DNA from: Chiloscyllium plagiosum
Taxonomy: Eukaryota
Assembly: GCF_004010195.1 (NCBI RefSeq)
Contig: NC_057715.1
Coordinates: 90,038,710 to 90,102,709, forward strand
Direction of reading: 5' to 3'
DNA length: 64,000 nucleotides
Part shown: positions 1-64,000 of the stretch, piece after piece
How positions within the stretch are numbered: position 1 is the stretch's first letter
How the letters are laid out: every line of letters begins with the position of its first letter
Notes under the pieces: model-generated
What the model was told of the DNA's origin: nothing
What the model saw: the letters and a program-made list of their open reading frames with translations, nothing else
The model's database searches: none
Position numbers and translations under genes: made by a program

Positions 1-955
1 TATAGGGAGAGGCTGAACAGGCTGGGGCTGTTTTCCCTGGAGCATCGGAGGCTGAGAGGTGACCTTATAGAGGTTTACAAAATTATGAGGGGCATGGATA
101 GGAGAAATAGGTAAAGTCTTTTCCCTGGGTTTGGGGAGTCGAGAACTAGAGAGCATAGGTTTAGGGTGAGAGGGGAAAGATATAAAAGAGACCAAATAGA
201 CAAGTTTTTCACAGAGAGGGTGGTACGGGTATGGAATGAGCTGCCAGAGGAAGTGGTGGAGGCTGGTACAACTGCAACATTTAAGAAGCATTTGGACTGG
301 AGGGCTGAGGGCCCCTCTGGACTTTCAAATTGGCACAGATTAATTATGGAATGTATTCCCCTTGACTTCCTTACAAATATGGTGCACCGAAAGACCGAAT
401 TATTTTATAAAATATGGCAGCCCTTCTTGAGTTACATGAATACAGATATCTCGGCTATCCTATCAAGGGCTTTTATTTAATTGAGATTACAAACCTGGCT
501 GGTCCGGGGCCCCTTAGGAGAGGAATCCCGCATGAATACGGGTTTCTTACATCTGATGTTAACACATTCCAAGCATGTAAGAGACTTAAGTAGACACTCT
601 GGTTAGTCGTAGGTTAGATTAGTAGGTAGTTGAGTTTTGTTTTTTTTATCTTTTTCGTTTTTTTTTCTTTTGTTAAATTTTGGCTATTGCATATTTGATT
701 TAATTGTATATCAATGTTTATATTTGAGAGTTTTGTTTATTTTTGTAAACTTGTAAAAATGTTAAATTTCTAATAAAAATATCTATAAAAAATAAAGAGG
801 CATTTGGATGAGTATGTGAATAGGAAGGGTTTGGAGGGATATGGGCTGGGTGCTGGCAGGTGGGACTGGATTGGGTTGGGATATCTGGACGGCATGGACA
901 GGTTAGACAAAGGGTCTGTTTCCATGCTGTACATTTCTATGACTCTATGACTCTA
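1..955 (+). mobile_element. CR1 LINE 3' end (interrupted by L1)
   Basis: FFTERVVRVWNELPEEVVEAGT motif; (ACTCTATG)n tail. Confidence 0.9.
297..794 (+). mobile_element. 5'-truncated copy of the same L1 family inserted in a CR1 3' region
   Basis: Closely similar to 34590-35270; TSD AAGA(A/G)GCATTTGGA at 283-296 and 795-808. Confidence 0.9.
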
Positions 956-2989
956 AAGCATGATCAAGGATGGATAATAATCACCATCTTGAGATCATCA
1001 TCCATCTTCCAAGAATAAAATGAAAGAAATACGTAGCTACCTCCTCATCATGTCAGTAACCAAAAGTATGGAAAGGATATTGAACTTAGGTGAGAAAATT
1101 ATGTCATAGACTTGAGCTAGTCCATTTTATAGTTTCATCATCACATAGCCCAATTTTGTCAGGATCAGGAAACCTCAATTCCGTTGTATGAAAAAGATCT
1201 ATCCACTCTTAGAATGCCCTGCACAGTTACTCAAATATGCTCTTAAGGGAAAATTTATCAATTATTTATTGTTCTGGCAACAGCACATATTAATTATCTA
1301 CATGTTAGATTTGGAGAATTCATTAATTTTGTAATGATTGGAATCAAGAGAGTTTATTACTCTGGTTGGAATACTTCATTAGTTATCTACAAGTTAGGGT
1401 TGATAAAATTAATCAATTGTTCAGTAATTATAGACGCTATATGCTTATTTATATGAGAGATTTTCTCGACTTTTTGCATGTTAAGGTTAGGAAAACTTAT
1501 CAACTATTTACAGGTCAGGTTTTACTAAATTAATTTTTAATTTGCAGGTTGAGTTTAGATTTGGGGCAGTTATTTTTAGTCACCCAGCTTTCCTTGATTT
1601 TACAGAGGCCTGCATATTATTTATTCATTCATATGGTAAAATGTCCATTGCAAAGGACAGCACTTATTAGCGACCTATTTATAAACCACTGCATATTGTG
1701 TTATACCTACCTTACACCACAGCAATATTTTAAAACTTTTCTTGCTGATAAAAATGCTGTCAAATTCAACGTGCCCAAAAATGTTAAATCCCAACTCAAA
1801 ATCCATAAGGCAACTGGAACAGATTTCCAAAGGATATGTTCTGCACAATAATCAAAAAGGGGAGAAAAGGGTTCGAAAATTGGTGTGGCATCATGGCACG
1901 TTCTTACCTGTATTGTCGGGATTGCATTACACTTGTTTTACCACAGTTTTTTTTAAGGTTCTATGCAAATGATCTCTGCAGGAAACTTAGGAGTAATTTC
2001 CACCAACATGATCAATGTAGGAAACTATTTTAAACTTTGGCAAGATTTCTGCAAAAATGAATCCTAAAAATTCTGAACTAAAGAGAAGGGCCTCTGGCTT
2101 TGCATTCTGAGGGTCAATTGTGACATACAGGCACGCTTTCAAATCCACTGTGATAGTGCCAGCATAAAACTTACCGCATGATCACTCAGCATTTACTATC
2201 CAAGTCCAGACTCTAGTCAGGTGGGCATGGGATATCAAAATCAACACAAAGATATTTTTTCTATTGTACTGGAAAAAGAGCAACTGTCCCTTGAAAACTG
2301 ATAATGATTACACTGTTAATAAAATGATGAACATGTCACAAACTTTATTCCGTGTCAATATTTACTCACACTTTACTTCCAGATACCCCAAAGAAATTAA
2401 GAATGAATCAAGAACAGGGACTCATCAAAATGAATATGCGCAGAATAACAGAACTGAGGAGAGTAATTGGTCACAGAATAGAGAATACTGGAGAAATTCA
2501 GCAGGTCTGACAGCTTCGGTAAAGAGAGAAACAAAATTGATGTAACAAAGTCTCTAGACATCCCTACCATTAAAATCTCTATCCGTTCCACCCCACTCAA
2601 ACCTCTTCCACCCTTGTACCCCATCCTGATCTCTCACCCCCCTCCCTGTCTTCCCCCCTCCACCCCCACAATCCTGGTCATGTTCCTCTAAAATCTGTGC
2701 ACAATGCTATTTAAGTTAACTCATAATGAGCATGTGATTGTGTCAGCACTGCAGTCACTAATTTGTGAATTAGAAGGAGTAGTCATTTGTTCCTTCAAGC
2801 CTACTCTGTCATTCTGTGGGTGATCTGATTGTGGCATCAACTCCACTTCCCTGCTTAGTTCCAAAACCCTTCATGTGTTAGTCAAGAATCTATCTACCTC
2901 TGCCATCAAGGTTTTCAATGGCCCAGTTTCCACCACTGTCTGAGAAAGAGAATTACAGATTCATGGACCTTAGAGAAAACAAAACTCAT

Positions 2990-3250
2990 TCTTGTTGTGG
3001 TTCTGTTCGCCGAGCTGGAAATGTTTGTTACAAACATTTCGTCCCCTGTCTAGGTGACATCCTCAGTGCTTGGGAGCCTCCTGTGAAGCACTTCTGTGGT
3101 GTTTCCTCCGGCATTTATAGTGGCCTGTCCCTGCCGCTTCCGGTTGTCAGTTTCAGCTGTCCGCTGTAGTGGCTGGTATACTGGGTCCAGGTCGATGTGT
3201 TTGTTGATGGAGTTTGTGGATGAGTACCATGCTTCTAGGAATTCCATATC
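2990..3250 (-). mobile_element. Penelope-like element 3' fragment with hammerhead-like core
   Basis: EFLEAWYSSTNSINKHIDLDPVY (PLE C-terminus); CTGAGGA-stem-GAAA at 3066-3037. Confidence 0.75.
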
Positions 3251-3724
3251 TGCAGGGGTACCTTACTACTCCAAAGGGGTACCCTGATATCCAAAAGGAA
3301 TTCATTGAGAACAGATCTGCTGCTACCTGGTTAATTCTCCACACTCAAAGTTTCAAATCCCAGGGACTCCAAAATCCCAAATCAGTGGAGGCAGCTGGTT
3401 ATTTAAATGGCAACATGTGTGTGAAATACAGCCCGATCCAATCTCTGCCCCAGAGAAATGAGAGATGGCAGCTTAGGAGGTTGATCTTGCAATGCGTGAC
3501 TTCTTCCAGCACAGTGGGATGTGCTCTATCTTGATATAAATCTGGGCTAAATGTGCAATTATTAGTCTAACTAATGGATGTACTACCAGCTTTCCCTCTC
3601 CATCAAAATCTGTCTCATTGTGCTTTCTGGAATTCAGGTGTCACTGATGGCCATCAAGACAGACATTCATGTTATTCCTTAGAGTACTAGGAACTGATGC
3701 GACCCCAATAGCTCTCCAAATGGG

Positions 3725-3845
3725 AAAGTTTGGGTTGAATTTGTGGTAAGACTGTTTGTTCTAACCTTTGCATTACTGCTTCTGCTATGAGTCCAGAGAT
3801 CGGTGAGCCCATGGGTGTTCCGTTGATTTGTTCGTATATCTGGTC
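3725..3845 (-). mobile_element. Penelope-like reverse transcriptase fragment
   Basis: Translates QIYEQINGTPMGSPISGLIAEAVMQRLEQTVLPQIQPKL (PLE RT G.PMGSP motif). Confidence 0.8.
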
Positions 3846-3889
3846 TTTAGTGAGCATTATTGATTTGATTTATTGATTATTGTTGTCAC

Positions 3890-4334
3890 ATGGATGTTGC
3901 CAGAGTTGGAGGGTTTAGGCTATAGCGAGAGGCTGAATACACTGGGGCTGTTTTCCCTGTAGTATCAGAGGCCAAAGGGTGGCCTTGTAGAGGTTTATAA
4001 AATCATGAGGGGCATGGATAGAGTAAACATACAAGGCTTTTTCCCTGGTGTGGGGAAGTCCAAAACCAGGTTTAAGGTAAGAGGGGTAAGATCTAAAAGG
4101 GATGGAAGGGGCAACTTTTCATACAGAGGGTGGTGCATGTAGGAATGAGCTGCCAGAGGAAGCGATGGAGGCTGGTACAATTACATTTAAAAGGCATCTC
4201 AGAAGGTAGGAAAAATTTAGAGGGATATGGGCCAAATGCTGGCAAATGGGACTAGATTTATTTAGGAATCTGGTTGGCATGGATGGGTTGGACCAAAGGG
4301 TCTGTTTCTCTGCAGTATGTCTCTATGATTCTAT
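3890..4334 (+). mobile_element. CR1 LINE 3' fragment
   Basis: Same 3' sequence as 1-955; CTCTATGATTCTAT tail. Confidence 0.85.
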
Positions 4335-4335
4335 T

Positions 4336-4553
4336 GTTGAAACTTTATTGCTGGAACAGCACAGCAGGTCAGGCAGCATCCAGGGAACAGGAGATTCGAC
4401 GTTTCGGGCACAGGCCCTTCTTCAGGATTCGACGTTTCGGCCTGTGCCCGAAACGTCGAATCTCCTGTTCCCTGGATGCTGCCTGACCTGCTGTGCTGTT
4501 CCAGCAATAAAGTTTCAACTTTGATCTCCAGCATCTGCAGACCTCACTTTCTC
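4336..4553. mobile_element. Short Penelope-derived hairpin element with perfect 81-bp inverted arms and hammerhead core
   Basis: Arms 4336-4416 and 4439-4519 are exact reverse complements; flanked by CTCTATGATTCTAT at 4321 and 4554. Confidence 0.8.
4391..4430 (-). ncRNA. Minimal type-I hammerhead ribozyme motif (PLE-type)
   Basis: Minus strand GAATC-CTGAAGA-A-GGGC(CTGT)GCCC-GAAAC-GTC-GAATC: intact CUGANGA and GAAA cores, stem II, palindromic ACGU stem III, GUC triplet. Confidence 0.65.
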
Positions 4554-4569
4554 CTCTATGATTCTATGT

Positions 4570-4950
4570 ACTAAAGTGTTGTTTTGTATGCTGTACAGGC
4601 AGATCTATTCATACAAAAGTGCATTATGATATCAGAACACAGTGCAGAATACAGTGTTACAGTCACAAAGAAGGTGCAGATAGAGAGATCAGAATTCACA
4701 TTTGAGAGGTCTGTTCAAAAATCAGATAACAGCGGGAAATATGCTGTTCTTGAATCTATTCATATGCGTCCTCAAACTTTTATATCTTCTGCCACCTTCT
4801 GAAGAGGGTGAAAGAGTATAACCAGGGTAGGAGAAGCCTTTAATTATGTTGGTTGTTTTTCCAAGGCAGTGGGAATTATAGATGGAGTCAATGGATGGAA
4901 GGCCAGTTTGTATGATGGACTGGGCTGTGTTCACCACGCTGTAGTTTCTT
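4570..4950 (-). mobile_element. Rex1/Babar-type LINE 3' fragment
   Basis: AQSIIQTGLPSIDSIY...GRRYKSLRTHMNRFKNSIFPAVI resembles the Rex1 ORF end. Confidence 0.7.
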
Positions 4951-6344
4951 GCATTACAACTGAGCTAGGAGATGGAGAGAGAGCAGCCACGGTTTGATTT
5001 GCAACATAAATTATGTTAGAAAGCAGTTAGTCCTTTTTTTTTAGATAGTGCCAAGACAGTCTCATCAAGCAATCATAAATCTTTCCTAGTTTGGAATTAA
5101 AAGTAATGAAGCTGAATCCTTGCTGCACTCACACTGAGGTGTTTGGGCGGATCCCAGCTGCTGGCCTGCCGAGGGATCAGGAGAAATGCAATGTGTGTAA
5201 GTTCGGGCTCCATAGTAACTGTCCCACGCTGAGAGAGAAAAGCGTGAGGTACTCGGCGTCCTTAGAAATTAAACGCAATCAGTTGGTGATTAATTACAGA
5301 ACTCGGGCCCCAGAGTAAAGCAAAGGATCAACCTGGCAAAGGAATAGCCTGATACCGGGACTACGCTGCTGGCTTTCGATCCGTTGCATTTTTATATTGT
5401 CGGTCTGCATTCAGTCACTTTTATTGTTTGCATTCTCTTTTTAAAAAAAACATTCGTCTGTCAACAGAATAATTTACACGTGCAGCACTACAACATTTAG
5501 AAGATACTGATGTTAATATATAAATAATAACGACAGGTAGCATATTGGAATGAGCTCATACATAAAGACGTCGATACTATCAATGCAGACTCTAATAAAG
5601 TAACCATCATCTCCACGTTGTTCGAATCCTGTACGCCATTTAAGGAAATACCAGGTGGAAAGCGGAACTGGAAGTCATTTTAATTTAAAATTCGCTGTTC
5701 TTTAAAAAATAGGGATTTTGATGTGGCATAGTGAGGAATAAAACTCACAAAATGCCCCATGAAAATATTGATTTGTTTTTTAAGCTTTCTAAAGTATCAG
5801 TCGATAACAAAGTCAAGCTCTTGCAGGCGGTATACTTCAATAACATCGAGAAATTTTCGTTAAAAAATAGGCACTCACATATAAAACCTATAGCAGAATC
5901 GTTTAATGACAAAGAGATAAATTAATACTCGAATACGTATGTTGAATAATCCCAGCTGATGGTCACACTGGACAAGTTAGACTCCAGCAGGAAATTTTCT
6001 TTTTGTTTACCATTGAGGTTAGTGGATGAACTATTCTCAAGATACCGTCAATGTGCACTTAACAATAGAACATAAGAGCTTATAACACAAAAGAGAAGCA
6101 CAAATTATATTTTATTATAGGAACTGTTGGAACAATCTCATCACAAAACTTCATCTCTTTAATTAAAGCAACCACCACAGACATAGAAACCTCAGTGCAG
6201 AGTCACCCCTGATCTCCTTGCTGAAAGCTGGCACGTGGACTTGGCTTCATTTCAGCAAATTGCTGTGCATTGACTAGATGTACCTTTCTTGTAATGTCTG
6301 TCCACAAAACCCTTAAAACAAACTGCTAATGTTACTTAACATAG

Positions 6345-6795
6345 AGTCCTATTTATAGGAAGGATATTATTAAGCTAGAGACGTTCAGAAGAGATTTACC
6401 AGGATGTTGCTAGTTATGAAAGGTTTGAGTTATAAAGAAAGGCTGGGTACATTGAGAGTTTTTTTTCACTGGAACATAGAGAAGTGTGTAAAATCAGGAG
6501 GGGTATAGATAGGTTAAATGGTAGGGGTATTTTCCCTAAGATGGAGGATTTCAAAACTAGGGGGCATACTTTTAAGGTGAAAGGAGAGAGGTTTAAAGAC
6601 ATGAGGGGCAAATTTTTTACAGAGAGATTTGTTCATGTGTGGCAGTGGGCACAGTTACAATGTTTAAAAGACATTTAGATAAGTGCATGAATAGGAAAGG
6701 TTTGGAGGGATATGGGCCAGGAACAAGCACATGTGACTAGTTTGGGATTATGTTTGGCATGGCCTGATAGGACCGAAGAGTCTGTTTCCATGTTG
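6345..6795 (+). mobile_element. CR1 LINE 3' fragment
   Basis: KTRGHTFKVKGERF..MRGKFFTER motif. Confidence 0.85.
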
Positions 6796-7139
6796 TTTGT
6801 AAGATATCTTCCTCTCTAATACCACCACAATGTTCGGCTTCTGGAGCTTTTTTCTCACTGACTTCTGCGCAACTTAGGACTTCTCCCTCCTCCTGACTAC
6901 TTAGAAAGCGCTAGTAGCAGCATCTCAGCTGACATAGGCCTCTTTCCCCATGAATCTCTCTCTTTGTGGTGGTCTAAACACAAATCAGTAAACACCTTAG
7001 CAAGTATGTCCTCTGGTGGCTTGCAAATCGTTTAACTGAAATCACATGACTTCTTGTAAATACTGTTTTGAATGCAATGTTCAAAGTGACTTTCTGGCCT
7101 TTTAAAAAAGATAAGTCTGATAGTAGGACTGAAAACCTA

Positions 7140-8556
7140 AAATCCATTTTTCTTCAATTTTGGGACAGATGACCCTACAGAATGTGAAAACAAAGGTTTT
7201 TTAGGGATTTTCTCCACATCGATGAAGACAACAATAGTCTGATTCGTGGGATTGAGTGGGTTTTATCGAAAATTTGTACCAAATTTTAGCAGTGTGGCCG
7301 CTCCTCACACTGAATTATTGAAGAAGTGCAGTAAGTTTCAGTGGACGGCAAAAGTCATTGGACAGTCTGAAAGCTGTGTTAACCACTGCCCCATTATTAG
7401 CCACACCTAATTACTCAAAGCCATTCAAGGTGGTTATCAATGCAAGTGATGTGGTGTCAGTGCTGTACTCTTGCAAGAAGACGACAAGTTAATAGATCTA
7501 TAGGATATTTCTGCAGAAATTGAACATTCATCAACAGAAATATTTGACAATTGAGAAGGAGACCTTGAGCTTGGTGTTGGCATTACAGCATTTCAACATT
7601 TATGTTGCCAGGAATGTGTCTGAGATAATCATATATACTGATCATACCCCATTAAAGTTTTTGGAGAAATTTAAGGACAAAAATTTCAGACTGATTAGAT
7701 GGAGCTTATTATTGCAGTTATTCAGTTTGAAAATTGTACACGGGGCAGGATGAGAAAACATAATTGCCGACAAATTGTTGTGACTTAGATGAAAAATGGA
7801 GGCATTCGGTGGCAGGAGTAAACGGACTGAAATAGTTGTGCATGTTTGCATGGTTATAATCAATTCAATCTATATGTATTGTAGTGTACTAACAAAGTAA
7901 GACTAAGGGGGTTTAAAATGAAGCCATCTTTGTATATTGATGGTTCTTTTTTTAAGGGGAGAGGTGTGACGATGCTGTCACTTTAACAAGATTATTTTGT
8001 CCTTGTGGTTTTTTTTAAAGAGTGGTCGCAAAGGTAGAGATACCAAGGGGTCTAGGAAGTGCCTAGTTTAACAATAGCAGAGGATTGGACAGTTCTCCCA
8101 GCTTATGTTTTTCCTAGTTTGTTTTAGCTGTAGCAGTCATAATATGCTGGAGTCCAGGAAGGTTGCAAGCTTCAACAAATAATTCCTGACTGACGTTCTC
8201 TCTGAAATCTCTTTGGATGTTGTTCCCTCCTGTCTGTAAGAATCTGTGTTTCAATTTATCTTTTTGTCAAGCAGTGTGTTAATGGGATGTTTCTGAATTG
8301 GATCAGTTCCTTAGTTAAGTTGCTGTATTCGGGTTGGTTAAGTTTTCCAATAGTGAAGTTATTCTAAATTCCGTTTTTTTTTTGTTCGTGTTTTGACTGT
8401 GGTGTTTAAATATATTCTGTTTTGCTTAAAGCTGAGTGGTTTGATCAGCTGGATCACACCTGGAATATCCACTCACATCTGCCTTTAAATTAAGGAAAAG
8501 TTAGGGTCTAGGCTACCTTCTTACAATATTTTCAGGGTGTCTGACCTGGTCCATAA
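7140..8556 (+). mobile_element. Gypsy (Gmr1-like) LTR retrotransposon remnant: RT thumb/RNase H, PPT and 3' LTR (7965-~8556)
   Basis: GFYRKFVPNFSSVAAP, EKETLSLVLALQHF, YTDHTPL, RLIRWSLLLQ; PPT AAGGGGAGAGG 7954-7964 followed by TG. Confidence 0.8.
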
Positions 8557-9569
8557 ATTACCAGCTAATCTATTTTAGGAATGTTGATTGAGAGATAACT
8601 ATCAGGCAGAACACCAAAGAGAATTTTCTGTGTTTTTTAAATGAGATCTTTTATATCAGCCTGAGAAGATAAATGGGGCCTCAGTTAAAATATCATAAAA
8701 TGATTGTACCTTAAACAGTACAACACTTCTTCAGTACAATAATAATATGTTCAACTCTTTGAAATGGAATTTATATTCTTAATCTTGCAGTTTAAGATTA
8801 TTTAAAAACTTCCTTTGCTATTTTAAACAGTACTTTACACATTGAAAATCAGAATGCATATATAATCAGGTAATGAATTTTAAAAATCTAAGACATATCA
8901 CAATGGTCTTATTGAAATTAGTCTGATATTTAAAAGCATATATAATTTGTTACTTAAGTAAAGCTCTATTTCAGATATACAATATTTCTTTTGCGCATTT
9001 TACATTTGTGTAAGAATTTGGGTGAGTATTCAATTCCACTCAAACTCAGTAACAGCCCCATGTAATTTATACAATTGATAATTGATAGACTATTTACCTA
9101 TTTTAGTGATTGGAAGCAATGTAAATATAAATATGTAAGTTTTGAATGGAAGGCTGGCCATTTTTTAAAACCAACAATTCCCAAAATGACTACAGATCCA
9201 CACAAATGGGCATACATACATATAATTAAATGGCAAATTGAAGGCATAGTTGCCCATAGCTTCTAACTTCCATTCGAATTGATGAATATTCAAAATTAAA
9301 ACAAACTAGGGAAATATGACAAAGATTTTACTGGAATTGAGGTATTTTCCTGTTATGTAATTAGTTGCAATACAGATGTTCTGATGATTAAGTTCATGCA
9401 CTATCAAAGTTTACATTAGACTTGTGATATAAATTGAAGACTGAATGGTAAGTTGCTGAATGAATAGACTGATACATTTATATTGGACCTGAAAGGTAGT
9501 TGCTTATTCAAATTTCATATTCAGCCTATGTCCAACAGCAAGGTATTTGCACTAATCCTGTATGAATGA

Positions 9570-10110
9570 CCAATTATGACTCAACTGGAATAGCTTACCC
9601 ACTTCTGGATGTCACATTTTAGGAAAGACATTGAAGTCTTGGGGATAGTGTTGAGTGGGTCAATTAGAATTTTATCACGGTTGAGAGATTTAAGTTATTT
9701 GGAGAGACATCATGAAGTTGTGATTGTACTTTTTTTAGAGAATTAACATTTAAGGAGAGATTTCACAAAGATGTTCAGACTTATGAGGCTTTTGATAGTG
9801 ATTAAGGATAAACTAAGGATAACTGTTTCTAGTCACAGGAGAATCAGTAAACAAAAAATAAGATTTAAGATAATTGACAAAATAACCAGAAATAAAATGA
9901 GAAGAAAGTACTTTATGCAGCAAGACATAATAAAAGGGTAGCAGAAGCAGAACTGATAGCAACATTCAGAATGAATTGAATATTTACTTTGAAAGAAAAA
10001 AAAGACACTGGAGACAAAAAAAGGGCACTACCCTGGAGACTAATTGGACGAGTCTTTCAAAGAGCTGGCATAGGTATAATTTGCTGAATGATCTCATACT
10101 GTGCTGTGTG
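9570..10110 (+). mobile_element. Old decayed CR1 fragment
   Basis: Degenerate similarity to the CR1 3' ORF2 and tail seen elsewhere in the window. Confidence 0.55.
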
Positions 10111-10869
10111 AGTCTAAATTTGATAGTCTCAAAGACAGGCAATGCGCCAGTAATCTACACCTGTTACTTCCAAGTAGGCAACATGCCAACTTCTTGTTCC
10201 TGCTAATTAACATGATTGCAACCTTCAATCAGTGATAACATCACTCTTGAGTGGCTGTATATCTCAGCTAGGGCCCAAATTCCTGAGAGGCTAGTCCTGG
10301 TTACAGGTAGCCAACATTGTTTAAAGCCAGATTGGCCCTCTTAAAGGAGAGGTGCATTGTGGCTGGAGCAGGAGCTGGAAGGTTTCCTACAACAAGGAGA
10401 CATATTCAGTATTTAAGGAGGAGGTAGATGGATTTTCAATTAATATATGTTGAAGGGGTATAGAGAGTGGGCAGGAGAGTGGGGGAGTTGAAGTCGAAAT
10501 GAGATCAGTCATGATCGTATTAAATGGCTGAGCAACCTCAAGGGGCTGAATTGCTTCCTCCTGCTCCTTATGTTCTTATGTAACAGCTTATGACCTGAGA
10601 AAGACAGTAAAATGGAGACCACACATTCTAAGATTTTCCAACACCTTGATGCCTTGGTAGGTGAGGTTTAATCAAAGACACTTTGAGAATGCAGCGAGAC
10701 TAGACATACCAGAGGTCTAGACATAAGAATATGAATGTGATGCCACAAAAAGGTTTAATAACCCCGTTAGTTCAGCAGGGGGAGGAGACATAGCATGTTA
10801 GTGCAATAGGGGCATAGCATACTTTCCTGTCTGCTTTCCCCTTCTCAATCTCACTGAATAGCCACTGCA

Positions 10870-11700
10870 TGATTGTGCAGCATACAGAAAATCAACATGA
10901 ACCTTGACATCCACTCTGACAAGTACTGCAGTGCTCTTCTAGTGAAACCCATGCAGTCGAAGTGCTGTTTAAGCAGCCCAGTGGACAGCTTTCATGTAAC
11001 TTTCATTGATGCATGTTGTGCATATGGGAGTGGATTGTGCACTGGACTCATCTGCCATGCCAACAGCCCTTGTGGTTCAATGGCTATCCTTTTATTTGTC
11101 ATGCAGGTTCAAATATAACTGGCAGATTGGCTGCTATGGAATGAAAAGGCATCATGTTGCTGCTGGAATGTTGGGCATTGATTTGCTGTGTGTGACCTCA
11201 ACCCCAGCTTCACATTGAGGAAATATAACTCCTTTCAGTCAAGTTATATCTCAGCATTGACATGCACTCCCCAATGTTTGTACAAGCTACACCTTGGTGA
11301 ATCCTGCAATCCTTGCAAAGCCATATACCCACTCTGCTTGTTGCTCTCTGGCAAAATGAAATATTGTCAGTTCTTATAAATGAAATATTTGTGAAATATG
11401 GAGCAGTGGATAGCAAACTACAAGTTATTGCAGGTACCTCCAGTTCCACACAGATAGATAAACGTTTCTTAGCTACAGTCATCTTCACAGCCAGTGGCAA
11501 TATGATCCATACCCTGTGCTGAGATTGAAATCTGCACCTACTGTAGCCACAATGGCAATGAGGACATCCTTTCTGAAGCCAAGATGTTTCATACATTGCT
11601 TGCCGGTGTGGTTCAGGTAGAGGAATAGGTCCCTTAACACCCAGCGCACATGAAGCCCTTTTTCCCTCCTCACTCTCTTAGCAGCTTTCCCTGGTCTTTG
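10870..11700 (-). mobile_element. PIF/Harbinger transposase fossil
   Basis: Frameshifted motifs LPLAVKMTVA, ARIAGFTKV, ELYFLNVKL and NAQHSSS-HDAF resemble Harbinger ALPVAVKVT, IAGFP, GFHSLNVQ and ARYPGS.HDAF. Confidence 0.6.
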
Positions 11701-12744
11701 AGAACTCTGCACATTCTCCAAATGATACTGTATACTGTATCACATGGGCATACCTAGTGTTACATCTATGTTTTTAAATATCTGGTTTATGCAGAAGTCA
11801 TGAAGTCTGGATTAAGTCTTTCAGCACCTGTCACACCATTCCATTGACCTGTAAGTCATTGATGATCCCTTCGCAAAAGTAACAATGAGTGATGACTTCA
11901 AAGTTGTAGTGGACAGACCTTCACATGGTCCTGCTTGACATGATGCAATGGGATTGCAGGTTTTCTTCATCTCACTTGTTGCATAATTGAATGTGGATTT
12001 TACTAGTACAATCACCAGTGAAACTATTAGCACAAAATCAATTCCAGTTGGCTATGATTTACAGGAACCATTGAGGATAACAAAAAATAGATGGCCTCTG
12101 AAGGCCTAATCTGTGTGGATAAGATTTTAACCAAATAAAATCTCAATGTTTGTTTTAATCTGAGGACCCCCCAAGAAGGATAAATGTACAATTCTGAAGA
12201 GAAATCACAGGACACAAAATGTTAACTCTGTTTTCTCTTCACAGATGCTGCCAAACCTGCTAGGTTTCTCTAGCAATTTCTGTTTTTCTTTGTTTCCGAT
12301 CGTCAGCATCTGCTGTTGATTGTTTTATTATTAAGGTAAATGTTGCAGTGGATTTTTTCCAGAAGTTAAGTGGAGCTACACCTGTCAGTCTAATCACATC
12401 CTCAACAATCTTATTAGCATCCAAACAGTTGTGGGGTTTATAAGATCATGTATTCAACCTATTAAGATACTGGACTTGCAAAATGTGGGAGTATCGGCAG
12501 TAGATAATTTAGTTTTATCAAAAGAGATGAATGAGGGAGCTAATTTTGTGGAAATGAAAACAGGTTTGACCAAGTACCATTAAATAAATGTTATAATTTA
12601 AGGATGAGAATTTTTTCAGGGTAGATTCAGACATTTCAGTACAGAACAATGCCATTGCACCTGAAGCAATCCAAAGATCAGACTTCACTAATCCAGTATT
12701 CTAGGAGGCTATGCCGATGGAAGTGAATATCTAAATATTGATTA

Positions 12745-13070
12745 GATTCCCTGCTGTATGGAACAGGCCCTTCGGCCCAACAAGCCCACACCAACCCTCC
12801 GGAGAGTAACCCACTCAGACCCATTTCCCTCTGACCAATGCATCTAACACTATGGGCAATTCAGCATGGCCAATCTACCGAACCTGCACATCTTTGGACT
12901 GTGGGAGGAAACCAGAGCACCCAGAGGAAACCCACGCAGACATGGGGAGAATATGCAAACTCAGTGCAGACAGTTGCCAGAGGGTTGAATTGAACCTGGG
13001 TCCCTGGTGCCGTGAGGCTGCAGTGCTAACCACTGAGGCACTGTGCCACCCCCTGAACCACTGTGCCGTC
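12745..13070 (-). mobile_element. HE1-like tRNA-derived SINE
   Basis: CGRKPEHPEETHADMG signature; A/B-box head; CR1-like tail. Confidence 0.9.
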
Positions 13071-13649
13071 CCTTAAAAGTTGAGAGTCAAATGAAGGCAA
13101 AATGCTGCAAACACTGGTAATTGAAACAAACAGAATGCTGCTGAAATTCATCAGGTTAGTAGCATCTGTAGAGAGAGAAACAGTTAAAGTTTCAAGACTT
13201 TTAGAACTCACCAGCGAGTTTCTGAAGAGTTTGTAGTCTGCTTAATGAGGAGGATAAACATTATAGTTGTTTTTACTGGAAAAAAAAAGTGGAGCTACAC
13301 CTGTCAGTCTATGTCCTAATAAAGCTATTGGCCACCCAAACAGTGCTGGAGTTTCTGCTCGAAGCTGCTGAATTTCTCCAGCATTTTCTATGTTTGTTAA
13401 AAGTTGAGAATTTCATACCCAACTATCCTTTCAGGTAATAATTCCCAGACTTCCACTATCCTCTAGGTGAAAAAAAAAGTTCAACTTTCCTCTTAACCTT
13501 CAACTACACCTTAAATCTCTGTTCCCTACTCTTGACCCATTTATTAATGGGAGAAATGGCCTTCTTATTCACCTTATCAATGCCCTTCATAATTCTATAC
13601 ACTTCAATTAGGGCCCCTCACAACCTTTGCTTGCAGACTACTGGAAGTG

Positions 13650-14880
13650 CATTATAAGACAGGACTGAGTCAGTTCAGTTTTGTCAAGGGTAGGTCATGC
13701 CTGACAATTCTGTTAGAATTTGTTGAGGAAATAATGAGCAAGTTAAACAAAAGAAAGCCAGTGGACATGATCTATTTGGATCTCCAGAAGGCTTTTGACC
13801 AGCTGATGGTCATGAGGCTGTTAAATATGATAAGAAGCCATAGTATTAGGGGCAAGATACTGGTATGGATAGAAAATTGGCTAACTGGCAGAAAGTATGG
13901 ATAAAAGGTCTTTTTCAGGATGGCAACAAGTGACTAGTAGAGTTCTGCCGAGGTCCTTGTTGGGACCACAATTATTCAGGTATACATTAATGATCTGGAT
14001 GAAGGAACTGAGGATATTCTTGCTAAGTTTGCAGTTGTCACAAAGACACATGGAGGGACTGGTAGTGTTGAGGAAGTGGGGAGGTTGCAGAAGGACTTGG
14101 ACAGATGGCAAAAACGTAGCACATAGAATATAATGTGAGAAAGTATGAGGTTTGGTACTTTGGAAGAAAGAATAGAGGCACAGACTATTTTCTAAATGGA
14201 GAAGGCTTCGGAAATCTGAAGCACAAAGGGGCTTGGGTGTCCAAATTCAGGTTTCTCTTTGGGCTGACATGTAGGTTCAGTTGGTAGTTAGGAAGGCAAA
14301 TACAATGTATCAAGAGGGCTAGGATACAAGAGCAAAGATGTACTTCTGAGGCTATATACGGCTCTGATCAGACCGCATTTGGAATATTGTGAGCGGAGTT
14401 TGGTCTAATATATAAGTAAGTTTGTGCTTGTGTTTACAAAATGATCCCAGAGATGAGGACCTGTCATATGAAGAGTGGTAGAGAATTCTGGGATTGTACT
14501 CACAGTTTAGAGGGATGATGAGAGATCTGATTGAAAGTTACAGAATACTGAGAGGCCTGGATAGAGTGATCATGAAGAAGATGTTTCCACCAGTAGGAGA
14601 GACCAGGACCCAACAGCACAGCCTCAGGGTGAACTGAGATGAGGAAGAATTTCTTCAGCCAGTGGGTGGTTAATCTATGGATCTCATTACCACAGCGAGC
14701 TGCGGAGGCCAAGTCATCAAGTCTATTTAAGACATACTGATAAGTTCTTGATTGGTAAGGGGATTTAGGATCACGGGAAGAAGAAAAATAGCGTTGAAAA
14801 ACATGTCAGCCACTATCTAATGGTGAAGCAAACTCGATGGGTGGAATAACCAACATCTACTCCTACATCTTATGGTCATG
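13650..14880 (+). mobile_element. CR1-clade LINE RT fragment
   Basis: GRSCLT.LLEF.EE...VDMIYLDLQKAFD; degenerate. Confidence 0.85.
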
Positions 14881-15619
14881 AACGTTCAGAGGAAAACATC
14901 CCCAACCTGTCCAATTTTCCAGAATTTATTATTGCACATGATTTACAATCAGTGATGGTCATTGGTGTTGATTAACGATGTTTTAATTGTAATGTTAACC
15001 CGTACAGTTTGACGAATTAGATTTAATTTCACTTTTGTTGTGATGGATAATGGTTGAACAATCACTATTTTATATCGAATTTTACGTTGTTGATTTTGAT
15101 TTTATACTTTGGAATTCTCGGGGGATTAGCTATGGCAAGACTCGAAGCAAAAACTTTATTGTTAAACTTTTTGATCATAGCACTGATTTGGGGGAGGATC
15201 GGTCTTCCTGCTGCTGAATGCATGTTCAGTTACCTGTAATGTCGACAGTAGATTGCGTGAAGTGTTGGAGGCCTGGGTCCAAGTCGATTGGCACCAAGAC
15301 CAGCCGACACTTCTAACACTCACTATGTCCAAAACGCTCGCCAATAAATAATCCGATGTGACTCACACTTGAAGTTGCACTATGCTACTTTGGACATCTA
15401 AATGCCCACCCTCACCACTCCGTCCATCACGCATTTTGCGTCCTATGATTCTGTGGAAAACGTTGCCAGCCACCTTTTGCACATTGTATCCGACCTCACA
15501 CTCCAAGCTTGGAGCGGGAAGGAGCCATTTGCAAAAGTTCCGGTGGAGGCGCCGTGAAGATTTAGGTAAGCAGATAACTATCACAGGAAAAGGACTCGGG
15601 TCTTATATTTTGGAGGAAA

Positions 15620-15960
15620 AAAAAACAAAGCCCGCGGGGGAAAGTCTCCCCCAGTTTTCAGGGCCGCGCCCTGCGGGGATCAGAATATTGAGCGCTCGAT
15701 TCTTTCCCAAAGATGCTACTTCGTTGTCGCCCTGGTAACACGCAGCCGCAGTACGCATGCGGAAGTCAGGTGGCAGACGGTAGCGTGCTGCGTTACCATG
15801 GCACCGGGGAGCCGAAGCTCACGTGCGCTGGTAACGGAAGGTGATTGGTGGGATTCAATAGACGCGGGCTGATTGAAAGTAATTTGCTACATGATGAGAA
15901 CAGAGAGAGCTACTCCGCGCCTGGAGACCAATTAGAGCCATTCCACTATATAGGCTGGCT
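15620..15960 (+). promoter_or_regulatory. CpG-rich CCNA1 promoter: RFX X-box-like sites, NRF1-like/ETS, E-box, MYB site, CCAAT boxes, CDE/CHR, TATA-like
   Basis: GTCGCCCTGGTAAC 15726-15739; ACGCATGCGG/CGGAAGT 15753-15766; GTTACCATGGCACC 15792-15805; CACGTG 15820; TAACGG 15832; ATTGG 15844; CGCGG 15863; TTGAA 15873; CCAAT ~15928; TATATA ~15947. Confidence 0.8.
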
Positions 15961-16084
15961 TTAGGCAAGCCCCAACTCATAAATGTGATCTGAGAGGCAA
16001 TTGCTCAGAGCTGAGCAGGCGACTGGGGAAAACTTGTGCAGTTTCTTTGTTGTTAGTGGTGTCAAATCTTTGTTTGTAGCTAAC

Positions 16085-16231
16085 ATGTACAGGAGCAATG
16101 CTGCTGTCAAGCGCAATGCTAATCAAGAAAATCAACATCTTGTCCCGCAGATGGGCCCAGTTAGCCAAAAGCAGAGGACCGTTTTAGGGGTGCTAAACGA
16201 GAACGACCAGCAGAGGCGTTCGCTTTCTCAG
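16085..16231 (+). CDS. CCNA1: CCNA1 coding exon 1 (MYRSN..., D-box [10 protein letters not shown])
   Basis: ATG at 16085 (AACATGT); RxxLxxxxN destruction box; donor CAG|GTAATT. Confidence 0.85.
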
Positions 16232-19200
16232 GTAATTTCTGTATTCACCAAACCCGTTATTCCTATATGTTTAACTATAGTTGGGGCTGTACTATCTAAA
16301 TATATCGTTCAGAGTCCATCTCGCCTCGCCCGAGCTCTCGAGTTATTTCAGTGAGTTTGCAAATTGCCTGACCTCGAATTTCTCTTCCCTCTTCTAACGT
16401 GTTTTGTTAGGTTTCTGCGAAAGTTTGTGGTACCGTTGCAGTGGGGACTGATAATGGGTTCACTTCGGCAAAGAGCTGCAGCACTCTCTCTGAATGTCCG
16501 GCTACTTTTGTGTCCAACCCGAACTTCCATATTTATATGGAGGATGAAGTCCAAGACGAAGTCGAAGTCTCTGAATGTAATCTAACCTCTGAACTCCAAT
16601 CTAAACTTGGAGAAGTTGGTAACGTCTCCAAACCAGCGGACGACTATTGTCTGTTCTTAGATCTGAGTGAAGGTAACAGCAAGACGCGAGCTAGAATTTC
16701 GTATCGCTTGATACGAACTCTGAATCTTTTATTGTGTTGTCTTCTAACCGTAGATGTTTACGTTACTGCATCCATTTTTTTTCGCTACTACCACGATTCG
16801 GTTTAACTTTACCATTCGAGCACATAGTCTTAATTCTACCTCTGCTTAGAACACGTATAAAGCAATTCTATTCCCTCAATTCAATTGGCTGTTGATGTTT
16901 TGTCACCTCTACAGTTTCGCCAATGTTAGTAGATTCATCCATGCGCTCGCAGCGTTCCCATGAAGATTCGCATGTACACGTAGATTACCTCGCTGTGGAA
17001 GGATATGCAGAAGACATTTATCGGTACCTCCGAGAAGCAGAAGTGAGTCACATAGCGGCACGACCTCTCTGGTTTAAGGAAATATAACCCCCCACTCACT
17101 GCCGACCCTTTAGCTGCCGCTGGGTTTGGTCACAACACTTGCTCTCTTGGGTGGCTCGTCCTATTAGATTCCCTACAGTGTGGAAACAGGCCCTTCGGCC
17201 CAACCAGTCCAGAGACCCACTTTCTCTCTAACTAATGCGCCTAACACTCTAGGCAATTTTTAGCATAGCCAATGCGCGTAACCTGCACATCTTTGCACTG
17301 TGGGAGGAAACCCACGCAGACACTGCGAGAATGTGCAAACTCCACAGACCGTTGCCCAAGGCTAGAATCGAATAAGGCAGCAGTGCTAATCACCGTGCCA
17401 CCCCTATTCTTGGGCTGTTTTATAACTCGCCTGCTGCAGAAACTACTTTAAACAAGATTAACCTCATCATTGCCGCAAAATCCGGAAACCTTTTGGCCGC
17501 TTCCCTAGAATGCAACAACTCTGACTGGGATAGTGGGAAAATGTTCTACTGGTTCTCTAATGAGTTTGTGAATTTTTTAAACTCGTTTGTTAAACTGCAA
17601 TCAAGATTAGAGTGGCGCTGGGAAAGCACAGCAGGTCAGCAGCATCCGAGGAGCAGGAAAATCGACGTTTCGGGCAAAAGTCCTTCAACAGGAATGCGGC
17701 TGGGAGCCTCTGGGCTGGGGCTGGGGAAGAGTGCAGTTGGAGGTGGGGTAAAAGTGATCGGGTGGAGCGGATAGGTGGGAAGGAAGATGGACAGTCATGA
17801 GGGTGGTGCTGAGCTGGGGAGGGGAACGAGGTGAAGCCCACACTGATGCCATGGGATTGAAGCAGAAGATGAGGTCTTTCTCAATGTCAGGGGGTTAGAG
17901 AGTAGCAATGGAGGAGGCCCAGGGCCTCCTTGTCCTCAGCAGAGTGGGAGGGGATGTTTAAATGTTTGGCCACTTGGCAGTGGGGTTGGTATGTGTGGGT
18001 GTCCCCAAGATGTTCTCTGAAACTCTGAGAAGGTGTCCTGTCTCCCCAATGTAGAGGAGACTGCATGGGGAGCAACGGATATAATAAATGACGTGGATGT
18101 GGAAGGCTCCTTTTGGGCCTGGGGGGGGTGGGCGCAAGTTTTGCAATTCCTGCGGTGGTAGGGGAGGGTGAATTACATCAACTCAGCTGCAGGTGGACTC
18201 AATTAAATATTCTGGGAGGATTGAATATTTCTTCAGTCTAGATTTCAAAGCATGGTCTTGGACCTCTTTTCGTATGCTAATCTGTATAGAGGCTCGCAGC
18301 TTTCTCTCTGCGGGATGATTTTTTTTCCACCATGACTTGTCACTTTTTTACAGTACAAATTTCCCATTCCAAACTGGGTGCTAACTCTAATGTTTTTCAG
18401 GAGAAATGCAGACCAAAATTTGGGTACATGAAGAAGCAGCCGGACATAACCCACAGTATGCGCTCCATTCTCGTAGACTGGCTGGTTGAAGTTGGCGAGG
18501 AGTACAACTTGCAAACTGAAACGTTGTACTTGGCTATAAACTACCTGGACAGATTCCTGTCATGTATGTCAGTCCTGAGAGGAAAGCTGCAACTGGTGGG
18601 CACAGCAGCTATGCTGGTAGCATCGTAAGTCTTTGTTTTGTTTTTGTTCGGCTCTTACATGTGGAACTCCAATCATAAAGGTTTTTTGTCTCTTGTGCAA
18701 AAATAAAACAATCGTGGTTCTAGGATCGCACAGTGATTTCGGGAATAGAGATTTTTTTAAATATACTGATGAACGATCAACTTGTACACTTTCCCTAGGA
18801 AATATGAAGAAATCTATCCCCCCGAAATAGATGAGTTTGTCTACATAACAGATGACACCTACACAAAAAAACAGCTCCTGCGCATGGAACATCTCTTGCT
18901 CAAGGTGTTGAGCTTTGACATGACCGTTCCAACGGTTAACCAGTTCCTAACGCAGTTTTTGAAGGAGGAAGGGATCGATGGACAAATGGGAAACCTAGCA
19001 ATGGTATGTATCTTATTCCTGGGTTTAACTCCCAGGCTCCTGCAGGATGGAGTTCGACTCGAACTGAGATTTGGAAAATTGTTAATAGGTAGCTGATCCG
19101 AATAAAGTCCGAGCCAAGGTTTTCGCACCTCAGGCAGTTCATCCTTGTGTTAACATCCATCTATTCAAAGTGCATTTTCCAGCTCTTGACTCAGCATTGT

Positions 19201-22200
19201 GTTCAATGGTGTTCACACGATTTAAATGTCATAATTGTTCTGTCTGTATCGTGTCCTTATTAGGTTGCTATCAACCATTCTAGAGAATTTCCTCCTCCTG
19301 ACTGCTAGCCATCCCACAAAGTAGTTGAATTGCTGCAGCTCAAGCCACATACTGGTGAAATCTCCTCTGCACCTTCTAGTGCATTCGCCTCCATCCATGG
19401 TTTGGCAACCAGAACTGCATGCAGTACCCAAGCTGTGGCTGAAAACACTTCATATAGCTCCATCATAAACTCTTTGCTTATGTATTTGACTAATAGACCA
19501 GTATCCCATATACCATCTTAACCACTTTTGTCAACTTGTCCTGTTATCTGTATGTAAATCCACAAATTGAGGTCTCCTTGTGGCAGTGATGATATCCTGC
19601 CTTTGGGCTAAAGCTTATGGTTCAAGTCCCACCTGCTCCAGAGATGGGTCTTTATATGGTTTTCTCTGGCTCATTGCCACAGGAGTAGGAAGCCAGCAGT
19701 AATTACTTGTAGCACTATAGCTATTGTAACCCCCTGCCATTGACAGATAAAATCATGTCTCTGGCCTTTGAACATTGTCCCCAAATGGTCTTCCTGACAC
19801 AGTGTCAAAGAGCTAATGAGAGGAGGCCACACTGGATCTGGTACATAGTGGTAGGTGAGCACTTTGGGGAGTGACCATAATTCAGTCACTTTTTTAGTTT
19901 AGCAATGGAAAGGGATAGGTATGTGCCACAGGGAAAGTGTTGTTGCTCTTCCCCATCAATTATAATGTGAGTAGGCAAGACTAAGGAGGCATAGAATTGT
20001 GTAGCAAAATGCAGGGGATGGGGACAATCCATGTGGAGCTGGTTTAAATAAGTGTCCTTGGTATGTCCCTGTCAGGCAGGGAGGAGATAAGGTAAGGGCA
20101 CCATGGTTTACTGAAGTTGTATCTAAAGTGGAAGAGGGAGGCTTATGACATTGAGATGAGATGGCTCGGGTGAGACATTAAGATTTAGACTATCTGGGAA
20201 AGATTTGGAGTTAAGAGCAAGGAGGGGATGTGAGCAGTCTTTAGCAGGTAAAATAAAGGATCATCCTAAAGTTTTCTATAGATATGTGAGGAATAAAAAG
20301 AGGAATAGGGCCAAAGACAGGTGGGAAGTTGTGTGTAAACCCTTTGGTGATCAGAGGTGCTAAATAAGTATTTCTTTTTTTCTCTCTACAATATTCAGCC
20401 TTGAGGGAAGACCGATATGAGCTATTAGGCTAGAAAGGATTGAGGTTAAGGAGGTGTTATCTAATTTTGAGAATTGATAAGTCCCCTGGACCAGATGGGA
20501 TTTATCCAAGGATTCTCTAGGAAGGTAGAGAGAAGATAGAGCCTTTATATTGGAGTCATCATTGTCTACAGGTTTAGTACTAGAAGATTGCAAATCTTGT
20601 GCCCTTGTTCAAGAATGGCAGGAGAGATGACCCAGGTAACTATATAGACAAATGAGCTTTGTGCCTTTTGTAAGAATTTTTTTTTTGGAAAGGATAAGAG
20701 GATTTATAATTGCTAGCAAGCAACAATTTCATTGGAGATAGTGAACACTGTTTTGTCAAGGGTGGGTCATGTCTCTTCACCCTCCTTTTTGGGAAGGTGG
20801 CCAAGCATGTGGATGAGGGTAGGGCAGTTGACATGGTGTATGTGGACTTCAGTAAAGCTTTTAAGGTTCCCACATGGGCCTTTGGAGAAAAAGCAGAGGC
20901 ATGGGATTAAGGGTGATTTTAGCAGTTTGGATTAGAAAATTGCCTTCTTGCAGAAAGCCACGAGTGGTGGTTGATGGAAGATATTCACTGAAGTCTAGTT
21001 ACTAGTAGTGTGCCACAAGGATCTGTTTTGGGACCATTGCTGTCTGTCATTTTTATAAATGACTTGGACACACCCACAGGTGGTTGGGTTAGTAAGCTTA
21101 TAGATGACACTAAAGTCAGAATGGTGACCATGTGGAAGAATATTGAATTGGGCTGAGGTGTTCTAAATGGAATTCAATGCAGATAAATGTGAGGTGATTC
21201 ACTTTGGGAAGAATAACATGAAAGCAGAATACTGAGTCAATGAAAGATTCTTGGTAGTGTGGATGTGCAGAAGGATCTTGGTGTCCATGTATATAAATTC
21301 CTGCAAGTTGTCACCTGGGTTGATAGTGCTGGTAAGGCATATGATGCATTGGGTTTTATTGGTAGAGGGTTTGAGTTCTGGAGCTGTGATGTCATGCTGC
21401 AACTATACAAAAGGCTAATGCAGCCGCACTTGGAATATTGTGTACAGTTCTGGTTGCACATTATAGGAAGGATGTGGAAGCATTGGAAAAGGTTGAGTAG
21501 ATTTACCATGATGTTACCTAGTCTGGAGGGAAGGCCTTTTAAGGAAAGGCTGAGGGACTTGGGTCTGTTCTCGTTTGGAGAAGGCTGAGGGGATTTAAGA
21601 GACAAGATGATCAGAGGATTAGATAGGATGGACAGTGAGTCTTTTCTTTCCCCCTTCGGATGATGACATTGGCTTTTACAAGGGGTGTAACCTCTAATTG
21701 AGGGGTGATAGATTTAAGACAGATGTCAAAGACTGGTTCTTTACTTGGTGGTAAGGGTGTGGAATGCCCTACCTGCCATGTAGTTAATTCAGCCACACTA
21801 GGGGCATTTAAGCATTCCTTGGATAAGCATTTGGATGGTGATAGTGTGGGGGGTGGACTTAGATTCGTTCACAGATTGGTGCAAAGAGCTGAAGAGTATG
21901 TTCTGTGCTGTATTCTGTATCCATCAATAACCAATCTTGACCCCCATGCTTGTTACCAATAATAGCCCAATACCAATAGGCTCAAAGTAAGACAAAATCT
22001 AGGCAAATGGACTGCTGCATTGAAGCTGAAATTTGCATGAGATCCCTTTAATGTCCAATCTTGTGATTTTTCCCAGAGCTATTTGAATGAACCAAGGGGT
22101 ATTTGTCTTGCTGATCCCAACCAAGATATTTTTGGACATGGCCCTAATAATAGCATAGCTTCTTTGCTTGGCAGACAGGTATGCTGGCTTTGAGATGCAA

Positions 22201-24262
22201 ATTACATTTGGGAATGACTTCTAATCACCACTTTGAATATTTCTGTTTATTGAATGTCCATGTTTGTAATTGAGCTATTGGAGAGGTGTTAGAATATTCT
22301 ACATGCATGTGTAGAAACCTTTTGTTAAACTTTATTTCATCTCTCCATTGTCCTGTCTCATGACACTGGCATGATGCAGTTACATAATTAAGAACTGAAC
22401 TAGTTCTGCAAATGTAACTAGGTCAGTATAAAAGCTTGTGATGTTCCAATGCTAAACCATTTCTAAGTCTACATTAGACTTGAGGCTCTTCTATACTTGT
22501 GAATACTTGGAGGTATGGTGTAGACTATGTAAAACTCCTTGTCGCTTTGTCTGCCTGGGAGAGAAGTGATTTGGACCTGACAGATCATCATCCTGGTCAT
22601 GTAATCAATTAAAAGAAACTAGGAAATCTGCAGGTCCAAAATTTGATCCTCCACTAGTGGATGGTTTGTGTCTTAATTTTTAACAGCCCATTGTCCTCTG
22701 ACAATCTGAAATGGACAGTGCACCTGCATTTAAGATCACTAAAGAATTTGGATTCAACATTGCCATTCATGGCATTGGTAATTGAGTGACTGTAAAGGGC
22801 AAATTAAACTCTGCATGGCTTTACTGCAACTTTATCTATAGTTAACATTGTGATTCTGAAACAAGAGAATGTTGTATTACTCCAAGTTATGGCAATTGCA
22901 CAACTCCAAAAATGCTTAACTAGAGCTTTGTGGTGGCTAATGTGTGATACAGAATAAAACATTATCAAGGTAAATATCCATGTCTTTTGTGGAAATATTG
23001 GAAAAGCTTGAAGGAAACATTAGCTATTTATGTAAAAGGATGAAAAGGCAAGTGGGCCTCTGATTGGATATTGATACTTGTGCAAGCCTAACCAGAGTAG
23101 TTGGATTTGGACAGTTCTGTCCAACTTAATTGGATGCCATTGTGGTGATATAAGTTGCTCAGTGACCTACTCTTACTTTGTACACCTTGAATTCAAAGTG
23201 AACACTAATTTGGTATTGAATGCAAGAGGCTAAAGGTTAAGATGGCACAAGTATGTTGCAGGTAAAGCTGGCTACCAGCAGTCATCTGGAGCCCAGTTAC
23301 AGAACTGTCATGCTAACTGGCTAATTTTTTTTCTCTATCAGTACATAGCTGAACTAAGTCTATTAGAAGCTGATGTATGTTTGAGGTATGCACCCTCTCT
23401 AATGGCAGCAGCTGCATATTGTTTGGCAAACTACACAATCAACAATACATTTTGGGTAAGTATTTTTGTGCCACTAAATCCCACTTTAAAATGGAAATGT
23501 ATAATGGGTGAATTGAAGGTTAATTTAAATAATAATGCAGTTTGTTTACTCTGCAGAAGTATCAACTTCCCATCACCTTTTAAAGCAGAAGGAAGACCAC
23601 ATACATTAAAAAAAGTCATAATTAACTGTCTAATCCCCAGCCCACTTGTATGACAAGCATACTACTCTACTACCATATACCTCTTGGACACCTAACAGGC
23701 CCTAATCCCATGAAGGATTCTTGTGTATGGTGACTCTTGCACCTGAAGTTAGTACTAAATCTTCCAAAGCGTTTTCTCTTCAGTTCTAATATTAAGGATA
23801 ATACCTGAAAGACCCCTCACTGCACTGATCTTCCAGCAATTGAATGTCACTTTTTTCTGCCTAAATGTATGACTTTTTAGTTGAGCTAAACAATTAAATT
23901 GTTGAATCTAGAATTGACTTTATTTATACTTTGTAAACTATAATTTGTAAGATAGTTACTGTCTATTTTGACAGCCTCCAGCACTTGCTACATTTACTGG
24001 ATACTCATTGGTTGATATTGTACCTTGTCTGCATGATATGCATAAGACCTTTCTCCAAGCCAAATTCCAGCCACAACAAGCCATTAAAGAAAAATACAGG
24101 AGCTCCAAGTAAGTTGGGTTTTTAGAGTCAACATAAGCTTTCTTGGAAAACTGCATTCATTAAAATGAAAATGCTTCTCCTAGGTATCTGAGAATTTCCC
24201 TCATTGAGCCTCCAGCAACCTTGCCTCTGCATGCACTGATTTCAAGTGCCATTCAAGGATGA
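16085..24262 (+). CDS. CCNA1: Cyclin A1, complete spliced CDS join(16085..16231,16411..16672,16915..17042,18401..18624,18799..19003,23342..23455,23975..24108,24184..24262), 430 aa
   Basis: All 7 introns are GT-AG with consistent phases (total 1293 nt). Cyclin box [16 protein letters not shown]...[56 protein letters not shown]...[11 protein letters not shown] is A1-type rather than A2-type. Synteny with SERTM1 and RFXAP. Confidence 0.95.
16411..16672 (+). CDS. CCNA1: CCNA1 coding exon 2
   Basis: Acceptor TTTTGTTAG; cyclin A motif FHIYMED; donor AAG|GTAAC, phase 1. Confidence 0.85.
16915..17042 (+). CDS. CCNA1: CCNA1 coding exon 3
   Basis: SPMLVDSS...[13 protein letters not shown]; acceptor CTCTACAG, donor GAA|GTGAGT. 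Confidence 0.92.
17163..17403 (-). mobile_element. HE1-like SINE in CCNA1 intron 3
   Basis: Same family as 12745-13070. Confidence 0.85.
17597..18165 (-). mobile_element. Penelope-like element fragment (GIY-YIG end plus pLTR with degenerate hammerhead) in CCNA1 intron 3
   Basis: [25 protein letters not shown] motif; CTGTTGA...GCCCGAAACGTC at 17691-17664. Confidence 0.8.
18401..18624 (+). CDS. CCNA1: CCNA1 coding exon 4 (cyclin box, MRAIL-like helix)
   Basis: [35 protein letters not shown]...; TTTTTCAG acceptor, TC|GTAAGT donor. Confidence 0.97.
18799..19003 (+). CDS. CCNA1: CCNA1 coding exon 5
   Basis: [45 protein letters not shown]; TTTCCCTAG acceptor, ATG|GTATGT donor. Confidence 0.97.
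19820..21920 (+). mobile_element. CR1 LINE ORF2 fragment in CCNA1 intron 5
   Basis: [34 protein letters not shown] motifs. Confidence 0.9.
23342..23455 (+). CDS. CCNA1: CCNA1 coding exon 6
   Basis: [38 protein letters not shown]; polypyrimidine-CAG acceptor, TGG|GTAAGT donor. Confidence 0.95.
23975..24108 (+). CDS. CCNA1: CCNA1 coding exon 7
   Basis: [45 protein letters not shown]; GACAG acceptor, AA|GTAAGT donor. Confidence 0.95.
24184..24262 (+). CDS. CCNA1: CCNA1 terminal coding exon
   Basis: [25 protein letters not shown]; 75-nt intron with CTTCTCCTAG acceptor; TGA 24260-24262. Confidence 0.9.
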
Positions 24263-24610
24263 AAATTGAATGCTCGTCAGAAAAGTAAAGCACTAACATT
24301 ATAAATGCCAACAAGGACTGAATTGGTCATAAACACTTGAAGGACTGCTGCTAATTTAACTCATAGCTGACTGCTATTGGACTGTGACCTTATTTGATAT
24401 GGTTTTAAGGTGCAATTTTTAAGCTACAGTATTAAGTTTTAATCTTTATTTATAAGGAATTCCAAATAGTTTTATAAACTCCAGTGGATAGTGATGGCTC
24501 AAATGCCATGTACTGCTTCATTAACCATTTTAAATGCTATTTGCATTTCTCACTGACTACAATGGAGGTGGGTTTGAGGAGTGAATGTTGTACTTTGCAT
24601 TTGGACAACC

Positions 24611-24616
24611 AATAAA
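24611..24616 (+). terminator. CCNA1 polyadenylation signal AATAAA
   Basis: First AATAAA about 350 nt after the stop, followed by GT/T-rich and A-run sequence. Confidence 0.65.
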
Positions 24617-25949
24617 AGTGTTTTTAAAAAAAAAAATAGCTGGGCACTGCATCAGTTTCTTCCAAAATGTTGACCTGTTGGATGTACCCTGAACCAGTGG
24701 TGGGTCAAGGCTTGTAGATAAAATGGTTTCAAGATTTGAAAAGCTTGAGTGACTGGAGGTTGTGTGTTCAAGACTTGCATAACCATGTAATCTCCCACCA
24801 TATCAGCCAAAACTTTTATTTTCAGCCATTTGTTGTGATTTGACCAATTTTTTTTTTAGTGGTCTTGGTCACAAATTATTAGGATGCTTTTCAGGTACTA
24901 GACTTCCAACTTGTTTAATTTTGTGCCATTCAAGAAATCTTTCTCTGAAAGACAGCAAAATAGTCATGCCATCCTACTGCATCTTTCACAACTGCAGGCT
25001 ACCTGCAAAGAACTCTACAACCAAGAAAATGTTACTGTCATGTTTTCATTTTTGCTATTCAAATTACTTTGGGGGGTTACAACAGTTTTCTGACTTGGTA
25101 ATTATTGAGTGAGGGGGTCATAGAAATTGGACACTAATGATAACTGCCTTATGTGAAATGGTCTAAACTTTAACAGCCATTAATTGTCTCATCCAAAAGA
25201 GTACCCTGACTAAAGTGCTCTGGTTTGGAGAACACAACCTCTTATCCACCGCTTAGCAGCTGCTGCCACCACCACTCCCTAGGACTTCCCCACAATCCTC
25301 TTAGTTCTGCTTTGGAACAGAAGTTACTCAAGTCACTTATAACTAACTTCAGTACAAACACCCAGGTCAGTAAAACCCAGTGTTTTTAAAGTCCACTCAT
25401 CATGGTGGTGTAGCCTGCTCCAGGCTTTCCTCCACCTGCCTTTTTCAGTTTCATGAATTATTGACACTAATTGAGTGATAACTCTCTAGATACCCCTACT
25501 GTGAAGTTTGACCATCCTTGACAAGTGAATACTTGTCTTATTCAATCTTGTTCTACTTAACAACTTTCCAAACTATCAATTTTTCAGTGTTTTTTGGCAA
25601 TAATGAAAACCGAATAATACCTTTTTAGAGTAGTATCATCCAACTTTTTTTAACTACACTGGGCTTCAAGGTTCTACAATTGCATTTAGCATACTTTCCA
25701 ACATATTAGCACTATCACTAAGATCAACACATTGAAAACCATTATGCTTCCCTGACCATTGCAAAATGTGACTGTTTGTTTAAGCCATAGAATAAAGTAT
25801 TGGATGCTATCAAAGCTATAGGACTGCAGAAATAGAGAAAACACTACTATAGATAGTTATTCCTCAAATGACTGTACTTCCACTATTTAGAAGTAATGAG
25901 GAAAATCTAGAATATAAAACCAAAAATAGCTGAAGATATTTGAAGAATC

Positions 25950-26520
25950 ACAGTAAGAAGCTTAAGGATAGGTGGGGGTTTCCTCATTTCTTCTTCCCCA
26001 CACCACTAAAACATAGGTAGTTGAGGTAACCCTCTTTGTCAAGGCTTATAAAATCATGACCAGTACAGATATGATGAATGGTAGGCTTATTTTCCCTCCA
26101 GTGGAGGATTTTGGGACTAAGTGCCCTTTTTTTTTAAAAGGGGAGGAGAGATTTTTAGGGATGGGGATTAGTGGTTCTTGTATGGCATGAACTTCCTGAC
26201 AAATTGATGGAAGCAGGTATGGTTACAAAGATGTTTTCATAAGCATGAATAGAAAAGGTTTTGACCATTTACCACTCCTGAGGAAAAAGAACAGGAAATG
26301 ACATTAACCCAAGGAAACCTGAACATAAATATAGCACTGCTCATGTTTCCTGCTTTCTTTGCCTGGAGGCTCACTGAAGATGTTACCTAGTATAGTGACA
26401 AAACAGCTGAAAATGAACCTTCCAGCTCAGCAAGCAAACCTCTACCCAGGAAAGGTTGAGAGAATATGGGCTAAGTGCAGGCATGTGGGACTAGTTTAGT
26501 TTGAGCTCTAGACTTCACTG
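25950..26520 (+). mobile_element. Decayed CR1 3' fragment with inserted Penelope-like pLTR piece (~26290-26445)
   Basis: CR1 tail motifs; CTGAAGATGTTACCTAG...CCAGCTCAGCAAGC similar to 2990-3070. Confidence 0.6.
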
Positions 26521-27924
26521 TGCCTTTGGCCCAAAGAGCTGAATTCCAAGAGTATTACGTGGTTAAATGCTGTTTTACTTGAAAGGATAGTCAAAGTGTG
26601 GTGTTAGAGTCCAGCAAAATTAAAATCCATGTAATATTGGAAAATATTTCCACTTTTTGATAGTGTTACTATAATTAAATTCACCATTACAATATCCTGA
26701 ATGGGTTATATGTTTGCATTCTTACAAACACACATTCTGTTTGAACTTGGAGATGGGAAAAAAAAATGACTGGTATTTCATGGATGCCTCTTGTAAATGT
26801 GTAGTCTAAGCTAAATGTTCCCATGAGTTGGGGAAGATGTTACATTTTTGTCAGGAAGGCTTACCACCATCTGCAAGTTTCCCTTCCAAGCCACTCACCA
26901 TCTTGATATGGAAATACATTGCCATTCTCTCAGTAGTGCCAGGTCAAAATCCTAAATCCCCTCCTTAACTGCACTGGAGACGGATTGGGGCAGTCCAAAA
27001 GGGCAACATATCAATACCCTCTAAAGGACAATTAGGGATCACAAGTGTTGGCCTAGCCAATGGCACACACATTTTATGAGAATTAGAAATTTTTAAAAAA
27101 CTTCCCTGAAGATCTCTTGCAGTGATTTCTGGAGCTGCAGTGACTAACCACCAACTATTACATCATTTTCCAATGTGCCCAGTATGACTCCAACCAGCAC
27201 TCCTTGATGCGTAGTAACACCATGCTCAATTCTGAGGGGCGGCTGCTGGTCAGTCACTGAACAGATTGACAAGAGTTTGCTAATGTATCTTTAACAAAAA
27301 TATGAGTTTATTGGACAGTAAAGGAAAAAAAAAATCAACAGCGTACAAGAACTAGTTGAAACTGTCTCATTGCGAATCAGAAATAAAGATTTAAATCCAA
27401 AATAGCAACTTTAGTGAAAGTTTGCCCTATTTCCATTTTAAAGTTCCTGTTCAGTAGGAAAAGCTTTGCTTAGTTTCTTTCCACAAAATATCTATATTCA
27501 CTCAATGCTATTTTTTTTTTAATTTATGTCTCTTTGAGTCTTTTAAACAAACTGCTCACAATGGCTCACTTACTCGTTATCATGTGTTCCTAAAATTCAT
27601 GCATTCAACAGCCTTTTTAATAAGATGTTTTATTAACTGACATCTCAAAGTTTTCTGTTCCTGGAGCTTTTTGCTTATTAACCTCTAAATAACTCATTCT
27701 TATACCCTGACTGCTTTGGAGATTGCCTAACTGTACTGTCAAAATTACAGGCCTTTCTTTTCTGAATGATTTACTTCTCTCTCAGGAAGAAACTTGGCAC
27801 ATACACAACTTTTGGATGGTTCTCTTCCTCAAACAAAATTTGTAGCTACTCTGTCTCTGCGTCACATGACACCGTGCAACAGTCAAGTTTTTTTGCTTCT
27901 ACCTATGTTTTCTAAACTGAACTA

Positions 27925-28470
27925 AAAGAGTCACAGAATCATACAGCACAGAAAGAGGCCCTTCAATCCAACTGTAGTCCAGTTTAGGAAACCTGGTTGA
28001 CCAGATTTGCCTGTGTTTGGCCTATATCCCTCTAAACCTTTTCTATCCACATATTTCTCCAAATGTATTTTAGATGTTTTAATTGTACCCACCTCTACAA
28101 ATTCCTCTAGCAGCTCGTTCCATATTTGTATGAAAAGGTTGTCCCTTAGGTTCCTTTTTAAATTTTTTCCCTCTTACCTTAAACCTCTAGTTTTAGACAC
28201 CCCTACCCTGGGGAACAGACCTTGGCTATTCACCTTATGATTTTATAAATCTCTACAAGATTATACCATAGCCTCCACTGCTCCAAGGAAAATAGTCCCA
28301 ATCTATCCAACCCCTTCTTATAGCTCAAACCTTCCAGACATGATCTCCTGTAACAAAACCGTTCTGGCTGTTCATGATGAATCTCTGCATCGCCAAATGC
28401 AGACTAATTCTGACCTTTGGAATTATTTCCCATAGTTTCCCCACTACTGAAGCTAGGCTGACTGGCTGGT
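27925..28470 (-). mobile_element. CR1 LINE fragments
   Basis: Reverse complement of the CR1 3' end and RT pieces. Confidence 0.75.
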
Positions 28471-29989
28471 CTGTAGTTTCCTGAACATTTTCACCCTAAC
28501 ATGGTGTGGTTTGAGAAGCTTTTCTGTCTCTCTGCAATCCCAGCATTGTTCTGGGGCATAAGAAGCTTGAAAATTCCCTTCAAATAGTGGAGAGGGAATG
28601 AAGCTTTTTGAAGCACTGCATTCCCCATTTGATGGAGGCTATAGGTGTCTGAGATGTAAACCTTCATTAGTTTCTGCAGTTACACAGCCATTTGTTTCCA
28701 AAATGTTCAGGTCTTTTGTTAGAATATGCATACCATTGTGCACATAACTTCATGATATGTTGAGATATGACATTTGTTTTTATCTTTTAAAATATTATTG
28801 ATCCAGTTCAATTAAAATTTACAAATATGAAATACAAAAAGAAAACTCAGGTCTGACTGACCTTGTTAAACACTTCGAAGGAGGCATCCAAGATGGCGGC
28901 AACCCAGCAAGTCTGAGTCTACAGTGCTCCTCCCAAGACTTGGGCAAAGTGGGTCACCCGTCCCCACCATACTCACCAAATCATTTAAAATAGTTTACTT
29001 AATGTAATTAGTTGTTTAGTATTGAATTTAAACAATTTAATCTCCGGTAAAAATGACTAAAAGGAAGGGAGCCCGCAGCTCTTAGCAAGCAGGAACCCCT
29101 CCCCCACCCTTTCCTGTTGCAGAGGAGGCGTCCGCAGCTGCCCCGGGGGACTTACCTACGGTGGCGAGCCTTGTGGAAATAATGTCCAAACTCGTTGAGA
29201 AGATAGACGCTTTCATTGAAGAATCCCGAAGCTGATGGGACTCACTCTCGGCTGCGCTGCAAAAGCACGACCGCGACATCAAGGAAATTGAGCGCCGAGT
29301 TGGAGGGGCAAAGCTAAAGGCCACGACCTCCGAAACTACAGCACAATCGAGAATCGATGTCGTCGAAAAAATATTCGTTTGCTGGGCCTTCCCGAACAGG
29401 AAGAGGAAGGCCAGCTTACAAGGTTCCTTGAACAGTGGCTTCCACAGCTGTTAAATCTGGAGGCTGGATCAGGCCAGGTAAGGATGGAAAGGGCCTACCG
29501 GGTTGCCATATGCGGGCCCTGCTCGAACCAGTGCCCCCGCCCGGTCCTGTTCCAGCTGCAAAGCTGCAAGGAGAGGCAAATACTCTTAGAAGCCTCCAGA
29601 AATCTTGGAAAAGATCCCCAAGACATGACCTATAAAGGATACAAGATCATGTTATTCCAGGACGTTTCCCCAGCTCTGGTCCGAAAAAGGAAGGCGTTTG
29701 ATGAGACGAAGAAATGTTTAAGGGACTTAAATATTCAATACTCCTTGCGCTACCCAGCGACGCTATGCTTTAACCATGAAGGGTCCATGTATAACTTCAG
29801 ATCGCCGGAAAAGGCCAAGGAAGTTTTGGACTCTCTTAGATAAATTGTAAGAATTATTGATGTTGGTTTGCTTTCCCCCCACTCCGGTTTACATCCCCTT
29901 TTTTTTACATATTAATCCATTTTTTTAACCTTACTGTTTGATATTATCTTGGGGGGTGAGGAAAGGGATTTATTTATTTTTTTCTCTAC

Positions 29990-30295
29990 CGTGGGTGGCA
30001 CGGTGGCACAGTGGTTAGCACTGCTGCCTCAGCGCCAGAGACCCGGGTTCAGTTCCTGCCTCAGGCGACTCTGTGTGGAGTTTGCACATTCTCCCCGTGT
30101 CTGCGTGGGTTTCCTCCGGGTGCTCCGGTTTCCTCCCACAGTCCAAAAATGTGCAGGTTAGGCGAATTGGCCATGCTAAATTGCCCGTAGTGCTAGGTAA
30201 GGGGCAAATGTATGGGTGGGTTGCGCTTCGGCAGGTCGGTGTGGACTTGTTGGGCTGAAGGGCCTGTTTCCACACTGTAAAGTAATCTAATCTTA
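29990..30295 (+). mobile_element. HE1-like SINE nested in the L1 inter-ORF spacer
   Basis: GGCACGGTGGCACAGTGGTTAGCACTGC head, GGTTCAGTTCC B box, (CTAAT)n tail. Confidence 0.9.
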
Positions 30296-31476
30296 ACAAT
30301 TTTCTTCCCCCTTTTTTATAATTCTATATATACATAGGCCGGGGGATATAGTTAATGTTGGTGGGGGGAGGTGGTTACCTTATCCTATTTTATCTCTGTC
30401 TCTAGGAGCAGGGTTGTTTTCCCTTGTTATTTTGTATTATTATATTTAATTATTACTTGTTGAGGCTGTAATTTTATAGTTACATATGTTTATACATGGT
30501 ATTAACATTGCCAAATATATCCAGGTGTTCACTGTTAACTCTAGCTCTGTAGTATATTTGAATTTTCTTCATCCTATTGAGGAGCGCCTGGGTCAAGGGT
30601 GGGGCACTGGTTGGAAGAGGATACGATGGACTTTTGGAAAGGAAGTGATACCCCCCCGAGAACAAGGGGGAAAATCTCCAATTAAATAAGTTTTATATTT
30701 TTTAAATTTAGAAATAGTTTTTTATTATACCGTTGTGAGTGTATAAGAGAACCTTTATTTTTGTGAATTTTATATGCTTTATGCTTGGGATGTTCTGGAT
30801 AGGGTTTCCCCTCCCAAGGGGTCTCAGATTTACCCAGACGATTATGGTTGATCAGTTGGTTAAGTGGTGCACCTGGAATGTCAAGGGGAGTAATTCACCA
30901 GTCAAAAGGAAGAAAATATTATCAAACCTCAAGAAAGAAAGGGTTGATACAGGAGACACACTTATTGGATAAAGAACACTTGAAATTACGACATGGTGGA
31001 TTTGATCAGGCCTTTTTTCTTCTTTTAGCTCAAAAAGCAGGGGAATTGTTATTCTTATTCGGAAGAATTTCCCTTTCAAAATCCTAAATCAGATAAAAGA
31101 TAAATCTGGAAGATGTATTCTGATTAAAGCCCTTATAAATGGAGAGGAATATGGGATTTTAAATTTGTACTGCCCCCCGGCACATCCTTTTAAATTTATA
31201 ACGGAAGCCTTCTCAAAATTGATGGCTCTCGGTGCTCGTCATACAATTATAGGGGGAGATTTTAATTGTATTATGGATCCGGAAATAGATAGGGTTCCCA
31301 AGAGAACTGCAGGGGTATCTCCCAGACCTAGACAATTGGTGGATTTGAACAAAATTAGGACTAGTAGATGTATGGAGATGCCTTCATCCACAGGGCAGAG
31401 ATTTTTCTTTATACTCTTATCCACATAAATGTCATACCAGAATCGATATGTTTTTTGCCCCCTCGATTTTTTTAAA

Positions 31477-32125
31477 NNNNNNNNNNNNNNNNNNNNNNNN
31501 NNNNNNNNNNNNNNNNNNNNNNNNNNNNNNNNNNNNNNNNNNNNNNNNNNNNNNNNNNNNNNNNNNNNNNNNNNNNNNNNNNNNNNNNNNNNNNNNNNNN
31601 NNNNNNNNNNNNNNNNNNNNNNNNNNNNNNNNNNNNNNNNNNNNNNNNNNNNNNNNNNNNNNNNNNNNNNNNNNNNNNNNNNNNNNNNNNNNNNNNNNNN
31701 NNNNNNNNNNNNNNNNNNNNNNNNNNNNNNNNNNNNNNNNNNNNNNNNNNNNNNNNNNNNNNNNNNNNNNNNNNNNNNNNNNNNNNNNNNNNNNNNNNNN
31801 NNNNNNNNNNNNNNNNNNNNNNNNNNNNNNNNNNNNNNNNNNNNNNNNNNNNNNNNNNNNNNNNNNNNNNNNNNNNNNNNNNNNNNNNNNNNNNNNNNNN
31901 NNNNNNNNNNNNNNNNNNNNNNNNNNNNNNNNNNNNNNNNNNNNNNNNNNNNNNNNNNNNNNNNNNNNNNNNNNNNNNNNNNNNNNNNNNNNNNNNNNNN
32001 NNNNNNNNNNNNNNNNNNNNNNNNNNNNNNNNNNNNNNNNNNNNNNNNNNNNNNNNNNNNNNNNNNNNNNNNNNNNNNNNNNNNNNNNNNNNNNNNNNNN
32101 NNNNNNNNNNNNNNNNNNNNNNNNN
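31477..32125. other. Assembly gap (649 N) within L1 ORF2
   Basis: Run of N. Confidence 0.99.
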
Positions 32126-35100
32126 TAGATACTTAGCATTTCTTGCAAAGAAAAAGAAGGCCCCTCAAACTATCACGTCTATCAAGGAAAGTACGGGTAT
32201 TTTGACTCATGATCATAAAAGGATTAACGCAATCTTTAGAAAATTTTATTCTGATTTATATAAATTGCAGGATTGTGAAGACAGGACTAGGAGAATGCAA
32301 TCATTTTTTAAAAACCTGACCTTTCCGGACCTAACTCCGGAACAGGTATTGGTCTTGAATGTTCCCCTAACAATCCAAGAAATACTTGACGCAATCAGGC
32401 AACTTCAGAGCGGTAAGGCACCGGGCCCAGATGGCTTTCAAGCTGAATTCTATAAAGAATTTACAGGAATATTGGCTGGTCCACTTATGGACATGTATAA
32501 CTATTCATACAGTCAGGGCTGTCTCCCGCCTTCGCTGAAAGAGGTGAATATCTCTCTTATCCTTAAAAAAGGAAAGGACCCAGAAGATTGCGCGTCATAC
32601 AGACCAGTATCCTTGCTAAATGTAGATTTTTAAATCCTCTCTAAAACGTTAACATTGAGGCTAGAAAGGGTATTGCCACATATTATAAAGGAGGATCAGA
32701 TGGGATTTATTAAGGGCCGTAGATCATCCAATAATGTCAGAAGGGTTTTAAATGTGATTCAAGCCTGCCATCAGGGAAAGATACCAGGAGTAGTAGTCTC
32801 ATTAGACGTGGAAAAGGCATTCAACAGGGTTGAATGGTCAAATTTGTTTTATACATTGGAAAGGTTTGGCATTGGAAAGATGTTTACCAAATGGGTCTCA
32901 ACATTACATAGTAATCCCAAGGCAGTTGTGATTACCAATGGATTAGGCTCGGATAGCTTCAGTGTGGATAGGGGCTGCCGTCAGGGATGTCCTCTCTCGC
33001 CATTGCTATTTACGGTAATAATTGAACCACTAGCAGAAGCTATATGGGCTGACCCTAATATAATGGCCCCGAGGATTCATACAGGTAAACATAAAATTAC
33101 CCTTTATGCAGATGATGTTCTTCTATTCCTCAGTAATCCTCTGATGTCTGTGCCTCGCTTAATCCAAGTTATTAATACATTTAGTGTATTTTCAGGCTAC
33201 AAAATTAATTTCTCAAAATCGGAGGCTATGCCAATGGGTGGCCTTGCTAGTATATCCCACTTTCCCTTTCGGTGGTCCCTGGAGGGTTTCTAATATTTAA
33301 GCATTTTTATTACCATAGTATTTGGTCAGTTATACAAGGCTAACTTTGTGCATTTACTGGAAAGGATAAGGCAGGACCTCAGTGATGGGGAGACCTTCCA
33401 ATTTCCTGGCGAGGTAGAATAGCATTAATTAAAATGAATGTCCTGCCCCATCTTCTATACCTATGAATATGATTCCGGCGATGCTGCCGAGGCTAGCACT
33501 ACGTAAATGATATGGCTGGTTGGGTTCCTTTATCTGGAATCATAGACGGCCCCTCATTAAGCTGAAGAAGCTACAGCTTCCATAGGCAAAGGGAGGATTG
33601 GATTTCCCAGATTTTAGGAAATATTAGTTAAGTTCCCTATTAAGTTACATAGCCGATTGGGTCTTGCCTGACCCGCAATCAGTCTGGCTGGACATCGAGG
33701 CTTCTCAAGTAAAATGCCCACTTATTAACCTTTTATTTTCAGACAAGAGGAAAATCATTACGGACCACTGTAAAAACCCTATCATAGTAAACACAATTAA
33801 AGTTTGGAATATAATGCGGCAAAATGAGGGCAACTCACATAAAACATTTCCCTATGCTCCGATTTCAACCGGGGTTTACAGATGCCACTTTCAAACTCTG
33901 GAGGTCCAGGGGTATCTCATGTTTAGGGGATCTGTTTAAAGAAGGGGTCTTGATGTCTTTTGAACAGCTGCATCAGAAATTTGGATTACCTAATGGAGAC
34001 ATCTTTCGATACTTCCAAATTCGAGATTACATACAGAAGAAGACTACGTTATACGATAGTCTTTATAAATCCGATAGAGAAGGTAGAGTGCTATGGCCAA
34101 TGGGGGTATCTTCCGTCAGTACTATTTATCATTTATTAAATGGTGAGGTATCGGGAGATATGGACAATCTGCTTAAAACATGGGATCAGGATTTGGGACT
34201 AGAAATCTATATAGAAACGTGGAATGATACTTGGGAAAACACCAGAAGAATCATTATCTGCAACAGAACTCAGGCTATTCAGCTGAAGGTACTTCATGGG
34301 GCCCATATAGCACCGGATCGATTGGCAAAATTTAAAGCAGGAGCATCTCCAATGTGTCCCAAATGTAAAATAGAGGTGGGCACTCTTGTACATTGCTTAT
34401 GGACCTGTCATAAGATCCGTAGATATTGGACTAAAGTAGCAAGTGCTCTGACAGAAATCTTAGGAACGGAAATTAGAGTGGACCCTGTATCTCTCCTGTT
34501 GGGCTTTTCGAACTTACCCTCCATGAATATGCACTAGAAGAGATTATTTTCTATTCTCTCTTTCTGTGCAAGGAAAATATTTTGGTAAACTGGGTAGCTG
34601 AGGGCCCCCCTGGACTTTCAAATTGGCACAGATTAATTATAGAATGTATTCCCCTTGACTTCCTTACAAATATGGTGCACCAAAAGACCGCCTTATTCCA
34701 TAAAATATGGTAGCCCTTCTTGAATTATATAAATACGGATATTTCGGCCATCCTAACAAGGGCTTTTATTTAACTGAGATGGCGACCCTGGCTGGTCTTG
34801 GGCCCCTTGGGAGTGGAATCCCGCACGAATACGGGTTTTGTTACATTTGATGTTAATACATTCCGAGCATGTATCTCACTACCCAATTTCTGTGTTATCC
34901 ATTGTTTTTTTTCTCTTATTTGAATAATGTAAGAGACTTAATTATACACTCTGGTTAGTTGTAGGTTAGATTAGTTGAGTTTTGTTTTTTCTTCTCTCGG
35001 AATTTTTCTTTTGTTAAGTTTTGATTATTATTTAAGATTTAATTGTATATCAATGTTTATACTTGGGGTTTTTTAATTTTGTAAACTTGTTGGTTAGTTG

Positions 35101-36474
35101 TAGGTTAGATTAGTAGTTAGTTGAGTTTTGTTTTTTCTTCTCTCGGAATTTTTCTTTTGTAAAGTTTTGATTATTATTTAAGATTTAATTGTATATCAAT
35201 GTTTATACTTGGGGTTTTTTAATTTTGTAAACTTGTAAAAATATGTTAAATTTTCAATAAAAATATCTATAAAAAAACACTTCGAAGAAGTAACAAAGAC
35301 TAGACACAGGTAATGTAGTAGATATATTACACTTGGATTTTCCTAAAGCCTTTGATAGGGCATCACACAGTGGACTGAGGACAAAATCGATAAATGCAAA
35401 TGGGCAGCAAGTTGACTACAAAACAGAAAATATAGATTTGATGTTAAATATAGTTACTCACATTGATAGAAAGTAGGAAGCGACATGCTACAGTGATCTA
35501 TCTTGGGACCACTGCTTTTTGTCAGTTGTATAAATTATTTAGACTTAGGAGTCACAAGTACAATTTAAAATATTGATAAAGTTGTGACAAAATGTGAAAT
35601 GTAAACTCACAGAATAGCATGTCAATGGTAAATTCATGTAAATATTCCTAAGTCTGAGGTGGTGTATCATGGCAGAAGGAATAATGAGGTCATATATTCC
35701 CAAGAAAATAAAAGTCAAATCATAAACTGCATCAATGCAAGGCCAGTATTTAAGGTCATTGGACATTAGATTACAATAAGATTTGTCAAGAAATATTATA
35801 AGATTGAAACTGAAGAAATAAATGGAAATAGAGAGATTCTACACAGATTTTGCAGTGTTAATAAGAGTAATATTACCCAACATAATTCCTGAAGTCTTGC
35901 CATAATTTTACAATCTACTGACCATAAATGACTATTTCTTTTATCTGAGTTGTTATTTGATTAACATACATTACTGTAAGAATAGTTTTGCCAGTTTCCA
36001 GATGAAATCAACTTCTACATAAGATGCATGCAATCTATTGCTTGTATTTTGTGTTTTTTTGTTTCAGTGTAATTACAGCAAGTTACTACAATATGAGGCA
36101 GTTTATAATTCTAACAAAATTCATTGTAGTTAAGTGTGCAAGAATATATAGTAGCAAATTCTCAAATGTTCCAGTACAAATCGTATAAAAGGAGATTACA
36201 GTGCCATTTTAATAAAATAATTGAATGATACAGTCCAAGGAGAGACCAATCTGCTCACCATGCCATGGCTGGCTCGTTGAAACAATCATCCAATTAGTCC
36301 TATTTGTCAGCCTGTTCCCTACAGCTGCCATTTTTTCCCCTGTCCATTGTTTATTCAAAATTATTATTGAATCAGCTTCCACTACCCTTGCTACCTTGAC
36401 TTTAGGGGTTATGAGAAGAGATTATACAAATTTGGCCTGCTTTCTCCAGAATTTAAAGCATTATTGGGTGATGT

Positions 36475-36775
36475 GATTAGATTAGATTACAGTGTGGAAA
36501 CAGGCCCTTCGGCTCAACAAGTCCACACCGACCCGCCAAAGCGCAATCCACCCATACCCCTAACCGAACACTACGGGCAATTTAGCATGGTTAATTCACC
36601 TGACCTGCACATCTTTGGACTGTGGGAGGAAACCGGAGCACCTGGAGAAAACCCACGCAGACACGGGGAGAACGTGCAAACTCTACATAGTCAGTCACCT
36701 GAGGCAGGAATTGAACCCAGGTCTCTGGCGCTGTGAGGCAGCAGTGCTAACCACTGTGCCACTGTGCCGCCCACA
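36475..36775 (-). mobile_element. HE1-like SINE inserted in an old CR1-type fragment (~36400-37110)
   Basis: (ATTAG)n tail and family core. Confidence 0.9.
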
Positions 36776-37446
36776 AATGTGATTGAAGTCTTTAAAATAT
36801 TAACAGGAAAATACAGGGTAGATAAAGATAAATTATTTCTATTGGTTGGGGATTCTAGAACTAGGGGTCATAGTCTGAGAATTAGGAAATATTCCTGCAC
36901 ACAAATGATTGTAGATGTTTGGAAGTCTCTTCCAAACCGATACAGGATGCTGGATCAGTTTTAAATCTGAGATAGATTTTTTTTGTTAAATAAAGGAATT
37001 CAAGGACATGGGTCAAAGGCCCATAAATGAAGGTAGGCCAAAGATCACCAATCAACTCATTGAATGTTAGAACAGGTTCAGGGGACTGAATGGCCTGCTA
37101 CTGTTTCTATGTTCCTTGCAGTTTACAACACAGCATTGTATTATACACAATTCAGTGGTTTAACTCATACAGGAAAGTAATGCCACATGCACTGATTTTG
37201 TTTGTGCTTGACACAATGTGAAAAATATTCCCCACTTATTTCATCCCACAAAAGGGACAAATCCACCGTGAAGTGAATTATATTTTCTTCCTGACTAAAC
37301 CAGAAAATCACTCTTTAAATCAACATAAACACAAAGAAGCAATATTTTGAAGTACACATTTGTGCTAGATTTGTTTCTAACCTGACAATGTTTTAAGATT
37401 AAAATATATTCCAAAAAGTATAATTTTTTAAGCAATTATAAACATC

Positions 37447-37750
37447 GGGCTGCACAGTGGTTAGCACTGCTGCCTCACAGCACCAGGATCCCAGGTTCGA
37501 TTCTAGCCTTGGGCAACGGTCTGTGTGGAGTTTGCACATTCTCCCTGTGTCTGTGTGGGTTTCCTCTGGGTGCTCCGGTTTCCCCCCCACAGTCCAAAGA
37601 TGTGCAGGTCAGGTGAATTGGCCATGCTAAATTGCCCATAGTGTTAGGTGCATTAGTCAGAGGGAAATGGGACTGGGTGGGTTACTCTTCAGAGGGTCGG
37701 TGCAAACTTGTTGGGCTGAAGGGCTTGTTTCCACACTGTAGGGAATCTAA
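37447..37750 (+). mobile_element. HE1-like SINE
   Basis: Family core and head. Confidence 0.9.
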
Positions 37751-37902
37751 TAAGGCCAATTGATTGATAAATTCATTTTTGTCTATGTTCCACATTATTT
37801 CTGAGTCAGAATAATTTTTAAAATTGCACAAAACAGAATAATTTGGGGTAACTTTTTTTTATTTTGAACTTTGGAATTAATACTTCTCTTCATTGTTCTT
37901 AC

Positions 37903-38250
37903 TTAGCTTGCGAAAGCTGAGAAATGAGATGGCCTTAATGAAAGGCTATATACTTCCAGATTGGTGCTAGAACTCCCTGTGTTGCTTGTGCATTTGGGAC
38001 AGGAGGAACTAGAACCAACAACATTCTTAAGCTTCTGAAATGTAATTAACAGAAATAAAATCAAAAAATCAATAAAATCCAAAAAGGCTAGCAAGCTTAG
38101 GAAAATCGACAGTTAAACAAAGATATTAGATAAGTTGATGGTAGATGATGAATCCGTGACATAATTGATGGGTGTTGGGTAGGATTCATCTATTGTTTGA
38201 TTTCTAGAGTTTCCAATTAGTGATTCAGTTGCTTTCTCAGCCGTAGCCAT
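37903..38250 (-). pseudogene. SERTM1: SERTM1 (serine-rich and transmembrane domain-containing 1) orthologue, apparently disrupted
   Basis: MATAEKATES...SSSTINLSNIFV*LSIFLSLLAFL(DFIDFL)ILFLLITFQKLKNVVGSSSSCPKCTSNTGSSSTNLEVYSLSLRPSHFSAFAS matches the SERTM1 pattern LSNVYIYVSIFLSLLAFL...LQRLKNIISSSSS...GSSFTNLEV. In-frame TAA at 38115-38113. AATAAA on the minus strand at 37863-37858. Syntenic position. Confidence 0.85.
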
Positions 38251-39673
38251 TTCAAATATTTATGATTAAAGGTACAGAGTAGTTTTCGGATTTCCTGCAG
38301 AATACCTAGAAGGTGGCTGTGAATTCTTTTTCCACAATTCCACTCAGTAATTAATGCACTGACATTTGTAAACAAAGCCACAGAAGAAGCCTAGTCTAGT
38401 TACAGAATAAAATGACCTTTGCGTCCAGTAGCACTGAGAAAAAAAACTTTACATAAAGCCACATTAAACTTGGAAATTAACACAAGAAACAGTTTTTAAA
38501 TTAAACACTTAAACATTCACGGAGTACTGCTCCGAAAATATAACCAATTACTAGCTAATAGTAAAACAATAAGACAAAGGATTCATCTTTTAATTACTTT
38601 AGCTCTTAGTAATTGTTTTATTTAAAACTGTATGTGGCTCCTGTTTTCAGGAAGATGCAGCTTACTGTGATGATGGAACATTACAGATATAGAAGCCTCT
38701 CTCACTATTAGAAAGATGTGACTGAAGTAGCTTCAAAATGACACTGAAAGTGGTGGCTTTCCATTGAACTGTGATTACCAGCTCTTCTGATCCTTTGGGA
38801 ACATACTGACATTTTGTAAATGACTCCAGGCTTAACTGTAGTAATCTGCGCAATATACGAAAGCATTCCTTCCTGTGATTATCAACATTGTCAAGGACTT
38901 TTCCAAGTTAACTAATGTGTGTTACACACTATTGCCATAAATCCTGCTCAAGAAAAATTCATGAGGCAATACAGAATGAAAATGTGAAAGACCTCTGGCA
39001 CATCAAACCTAATTAGTCATGTATTTAAACAGAAATATGTTCCAAATTAAAAAGTAAACTAGCTTGTAACAACAAAATTAAAGTTTTAGTAAGATATCTG
39101 GTTGGTAAAACAAAGTGGAACAATGAGCAAATCTGTTATTTTGTGTCCCTCAATATGGGATAATCTAAAAAATATAAGAACAGGAGTAAACCATTCCACC
39201 TTTTGAGGCTGCTCTGCGAATTGTTCAGCAACCAGAACAGTCTAAGACTGTGGTAGGTATGTATCTGTAATATGTATTTCAGAAAATAAACAACTTATTA
39301 AAATGGATTAATTTTATTTTGTGGGATATTAGATTTTAAAGGTATAAACAAAGATGGAGAGAAAATGGAAATACTCCATATCTGGGTGAAGTCTGGTATC
39401 CTTTGTTAATCTGACTTTTTCTTTGAACAGCACCTATTCACATTGCACCAATGACGATAGAGTCTTCATCCATCTTAGATTTACTCTTTGAAACTTTCTT
39501 CATGAACCTCTTCTGTCTTGTTTGTTGAAAGCTACCTCAAATATTATCTTTACAATTATATGACATTTCTTTCACTTAAGATTACAATTTAACATCAGCT
39601 CTTTGAAGCAACACTAACTGTAAAAGATAACTACAATCTCTATTTGTTGATTTATGTGGTTTTCTGCTGTGAT

Positions 39674-40094
39674 ATTTAGAAAACTGAGACCATCAGCATC
39701 TGAGAATGGTAGAAGATTTATCAGACCAAAATTGATGAACCTCGATTATCTGAAGGACACGGGCAGGGAGAATTTCATTCAGATAATTGAATGCCGGATA
39801 ATCGAATGATGGATAACACAGTTTAGCCAAGCATCAGACCTGGCGACCTTGTTCGGATAATCCAAAATTCAGATAATCGAATGCCAGATAATCGAAGTTC
39901 CTCTGTATTTTAAATTGCAGTTTAAACATATAGCATCCAAGACACTTTGAAAACCCTCAAAAGGCTATTAACATCATTACTCAGCAAATCAAAACAATTT
40001 TATTAATAGACTTCACCCAGATATGGAGTATTTCCATTTTGGTCTGATGAGTCTTCTACCATTCTCAGATGCTGATGTTCTCAGTTTTCTAAAT
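39674..40094. repeat. 59-bp inverted repeat (39674-39732 / 40036-40094, 3 mismatches)
   Basis: ATTTAGAAAACTGAGACCATCAGCATCTGAGAATGGTAGAAGATTTATCAGACCAAAAT and its reverse complement. Confidence 0.9.
39738..39907. mobile_element. Tc1/mariner (Tigger-like) MITE
   Basis: TIR-like GAACCTCGATTATC ... GATAATCGAAGTTCCTCTG followed by TA; internal GATAATCGAA repeats. Confidence 0.65.
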
Positions 40095-40431
40095 TGTGTG
40101 TAGCAACAAAAATATAAGTACATGTATTAAAATCATCCATTGGCATGACTTATACGTTGGCCAGGAAGTTGCAGTTGTATTGATGGTGAAACTAAGAGCA
40201 TTCTGGCACCTGCAGTTACATGTGGAAATTGAGAATTTGCTATCAATATATCTCTGCTCTTCCACAGGGTGCATTATTGATTTCCATTGTTGAGAACTTC
40301 AATTAGAAAACATCGCATTGACATAAAGCTCAGTTTCTTGTCCTATTTTTCTTATTGCAAGAAGCCTTGTAAATCTTATGCTTTGTTGAATGATTGTGAA
40401 TTAGTGCATCATTCAAAACAATTATTGCTGT

Positions 40432-40439
<8 letters not shown>

Positions 40440-40462
<23 letters not shown>
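40440..40462. repeat. (GT)n microsatellite
   Basis: Visible. Confidence 0.95.
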
Positions 40463-43400
40463 AGTTCTTGGTAGTACAGAATTTTAAGTATTGCAGAAAA
40501 ATGACACTTTGCTAAAGCTTTTAATCCTGCACTCATCAGGATAATTAACAAGAATACTAATTCAAGGAGAAAATTAATATTTATATTGCATGACAGAAAA
40601 GTGCTGATTGATTTGGCAAGTGGACTCAGAGATAGAAGCATTACCTATTAATGCTAATTAACAGTTAATTACCAATCTCCGAATAGATTTTACACCAGGC
40701 AGCATGTCCCAGATTGGCCAGCCCTGAAAAGTGAGTCAGCAAATGGATACACATATTTTGTTGAGTTGAAAAAGGTGCATTACAATTAGTTGTGAAATCA
40801 AAGTTAACATTTTGGGTTGTGTGATCCTTCTTCAGAACTTTGAGGAAGCTTTTCCAGCAATTTCTGTTTTTGGTTCTGATTTACGGCATCTGCAGTTCTT
40901 TTGGGTTTATATCATTTGTTATGCTATTACTAAACAGGGCGCTGATCCTTGAAGAGAGCATGTAGACCATTCAGCTCATCAAATCTACTCTGGCATCCAA
41001 TGAGATCATGATTAATCTGACAATTCACAATTCCAATTTCCTGCCCTTTTTTCCTTATCCTTGATTTCCTTTCTGATTAAAAAATCTGGTGCCAGAATGA
41101 AATTAATTTGAGGAAGGATATTGCTCGATATTTGTGAGCAGCTTTTTTTGAGGACACAGTATCTCAGCTCTCAAGATATGTGCCAATATATTTATAAATA
41201 CATTGCAACGATGAGGATCTTGTTGTTCGCTTTTTTAATACAAAGAAAAACCCCCATGAACAACAGCATTTTGTCCCCGTCCTTCATTAATTGTTAATTT
41301 AAGCACCTCAATTGGTGATCGAGAAAGAAGGATGTTCACAAGCTTTCCTGGCTAGGACTTAATTGGGGTAGAGGCAAAAAAGGCAGCAGGATCCATACTC
41401 ATCACCCTCCTGCATGATTAAATGTCCCCTACTTCCAAACTAGCTTTGGGGGAGGGCATTACATCCTGCCAATGTTTCCTCATGTTGGGGAATGTAGCAT
41501 ATGTTTTCAGAATAAGGCTACTCTCCATTTAAAACTGAGAGGAGAAGTAATTTCTTCTCACAGCAGTCACGGATCTGTGTAATTCTCTGCCCTATGCAGT
41601 GATGAAGATTGGCTTATTGAGGATGTTCAAGATTGAGTCAAGCAGATTTCTGATCAACAAGGGAGTCAAGAGTTATGGGAGGGTAGGATACAGCAGCTAA
41701 GTGGAACTCAGGCCTTGACCAGCTTAGTCATGATCACATTTGAGGGAAAACTGATTTAAAATGAAAAAAAAAAGAAAGTCTGAACATGTTTTGTGGCAAA
41801 CAATTATTATATAAACACATTTTTATGATCTGCAGTGAAATGTAAATGCTTCTAGCCTACTTAAAATAGATAGAATTAGTAGTTTTCTCTTTATTTGCAT
41901 TCTATTATTGTCAAAGCTTTGGAGCAATGCACATATATCAAATCAGCAAAGTAGCCTCAGCATTCAATGCCATTATTGCATACAATAAAGATTGAAGCTG
42001 GTACTATTAACAAAATATAATCTTACTGGATTATACACGCGAAGTAACGGACTATGGCAGGGATTCACAAATTATTTTCCAACTTGACCCAATTTTAACT
42101 CATCACGACCTTCTCAGGGCAATTAAAGAAGAGCAACAAATGACGACCTTGCCAGTGTTGTTCTCACACTGATTATAAGAACTCTTGAAAATTAAGGTTA
42201 CCCCAGCTACCAACAAAACAAAACAGCAATAAAGCAACAATGTAACATTCAGTGTATAATTATTAAAGTTTGCATACCACATATGATATACGTGTGGAAA
42301 TCTGTATTTGAAGTAAATTGTAAAAATATTGTTTTACTTACACAGCTAGGCTTCAGAAAAGTTCTCGATGTTCCCTGGTGACAGAAAATTCAGTGAAGTC
42401 CCTCCCCACACATATTGTAATCACTGCCCCAACCCACATATAGAATCCTCTTGTGAACCCTATTCCAAAACCTTCCTCCCTCTTCCTGGGAACACTTGGT
42501 GCTACTCCTCATGATGGACCTGCAGAACGTCAGGTTCAGGAACTCAGGTTCTTCTCCCTGTTAGATCTTCTGAGGCCCAAGCAGTTTCCACCCCTTATAC
42601 ACCTCTGATCACTATGATTCTATTAAGCATTCAGGAGTAGATTGCACTGCTTTGGCTGTATTGAAGGCTATTGCAGTCCAGGGAAAATGAAAGTCCATTA
42701 ACAAAAAATCGCGACTGCTGCATATCAGAAATTTTTCATCCATGTTAATGAACAGTGGAGGAGGATTCAACAATTTACTCCTGTTCCTAATTCTCATGGT
42801 GTTATATTACCATCATTCTCTTAGTTCTTTTCATAGATGAACTCAGACTGTAGCACAGTGATTGTATAATTGAAAGTACATTAAAACCAAACTGGTACAA
42901 CATATCATTTCGTGGACAGGACGATTGCAACCTATGCATTATTTCTGCAGATGGAATAGGGATTTCCAGCAAACTTCAAGCAGAAAAAAAAGATACTTCC
43001 TTGAATAGTGGCAGAAAATATAAAAATAACACTTATACATCATAAATTCTTTTTGAAAATACAGTATGTATTTTGTATTTCAATATATGTTAATTTGTAA
43101 TGATGTTCATTCCACTTGATACCGAGAAAAACACAAGATGCATTACAAAACAACATGAACCCAATGAATTAATGTCCTGTTATTTCTGCCAGAGGTAAAT
43201 ATAATCAGATTAATTCTTCAGGGAAAGTGAAGAAAAAGTACATTTAACTAATGTCTGATCATCTGTTTTTATTTTGTAGATGACTTCAATGGTTAATTGG
43301 ATCATAACATGTCAGGAACCAAAGTAGGGATATTAATGTCTTGCAGTCTGAGTGTTGCTAGGCTTTGATTAGCTCTGAAATGCTTGTTGAAAATATGAGT

Positions 43401-43859
43401 GAGCATGTCCGTAGCAGTTTCAAGGAGAAATTAGAGGATTGGCTCAAAGGACTTGATAATGAAAATCAGCCAGAACAATGCACAACAAAAGACTGGTTAT
43501 ATTCTATTTTCAAAAATTCCTTGTGGGTATCTTTCTTCATGTATGTGAGGAATATCAGTATTATGATTGAAATATCTTTGATGAGAGTTTCAAAGCATTT
43601 ACAAATTTACATTGATATACCCTGACGGTGAACACTAGATCACCATCTGCTCCACAATCAGAATATTTCATAACCAACTTAATTCTTTTAGCAGTGAAAG
43701 CAAAATATTGTGGATGCTGGAAATCTGAAATAAAAACCAATTTGGCCTCCAGACTTTAACTGTTTCTCTCTTCACAGAGGCTGCCATACCTGTTGAGTTC
43801 CTCTAGTAATTTCTTGTTTTTTATTAATCCTTAAAGCCTCTGAGTTCAAAAAGGTGACG

Positions 43860-44070
43860 TAGAAAGGGGGAGAGGAAAGGGGAAGGAAAGGAGTTGGCAA
43901 GAAGGAGAAAAGCATTAAGGAAAGGAGGGTAGTAAGGAAGTATGAAGAATGAATGAAAGAAGGGGTGAACGGAGATGGAGAGGATGTTAAGGGGAAAGTG
44001 AAAAGAAAGAAGGAAAGAAAGATGGAGACAAAAGAAAGGGAAGGGAAACAGGAAAAGGAGAGAGAAAAGC
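43860..44070. repeat. Purine-rich (GA) low-complexity tract
   Basis: Visible. Confidence 0.85.
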
Positions 44071-45689
44071 TATGTAACATCCTTAATTAACTCAAGATGT
44101 CAAAAAGCATTTTACAACTAATGAAGTTATTTTGAAATGTAGTGAGATGTAGAAAATGTAGTATTCAATTGGCTGCCTCCTTAAATAGTCTATGCAATGA
44201 TGCTTCTGTGCCTGCAGCATCACCTTAGCAAGATTATTTTGTGGTAGCAGAAAAACATTCCTGTTTCTGCTTAACAAAAATAATTCTAATTATATCACTC
44301 ATTAAATCAACACAAATAGCCACAACCGACCATATACTTAACTAGCATGCGAAAGGTCTGTTGGAAATCTATGTAAATCATAGGAACACTAACTGAACCC
44401 TAACAAAATTAGTTTTGCCATAAGCAGGTGGAGGCTCTCATGCAGACTAGACATGCCAAGAAATAGCACAGACCATTATCTTGCAAAATGAACTGTGCTC
44501 TTTTTTTCTAGTTGATTCTGCTGCTTTCAATTTAAAACTCGACTAGCCAGTGAGAGATAAAAATGTGGTCAGTGCATCAGTTATAAATGAGTTAGACAAA
44601 TGAGTAAAGCAATCAGAAGGAAAAGGAAATATTAAAATGAAAGAGAATAATCTGTTTTTATACCTCTATCAGCAATTTGTTTTTTTCACATTTCTTTCCC
44701 TTCTCTTATAATTTTATGTTTGTTTTTAAGCAATTATCAGGTCATTTAAGTACCACTCTTTGGTTGTAGATGTGTTTCTTTGCTGTCGTTATACCGCCTG
44801 TTGTTTTCTGATTCTATCTAAATGCTTATCTTTTTTTTTATTAGATTCCAACTGGTTTGCAGCATATAGCCCATCTATTTTTACCTCTTATATAATCCTT
44901 TGACGCATATGTTTATTACTACAATGGCTTGTCCAGGGTTAAGTTCAATAGAATGCTCAGCAAGGAACTCTGAGCAAGCATTAGGATGGAGAATATTTGG
45001 CCATAACAAAGCTTCGCTTTAAGAAATAATGGATTAACACCTGGCTAAGTCTGCTAACAATATGGTGCCAAAGGGATTCATTAATTATGATCAATTAAGT
45101 GTGAAATATTGATGAAAAATGTGTTCTAGGATTAATGTAAGCAACTGAAAATAATTAATGCCGCATCTGCTGTGATATGCAATTTATGCAAAATCTGTTC
45201 ATACTGCTTGTACACAGAAGTTTGAAGCAGCTACATGGATGATTCACAAGGAAAATAATTTGAGGAAATAATTTGGAGTCAAACTATTATGAATTAAATG
45301 CTTGGTAATACTTATAAAGAATATAAAGTCTTTGTTGGATGATCACACTGGCTTTTGTGGAAAGCAGGAGTATTTTTAACATGTTGGGTGATCATTTCTT
45401 GACCTACAGCATTATATCAAATAATCATCACACTGTATTCACTCAAATGGAGTCTATAAGCAGAACATCTATGGAATAGAAAATACCTTAAGAATATAAG
45501 AATGCTCCTGAGAATTTGCCTGACAATGATAACCGTACCACCATTCTCACTGACACAGTTTGTATTTTATACTTCACCTAATGCATTCCTGTGGCAGATA
45601 GGCACAAGCCAATAAGAACTGAAAAGCTGTTCATATGGAATAGACTACGTAACTGGGCTGTTAAAAGTGGGCTTTAAACAGATAAAGGG

Positions 45690-46250
45690 TAGTGAGTGGA
45701 ATTCAATCCAGATAAATGTCAGGTGATGCACTTGGGCAGGACGATTAGGACAAGGGAATACATGATGAATGGGAGGACCCTGGGAACCAGAAAGAAAGAG
45801 AGAGAGGAAAAAAAGTTCTGGATGCTAAAAATCCAAAACAAAATCAGAAATTGCTTCAAGAAGGATCTTGATATGCATCTACACTGGTCTTTTAAGGTAT
45901 TAGGACAGATGAATAAAATGGTTAAGAATGTATATGGAATACTTGCCTTTATTAGTCAAAGCACTGAGTTTAAGCTAGCACTAGAGAGAGTGCAGTGGAA
46001 ATTTACCAGCATGTTGCCTGGGTTGGAGAGTTTCAGTTATGAAGACAGATCAAACTGACTGGAGTTGCTCTTCTTACAGCAGTGAAGATTGAGAGGAGAT
46101 ATGATTTGAGATGGATAAAATTATGAGATGCGGAGATAGGTTAGACAGGAAGAAACTTTTCGCCTTGACAAAGGGATCAATGACCAGGGAGCATAGACTT
46201 AAGGTAAGAGACAAAAGGTTTACAGGTGATGTGAGGAAAAACATTTTCGC
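45690..46250 (+). mobile_element. CR1 LINE fragment
   Basis: EFNPDKCQVMHLGR...LERVQWKFTSMLPGLE. Confidence 0.85.
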
Positions 46251-47225
46251 TTTCCATCACTTTACTTATGACTGAGAAGAAACTGATATGGCATTGGCTG
46301 GAATGGATTTCTGTGTATGTGTGTACAGGACATTCCTGGGTGATTTTCCAGTGTCGGATAGATGTTAAGGTTATAGCTTGGTAAGGAGAGCAACAAGTTC
46401 TGGAGCACAACGTTTCAGCAACAGCACTGAAAACTTATCAGGGCTCATAGCCTTTGTATATTCAGTGCCTCCACTTGATCCAGATATCACATGGAATGAA
46501 TCAAATTGGCTGAAGAAGAAGCCCTTTGGAGGAGGCCGGGATGGAATCAAGGACACTATCAAGATCAGAGTCAACTCCCGTTAAATTCATGGTCAGAAGC
46601 TAAAGTTAGAGAGGAAATCTTAATGACAGTAGCATGTTGGATATGGCTGAGATGTAGATGTAAGGTCATCAGCCTCTCGTTGACACCCAGAGGGAGTTTA
46701 GAGAACAAAGCAAAGATCCTGGTCTTCATAGCAAAGCTGACTCTAAGAATGCAGGGGTCACAGTCTAACTTCCCTTTCTAGAAGAAGGTATACTCTCCAT
46801 CTGCCTTCCTCATCTGCCCCTCCCCAATGAACTAGATTTTGCTAAGAGCAGTGATATCCATTTTATGTCTTGCTAGTGATTGGACACAAGGACTGTAATC
46901 TCATTGGGTACAATTTCCATGCCCTGTAAGTGGACAGGCACCTTTTCTAGCCACTTCTCCTTTCAGGTTGAGCATAGGATATCCTAAAGAGGTCTTGCTC
47001 ATTCACTGAAACAGGTCCTGGAAGGTTCCCCTGTCTCAACACAGGTGCCCAATGACCACCATGCATCCACAGTTGTCTGTGTGCCCCCCAGATATCACAG
47101 CCTTGCCCCTGTCAATAATCCACCTTCACTACGGGACTTCATGTGATGGCTTGTATTGGACATTGTTTACAGTGAAGATTCAAGTGCGCAGTTGAGTTCT
47201 GCATAATCTTAGCAGTTGATGGCTA

Positions 47226-47700
47226 TCATAGATCAGGCCAGACCCCCTAAAAACATTTCAAGAAAGTAACCCAGACCCTAACTTTGCTAGTTATTTTAAG
47301 CAGGTGTGAGGTGGATTATCCAGGAGGGATGTCATGCAGCTGGTCAAACCACTTAGTTTTAAACAAAACAATTTATTCACAAGATTACTGAATGAAACAC
47401 AAACAAAAGAGATCAGAATATAGAATAACTTTACCTATCTGAAAGCCCAACAGATTATCCCAGGTTAATCATGCTGTTCCAAATTCCTGCAACAATCCCC
47501 ATAAACACTGCTTGGCAAAAAAGGTAAAATCAAACACAGGGTCTTACAGGAGACACAGAAAGATGGCTTCATGAACTCCTTCTTGCATATAGCTGTTTCT
47601 TCAACCAGCAACCTTAATCTGACTGCCTGCTTTCAGTGAACAGCCAGACTGCTAAAACCAGAGAAAAGCTGAGCTGGGAGAACTGGCCACTCCCTTTTTA
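47226..47700 (-). mobile_element. LTR fragment related to the Gypsy LTR at 7965-8556
   Basis: Reverse complement similar to 8400-8556 (TTAGGGTCT.GG.TAC.TTCTT...GGTCTG.CCTG.TC.AT). Confidence 0.7.
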
Positions 47701-47704
47701 TTGT

Positions 47705-50090
47705 CATAGAGTCATAGAGATGTACAGCAAGGAAAGAGACGCTTTGGTTCAACCCGTCCATGCCGACCAAATATCCCAACCCAATCTAGCCCCACCTGCC
47801 AGCACCCTGCCCATATCCCTCCAACCCTTCCTATTCATATACCCATCCAAATGCCTCTTGAATGTTGCAATTGTACCAGCCTCCACCACATCCTCTAGCA
47901 GCTCATTCCATACACATACCACTCACTGCGTGAAAAGGTTGCCCCTTGGGTCTCTTTTATATCATTCCCCTCTCACCCTAAACCTATGCCCTCTAGTTCT
48001 GGACTCACCCACCCCAGGGAAAAGACTTTGTCTATTTATCCTATCCATGCCCCTCATGATTTTATAAACCTCTAAGGTCACCCCTCAGCCTCGGACGCTC
48101 CAGGGCAAACAGCCCTAGCCTATTCAACCTCTCCCTATAACTCAAATCCTCCAACTCTGGTAACCCTTTTAAATATTTTCTGAACACTTTCAAGTTTCAC
48201 AACATCTTTCCGTTAGGAAGGAGACCAGAAATGCACGCAATATTCCAACAGTGGCCTACCCAATGTCCTGTACAGCCGCAACATGACCTTGCAACTCTTA
48301 TACTCAATATTCTGACCAACAAAGGAAAGCATACCAAACACCTTCTTCACTATCCTATCTACCTGTGACTCCACTTTCAAGGAGCGATGAACCTGCATTT
48401 CAAAGTCTCTTTGTTCAGCAACACTCCCCAGGACCTTACCATCAAGTGTATAAGTCCTGCTAAGATTTGCTTTCCCAAAATGCAGCACCTCACATTTATT
48501 GAAATTAAACTCCATCTGCCACTTCTTAGCCCATTGGCCCATCTGATCAAGATCCTGTTGTAATCTGAGATAACCTTCTTCCATGTCCACTACACTTCCA
48601 ATTTTGGTGTCATCAGTAAACTTACTAAATTTACCTCTTATGCTCACATCAAATCATTTCTATAAATGATGAAAAGTGGAGGGCCCAGCACCGATCCTTG
48701 TGGCACTCCACTGGTCACAGGCCTCCAGTCTGAAAAACAACCCTCCACCACCACCCTCTGTCATCTACCTTTGAGCCAGTTCTGTATCCAAATGGCTAGT
48801 TCTCCCTGTATTCCATGAGATCTAACTTGCTAACCAGTCTCCCATGTGGAACCTTGTTGAATGACTTATTGAAGTCCATATAGATCACGTCCATCGTTCT
48901 GCCCTCATTTAATCCTCTTTGTTACTTCTTCAAAAACCTCAATCAAGTTTGTGAGACATGGTTTCCCATGCACAAAGCCATGTTGACTATCCTTAATCAG
49001 TCCTTGCCTTTCCAAATACATGTACATCACATCCCTCAGGATTCCTTCCAACAACGTGCCCACCACCGACGTCAGGCTCACTGGTCTATAGTTCCCTGGC
49101 TTGTCCTTACCACCTTTCTTAAACAGTGACACCACGTTAGCCAACCTCCAGTCTTCCGGCACCTCACCTGTGACTATCGATGATACACATATCTCAGTAA
49201 GAGGCCCAGCAATCACTTCCCTAGCTTCCCGCAGAGTTCTAGGGTACAACTAATCAGGTCCTGGGGATTTATCCACTTTTATGCGTTTTAAGACAACCAG
49301 CACTTCCTCCTCTGTGATACGGATATTATTCAAGATGTCACTGTGTATTTCCGTACTTTCTGTATCTTTCATGTCCTTTTCCACAGTAAACACTGATGCA
49401 AAGTACTCGTTTAGTATCTCTCCCATCTTCTGTGGCTCCACACAAAGACCGCCTTGCTGATCTTTGAGGGGCATTATTCTCTCGCTAATTACCCTTTTGT
49501 CCTTAATGTACTTGTAAAGAACCTTTGGATTCTCCTTAACCCTATTTGCCAAAGCTATCTCATGGCCCCTTTTTGCCCTCCTGTGTTCTCTCTTATGTAT
49601 ACTCCTTCTGCCTTTATTCTAAGGATTAGAATACTCTTCTAAGGATTCACTCGATCTATCCTGTCTATACCTGACATATGCTTCCTTCTTTTTTTTAATC
49701 AAACCCTCAGTTTCTTTAGTCATCCAGCATTCCCTATACCTACCAGCCTTTCCTTTCACCCTAACAGGAATATACTTTCTCTGGACTCTCGTTAACTCAT
49801 TTCTGAAGGCTTCCCATTTCCCAGCCGTCCCTTTACCTGCAAACATCTGTGCCCAATCAGCTTTTGAAAGTTCGTGCTGAATGCCGTCAAAATTGGCCTT
49901 TCTCCAATTTAGAACTTCAACTTTTAGATCTGGTCTATCCTTTTCCATCACTATTTTAAAACTAATAGATTTATGGTTGCTGGCCCCAAAGTGCACCCCC
50001 ACTGACACCTCAGTCATCTGTCCTCCCTTATTTCCCAAGAGTAGGTCAAGTTTTGCACCTTCTCTAGGAGGTACATCCACATACTGAATC
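47705..50090 (-). mobile_element. Long CR1 (HER1-like) LINE ORF2 fragment with 3' tail
   Basis: KSPGPD, PEDWRLANV, GNYRPVSLTSVV, SQHGF, KFTDDTK, PLLEYCVHFWSP; (CATAGAGT)n tail. Confidence 0.95.
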
Positions 50091-50869
50091 AGTGCACGTG
50101 TTTTTTTTAAACTTGAAAGCATTCTCAAATCGATCAACCCCAGGCATTTCAAAGTCTAGGTCTTTATGATATAATGAAAGAGAAACCAAGAACAACCTAA
50201 CCTTGTTAAAGGAGCATCATCATCACAATGGCTGAATTCAGCAGCAAGGCAAACCTTGAGAACTGGGCCACATCCACACTACAGCCTTCTTCTATCTTCA
50301 CATTCTGTTTGGTCACAGCCTTGCTCTGCTGTTGAGGACTTCTTGACTTGTTCTTTGCTGGAACTAGCTCCTTAGCCTTGTTACGATGGAGGAGCTTGCA
50401 TGAATGCATAGTGAAGATCATTGGAATAAACTGACAGACAACCATGGTGAGAAAATAGCAGAAATAAAACTTACGGTATGTTAAATCTCATGTCCTTTAC
50501 AGAAGGAAATTGAATATCCTTCCGTAGTCTGGCCTAAGTGTGAATCCAGATACACAGCAATGTGATTCACTCTTTACTTCCCTCTGGGCATTAATGGAAG
50601 GGTACATCAGGTCTGGCATGTCAACCATACCCAGGTGTTATAAACATGTTTTTAAAAAGCTAAGTTTCATTTTGGGATCTAACTTGTGCAGTGTTATGAC
50701 CACCTGTAATTATAACAACTTTCCCTCTGTTACAGGCAATCACAAGCCAGTTGGCCACAATACAGCAACAAAAGCCAGTATGTCATAAAGTCAAAGGTCG
50801 CCACTGTCCTAACAAACCATAAGCCTGCTTTTTTCATTGGAGAAAATGGCAACAAAATCTGAAGCAGGA

Positions 50870-53690
50870 GAGTTATGCATCATGGTCTGTTCCCACTCTG
50901 GCATGAAAATCGCCCTGCTAGATAAAGTGTTCTGTCATGCTCTCAAAGAATTGACATTTCACCTTTAACATTGACATCACTGCTCTGAGCTAGATACAAG
51001 TGGCAAGAGAAGGCCAACTTAAAGAGCAAGGTGATGGTTACACCTTCTTTTGGAAAAGCAAACCTGAGAAAGAATAAGAATGTGGGTTTGGGTTTGCCTC
51101 AACAAACAAACTGGTTGGACATCTCAACAAATCTCCCTGTGGGATAAGTGACAGACTCAGGATCCTATGGCTCACATTGATCCAAAAGCAACACATCATA
51201 ATTATCAGTGTCTACAACTGGACCTTCGATGCAACAGGTGAGTCAAAAGAGGCATTTGACACTAACCTTGAACAATTACTGTCCCACATCCGCAAAGGCG
51301 ACAAGTGCATTCTCCTCACTGACTTTAATACAAGAGTCAGGAGGGATGCAAACCTTTGGAAAAGCATGTGAGGCAAGGTGGTGTAGGGAAGACAAACTCT
51401 AATGATGGAGTCCTCTTCCTGATGAAGTGCCTAAGACTTCATCATAATGGATACCTCTTCCATCAGAGGAACAAGCACAACACCTCATTACAACACCCCT
51501 GCACTGGCACCTAATAGACTACATCATGGTTCAATTGAGACACTGCACAGATGTCCACATCAACCGTTCAATGACTGGAGTTAACAACTGCTGGACCAAC
51601 CACTGATTAATCCATTCTACTACCTCCACCAACATGGTCCCAAAGCAGCAAAAGTAGAAAGAACTTTGCTGCAGGAGACTCAATGTTGCTGGTTGAAAGA
51701 CCCAGAGAGGAAAGACCTACTCAGGGTGTGCCTCACAGCCAACCAGGCAACAACCAACGTGCCAGAGCCGAAGAGTATCCACAGGACCTGGTCCATAATA
51801 ATAATCACTAATAATCACCAGAATCAGCACCTGTGCGAAGACGCTCAGCCTCTCAACCAGGAAATACCAAGACTGGATCATCGAGAATGATCAGGAGATC
51901 CAGGATCCCACAGGCCATAAAATGTAAGGTGTTTCTAAACTGGCAGCTCCACCAAAGCCTGAACAAGAAAAAGCAAGCCTACAGAGAACTGAAAGCCAAG
52001 ATGCAACAAGGAACCTGTGACCAGAAGAATAGATGGTGTGTTGAAAGACACAGGATACTCAGCAACTCACCAACAACTATGATGCACTTTGCTTCTTCAG
52101 CACAATCAAAGCCATCTATGGTCAGAGTACTGAAGGACCTACTCCACTGAAAGCCAAAAATGAGAGTTGCTCAAAGACTTAGAAGTAATCTAGAAGCTGG
52201 AGAGCACTTCAAGGAGGGTCGGTGTGGACTTGTTGGGCCGAAGGGCCTGTTTCCACACTGTAAGTAATCTAATCTAATCTATAAACCTTATTGAATGCAT
52301 TGACTATGGTTTCTAGGTCGCGTGTGTACACATGCAAGCATTATTGGTATACTGAAGTTCAATGATAGAAGTTGGGGTGGTCATGGTACTGGCCTGGAGG
52401 CAATGGAGGTTGGACAGTTTCCTCTTGTACTGTAGGTTAGCTCCACTCTGCCTGGGAGTTACCTGGACATAGGGTGGAATTTTGGAGCAAAGAAGATGGT
52501 TAGTGCAATGATGCATGCTGTTTGACATCAATTTGCATTCATACTGTACTGGTTCTGTGGTAGATCCAGAGGTGAGGATCATGGCTTGCATGCTATCATG
52601 AAGCAGGTGGAGAATGGTGATGGATTTTTATAGGCGGCTGAATTTGAGGAGACACTCACCGACCCTCTGAAGAACAACCCACCCAGACCCATTCCCCAAC
52701 ATTTACCCCTTCACCTAACACTACGGGCAATTTAGCATGGCCAATTCACCTAATCTGCACATTTCTGGACTGTGGGAGGAAACCGGAGCACCTGGAGGAA
52801 ACCCACACAGACATGGGGAGAATGTGCAAATTCCACACAGTTAGTCCCCTGAGGAGGGAATTGAACCTGGGTTTCTGGCACTGTGAGGCAGCAGTGCTAA
52901 CCACTGTGCCACCCTTAGGATGGCTAAGAAGGTATTTATGAGAGAATTGATGATGAAATCCAACACTGATTCCAGTGCAGCACTGTAGACTTTGGAAACC
53001 TGAGGAACATTGTGTTCAAAATTCAAGAGTTGAAACACAGCACCAAGCTCATGGCCTACAGAGCAATCATAGTCCCCAACCCACTGTATGCATCAGAAGC
53101 ATGGACCTTATGCACCAGAAACCTCAATCGCTGGAGAGTTATCATAAGTGCTGCCTTCACAAAATCCTGCAAAGCCATTGGCAGGATAGGTGTACCAATA
53201 TGAGCATCATTTCCTGGGACAATATCCCTAGTATTGAATCACTGGTCACACACCACCAGTTGTGATGGTTGGACACATTGTTGGCATGCTAAAATAAGTC
53301 TCCCTAAACAAATGCTCTATTCCAAACTAAACAATATTAAGTAATCACTAGGATGGCAGAGGAAATGCTACAAGGACATTCTGAATGCCTCCCTAAATAA
53401 GATCCCCACCAACATGTGGGAATCACTTGCCCTAGGAAGCACAAACTGGAGAAGATGCATCTGTGAAGACACTAACCACTTTAAACTTCACCGAGTGGAA
53501 GACATGGAGGCCAAGTACAAACAGCAGAAAGAATGCACACACTCAGCTGGTTTCCACCCACTGACCTCATCAAACACCACCTCCCCAACCTGTGGCAGAG
53601 TCTGAGGCTCCAGGATAGGTTGATTCAACTACCATAGAAGCTACCCCAGCAGAATTGAAGCAAGTCAGCTTTGACCCAGAGGGAAAGACA
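50870..53690 (+). mobile_element. Decayed RTE-clade LINE with internal inversion and SINE insertion
   Basis: APE GYTFFW, DFNTRV; RT GVKQG-like and ELQY.DDA-like motifs (inverted segment); LYASEAWT; terminal CPTCGR-like motif. Confidence 0.7.
52657..52913 (-). mobile_element. HE1-like SINE body (tail displaced to 52214-52280 on +)
   Basis: Family core; tail found inverted upstream. Confidence 0.85.
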
Positions 53691-54182
53691 AAGGAGGAAC
53701 AGGAGGGAGTGGTGTAAAATTCACTATTCATTCAATATTAGAATGATTTTTCTCAGGATCTTTTTTTTAATTCACTCATGGGACTTGGGCATTGCTGGTT
53801 CGGCAGCATTCATAGTCCGTCCCTAGTTGTTCTTGAGATGGTGGTGAGCTTCCTTCTTGAACAAGTTCATATGTGGTAGGTTAACAAGCACTTTTCTAAG
53901 GAAGGTAATTCTAGGATTTTGACCCAGAGACAGTGAAAGAATGGCAATACAAGTCGATGGTGAGTGGCTTTGAAGGGAACTTACAGGCGGACACGTGCAT
54001 CTACCTGTTGCACGTGTCCTTTGAGGTGGAAGTCATCGTGGTTTAGAAGGTGTTGTCTAAGGATCTTCAGTGGATTTTTGCAGTGCATCTTGTAGACAAT
54101 ACATATTGCTGCTGTTGAACATCAGTGGTGAAGGGTGAAGACACTTACGGTGGTGCCAATCAAGTGGGCTGCTTTGTCATAA

Positions 54183-55410
54183 AGTCATAGAGATGTACAG
54201 CATGGAAATAGACTCTTTGGGCCAACTTGTCCATGCCGACCCGATATTCCATATTAATCTAGTCCCATTTGGTAGCATTTGGCCCATCCCCCTCTAAATC
54301 CATCCTATTCATATACCAACCAAATGCATTTTCAATGTTGTAATTGTATCAGCCTCTACAACCTCCTCTGGCAGCTTATTCCATACATGCACCACTCTCT
54401 ATATGAAACAGTTGCACCTCAGGTCCCTTTTAATTTTTTCCCCTCTCAACCTATATCCTGTAGTTTTAGGCTCCCCTACCCAGGGGACAAACCTTGAATA
54501 CTCACCCTATCCATGCCCCTCATGATTTTATAAAATTCTATAAGGTCATCCCTCAGCCTTCAATACTCCAGGGAAAATAGCCCCTATTCAGCCTCTCCCT
54601 ATAGCTCAAAACCTCCAACCCTGGCAACATCCTTGTAACATCCTTGTAAATCTTTTCTGAACCCTTTCATGTTTAACAACATATTTCCTATAGCAGGGAC
54701 ATCAGAAATGAATGCTGTATTCCAAAAGTGGCCTAACCAATTTCCTGTTCAGCCACAACATGACCTTCTTACGCTCAATACGCTGACCAATAAAGGCAAG
54801 AATACCAAATTCCTCCTACACCACCCTGTCTACCTACAACTCCACTTTCAAGGAGCTATGATCCTGCACCCAGAGGTCTTTTCATTAGGCAACACACCCT
54901 AGGGCCTCACCATTAAAAGTTATGCCTTGATTTGATTTACCAAAATGAAGTATCTCATATTTATCTAAATTAAACTCTATCTGCCACTCCTTGGCCCATT
55001 TGCCCATCTGATTAAGGTCCCATTGACTCTGTGGTAACCTTCCTTGCTGTCCACTATACCACCAATATTGGTGTCATCAGCAAACTTATTAACCATTCCT
55101 CCTATGTTCACATCCAAATCATTTATATAAATGATAAAAAGCAATGGACTCAGCACCAATCCTTGCAGCACACCGCTGGTCACAGGTCTCCAGTCTGAAA
55201 TGCAACTCTCCACCATCACCCTCTATCTCCTACTTTAGATCAAATTTTGTATCCAAATGGCTAGATCTCCCTGTATTCCACACGATCTAACTTTGCTAAC
55301 CAATCTACCATGTAAAACCTTGTCAAGAACCAAGTCCATATAGACGATGTCCACTGCTCTGCCTTCATCAACTTTAATCACTTCTTCAAAAAAAAACTCA
55401 ATCAGGTTAG
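54183..55410 (-). mobile_element. CR1 LINE fragment
   Basis: [25 protein letters not shown]...KFADDT. Confidence 0.9.
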
Positions 55411-56960
55411 TCAGCCCTGGATGGTGACAAGTTTCTTGAGTGTTGTTGGAACTGCACCCATTGACTCAAGTGGGTAGTATTCAATTATGTTCCTGACTTT
55501 TAGATGGTGGACATGCTTTGGAGAGTTAGGAAAACGTGAGGACTGCAAATGCTGGAGATTAGAGTCAAGATTAGAGTGGTGCTGGAAATGCACAGCAGAT
55601 CAGGCAGCATCCAAGCAGGAGGAAAATAGATGTTTCAGGCAGGAGTCCTTCATCAAGAATGAGAATCAGGAATTTTCCTGCTCCTCAGATGCTGCCTGAC
55701 CTGCTGTGCATTCCCAGCACCACTCTAATCTTCGAGGAGTTAGGAGGTGAGTGCCTCACTGCAGTATTACTAGCCCCTGACTTGCTCTTGTGGCTACTGT
55801 GTTTACGTAGTGCGTCTAGTTGGGTTTCTGATCAATGGTAACACCAAGAATGTTGATAGTGGGAATTCAGTGATGGTAAGTGCCATTGAATGTCATGGGG
55901 TAGTATTACATTGTCTCTTACTGAAGATGGTCATAGCCTGGCATTTATGATGTTTGCCACTTGTCAGCCCAAGCCTGGATATTTTCTACATCTTATTGCA
56001 TTTGAACATGAAATACTTCAGTATCTGAGGAGTCATAAGTGGTGCTGAACATTGTTTGCCATTGATTGCACATCACTACTTTTTGATAGAGGAAAGGTTA
56101 TTGGTGAAGCAGAAGACGGTTGAGCCTAAGACACGACTTGAAGAATTCCAACAGAAATTTCCTGGAGCTGAGATGACTGACCTCCAACTACAACTGTCTT
56201 CCTATATGGCAGATATGACTCCAACCAGCTTGCCCCCATTACTATTGATTCCAGTTTTGCTCGGGCTCTTAGTGGCACACTTGGTCGAATGCAGCTGGGA
56301 CGTCAAAGGCATATTACTCTCACCCCACCTCTGGAATTCAGCTGTTTTGTCCATGTTTGAATTAAGGCTATAATGAGGTCAGGAGCTGAGTGACCCTGAC
56401 AGAACCCAAACCAGGCATCATTGAGCAGGTCATTGCTAAGCAGGTGTTGCTTGATAGCACTATTGATAACACCTTCCACCACTTTACTAATGCTTGAGAA
56501 TAGACTGATGGTGCCGTAATTTGCCAGGTTGGATTTGTCCTGCATTTTGTATGATGGATACACCTGGACAATTTTCCACGTTGTTTGGTAGATGCTAGTG
56601 CTCTAGCTGTACTGGAATAGCTTAGTTAGGAGAACGCAAGTTGCTGGAATGTTGTTAATGCCGATGGCCTTTGCAGTATCCAATGCCTCTGACTTTTTAA
56701 AAAAAGTATGATGCAGAATTAATAGAGTTGGCTGAAGATTGGTATCTGTAATGCTAGCAACCATTCGAGGAGGCAAGACAGATCATCCACTCAAATTGTC
56801 CAACTGAAAATTGCTGGGAATGCTTCAGCTTCATCTTTTGCACTGATTTGTTGGGTTCTTCCATCATTAGGCACAGGGATATTTGTGTAGCCTCCTCTAG
56901 TGACTTGTTTAATAGTTCACAAATGTTCATGACTGGATGTGGCAGGACTGCAGAGTTCAG
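55411..56960 (-). mobile_element. L2/CR1-clade LINE RT fragment (also ~53770-54180)
   Basis: NYGTISLFSSISKVVEGVI...FGFCQGHSAPDLI. Confidence 0.7.
55532..55736. mobile_element. Penelope-derived hairpin element (degenerate) with 9-bp TSD
   Basis: Inverted arms; GAGTTAGGA at 55523-55531 and 55737-55745. Confidence 0.7.
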
Positions 56961-58654
56961 ATTTGGAAATTATTCAACAACAAAAAAATGCCCCTTGCAG
57001 CATTCCAAATATAATATAGTTTACTTACAATCTGTCTTCTCATTGCATATGCACTGCTCCCTTGATGCTCTGCACTTTGTCCCCACCAAAATCCTCTCCC
57101 CAATCCCCACACACTCATCAGCTTCTCACCCTCTTCCCCCACATTCATTCACATTTTCTTCTGTCACTTTGTCATCCCTACTAACTAACTGAGCAGCCCC
57201 TCTTCGTGAATCACTCCTCCATCACTGTTGGGTCTGCCCAACTCCTCTCCTGCTCCACTCCAGTCACTGACACACCAATAAGCCCCCCTCACTGACTCAC
57301 ATCTTAGTAATGTTGGACCCAACTGGGGGCTCAGGCTTCTCCCCATCCAAGGCTTGCCAGACCCCTACTGCCATCCTAATACTTGAGGTACTCCTTCCAG
57401 TACCAGGTTCAAATTCCAAAAATACAAGGGCAGCAACAAGAAGAAACTAGCCAGGAATGTCCCAGTCACTGTCCTGAGAAGCAGTGTTCTGGAGAACTAA
57501 CCAACAAGACACAGGACAAAATATAAAGTTACAAGAGAAGCCTATAATGGACAAAGTGGTTAGTGACCCTTATTCTAACTCCAACATCGTACAAACATTG
57601 CCAAGTCAATAATGTGTGTTCTGGTTTAATCACGATGACTGGATGGATGAAAGCCATATACACAAAGATATTCTGCATGGTGAACTGGCTACTGGATCAT
57701 GGCTTCTTGGGTATCCATTCCTCCATTACAAGTTCACCTGCAAGCAAGACATGAAGATGGCTGACATTATTGTCATTAACTTTCAGTTATCAGTCGCTGA
57801 TGGCTGTGATCTGGAGGCTGACTGTTTGGTCTGGCGTTGGAAGAGAGGGGCACATAGGAGAAGTTCAGAAATAAAAACCAGAAGCCATCCACTTTCTGAA
57901 CTCAATATTTCCCTGCAGCAAGTGCAGATTGCCATGCTGAAGGTGCTGAGCTACGTCAGGCACTGGTTCACACAGTGCAGATCCTGAGAACCTACAATTA
58001 AAGATCATTGTCACAGAGTCACGCAGCCCAGGAACAGACACTTCGGTCCAACCAGTCCATGCCAAATATACAGATAGTTCTCCTATAATGTAATAGTTGC
58101 GTTACCATACAAAGCCATGTAACAGAATATAAATAATGGGGCCTATGGGAAAAACAAGGTTGGGGCAGGCCACCAAAAAAATTAGTAAATATTGAAACAA
58201 AATAAGTAATTTAATGCAAATGATAGCACAGTCTAAGTAAATCTTTAAATCATATATTTTAATGAAATAATACAGTAGATTTAACACTAAAATCACTGAC
58301 TACAGCACTGTACCTTTCACAAAGCTCTTCACCAGAAAGCATGCAAGCTGACTGACCACATCAGATGCTTATCTGGAAGTCCAGTCCTCAAGATTCGCCC
58401 CCCAGATTGAAGTAAAGTTTCTTCTAAACGTAGACTACAATTCCCAGTTTCACGCTAAGTTTCAAGGCTTGCAACACCGATTGCATTCCTGTTTTAGCTG
58501 ATCACACTGAATTTGTATTTCACAAACAAAGGATCCTTAGGTTGGGTTTCGCTGTTCAGCTAGTGTCGGGGGTAGAATTGTATAACAGCGAACAGGAACT
58601 TGCTTTATAAATGGAAGTCCACAAATCACAAATTAGGAGAATTCCCTGTAATCC

Positions 58655-58950
58655 CAAACTAAACTAGTCCCATTCGCCTGCTCCTGGCTCATATCCTTCA
58701 AAACCTTTCCTATTCATGTACTTATCCAAAAATCTTTTAAACGTTATAACTGTACCCACATCCACCACTTCCCTGGGAAGTTCATTGCACACGCAAACCA
58801 CCCTCTGTGTAAAAAAAAATTGTCCCCATGTCATTTTTAAATCTTTCACCTCACCTTAAAAATGTACCCCCTTGTTTTGGCATCCCGCATCCAAGGAAAA
58901 AGACAACTGTCATTGACCCTAACTATACCCCTCATTATTTCATAAACTTC
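58655..58950 (-). mobile_element. CR1 3' fragment abutting the RFXAP promoter
   Basis: FFTQRVVCVCNELPREVV. Confidence 0.85.
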
Positions 58951-59029
58951 TATAAGTGATGAACAGTAAAGCCTCGCAGAAATCCTTCCAACAACTGACC
59001 ATCCCACGATAATGAAACCAAATAGCATT

Positions 59030-59247
59030 TCTCCATTACCAAGATGGCCGCCACCCACGGTCGGGCGAATACCACGTGATCCCAATAACACCGTAGCTGA
59101 TTGGTGGGTACAGGAGGGGGGCGGGGAGTAACTCTGACATTGCACGGTGGTGTGCGCGACGAGACGTCTGGGCATGCGCAGTAATGTGCAGAGGCTGGGC
59201 CTCCGTGGGGGTTGTTTACAGTCGGAGGTCGCGGCGTGTGATTCGGG
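59030..59247 (+). promoter_or_regulatory. RFXAP CpG-island housekeeping-type promoter
   Basis: YY1 AAGATGGCCGCC 59041; E-box CACGTG 59073; ATTGG 59100; GC box GGGGCGGGG ~59118; NRF1 GCATGCGCA 59172. Confidence 0.8.
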
Positions 59248-59796
59248 ATGAGTGAGGGGCAAAGCGAGCGCGATCGGAGCAGCCAGGGTGCTGTTGCTAC
59301 CAGCACCACCACGCCGACGACGGGCGTGTCCCCTCACAGCGCCAGCCCCCAGGAGGTGACCACGGTGGTTATCGCCGCGGCTCTCTTCGAAAGTAGTCAG
59401 GCAAGAGGAGCAGAGGAAGCCGTGCGGGCTCCTGATACTACAGAGAACTCCAGGCAGGCTAACGGGGAGGAGGAGGAGGATGAGGAAGAAGGAGAAGAAG
59501 AGGACGATGATGATGATGAGGAGGAGGAAGAAGAAGAGGAATTGGAGGAGTTAGAAGATGAAGAGGAAGATGAGGAAGATGATGATGATGAGGAGGAGGA
59601 TGAAGAGGAGGAAGAAAGCGGCCACAGCGAGACGGTGATCAGGAAATGTGTGTACCAGGATTGTACTGAAACCACCAACCTGGTGGCTAAACCTAGGAAG
59701 CCTTGGATGTGCAAAAAGCACCGCAACAAAACTTACAAGGACAAATACAAGAAGAAGAAGAGCGTTCAGGCTATGGTCAGCAGGAACAAAACTTAT
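59248..59796 (+). CDS. RFXAP: RFXAP coding exon 1 (acidic tract, basic KPWMCKKHRNK..KDKYKKKK region); 3' boundary uncertain (59775 or 59796)
   Basis: CVYQDCTETTNLVAKPRKPWMCKKHRNKTYKDKYKKKKSVQAM matches RFXAP; ATG in GGGATGA context inside a CpG island. Confidence 0.92.
59467..59617 (+). repeat. GAG/GAA/GAT low-complexity tract encoding ~50 Glu/Asp residues in RFXAP
   Basis: Directly visible cryptic trinucleotide repeat. Confidence 0.9.
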
Positions 59797-59909
59797 ATGA
59801 GCATAAACTACATATGCTGTGCAAACAGTTATTTTTGGGTTTTATTTCCACTCTGATTCTTTCTTGAAAGGTTACTGGGTTTCTTGCTGAAGTGCAGACC
59901 TTTGACCAT

Positions 59910-61425
59910 TAGTAGAGGCAGAAGTGGACTAGTGGAGTTCCACAGGGGTCAGTGGTGAGGCCACAACTATTCATGCTATTCATTAATGATTTGGATGAAA
60001 GATCTCTGGGCATTGTTGCTAAATTTGCAAATGAACACCAAGATAGGTGGAGGCACAAGTAGCATGAGGAAGGTGGGAATCTGCAGATGGACTTGGACAA
60101 GCTAAGAGAATGGGCAAAGAAGTGGCAAATGGAATACCGTGTGGGAAAGTATGAGGTTATGAATTTTGGTAGGAAGAACAGAGGCATAGACTGTTTTCTA
60201 AACGGCAAAAGGCTTTGGAAATCTGAGGACAAAGGGGCTTAAGGTTACTGTGCAGGTTCAGTTGGCAGTTCAGAAGGCAAAGGCAGTTGTAGCATTCATT
60301 TCAAGAGGTTTAAAGTACAAGAGCAGAGATATACTGTCTCTGGTCAGACTGCATTTGGACTATTGTGAGCAGTTTCTGAATACTACTTGTCCCTCCAATC
60401 ATCTGCAAACTTAGCAACAATCCCCTTAGTTCCTTAGCCCAGATTATTAATGTGTAACATGAATAGTTGTGGTCCGTACATGGACCCCTGTGGAACTCCA
60501 CAAGTCAGCAGTTGCCATCCTGAAACAAACTCCCTTATCTTGACTCTTTGCCTTCTACCAGTTACCTGGTCCTCTGTCAATGCCATTACAGTGCCCCAAC
60601 ACCATGGGCCCTGAACTTATTTAGCAGCCTTCTGTGTGACACCTTGTCAAAAGTCTTCTGGAAACCCATACAGATCATGAAATGTGAGGTGCCGTGTTTA
60701 GGTAAGGCAAATCAGGGCATCACTCATACACATAACGGAACAAAGATACCTTGGGGAGCAGGTTCATAGTTCCTTGAAAGTGGAGTCACAGGTAGACAGA
60801 GTGGTGAAGAAGGCATTTGGTATGCTTGTCTTTATTGGTCAGTGCATTGAGGAGAGGAGATAGGAAGTCATGTTGCGGCTGTACAGGAGCAACCTTTGGA
60901 TTACTGCATTCAATTCTGGTCTCTCTGCTATAGGAAAGATATTGTAAAACCTGAATGAGTTCAGAAAAGATTTATAAGAATGTTGCCACGATTGGAGGGA
61001 TTGAGCTATACAGAAAGGCTGAATAGTCTTGGGCTACTTTCCGAGAGCATTGGAGGCTGAATGGTGACCTCCGAGAAGTTTAGAAGACCATAGATAGGAT
61101 GAATAGCCACGGTCTTTTCCCCAGGATAGGGGAGTCTAAAACTAGAGGGCATAGTTCAAGGTTAAAGATTTAAAAGGGACCTAAGGGGCAACTTTTTCAT
61201 GCAGAGGATGATGCATGTATGGACTGAGCTGCCAAAGAAAGTTGTGAAGCTGGTACAATTACAACAGTTAAAAGGCGTCTGGATGGGTATGCGAATAGGA
61301 AGGGTTTAGAGGGATATACGCCAAATGCTGGTAAATTGGACTAGATTAATTTAGGATATCTGGCTGGCATGGACAAGTTGGACTGGAGGGTCTGTTTCTG
61401 TGCTGTACATCTCTATGGCTCTATA
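59910..61425. mobile_element. Cluster of CR1 fragments in RFXAP intron 1 (+ 59910-60370, - 60385-60670, + 60675-61425)
   Basis: [12 protein letters not shown] motifs in both orientations; CR1 tail at 61400. Confidence 0.8.
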
Positions 61426-63480
61426 ACTCGACTAAATAATATTTCCATTTCTTTCATCTTCCCGCAACTTTGTTTCTATCTTTCCTACTATTTGGCCATT
61501 AGAATACACTCAGTAATATATAGTACCTCTATTGTTTCTTCTAATTATGATAACAGAAACTTTAGTGGCTCCTGCCCTAAAATTAGCAAATTTGTTGAAT
61601 TCATGTTCTTGCGATAGTGAGAGTTGAACTTGTGATCACTAAACTGTGGTACATTTAAAGTAATTTATTGGCTGGGCTGTAAAGTGCCTTCAGACTGCTA
61701 ATGAAATGTAATATATATGAAACTGTATAAATGTACATGTTTTTCTTTATACTCTTTGCTTGTTATCTGCATGTACTGGAGTAAGAAATTAAGTTAAATA
61801 TCCCCATCCTTTACCCCTTCCAGCTCAGGGTTGTTGAGTCAGCTGTTGTGTATTGCCCAATATTCCAGACAGACCAGGAGTTACACTTGGCCAGTGGTTT
61901 TGTTAATTGTGATGAGTTCTCAATCTCAATAACTTTGAAACAAAAATGCATAAGCATGCTGTAACTTCAAATAGTCTTGAATAATAAGCTTTAATTTCTT
62001 TATTTCCTGTCTTAATTTATAGTTTATAATTTTTATTTGAAAGATTTTTTTTATTCATTGATGGAATGTGAGCATCACTGGCTGACCAGTATTTATTGCC
62101 CATTCCTGCTTCCCCTTGAGAAGGTGGTGGTGGTGATCTGCCTTCTTGAACTGCTGCAGTCCACCTGTCTAGTCCACCAAAAAGGTCCACTTTGCCTTTT
62201 ACTGTACAAAAAAAAAGGTGTTTGCTGCTTTTCTGAATGCTGTATTCTAATCCAACAACTTTCACAATCATCACATCTTGTACCAGCCCACAAATAACTA
62301 GATTTATTGAATTTCCAGCTCTTCATGCCATTAATAACTGTGAAATAAACATTGAACAGTTTTTCTTTTAAGTCAGTTCTGCACCAGATTCAGTAGTCAA
62401 AATGAGGCCACAGATGTTTGTTGTTATTTATGTTGAAATAATATACACCTTCAGATAAGGAAAAAGGGCATTGTTAAATACAAATAGCTAAATGTTATTG
62501 TTTGAGGTGCATCACTCAGCTGTTTGCTTTGTTTAAATGTTTTTTGTGGTTTTCCATACTACTAGTATACATTGAACATCATGCATTTGCCTTTTTAGCT
62601 GAGACAATAAACCAAGGTATTGTCTGCCATCTGAGGTAAATGTTAAAAAAAAAGGCCATGCACCCATTTCAGATAAGAGCCAAAGCATTTCCCTGTGTCC
62701 TGACCCTCACCAACATCATTTTAAAGAAGAATCTGGTCATTATTATAATGCTGTTTGAGGCTTTTATGGAAACTAGATGTCCATATACTACATAATTATC
62801 TGTAAAGTATTTTGGGATATGCCGAAAAGGTGAAAGGTTCTACATAAATCCACATTTGTACATTATTTATATGTCAGATATTCACCACAGATACCTCAGT
62901 CCAGTGATTATTAGTGTAAGCAAACCTTTAAAAGCATTAGGTGTTATTAATTGCCATTTCATTGTCTCTGGCACTAAAAATTCAAACGTGGAGCCTCATT
63001 CCTTCAAGTTTAATTGTTGATGTTTTAAACATCCTTCCTCTCTTTATTTTTCTTTCTGCACCAGATTTGACATTGATTTCACTGATTCTAACTTACAGTA
63101 CCTTCTTGGTCTTTATGCTGTTAATTTCATAATTCTTCAAATTGATTAAAGGGGTTTACAGTGCTTGTTTTATTCATTCACATCCCACATGCCCTCTCCT
63201 GGACAGTGTCACATTATTGAAATCCTGCACTTCCAGCAACTTGTAGTGCAAAATATCACTGCTTTGAAGCCAATTCATTTTTGATATGTTGAAGACTTGC
63301 GTTTTTAAGGATTGTGGAAAAAGAGGTCATGTCGGGTTTTGAAGAGATAAACAGATTGATTCCCTTGAAAGAGATCAGTGAAAGGTCATTATGACCTGGA
63401 ACAATGACTAAATGGGATGTTTAATGGCAGGTGATATTTTTTAATGTGTAAAGCACTTACGTATTCTCGTTTCTGAACAG

Positions 63481-63597
63481 GATGATACAGATGAAAGACC
63501 TACATCTGCCACCAAACAACGTTTGAGATGTATGATAGTGCATCAAACGAGTCGTAAAGCAAGCCTCCTTGAGCAAGTTTTAAGTCAAAAGAGATTG
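63481..63597 (+). CDS. RFXAP: RFXAP coding exon 2 (exon 3 not seen in window)
   Basis: DDTDERPTSATKQRLRCMIVHQTSRKASLLEQVLSQKRL; acceptor TTTCTGAACAG, donor TTG|GTGAGA; phase 0-0. Confidence 0.9.
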
Positions 63598-64000
63598 GTG
63601 AGACAGGAATTATTTGATTCTTTTATTTTGAGGAAAATATATGTTGTATTTTTTAAGTGATAAATCCTTGTCATACCACTCTGTTCAAATATGATTCAGT
63701 TTTTTTTCCATTTATGGAAGATACTGTTCAGTACATTCTGTATATGCCACAGTTGCTGATCTATTGCGGTTGGGTGAACCCAGTCTGTAAAGTCCAATCA
63801 GTAATAAATGCTTGAAATTGTGAGTTTTACCACCACAAATTTAAAGACGAACTGATGTGAACTCCGTGGAAAATTGAATATGCTCCCGTTGAGCAGGATA
63901 GTTGAATTTTTACAAGGACTCTCCTATTTGTCTGCTGAAACTTTAGCAGTACAGCCTCAGAACCAGAATCACATACCACACCCTCCGGCAAAAGACAAAG

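Follow-up and report, generated by a model that had tools for sequence, protein, structure and literature searches.

The CCNA1 locus

The window analysed here is the whole stretch of 64,000 nucleotides from contig NC_057715.1 of Chiloscyllium plagiosum (positions 90,038,710 to 90,102,709 of the forward strand). It contains a cyclin A gene with eight coding exons and a CpG-rich promoter region, followed downstream by SERTM1- and RFXAP-family frames (Table 1). The 430-residue product is identical to the database protein P0129, annotated as cyclin-A1 isoform X3 of the same species. A search of the shark genome resulted in seven matches, among them two cyclin A loci, one in the window and one on contig C32. 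The best 120 matches of the window protein are named cyclin A1, save a few unnamed or generically named rows.

We calculated a quick IQ-TREE phylogeny for 36 rows from 254 proteins (SH-aLRT support only, midpoint root, no outgroup, database labels). In this tree the window gene groups with the A1 proteins of sharks, ray-finned fishes, amphibians, reptiles and mammals, with an SH-aLRT value of 100 for the A1/A2 split, and the C32 gene lies on the A2 side. None of the A2-side proteins of the tree occurs among the best 120 matches of the window protein. SPART-family exons are located approximately 83 kb upstream of CCNA1. Together with the two downstream frames they correspond to SPART, SERTM1 and RFXAP, which we take to be the usual neighbours of CCNA1 (presumed order); the SPART MIT exon was not located. 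The first-pass annotation had named the gene CCNA1 and had considered that a phylogeny might move it to the A2 clade. It fell with A1 instead, and both tree and neighbours bear out the assignment.

Table 1. Features of the window at and around shark CCNA1.
Feature	Position	Strand	Basis or remark
CpG-rich CCNA1 promoter region	15401..16100	.	CpG o/e 0.76-1.02
RFX X-box consensus match, 0 mismatches	15726..15739	+	presumed consensus
Overlapping NRF1-like and ETS-like words	15754..15765	+	presumed consensus
Palindromic X-box-like site, 1 mismatch	15792..15805	.	presumed consensus; centre 46 bases before ATTGG
CACGTG, E-box-like	15820..15825	+	ACGT core 23 bases before ATTGG
MYB-like word	15832-37	+	presumed consensus
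Second ETS word	15835-40	+	presumed consensus
Inverted CCAAT box (ATTGG), predicted NF-Y site	15844..15848	+	same offset in shark and human CCNA2
TTCAATAG arm, upstream half of dyad	15854..15861	+	conserved in human CCNA2, phastCons 1.000
CDE (CGCGGG), predicted E2F4/DP contact	15863..15868	+	CDE definition
CHR-position hexamer ATTGAA	15872..15877	+	TTGAA 4 bases after CDE
Predicted 5'-UTR intron, 201 bases	15879..16079	+	donor GT, acceptor AG
CCNA1 coding region, 8 exons, 430 aa	16085..24264	+	tree and protein identity
CCNA1 exons 1-4	16085-16231, 16411-16672, 16915-17042, 18401-18624	+	coding
CCNA1 exons 5-8	18799-19003, 23342-23455, 23975-24108, 24184-24264	+	coding
SERTM1-family frame, synteny marker	37903..38112	-	Pfam SRTM1, E 2.8e-16
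RFXAP-family frame, synteny marker	59242..59856	+	Pfam RFXA_RFXANK_bdg, E 1.3e-18

The promoter contains a module of four blocks at 15844-15877, which reads ATTGG, a 5-base spacer, TTCAATAG, one base, CGCGGG, a 4-base spacer and TTGAA. Blocks and spacers were re-read in the window and agree with the first-pass annotation. The start codon (ATG 16085) lies 207 bases downstream of the module. The module is covered by contigs of the DNA runs X1 and X3, both from a single study that may be related to the source, and no difference is listed inside it. The perfect and the one-mismatch X-box are found 39-118 bases upstream of the module. Across the window, X-box matches are not enriched (their count was reached in 8 of 100 shuffles), and shark CCNA2 likewise has one match to the X-box consensus. 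No GC-box word occurs within -300/+230 of the CDE. The next CpG-rich region upstream is approximately 61 kb away, beside the SPART-family exons. A head-to-head promoter common to CCNA1 and SPART is unlikely, because the SPART-family exons lie about 83 kb upstream beside that CpG-rich region of their own.

Several features were observed elsewhere in the locus and the genome. The isoforms P0004 and P0122 of the same species carry a 34-residue insert in the cyclin fold, between exons 5 and 6 (19004-23341), which is probably an exonised piece of the intron. Several shark CCNA1 models start at the second methionine (MGPVSQ) in the region 16085-16151; splicing to the AG at 16089-90 as an alternative acceptor could bypass the first ATG and shorten the protein by 22 residues. 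An element with ORF1-, endonuclease- and reverse-transcriptase-like frames, presumably LINE-like, occupies 29236-34713, with an assembly gap near 31475-32130. In the CpG-rich region of RFXAP (59100-59400), a GC-box-like run comes after an ATTGG; at 59376, inside the open frame, there is a CGCGG...TTCGAA word. Two similar cyclin-box exons (G000:C2:29727931 and 29749158) lie 21 kb apart on one strand and are possibly a tandem pair of cyclin genes.

A module common to both cyclin A genes

The first-pass annotation had set the module beside a human CCNA2 string. We compared this string with the promoter record uc003iec.4 in Dataset D2 (PMC4176359) and found it correct in every letter. Shark CCNA1 and human CCNA2 are identical in 24/24 block letters and 3/3 spacer lengths, just as the first-pass annotation had claimed. 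By eye, 26 of all 34 letters agree between these two promoters, and 27/34 between shark and human CCNA2. For the blocks of human CCNA2, the human table (Table S3) gives phastCons values of 1.000 at +2/+3, +12 and +21 from the annotated start, and the DREAM entry is 1111. The annotated start site is located directly before the TTTCAAT block.

The second shark gene lies on a 45-Mb contig (G000:C32:3696202-3727423), where its only annotation is 'cyclin-A2-like'. The gene is faced by an exon of RNase-PH type (EXOSC9-like); tree and neighbour support its identity as the true CCNA2. Its module is found at G000:C32:3727423-3727390 on the minus strand, approximately 400 bases before the start codon, with identical spacing. 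ATTGG is located 19 bases upstream of the CDE in both shark genes. An ACGT core precedes ATTGG by 23 bases in shark CCNA1, 24 bases in shark CCNA2 and, judged by eye, 23 bases in human CCNA2, where it belongs to the CRE. From these positions the CACGTG word, or its ACGT core, is a possible fifth inherited block. The letter following the CDE is C in shark CCNA1 and A in shark and human CCNA2.

The short length of the blocks raises the question of chance. CCAAT, CDE and CHR words are short and common, and the likeness could have arisen by chance, by convergence of such cell-cycle words or by later copying between the paralogues. A comparison of the 1-kb regions upstream of the two shark genes yielded the module as the best ungapped 34-mer (26/34), while the maxima in the controls were 24 (300 dinucleotide shuffles) and 25 (60 real 1-kb segments). 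We then scored the 20-letter pattern from the human table. The module has 17/20 letters, the top score of all window positions on both strands (next 16), and the maximum in 1000 shuffles of the CCNA1 promoter was 15. The 17-letter core, all letters and offsets of which are also present in the human table, has exactly two matches in the 3.56-Gb shark genome, one per cyclin A gene; the reversed control has none. In a metagenome collection the same core has at least 120 matches, which speaks for chance as a source of such words. Of these loci 80 were checked: none has a full ATTGG and none a cyclin nearby, so we take them to be chance matches. The 23-letter module pattern has no match in the metagenome contigs. 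The general CDE/CHR definition, moreover, does not include the TTCAAT arm or the spacers of 5 bases and 1 base. As for copying, CCNA1 and CCNA2 are on different contigs. Seven 30-base blocks flanking the module agree in only 5-11 of 30 positions between the two shark promoters, and the coding regions are identical at 29 of 86 four-fold sites; this divergence argues against recent copying. Taken together, we consider chance, convergence or copying highly improbable.

The element is thus common to two genes that are listed as vertebrate 2R paralogues (A1 and A2; PMC3238295, in the available part of that source). It lies at the same position in both and agrees beyond chance, with diverged flanks. 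Because the CCNA2 gene of the same genome has the module with equal spacing while flanks and four-fold sites have diverged, the module is very likely older than the A1/A2 duplication, and this part of the first-pass annotation is well supported. Inheritance under selection would be the plain reading of the likeness. The module is likely to represent the core promoter of a single ancestral vertebrate cyclin A gene that was kept by selection in both duplicates. Sharks and bony vertebrates separated about 450 million years ago.

The CDE is flanked by two complementary arms. The first six letters of TTCAATAG (TTCAAT) are the exact reverse complement of ATTGAA, which places the CDE within a 6-bp dyad. 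Judged from the human table, the arm upstream of the CDE shows full conservation in mammalian CCNA2. It may be an initiator, since the start of human CCNA2 is located there, or a second contact for MuvB. We also considered that the dyad was kept as an RNA hairpin in the 5' UTR, as the arms are exact reverse complements in the window and are likely to lie inside exon 1. The fold is no better than that of shuffled sequences (z-scores +1.03 for CCNA1 and -0.48 for CCNA2), and we rejected the hairpin, to which we assign a negligible probability.

The predicted first exon and CCNA1 models of other vertebrates

The donor GT of the predicted 5'-UTR intron follows TTGAA after one base, and its acceptor AG is positioned six bases before the ATG. 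This acceptor (16079) is used by the Hemiscyllium model P0124. The donor (15879) is at the same place as the junction inferred from gecko and bilby models. Models of Hemiscyllium and C. punctatum match the 15713 frame of the window in 38/39 and 41/42 residues; their upstream exon ends at 15830 or 15840, which places the module in intron 1. As to whether the CHR lies close to the start site, the models point in different directions: those of amniotes end exon 1 at the module, and the two from relatives put it in an intron. In the 2-6/100 of the raw reads examined from the RNA runs X5, X6 and X7 (no control gene), the CCNA1 exons have no coverage, which carries no weight as to expression or start site. 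A second CCAAT (15928-32) and a TATA-like word (15947-52) are found inside the predicted first intron and could mark a downstream start. The models of whale shark, zebra shark and skate also take in codons immediately before the acceptor.

Is the module present in CCNA1 beyond sharks? We examined whether N-terminal extensions of gene models back-translate to it, by codon compatibility with generous scoring and with exact spacing demanded. The sample comprised 433 distinct cyclin A proteins with 35,451 N-terminal residues. Six of them fit 23 of the 24 block letters, one fits 22 and two fit 21; among 4330 shuffles 23 was reached in none, 22 in one and 21 in one. The 23/24 fits are from two geckos (P0168, P0175) and three marsupial species (P0341, P0353, P0350, P0351), followed by the bilby (P0346, 22/24) and a turtle (P0267, 21/24). 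All module-compatible proteins are labelled cyclin A1. The Eublepharis model P0164 (21/24) was set aside as a chance fit, because 21 is also reached under the null and the Paroedura homologue of this exon is incompatible. Proteins that do not fit are uninformative, since most have no N-terminal extension.

In the marsupial frame the sequence is DWPDSTDAGGLKVI, at the place of DWWDSIDAG*LKVI in the window. Of 42 letters compared with the marsupial read-through models, 38 fit the window and 32 the CCNA2 span. The evidence from amniotes comes from two different reading frames, both of which give the same letters, and in the spliced models the second exon is joined directly after the TTGAA codons. 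Provided that TTGAA is kept, the hexamer implied by the gecko models is CTTGAA, one of the validated CHRs. In a region search, the gecko N-terminus matched the two geckos only. Six models of hystricomorph rodents have a D-W pair 12 residues after M-E-A, as in marsupials, followed by a remnant that covers part of the module with a one-base shift. An X-box-like centre, inferred for amniote CCNA1 models, lies 37-45 bases before ATTGG; X-box compatibility in amniote proteins is near the null. X-box-like residues were also seen upstream in bird cyclin A1 models (P0289, P0294, P0354, P0356, P0360), whose module trace is weak (17-18/24, within the null); birds may have altered the module.

Judged from these protein models, the module would also be present in CCNA1 of geckos, marsupials and a turtle, where it would close a first non-coding exon. 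This evidence is codon compatibility in a few clades, and the gene models were possibly extended in silico. The first-pass annotation had regarded the module as a special retention of elasmobranchs. That part found no support, in contrast to the CCNA1 identity, the human promoter string and the origin before the duplication: the gecko, marsupial and turtle models are compatible with the module, and the human cyclin A1 promoter had already been stated in print to have CDE/CHR sites (PMC1312313, citing Muller 1999). Since the module is likely common with amniotes, its presence gives sharks no special status.

The module in CCNA1 is a real and ancient element; CDE/CHR words had been mentioned before in the mammalian cyclin A1 promoter. 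Lele and Wolgemuth (2004) reportedly noted CDE, CHR and CCAAT elements in mouse, rat and human. In the literature covered, mostly outside subscription journals, we found no paper on a module common to CCNA1 and CCNA2 nor on shark ccna1, and the supplements of PMC4994865 contain no CCNA row.

The CHR variant, possible regulation and comparison with known systems

The CHR comprises six letters, a point not considered in the first-pass annotation, and reads ATTGAA in shark CCNA1 versus CTTGAA in CCNA2. ATTGAA is one letter away from both TTTGAA and CTTGAA, and it is absent from the ten validated CHRs given in the available part of PMC4705690. No validated hexamer occurs from -300 to +209 of the shark CCNA1 CDE. 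In the same screen 18 single-letter variants were assayed, and ATTGAA is not named among the better binders in the part of the paper available; according to its authors, a variant that fails in one promoter may work elsewhere. A CDE/CHR tandem is defined by a GC-rich CDE and a 4-base spacer (PMC3287175, PMC4176359, both in part). With respect to the layout of DREAM targets, shark CCNA1 has a CDE four bases before the CHR position and an upstream CCAAT box, and its CHR is not one of the ten validated hexamers. On present sequence evidence, the module resembles that of CCNA2 in layout, with an unvalidated CHR variant and with one defining DREAM feature missing.

One reading, following the first-pass annotation, takes the module for a working DREAM/MMB site. 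Under it, shark CCNA1 would have remained a periodic S-G2/M cyclin whose role in ordinary dividing cells overlaps with that of CCNA2. The complete CCAAT-CDE-CHR layout with the tandem-defining 4-base spacer would be in line with this, as would the 17/20 retained human-defined letters, the latitude of CHR variants between promoters (PMC4705690, in part) and the validated hexamer implied for geckos. We nevertheless consider it unlikely. The hexamer is outside the validated ten and is not among the better-binding variants named in the available text, and neither CCNA2 gene has the same letter after the CDE. For human CCNA1, furthermore, the DREAM entry is 0000, a cell-cycle peak is absent and the 200 bases around one start contain no conserved CHR; a supplement row shows none that is conserved and validated up to 1000 bases from the listed start, and the gene was not DREAM-bound in two screens. 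A module that is likely common with amniotes is also no mark of a shark specialty.

Alternatively, the ancestral module in CCNA1 could have become no more than a basal core promoter (NF-Y and initiator) and the end of exon 1, with a decayed CHR and loss of MuvB binding. The start of human CCNA2 is annotated at the TTTCAAT block, the splice donor lies one base past TTGAA in the shark and likely in amniotes, and the differing CHR letter is a defining one. A donor, however, constrains only the last few letters of an exon. It leaves CGCGGG, TTGA and the exact 1- and 4-base spacers in both paralogues unexplained, and CCNA2 keeps the same letters without a donor. We therefore regard this alternative as improbable.

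Based on the sequence comparisons we propose the following reading, which we hold to be moderately probable: an ancestral cyclin A core promoter was kept in both duplicates and was re-used in CCNA1 for the meiotic and the multiciliated-cell programmes. By analogy with CCNA2, NF-Y would bind the CCAAT box and E2F4/DP the CDE. A CXC subunit of MuvB would, again by analogy, bind the TTGAA arm or arms of CCNA1, more weakly than in CCNA2; we propose that the A at position 1 of the CHR is the cause. In most somatic cells this weak CDE/CHR would add little activation. In multiciliated cells MCIDAS-E2F4 together with RFX would occupy the DNA of the module and turn CCNA1 on. In spermatocytes A-MYB-MuvB with TESMIN would occupy the same DNA, with the same outcome.

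Published observations in the accessible parts of several papers are consistent with such a re-use. Spermatocytes and multiciliated cells express cyclin A1 (PMC7198627). E2F4 activates the human CCNA1 promoter only together with MCIDAS, and this promoter also responds to FOXJ1 and MYB; the responsive site in the reporter paper is not mapped to the module (PMC6145839). In Xenopus, ccna1 is the exception among cell-cycle genes in that it depends on Multicilin-E2f4 (PMC4083089), and a testis MuvB with MTL5/TESMIN and A-MYB exists (PMC8386835). Repression of mouse Ccna1, on the other hand, was mapped to Sp1 and GATA1 sites, and the available text of that paper makes no mention of CCAAT or CDE (PMC3480434).

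In the shark genome, a Geminin-family exon lies 21 kb from a cyclin-related gene (G000:C1:68740269-68761810; loci L153 and L007). We take the exon to be MCIDAS-like and its neighbour to be cyclin-O-like, and a multiciliation gene cluster appears to be present in this shark. A first search for CXC domains in the genome gave nothing at E 0.001; two CXC-domain loci, candidates for LIN54 or TESMIN, were found as short exons with E 0.001-0.02. An E2F-type site and X-box words are present in the shark CCNA1 promoter and the MCIDAS-like exon in the genome, although the promoter words are not specific. The two X-box-like sites upstream of the module speak for the re-use reading; the lack of X-box enrichment in the window, the match in shark CCNA2 and the near-null compatibility in proteins speak against it.

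A further-reaching version, which we regard as possible but speculative, is that cyclin A1, from sharks to marsupials, has always remained within the E2F4/MuvB circuit. The programmes would swap activators (A-MYB-TESMIN-MuvB, MCIDAS-E2F4, RFX) on the same core promoter at the end of exon 1, and the TTCAA...TTGAA dyad would be a two-armed MuvB site. If this is true, ATTGAA would be an eleventh functional CHR, and the conserved arm of CCNA2 would be explained.

The base-exact spacing in two paralogues, in place since before the split of sharks and bony vertebrates, makes the ancestral vertebrate cyclin A promoter directly visible. How cyclin A1 became a meiotic and multiciliated cyclin while A2 stayed mitotic is reduced to a test of three or four letters. 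The comparison further draws attention to a conserved arm in the well-studied CCNA2 promoter for which the literature examined names no binding factor. It involves no new chemistry and no new kind of system.

The mammalian CCNA1 promoter is described as GC-box/Sp1-, GATA1-, MYB- and MCIDAS-E2F4-responsive. It belongs to the orthologous gene, the module or a remnant of it is seen in marsupial and rodent models, and CDE/CHR sites are stated for the human promoter in the available part of PMC1312313. On the side of differences, two screens found neither DREAM binding nor a conserved validated CHR for human CCNA1, and the shark promoter has no GC-box word within -300/+230 of the CDE. Like the targets of MCIDAS-E2F4/5-DP1, RFX and A-MYB/TESMIN-MuvB, the shark promoter has an E2F-like GC core, CHR-like arms and X-box-like sites. 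In human cells and in the frog, the ciliated-cell programme is known to target the CCNA1 orthologue. The ciliated-cell and spermatocyte papers, as far as available, do not map the response to this module.

With shark CCNA2 the promoter has in common 26/34 letters, the spacing, a position a few hundred bases before the ATG and the CpG-rich region. Shark CCNA2 differs in that it keeps 20/20 human-defined letters (CCNA1, 17/20), including CTTGAAC and GCGGGA, and in its GC-box-like and CRE-like words. The core promoter of human CCNA2 is a DREAM, MMB and FOXM1-MuvB target (PMC4176359, PMC4705690, in part). Unlike it, shark CCNA1 has ATTGAA instead of CTTGAA, C and not A after the CDE, an E-box-like CACGTG in place of the full CRE, X-box-like sites upstream and a predicted splice donor immediately behind the CHR. 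Both promoters agree in all 24 block letters, in the three spacers and in the ACGT core 23 bases upstream.
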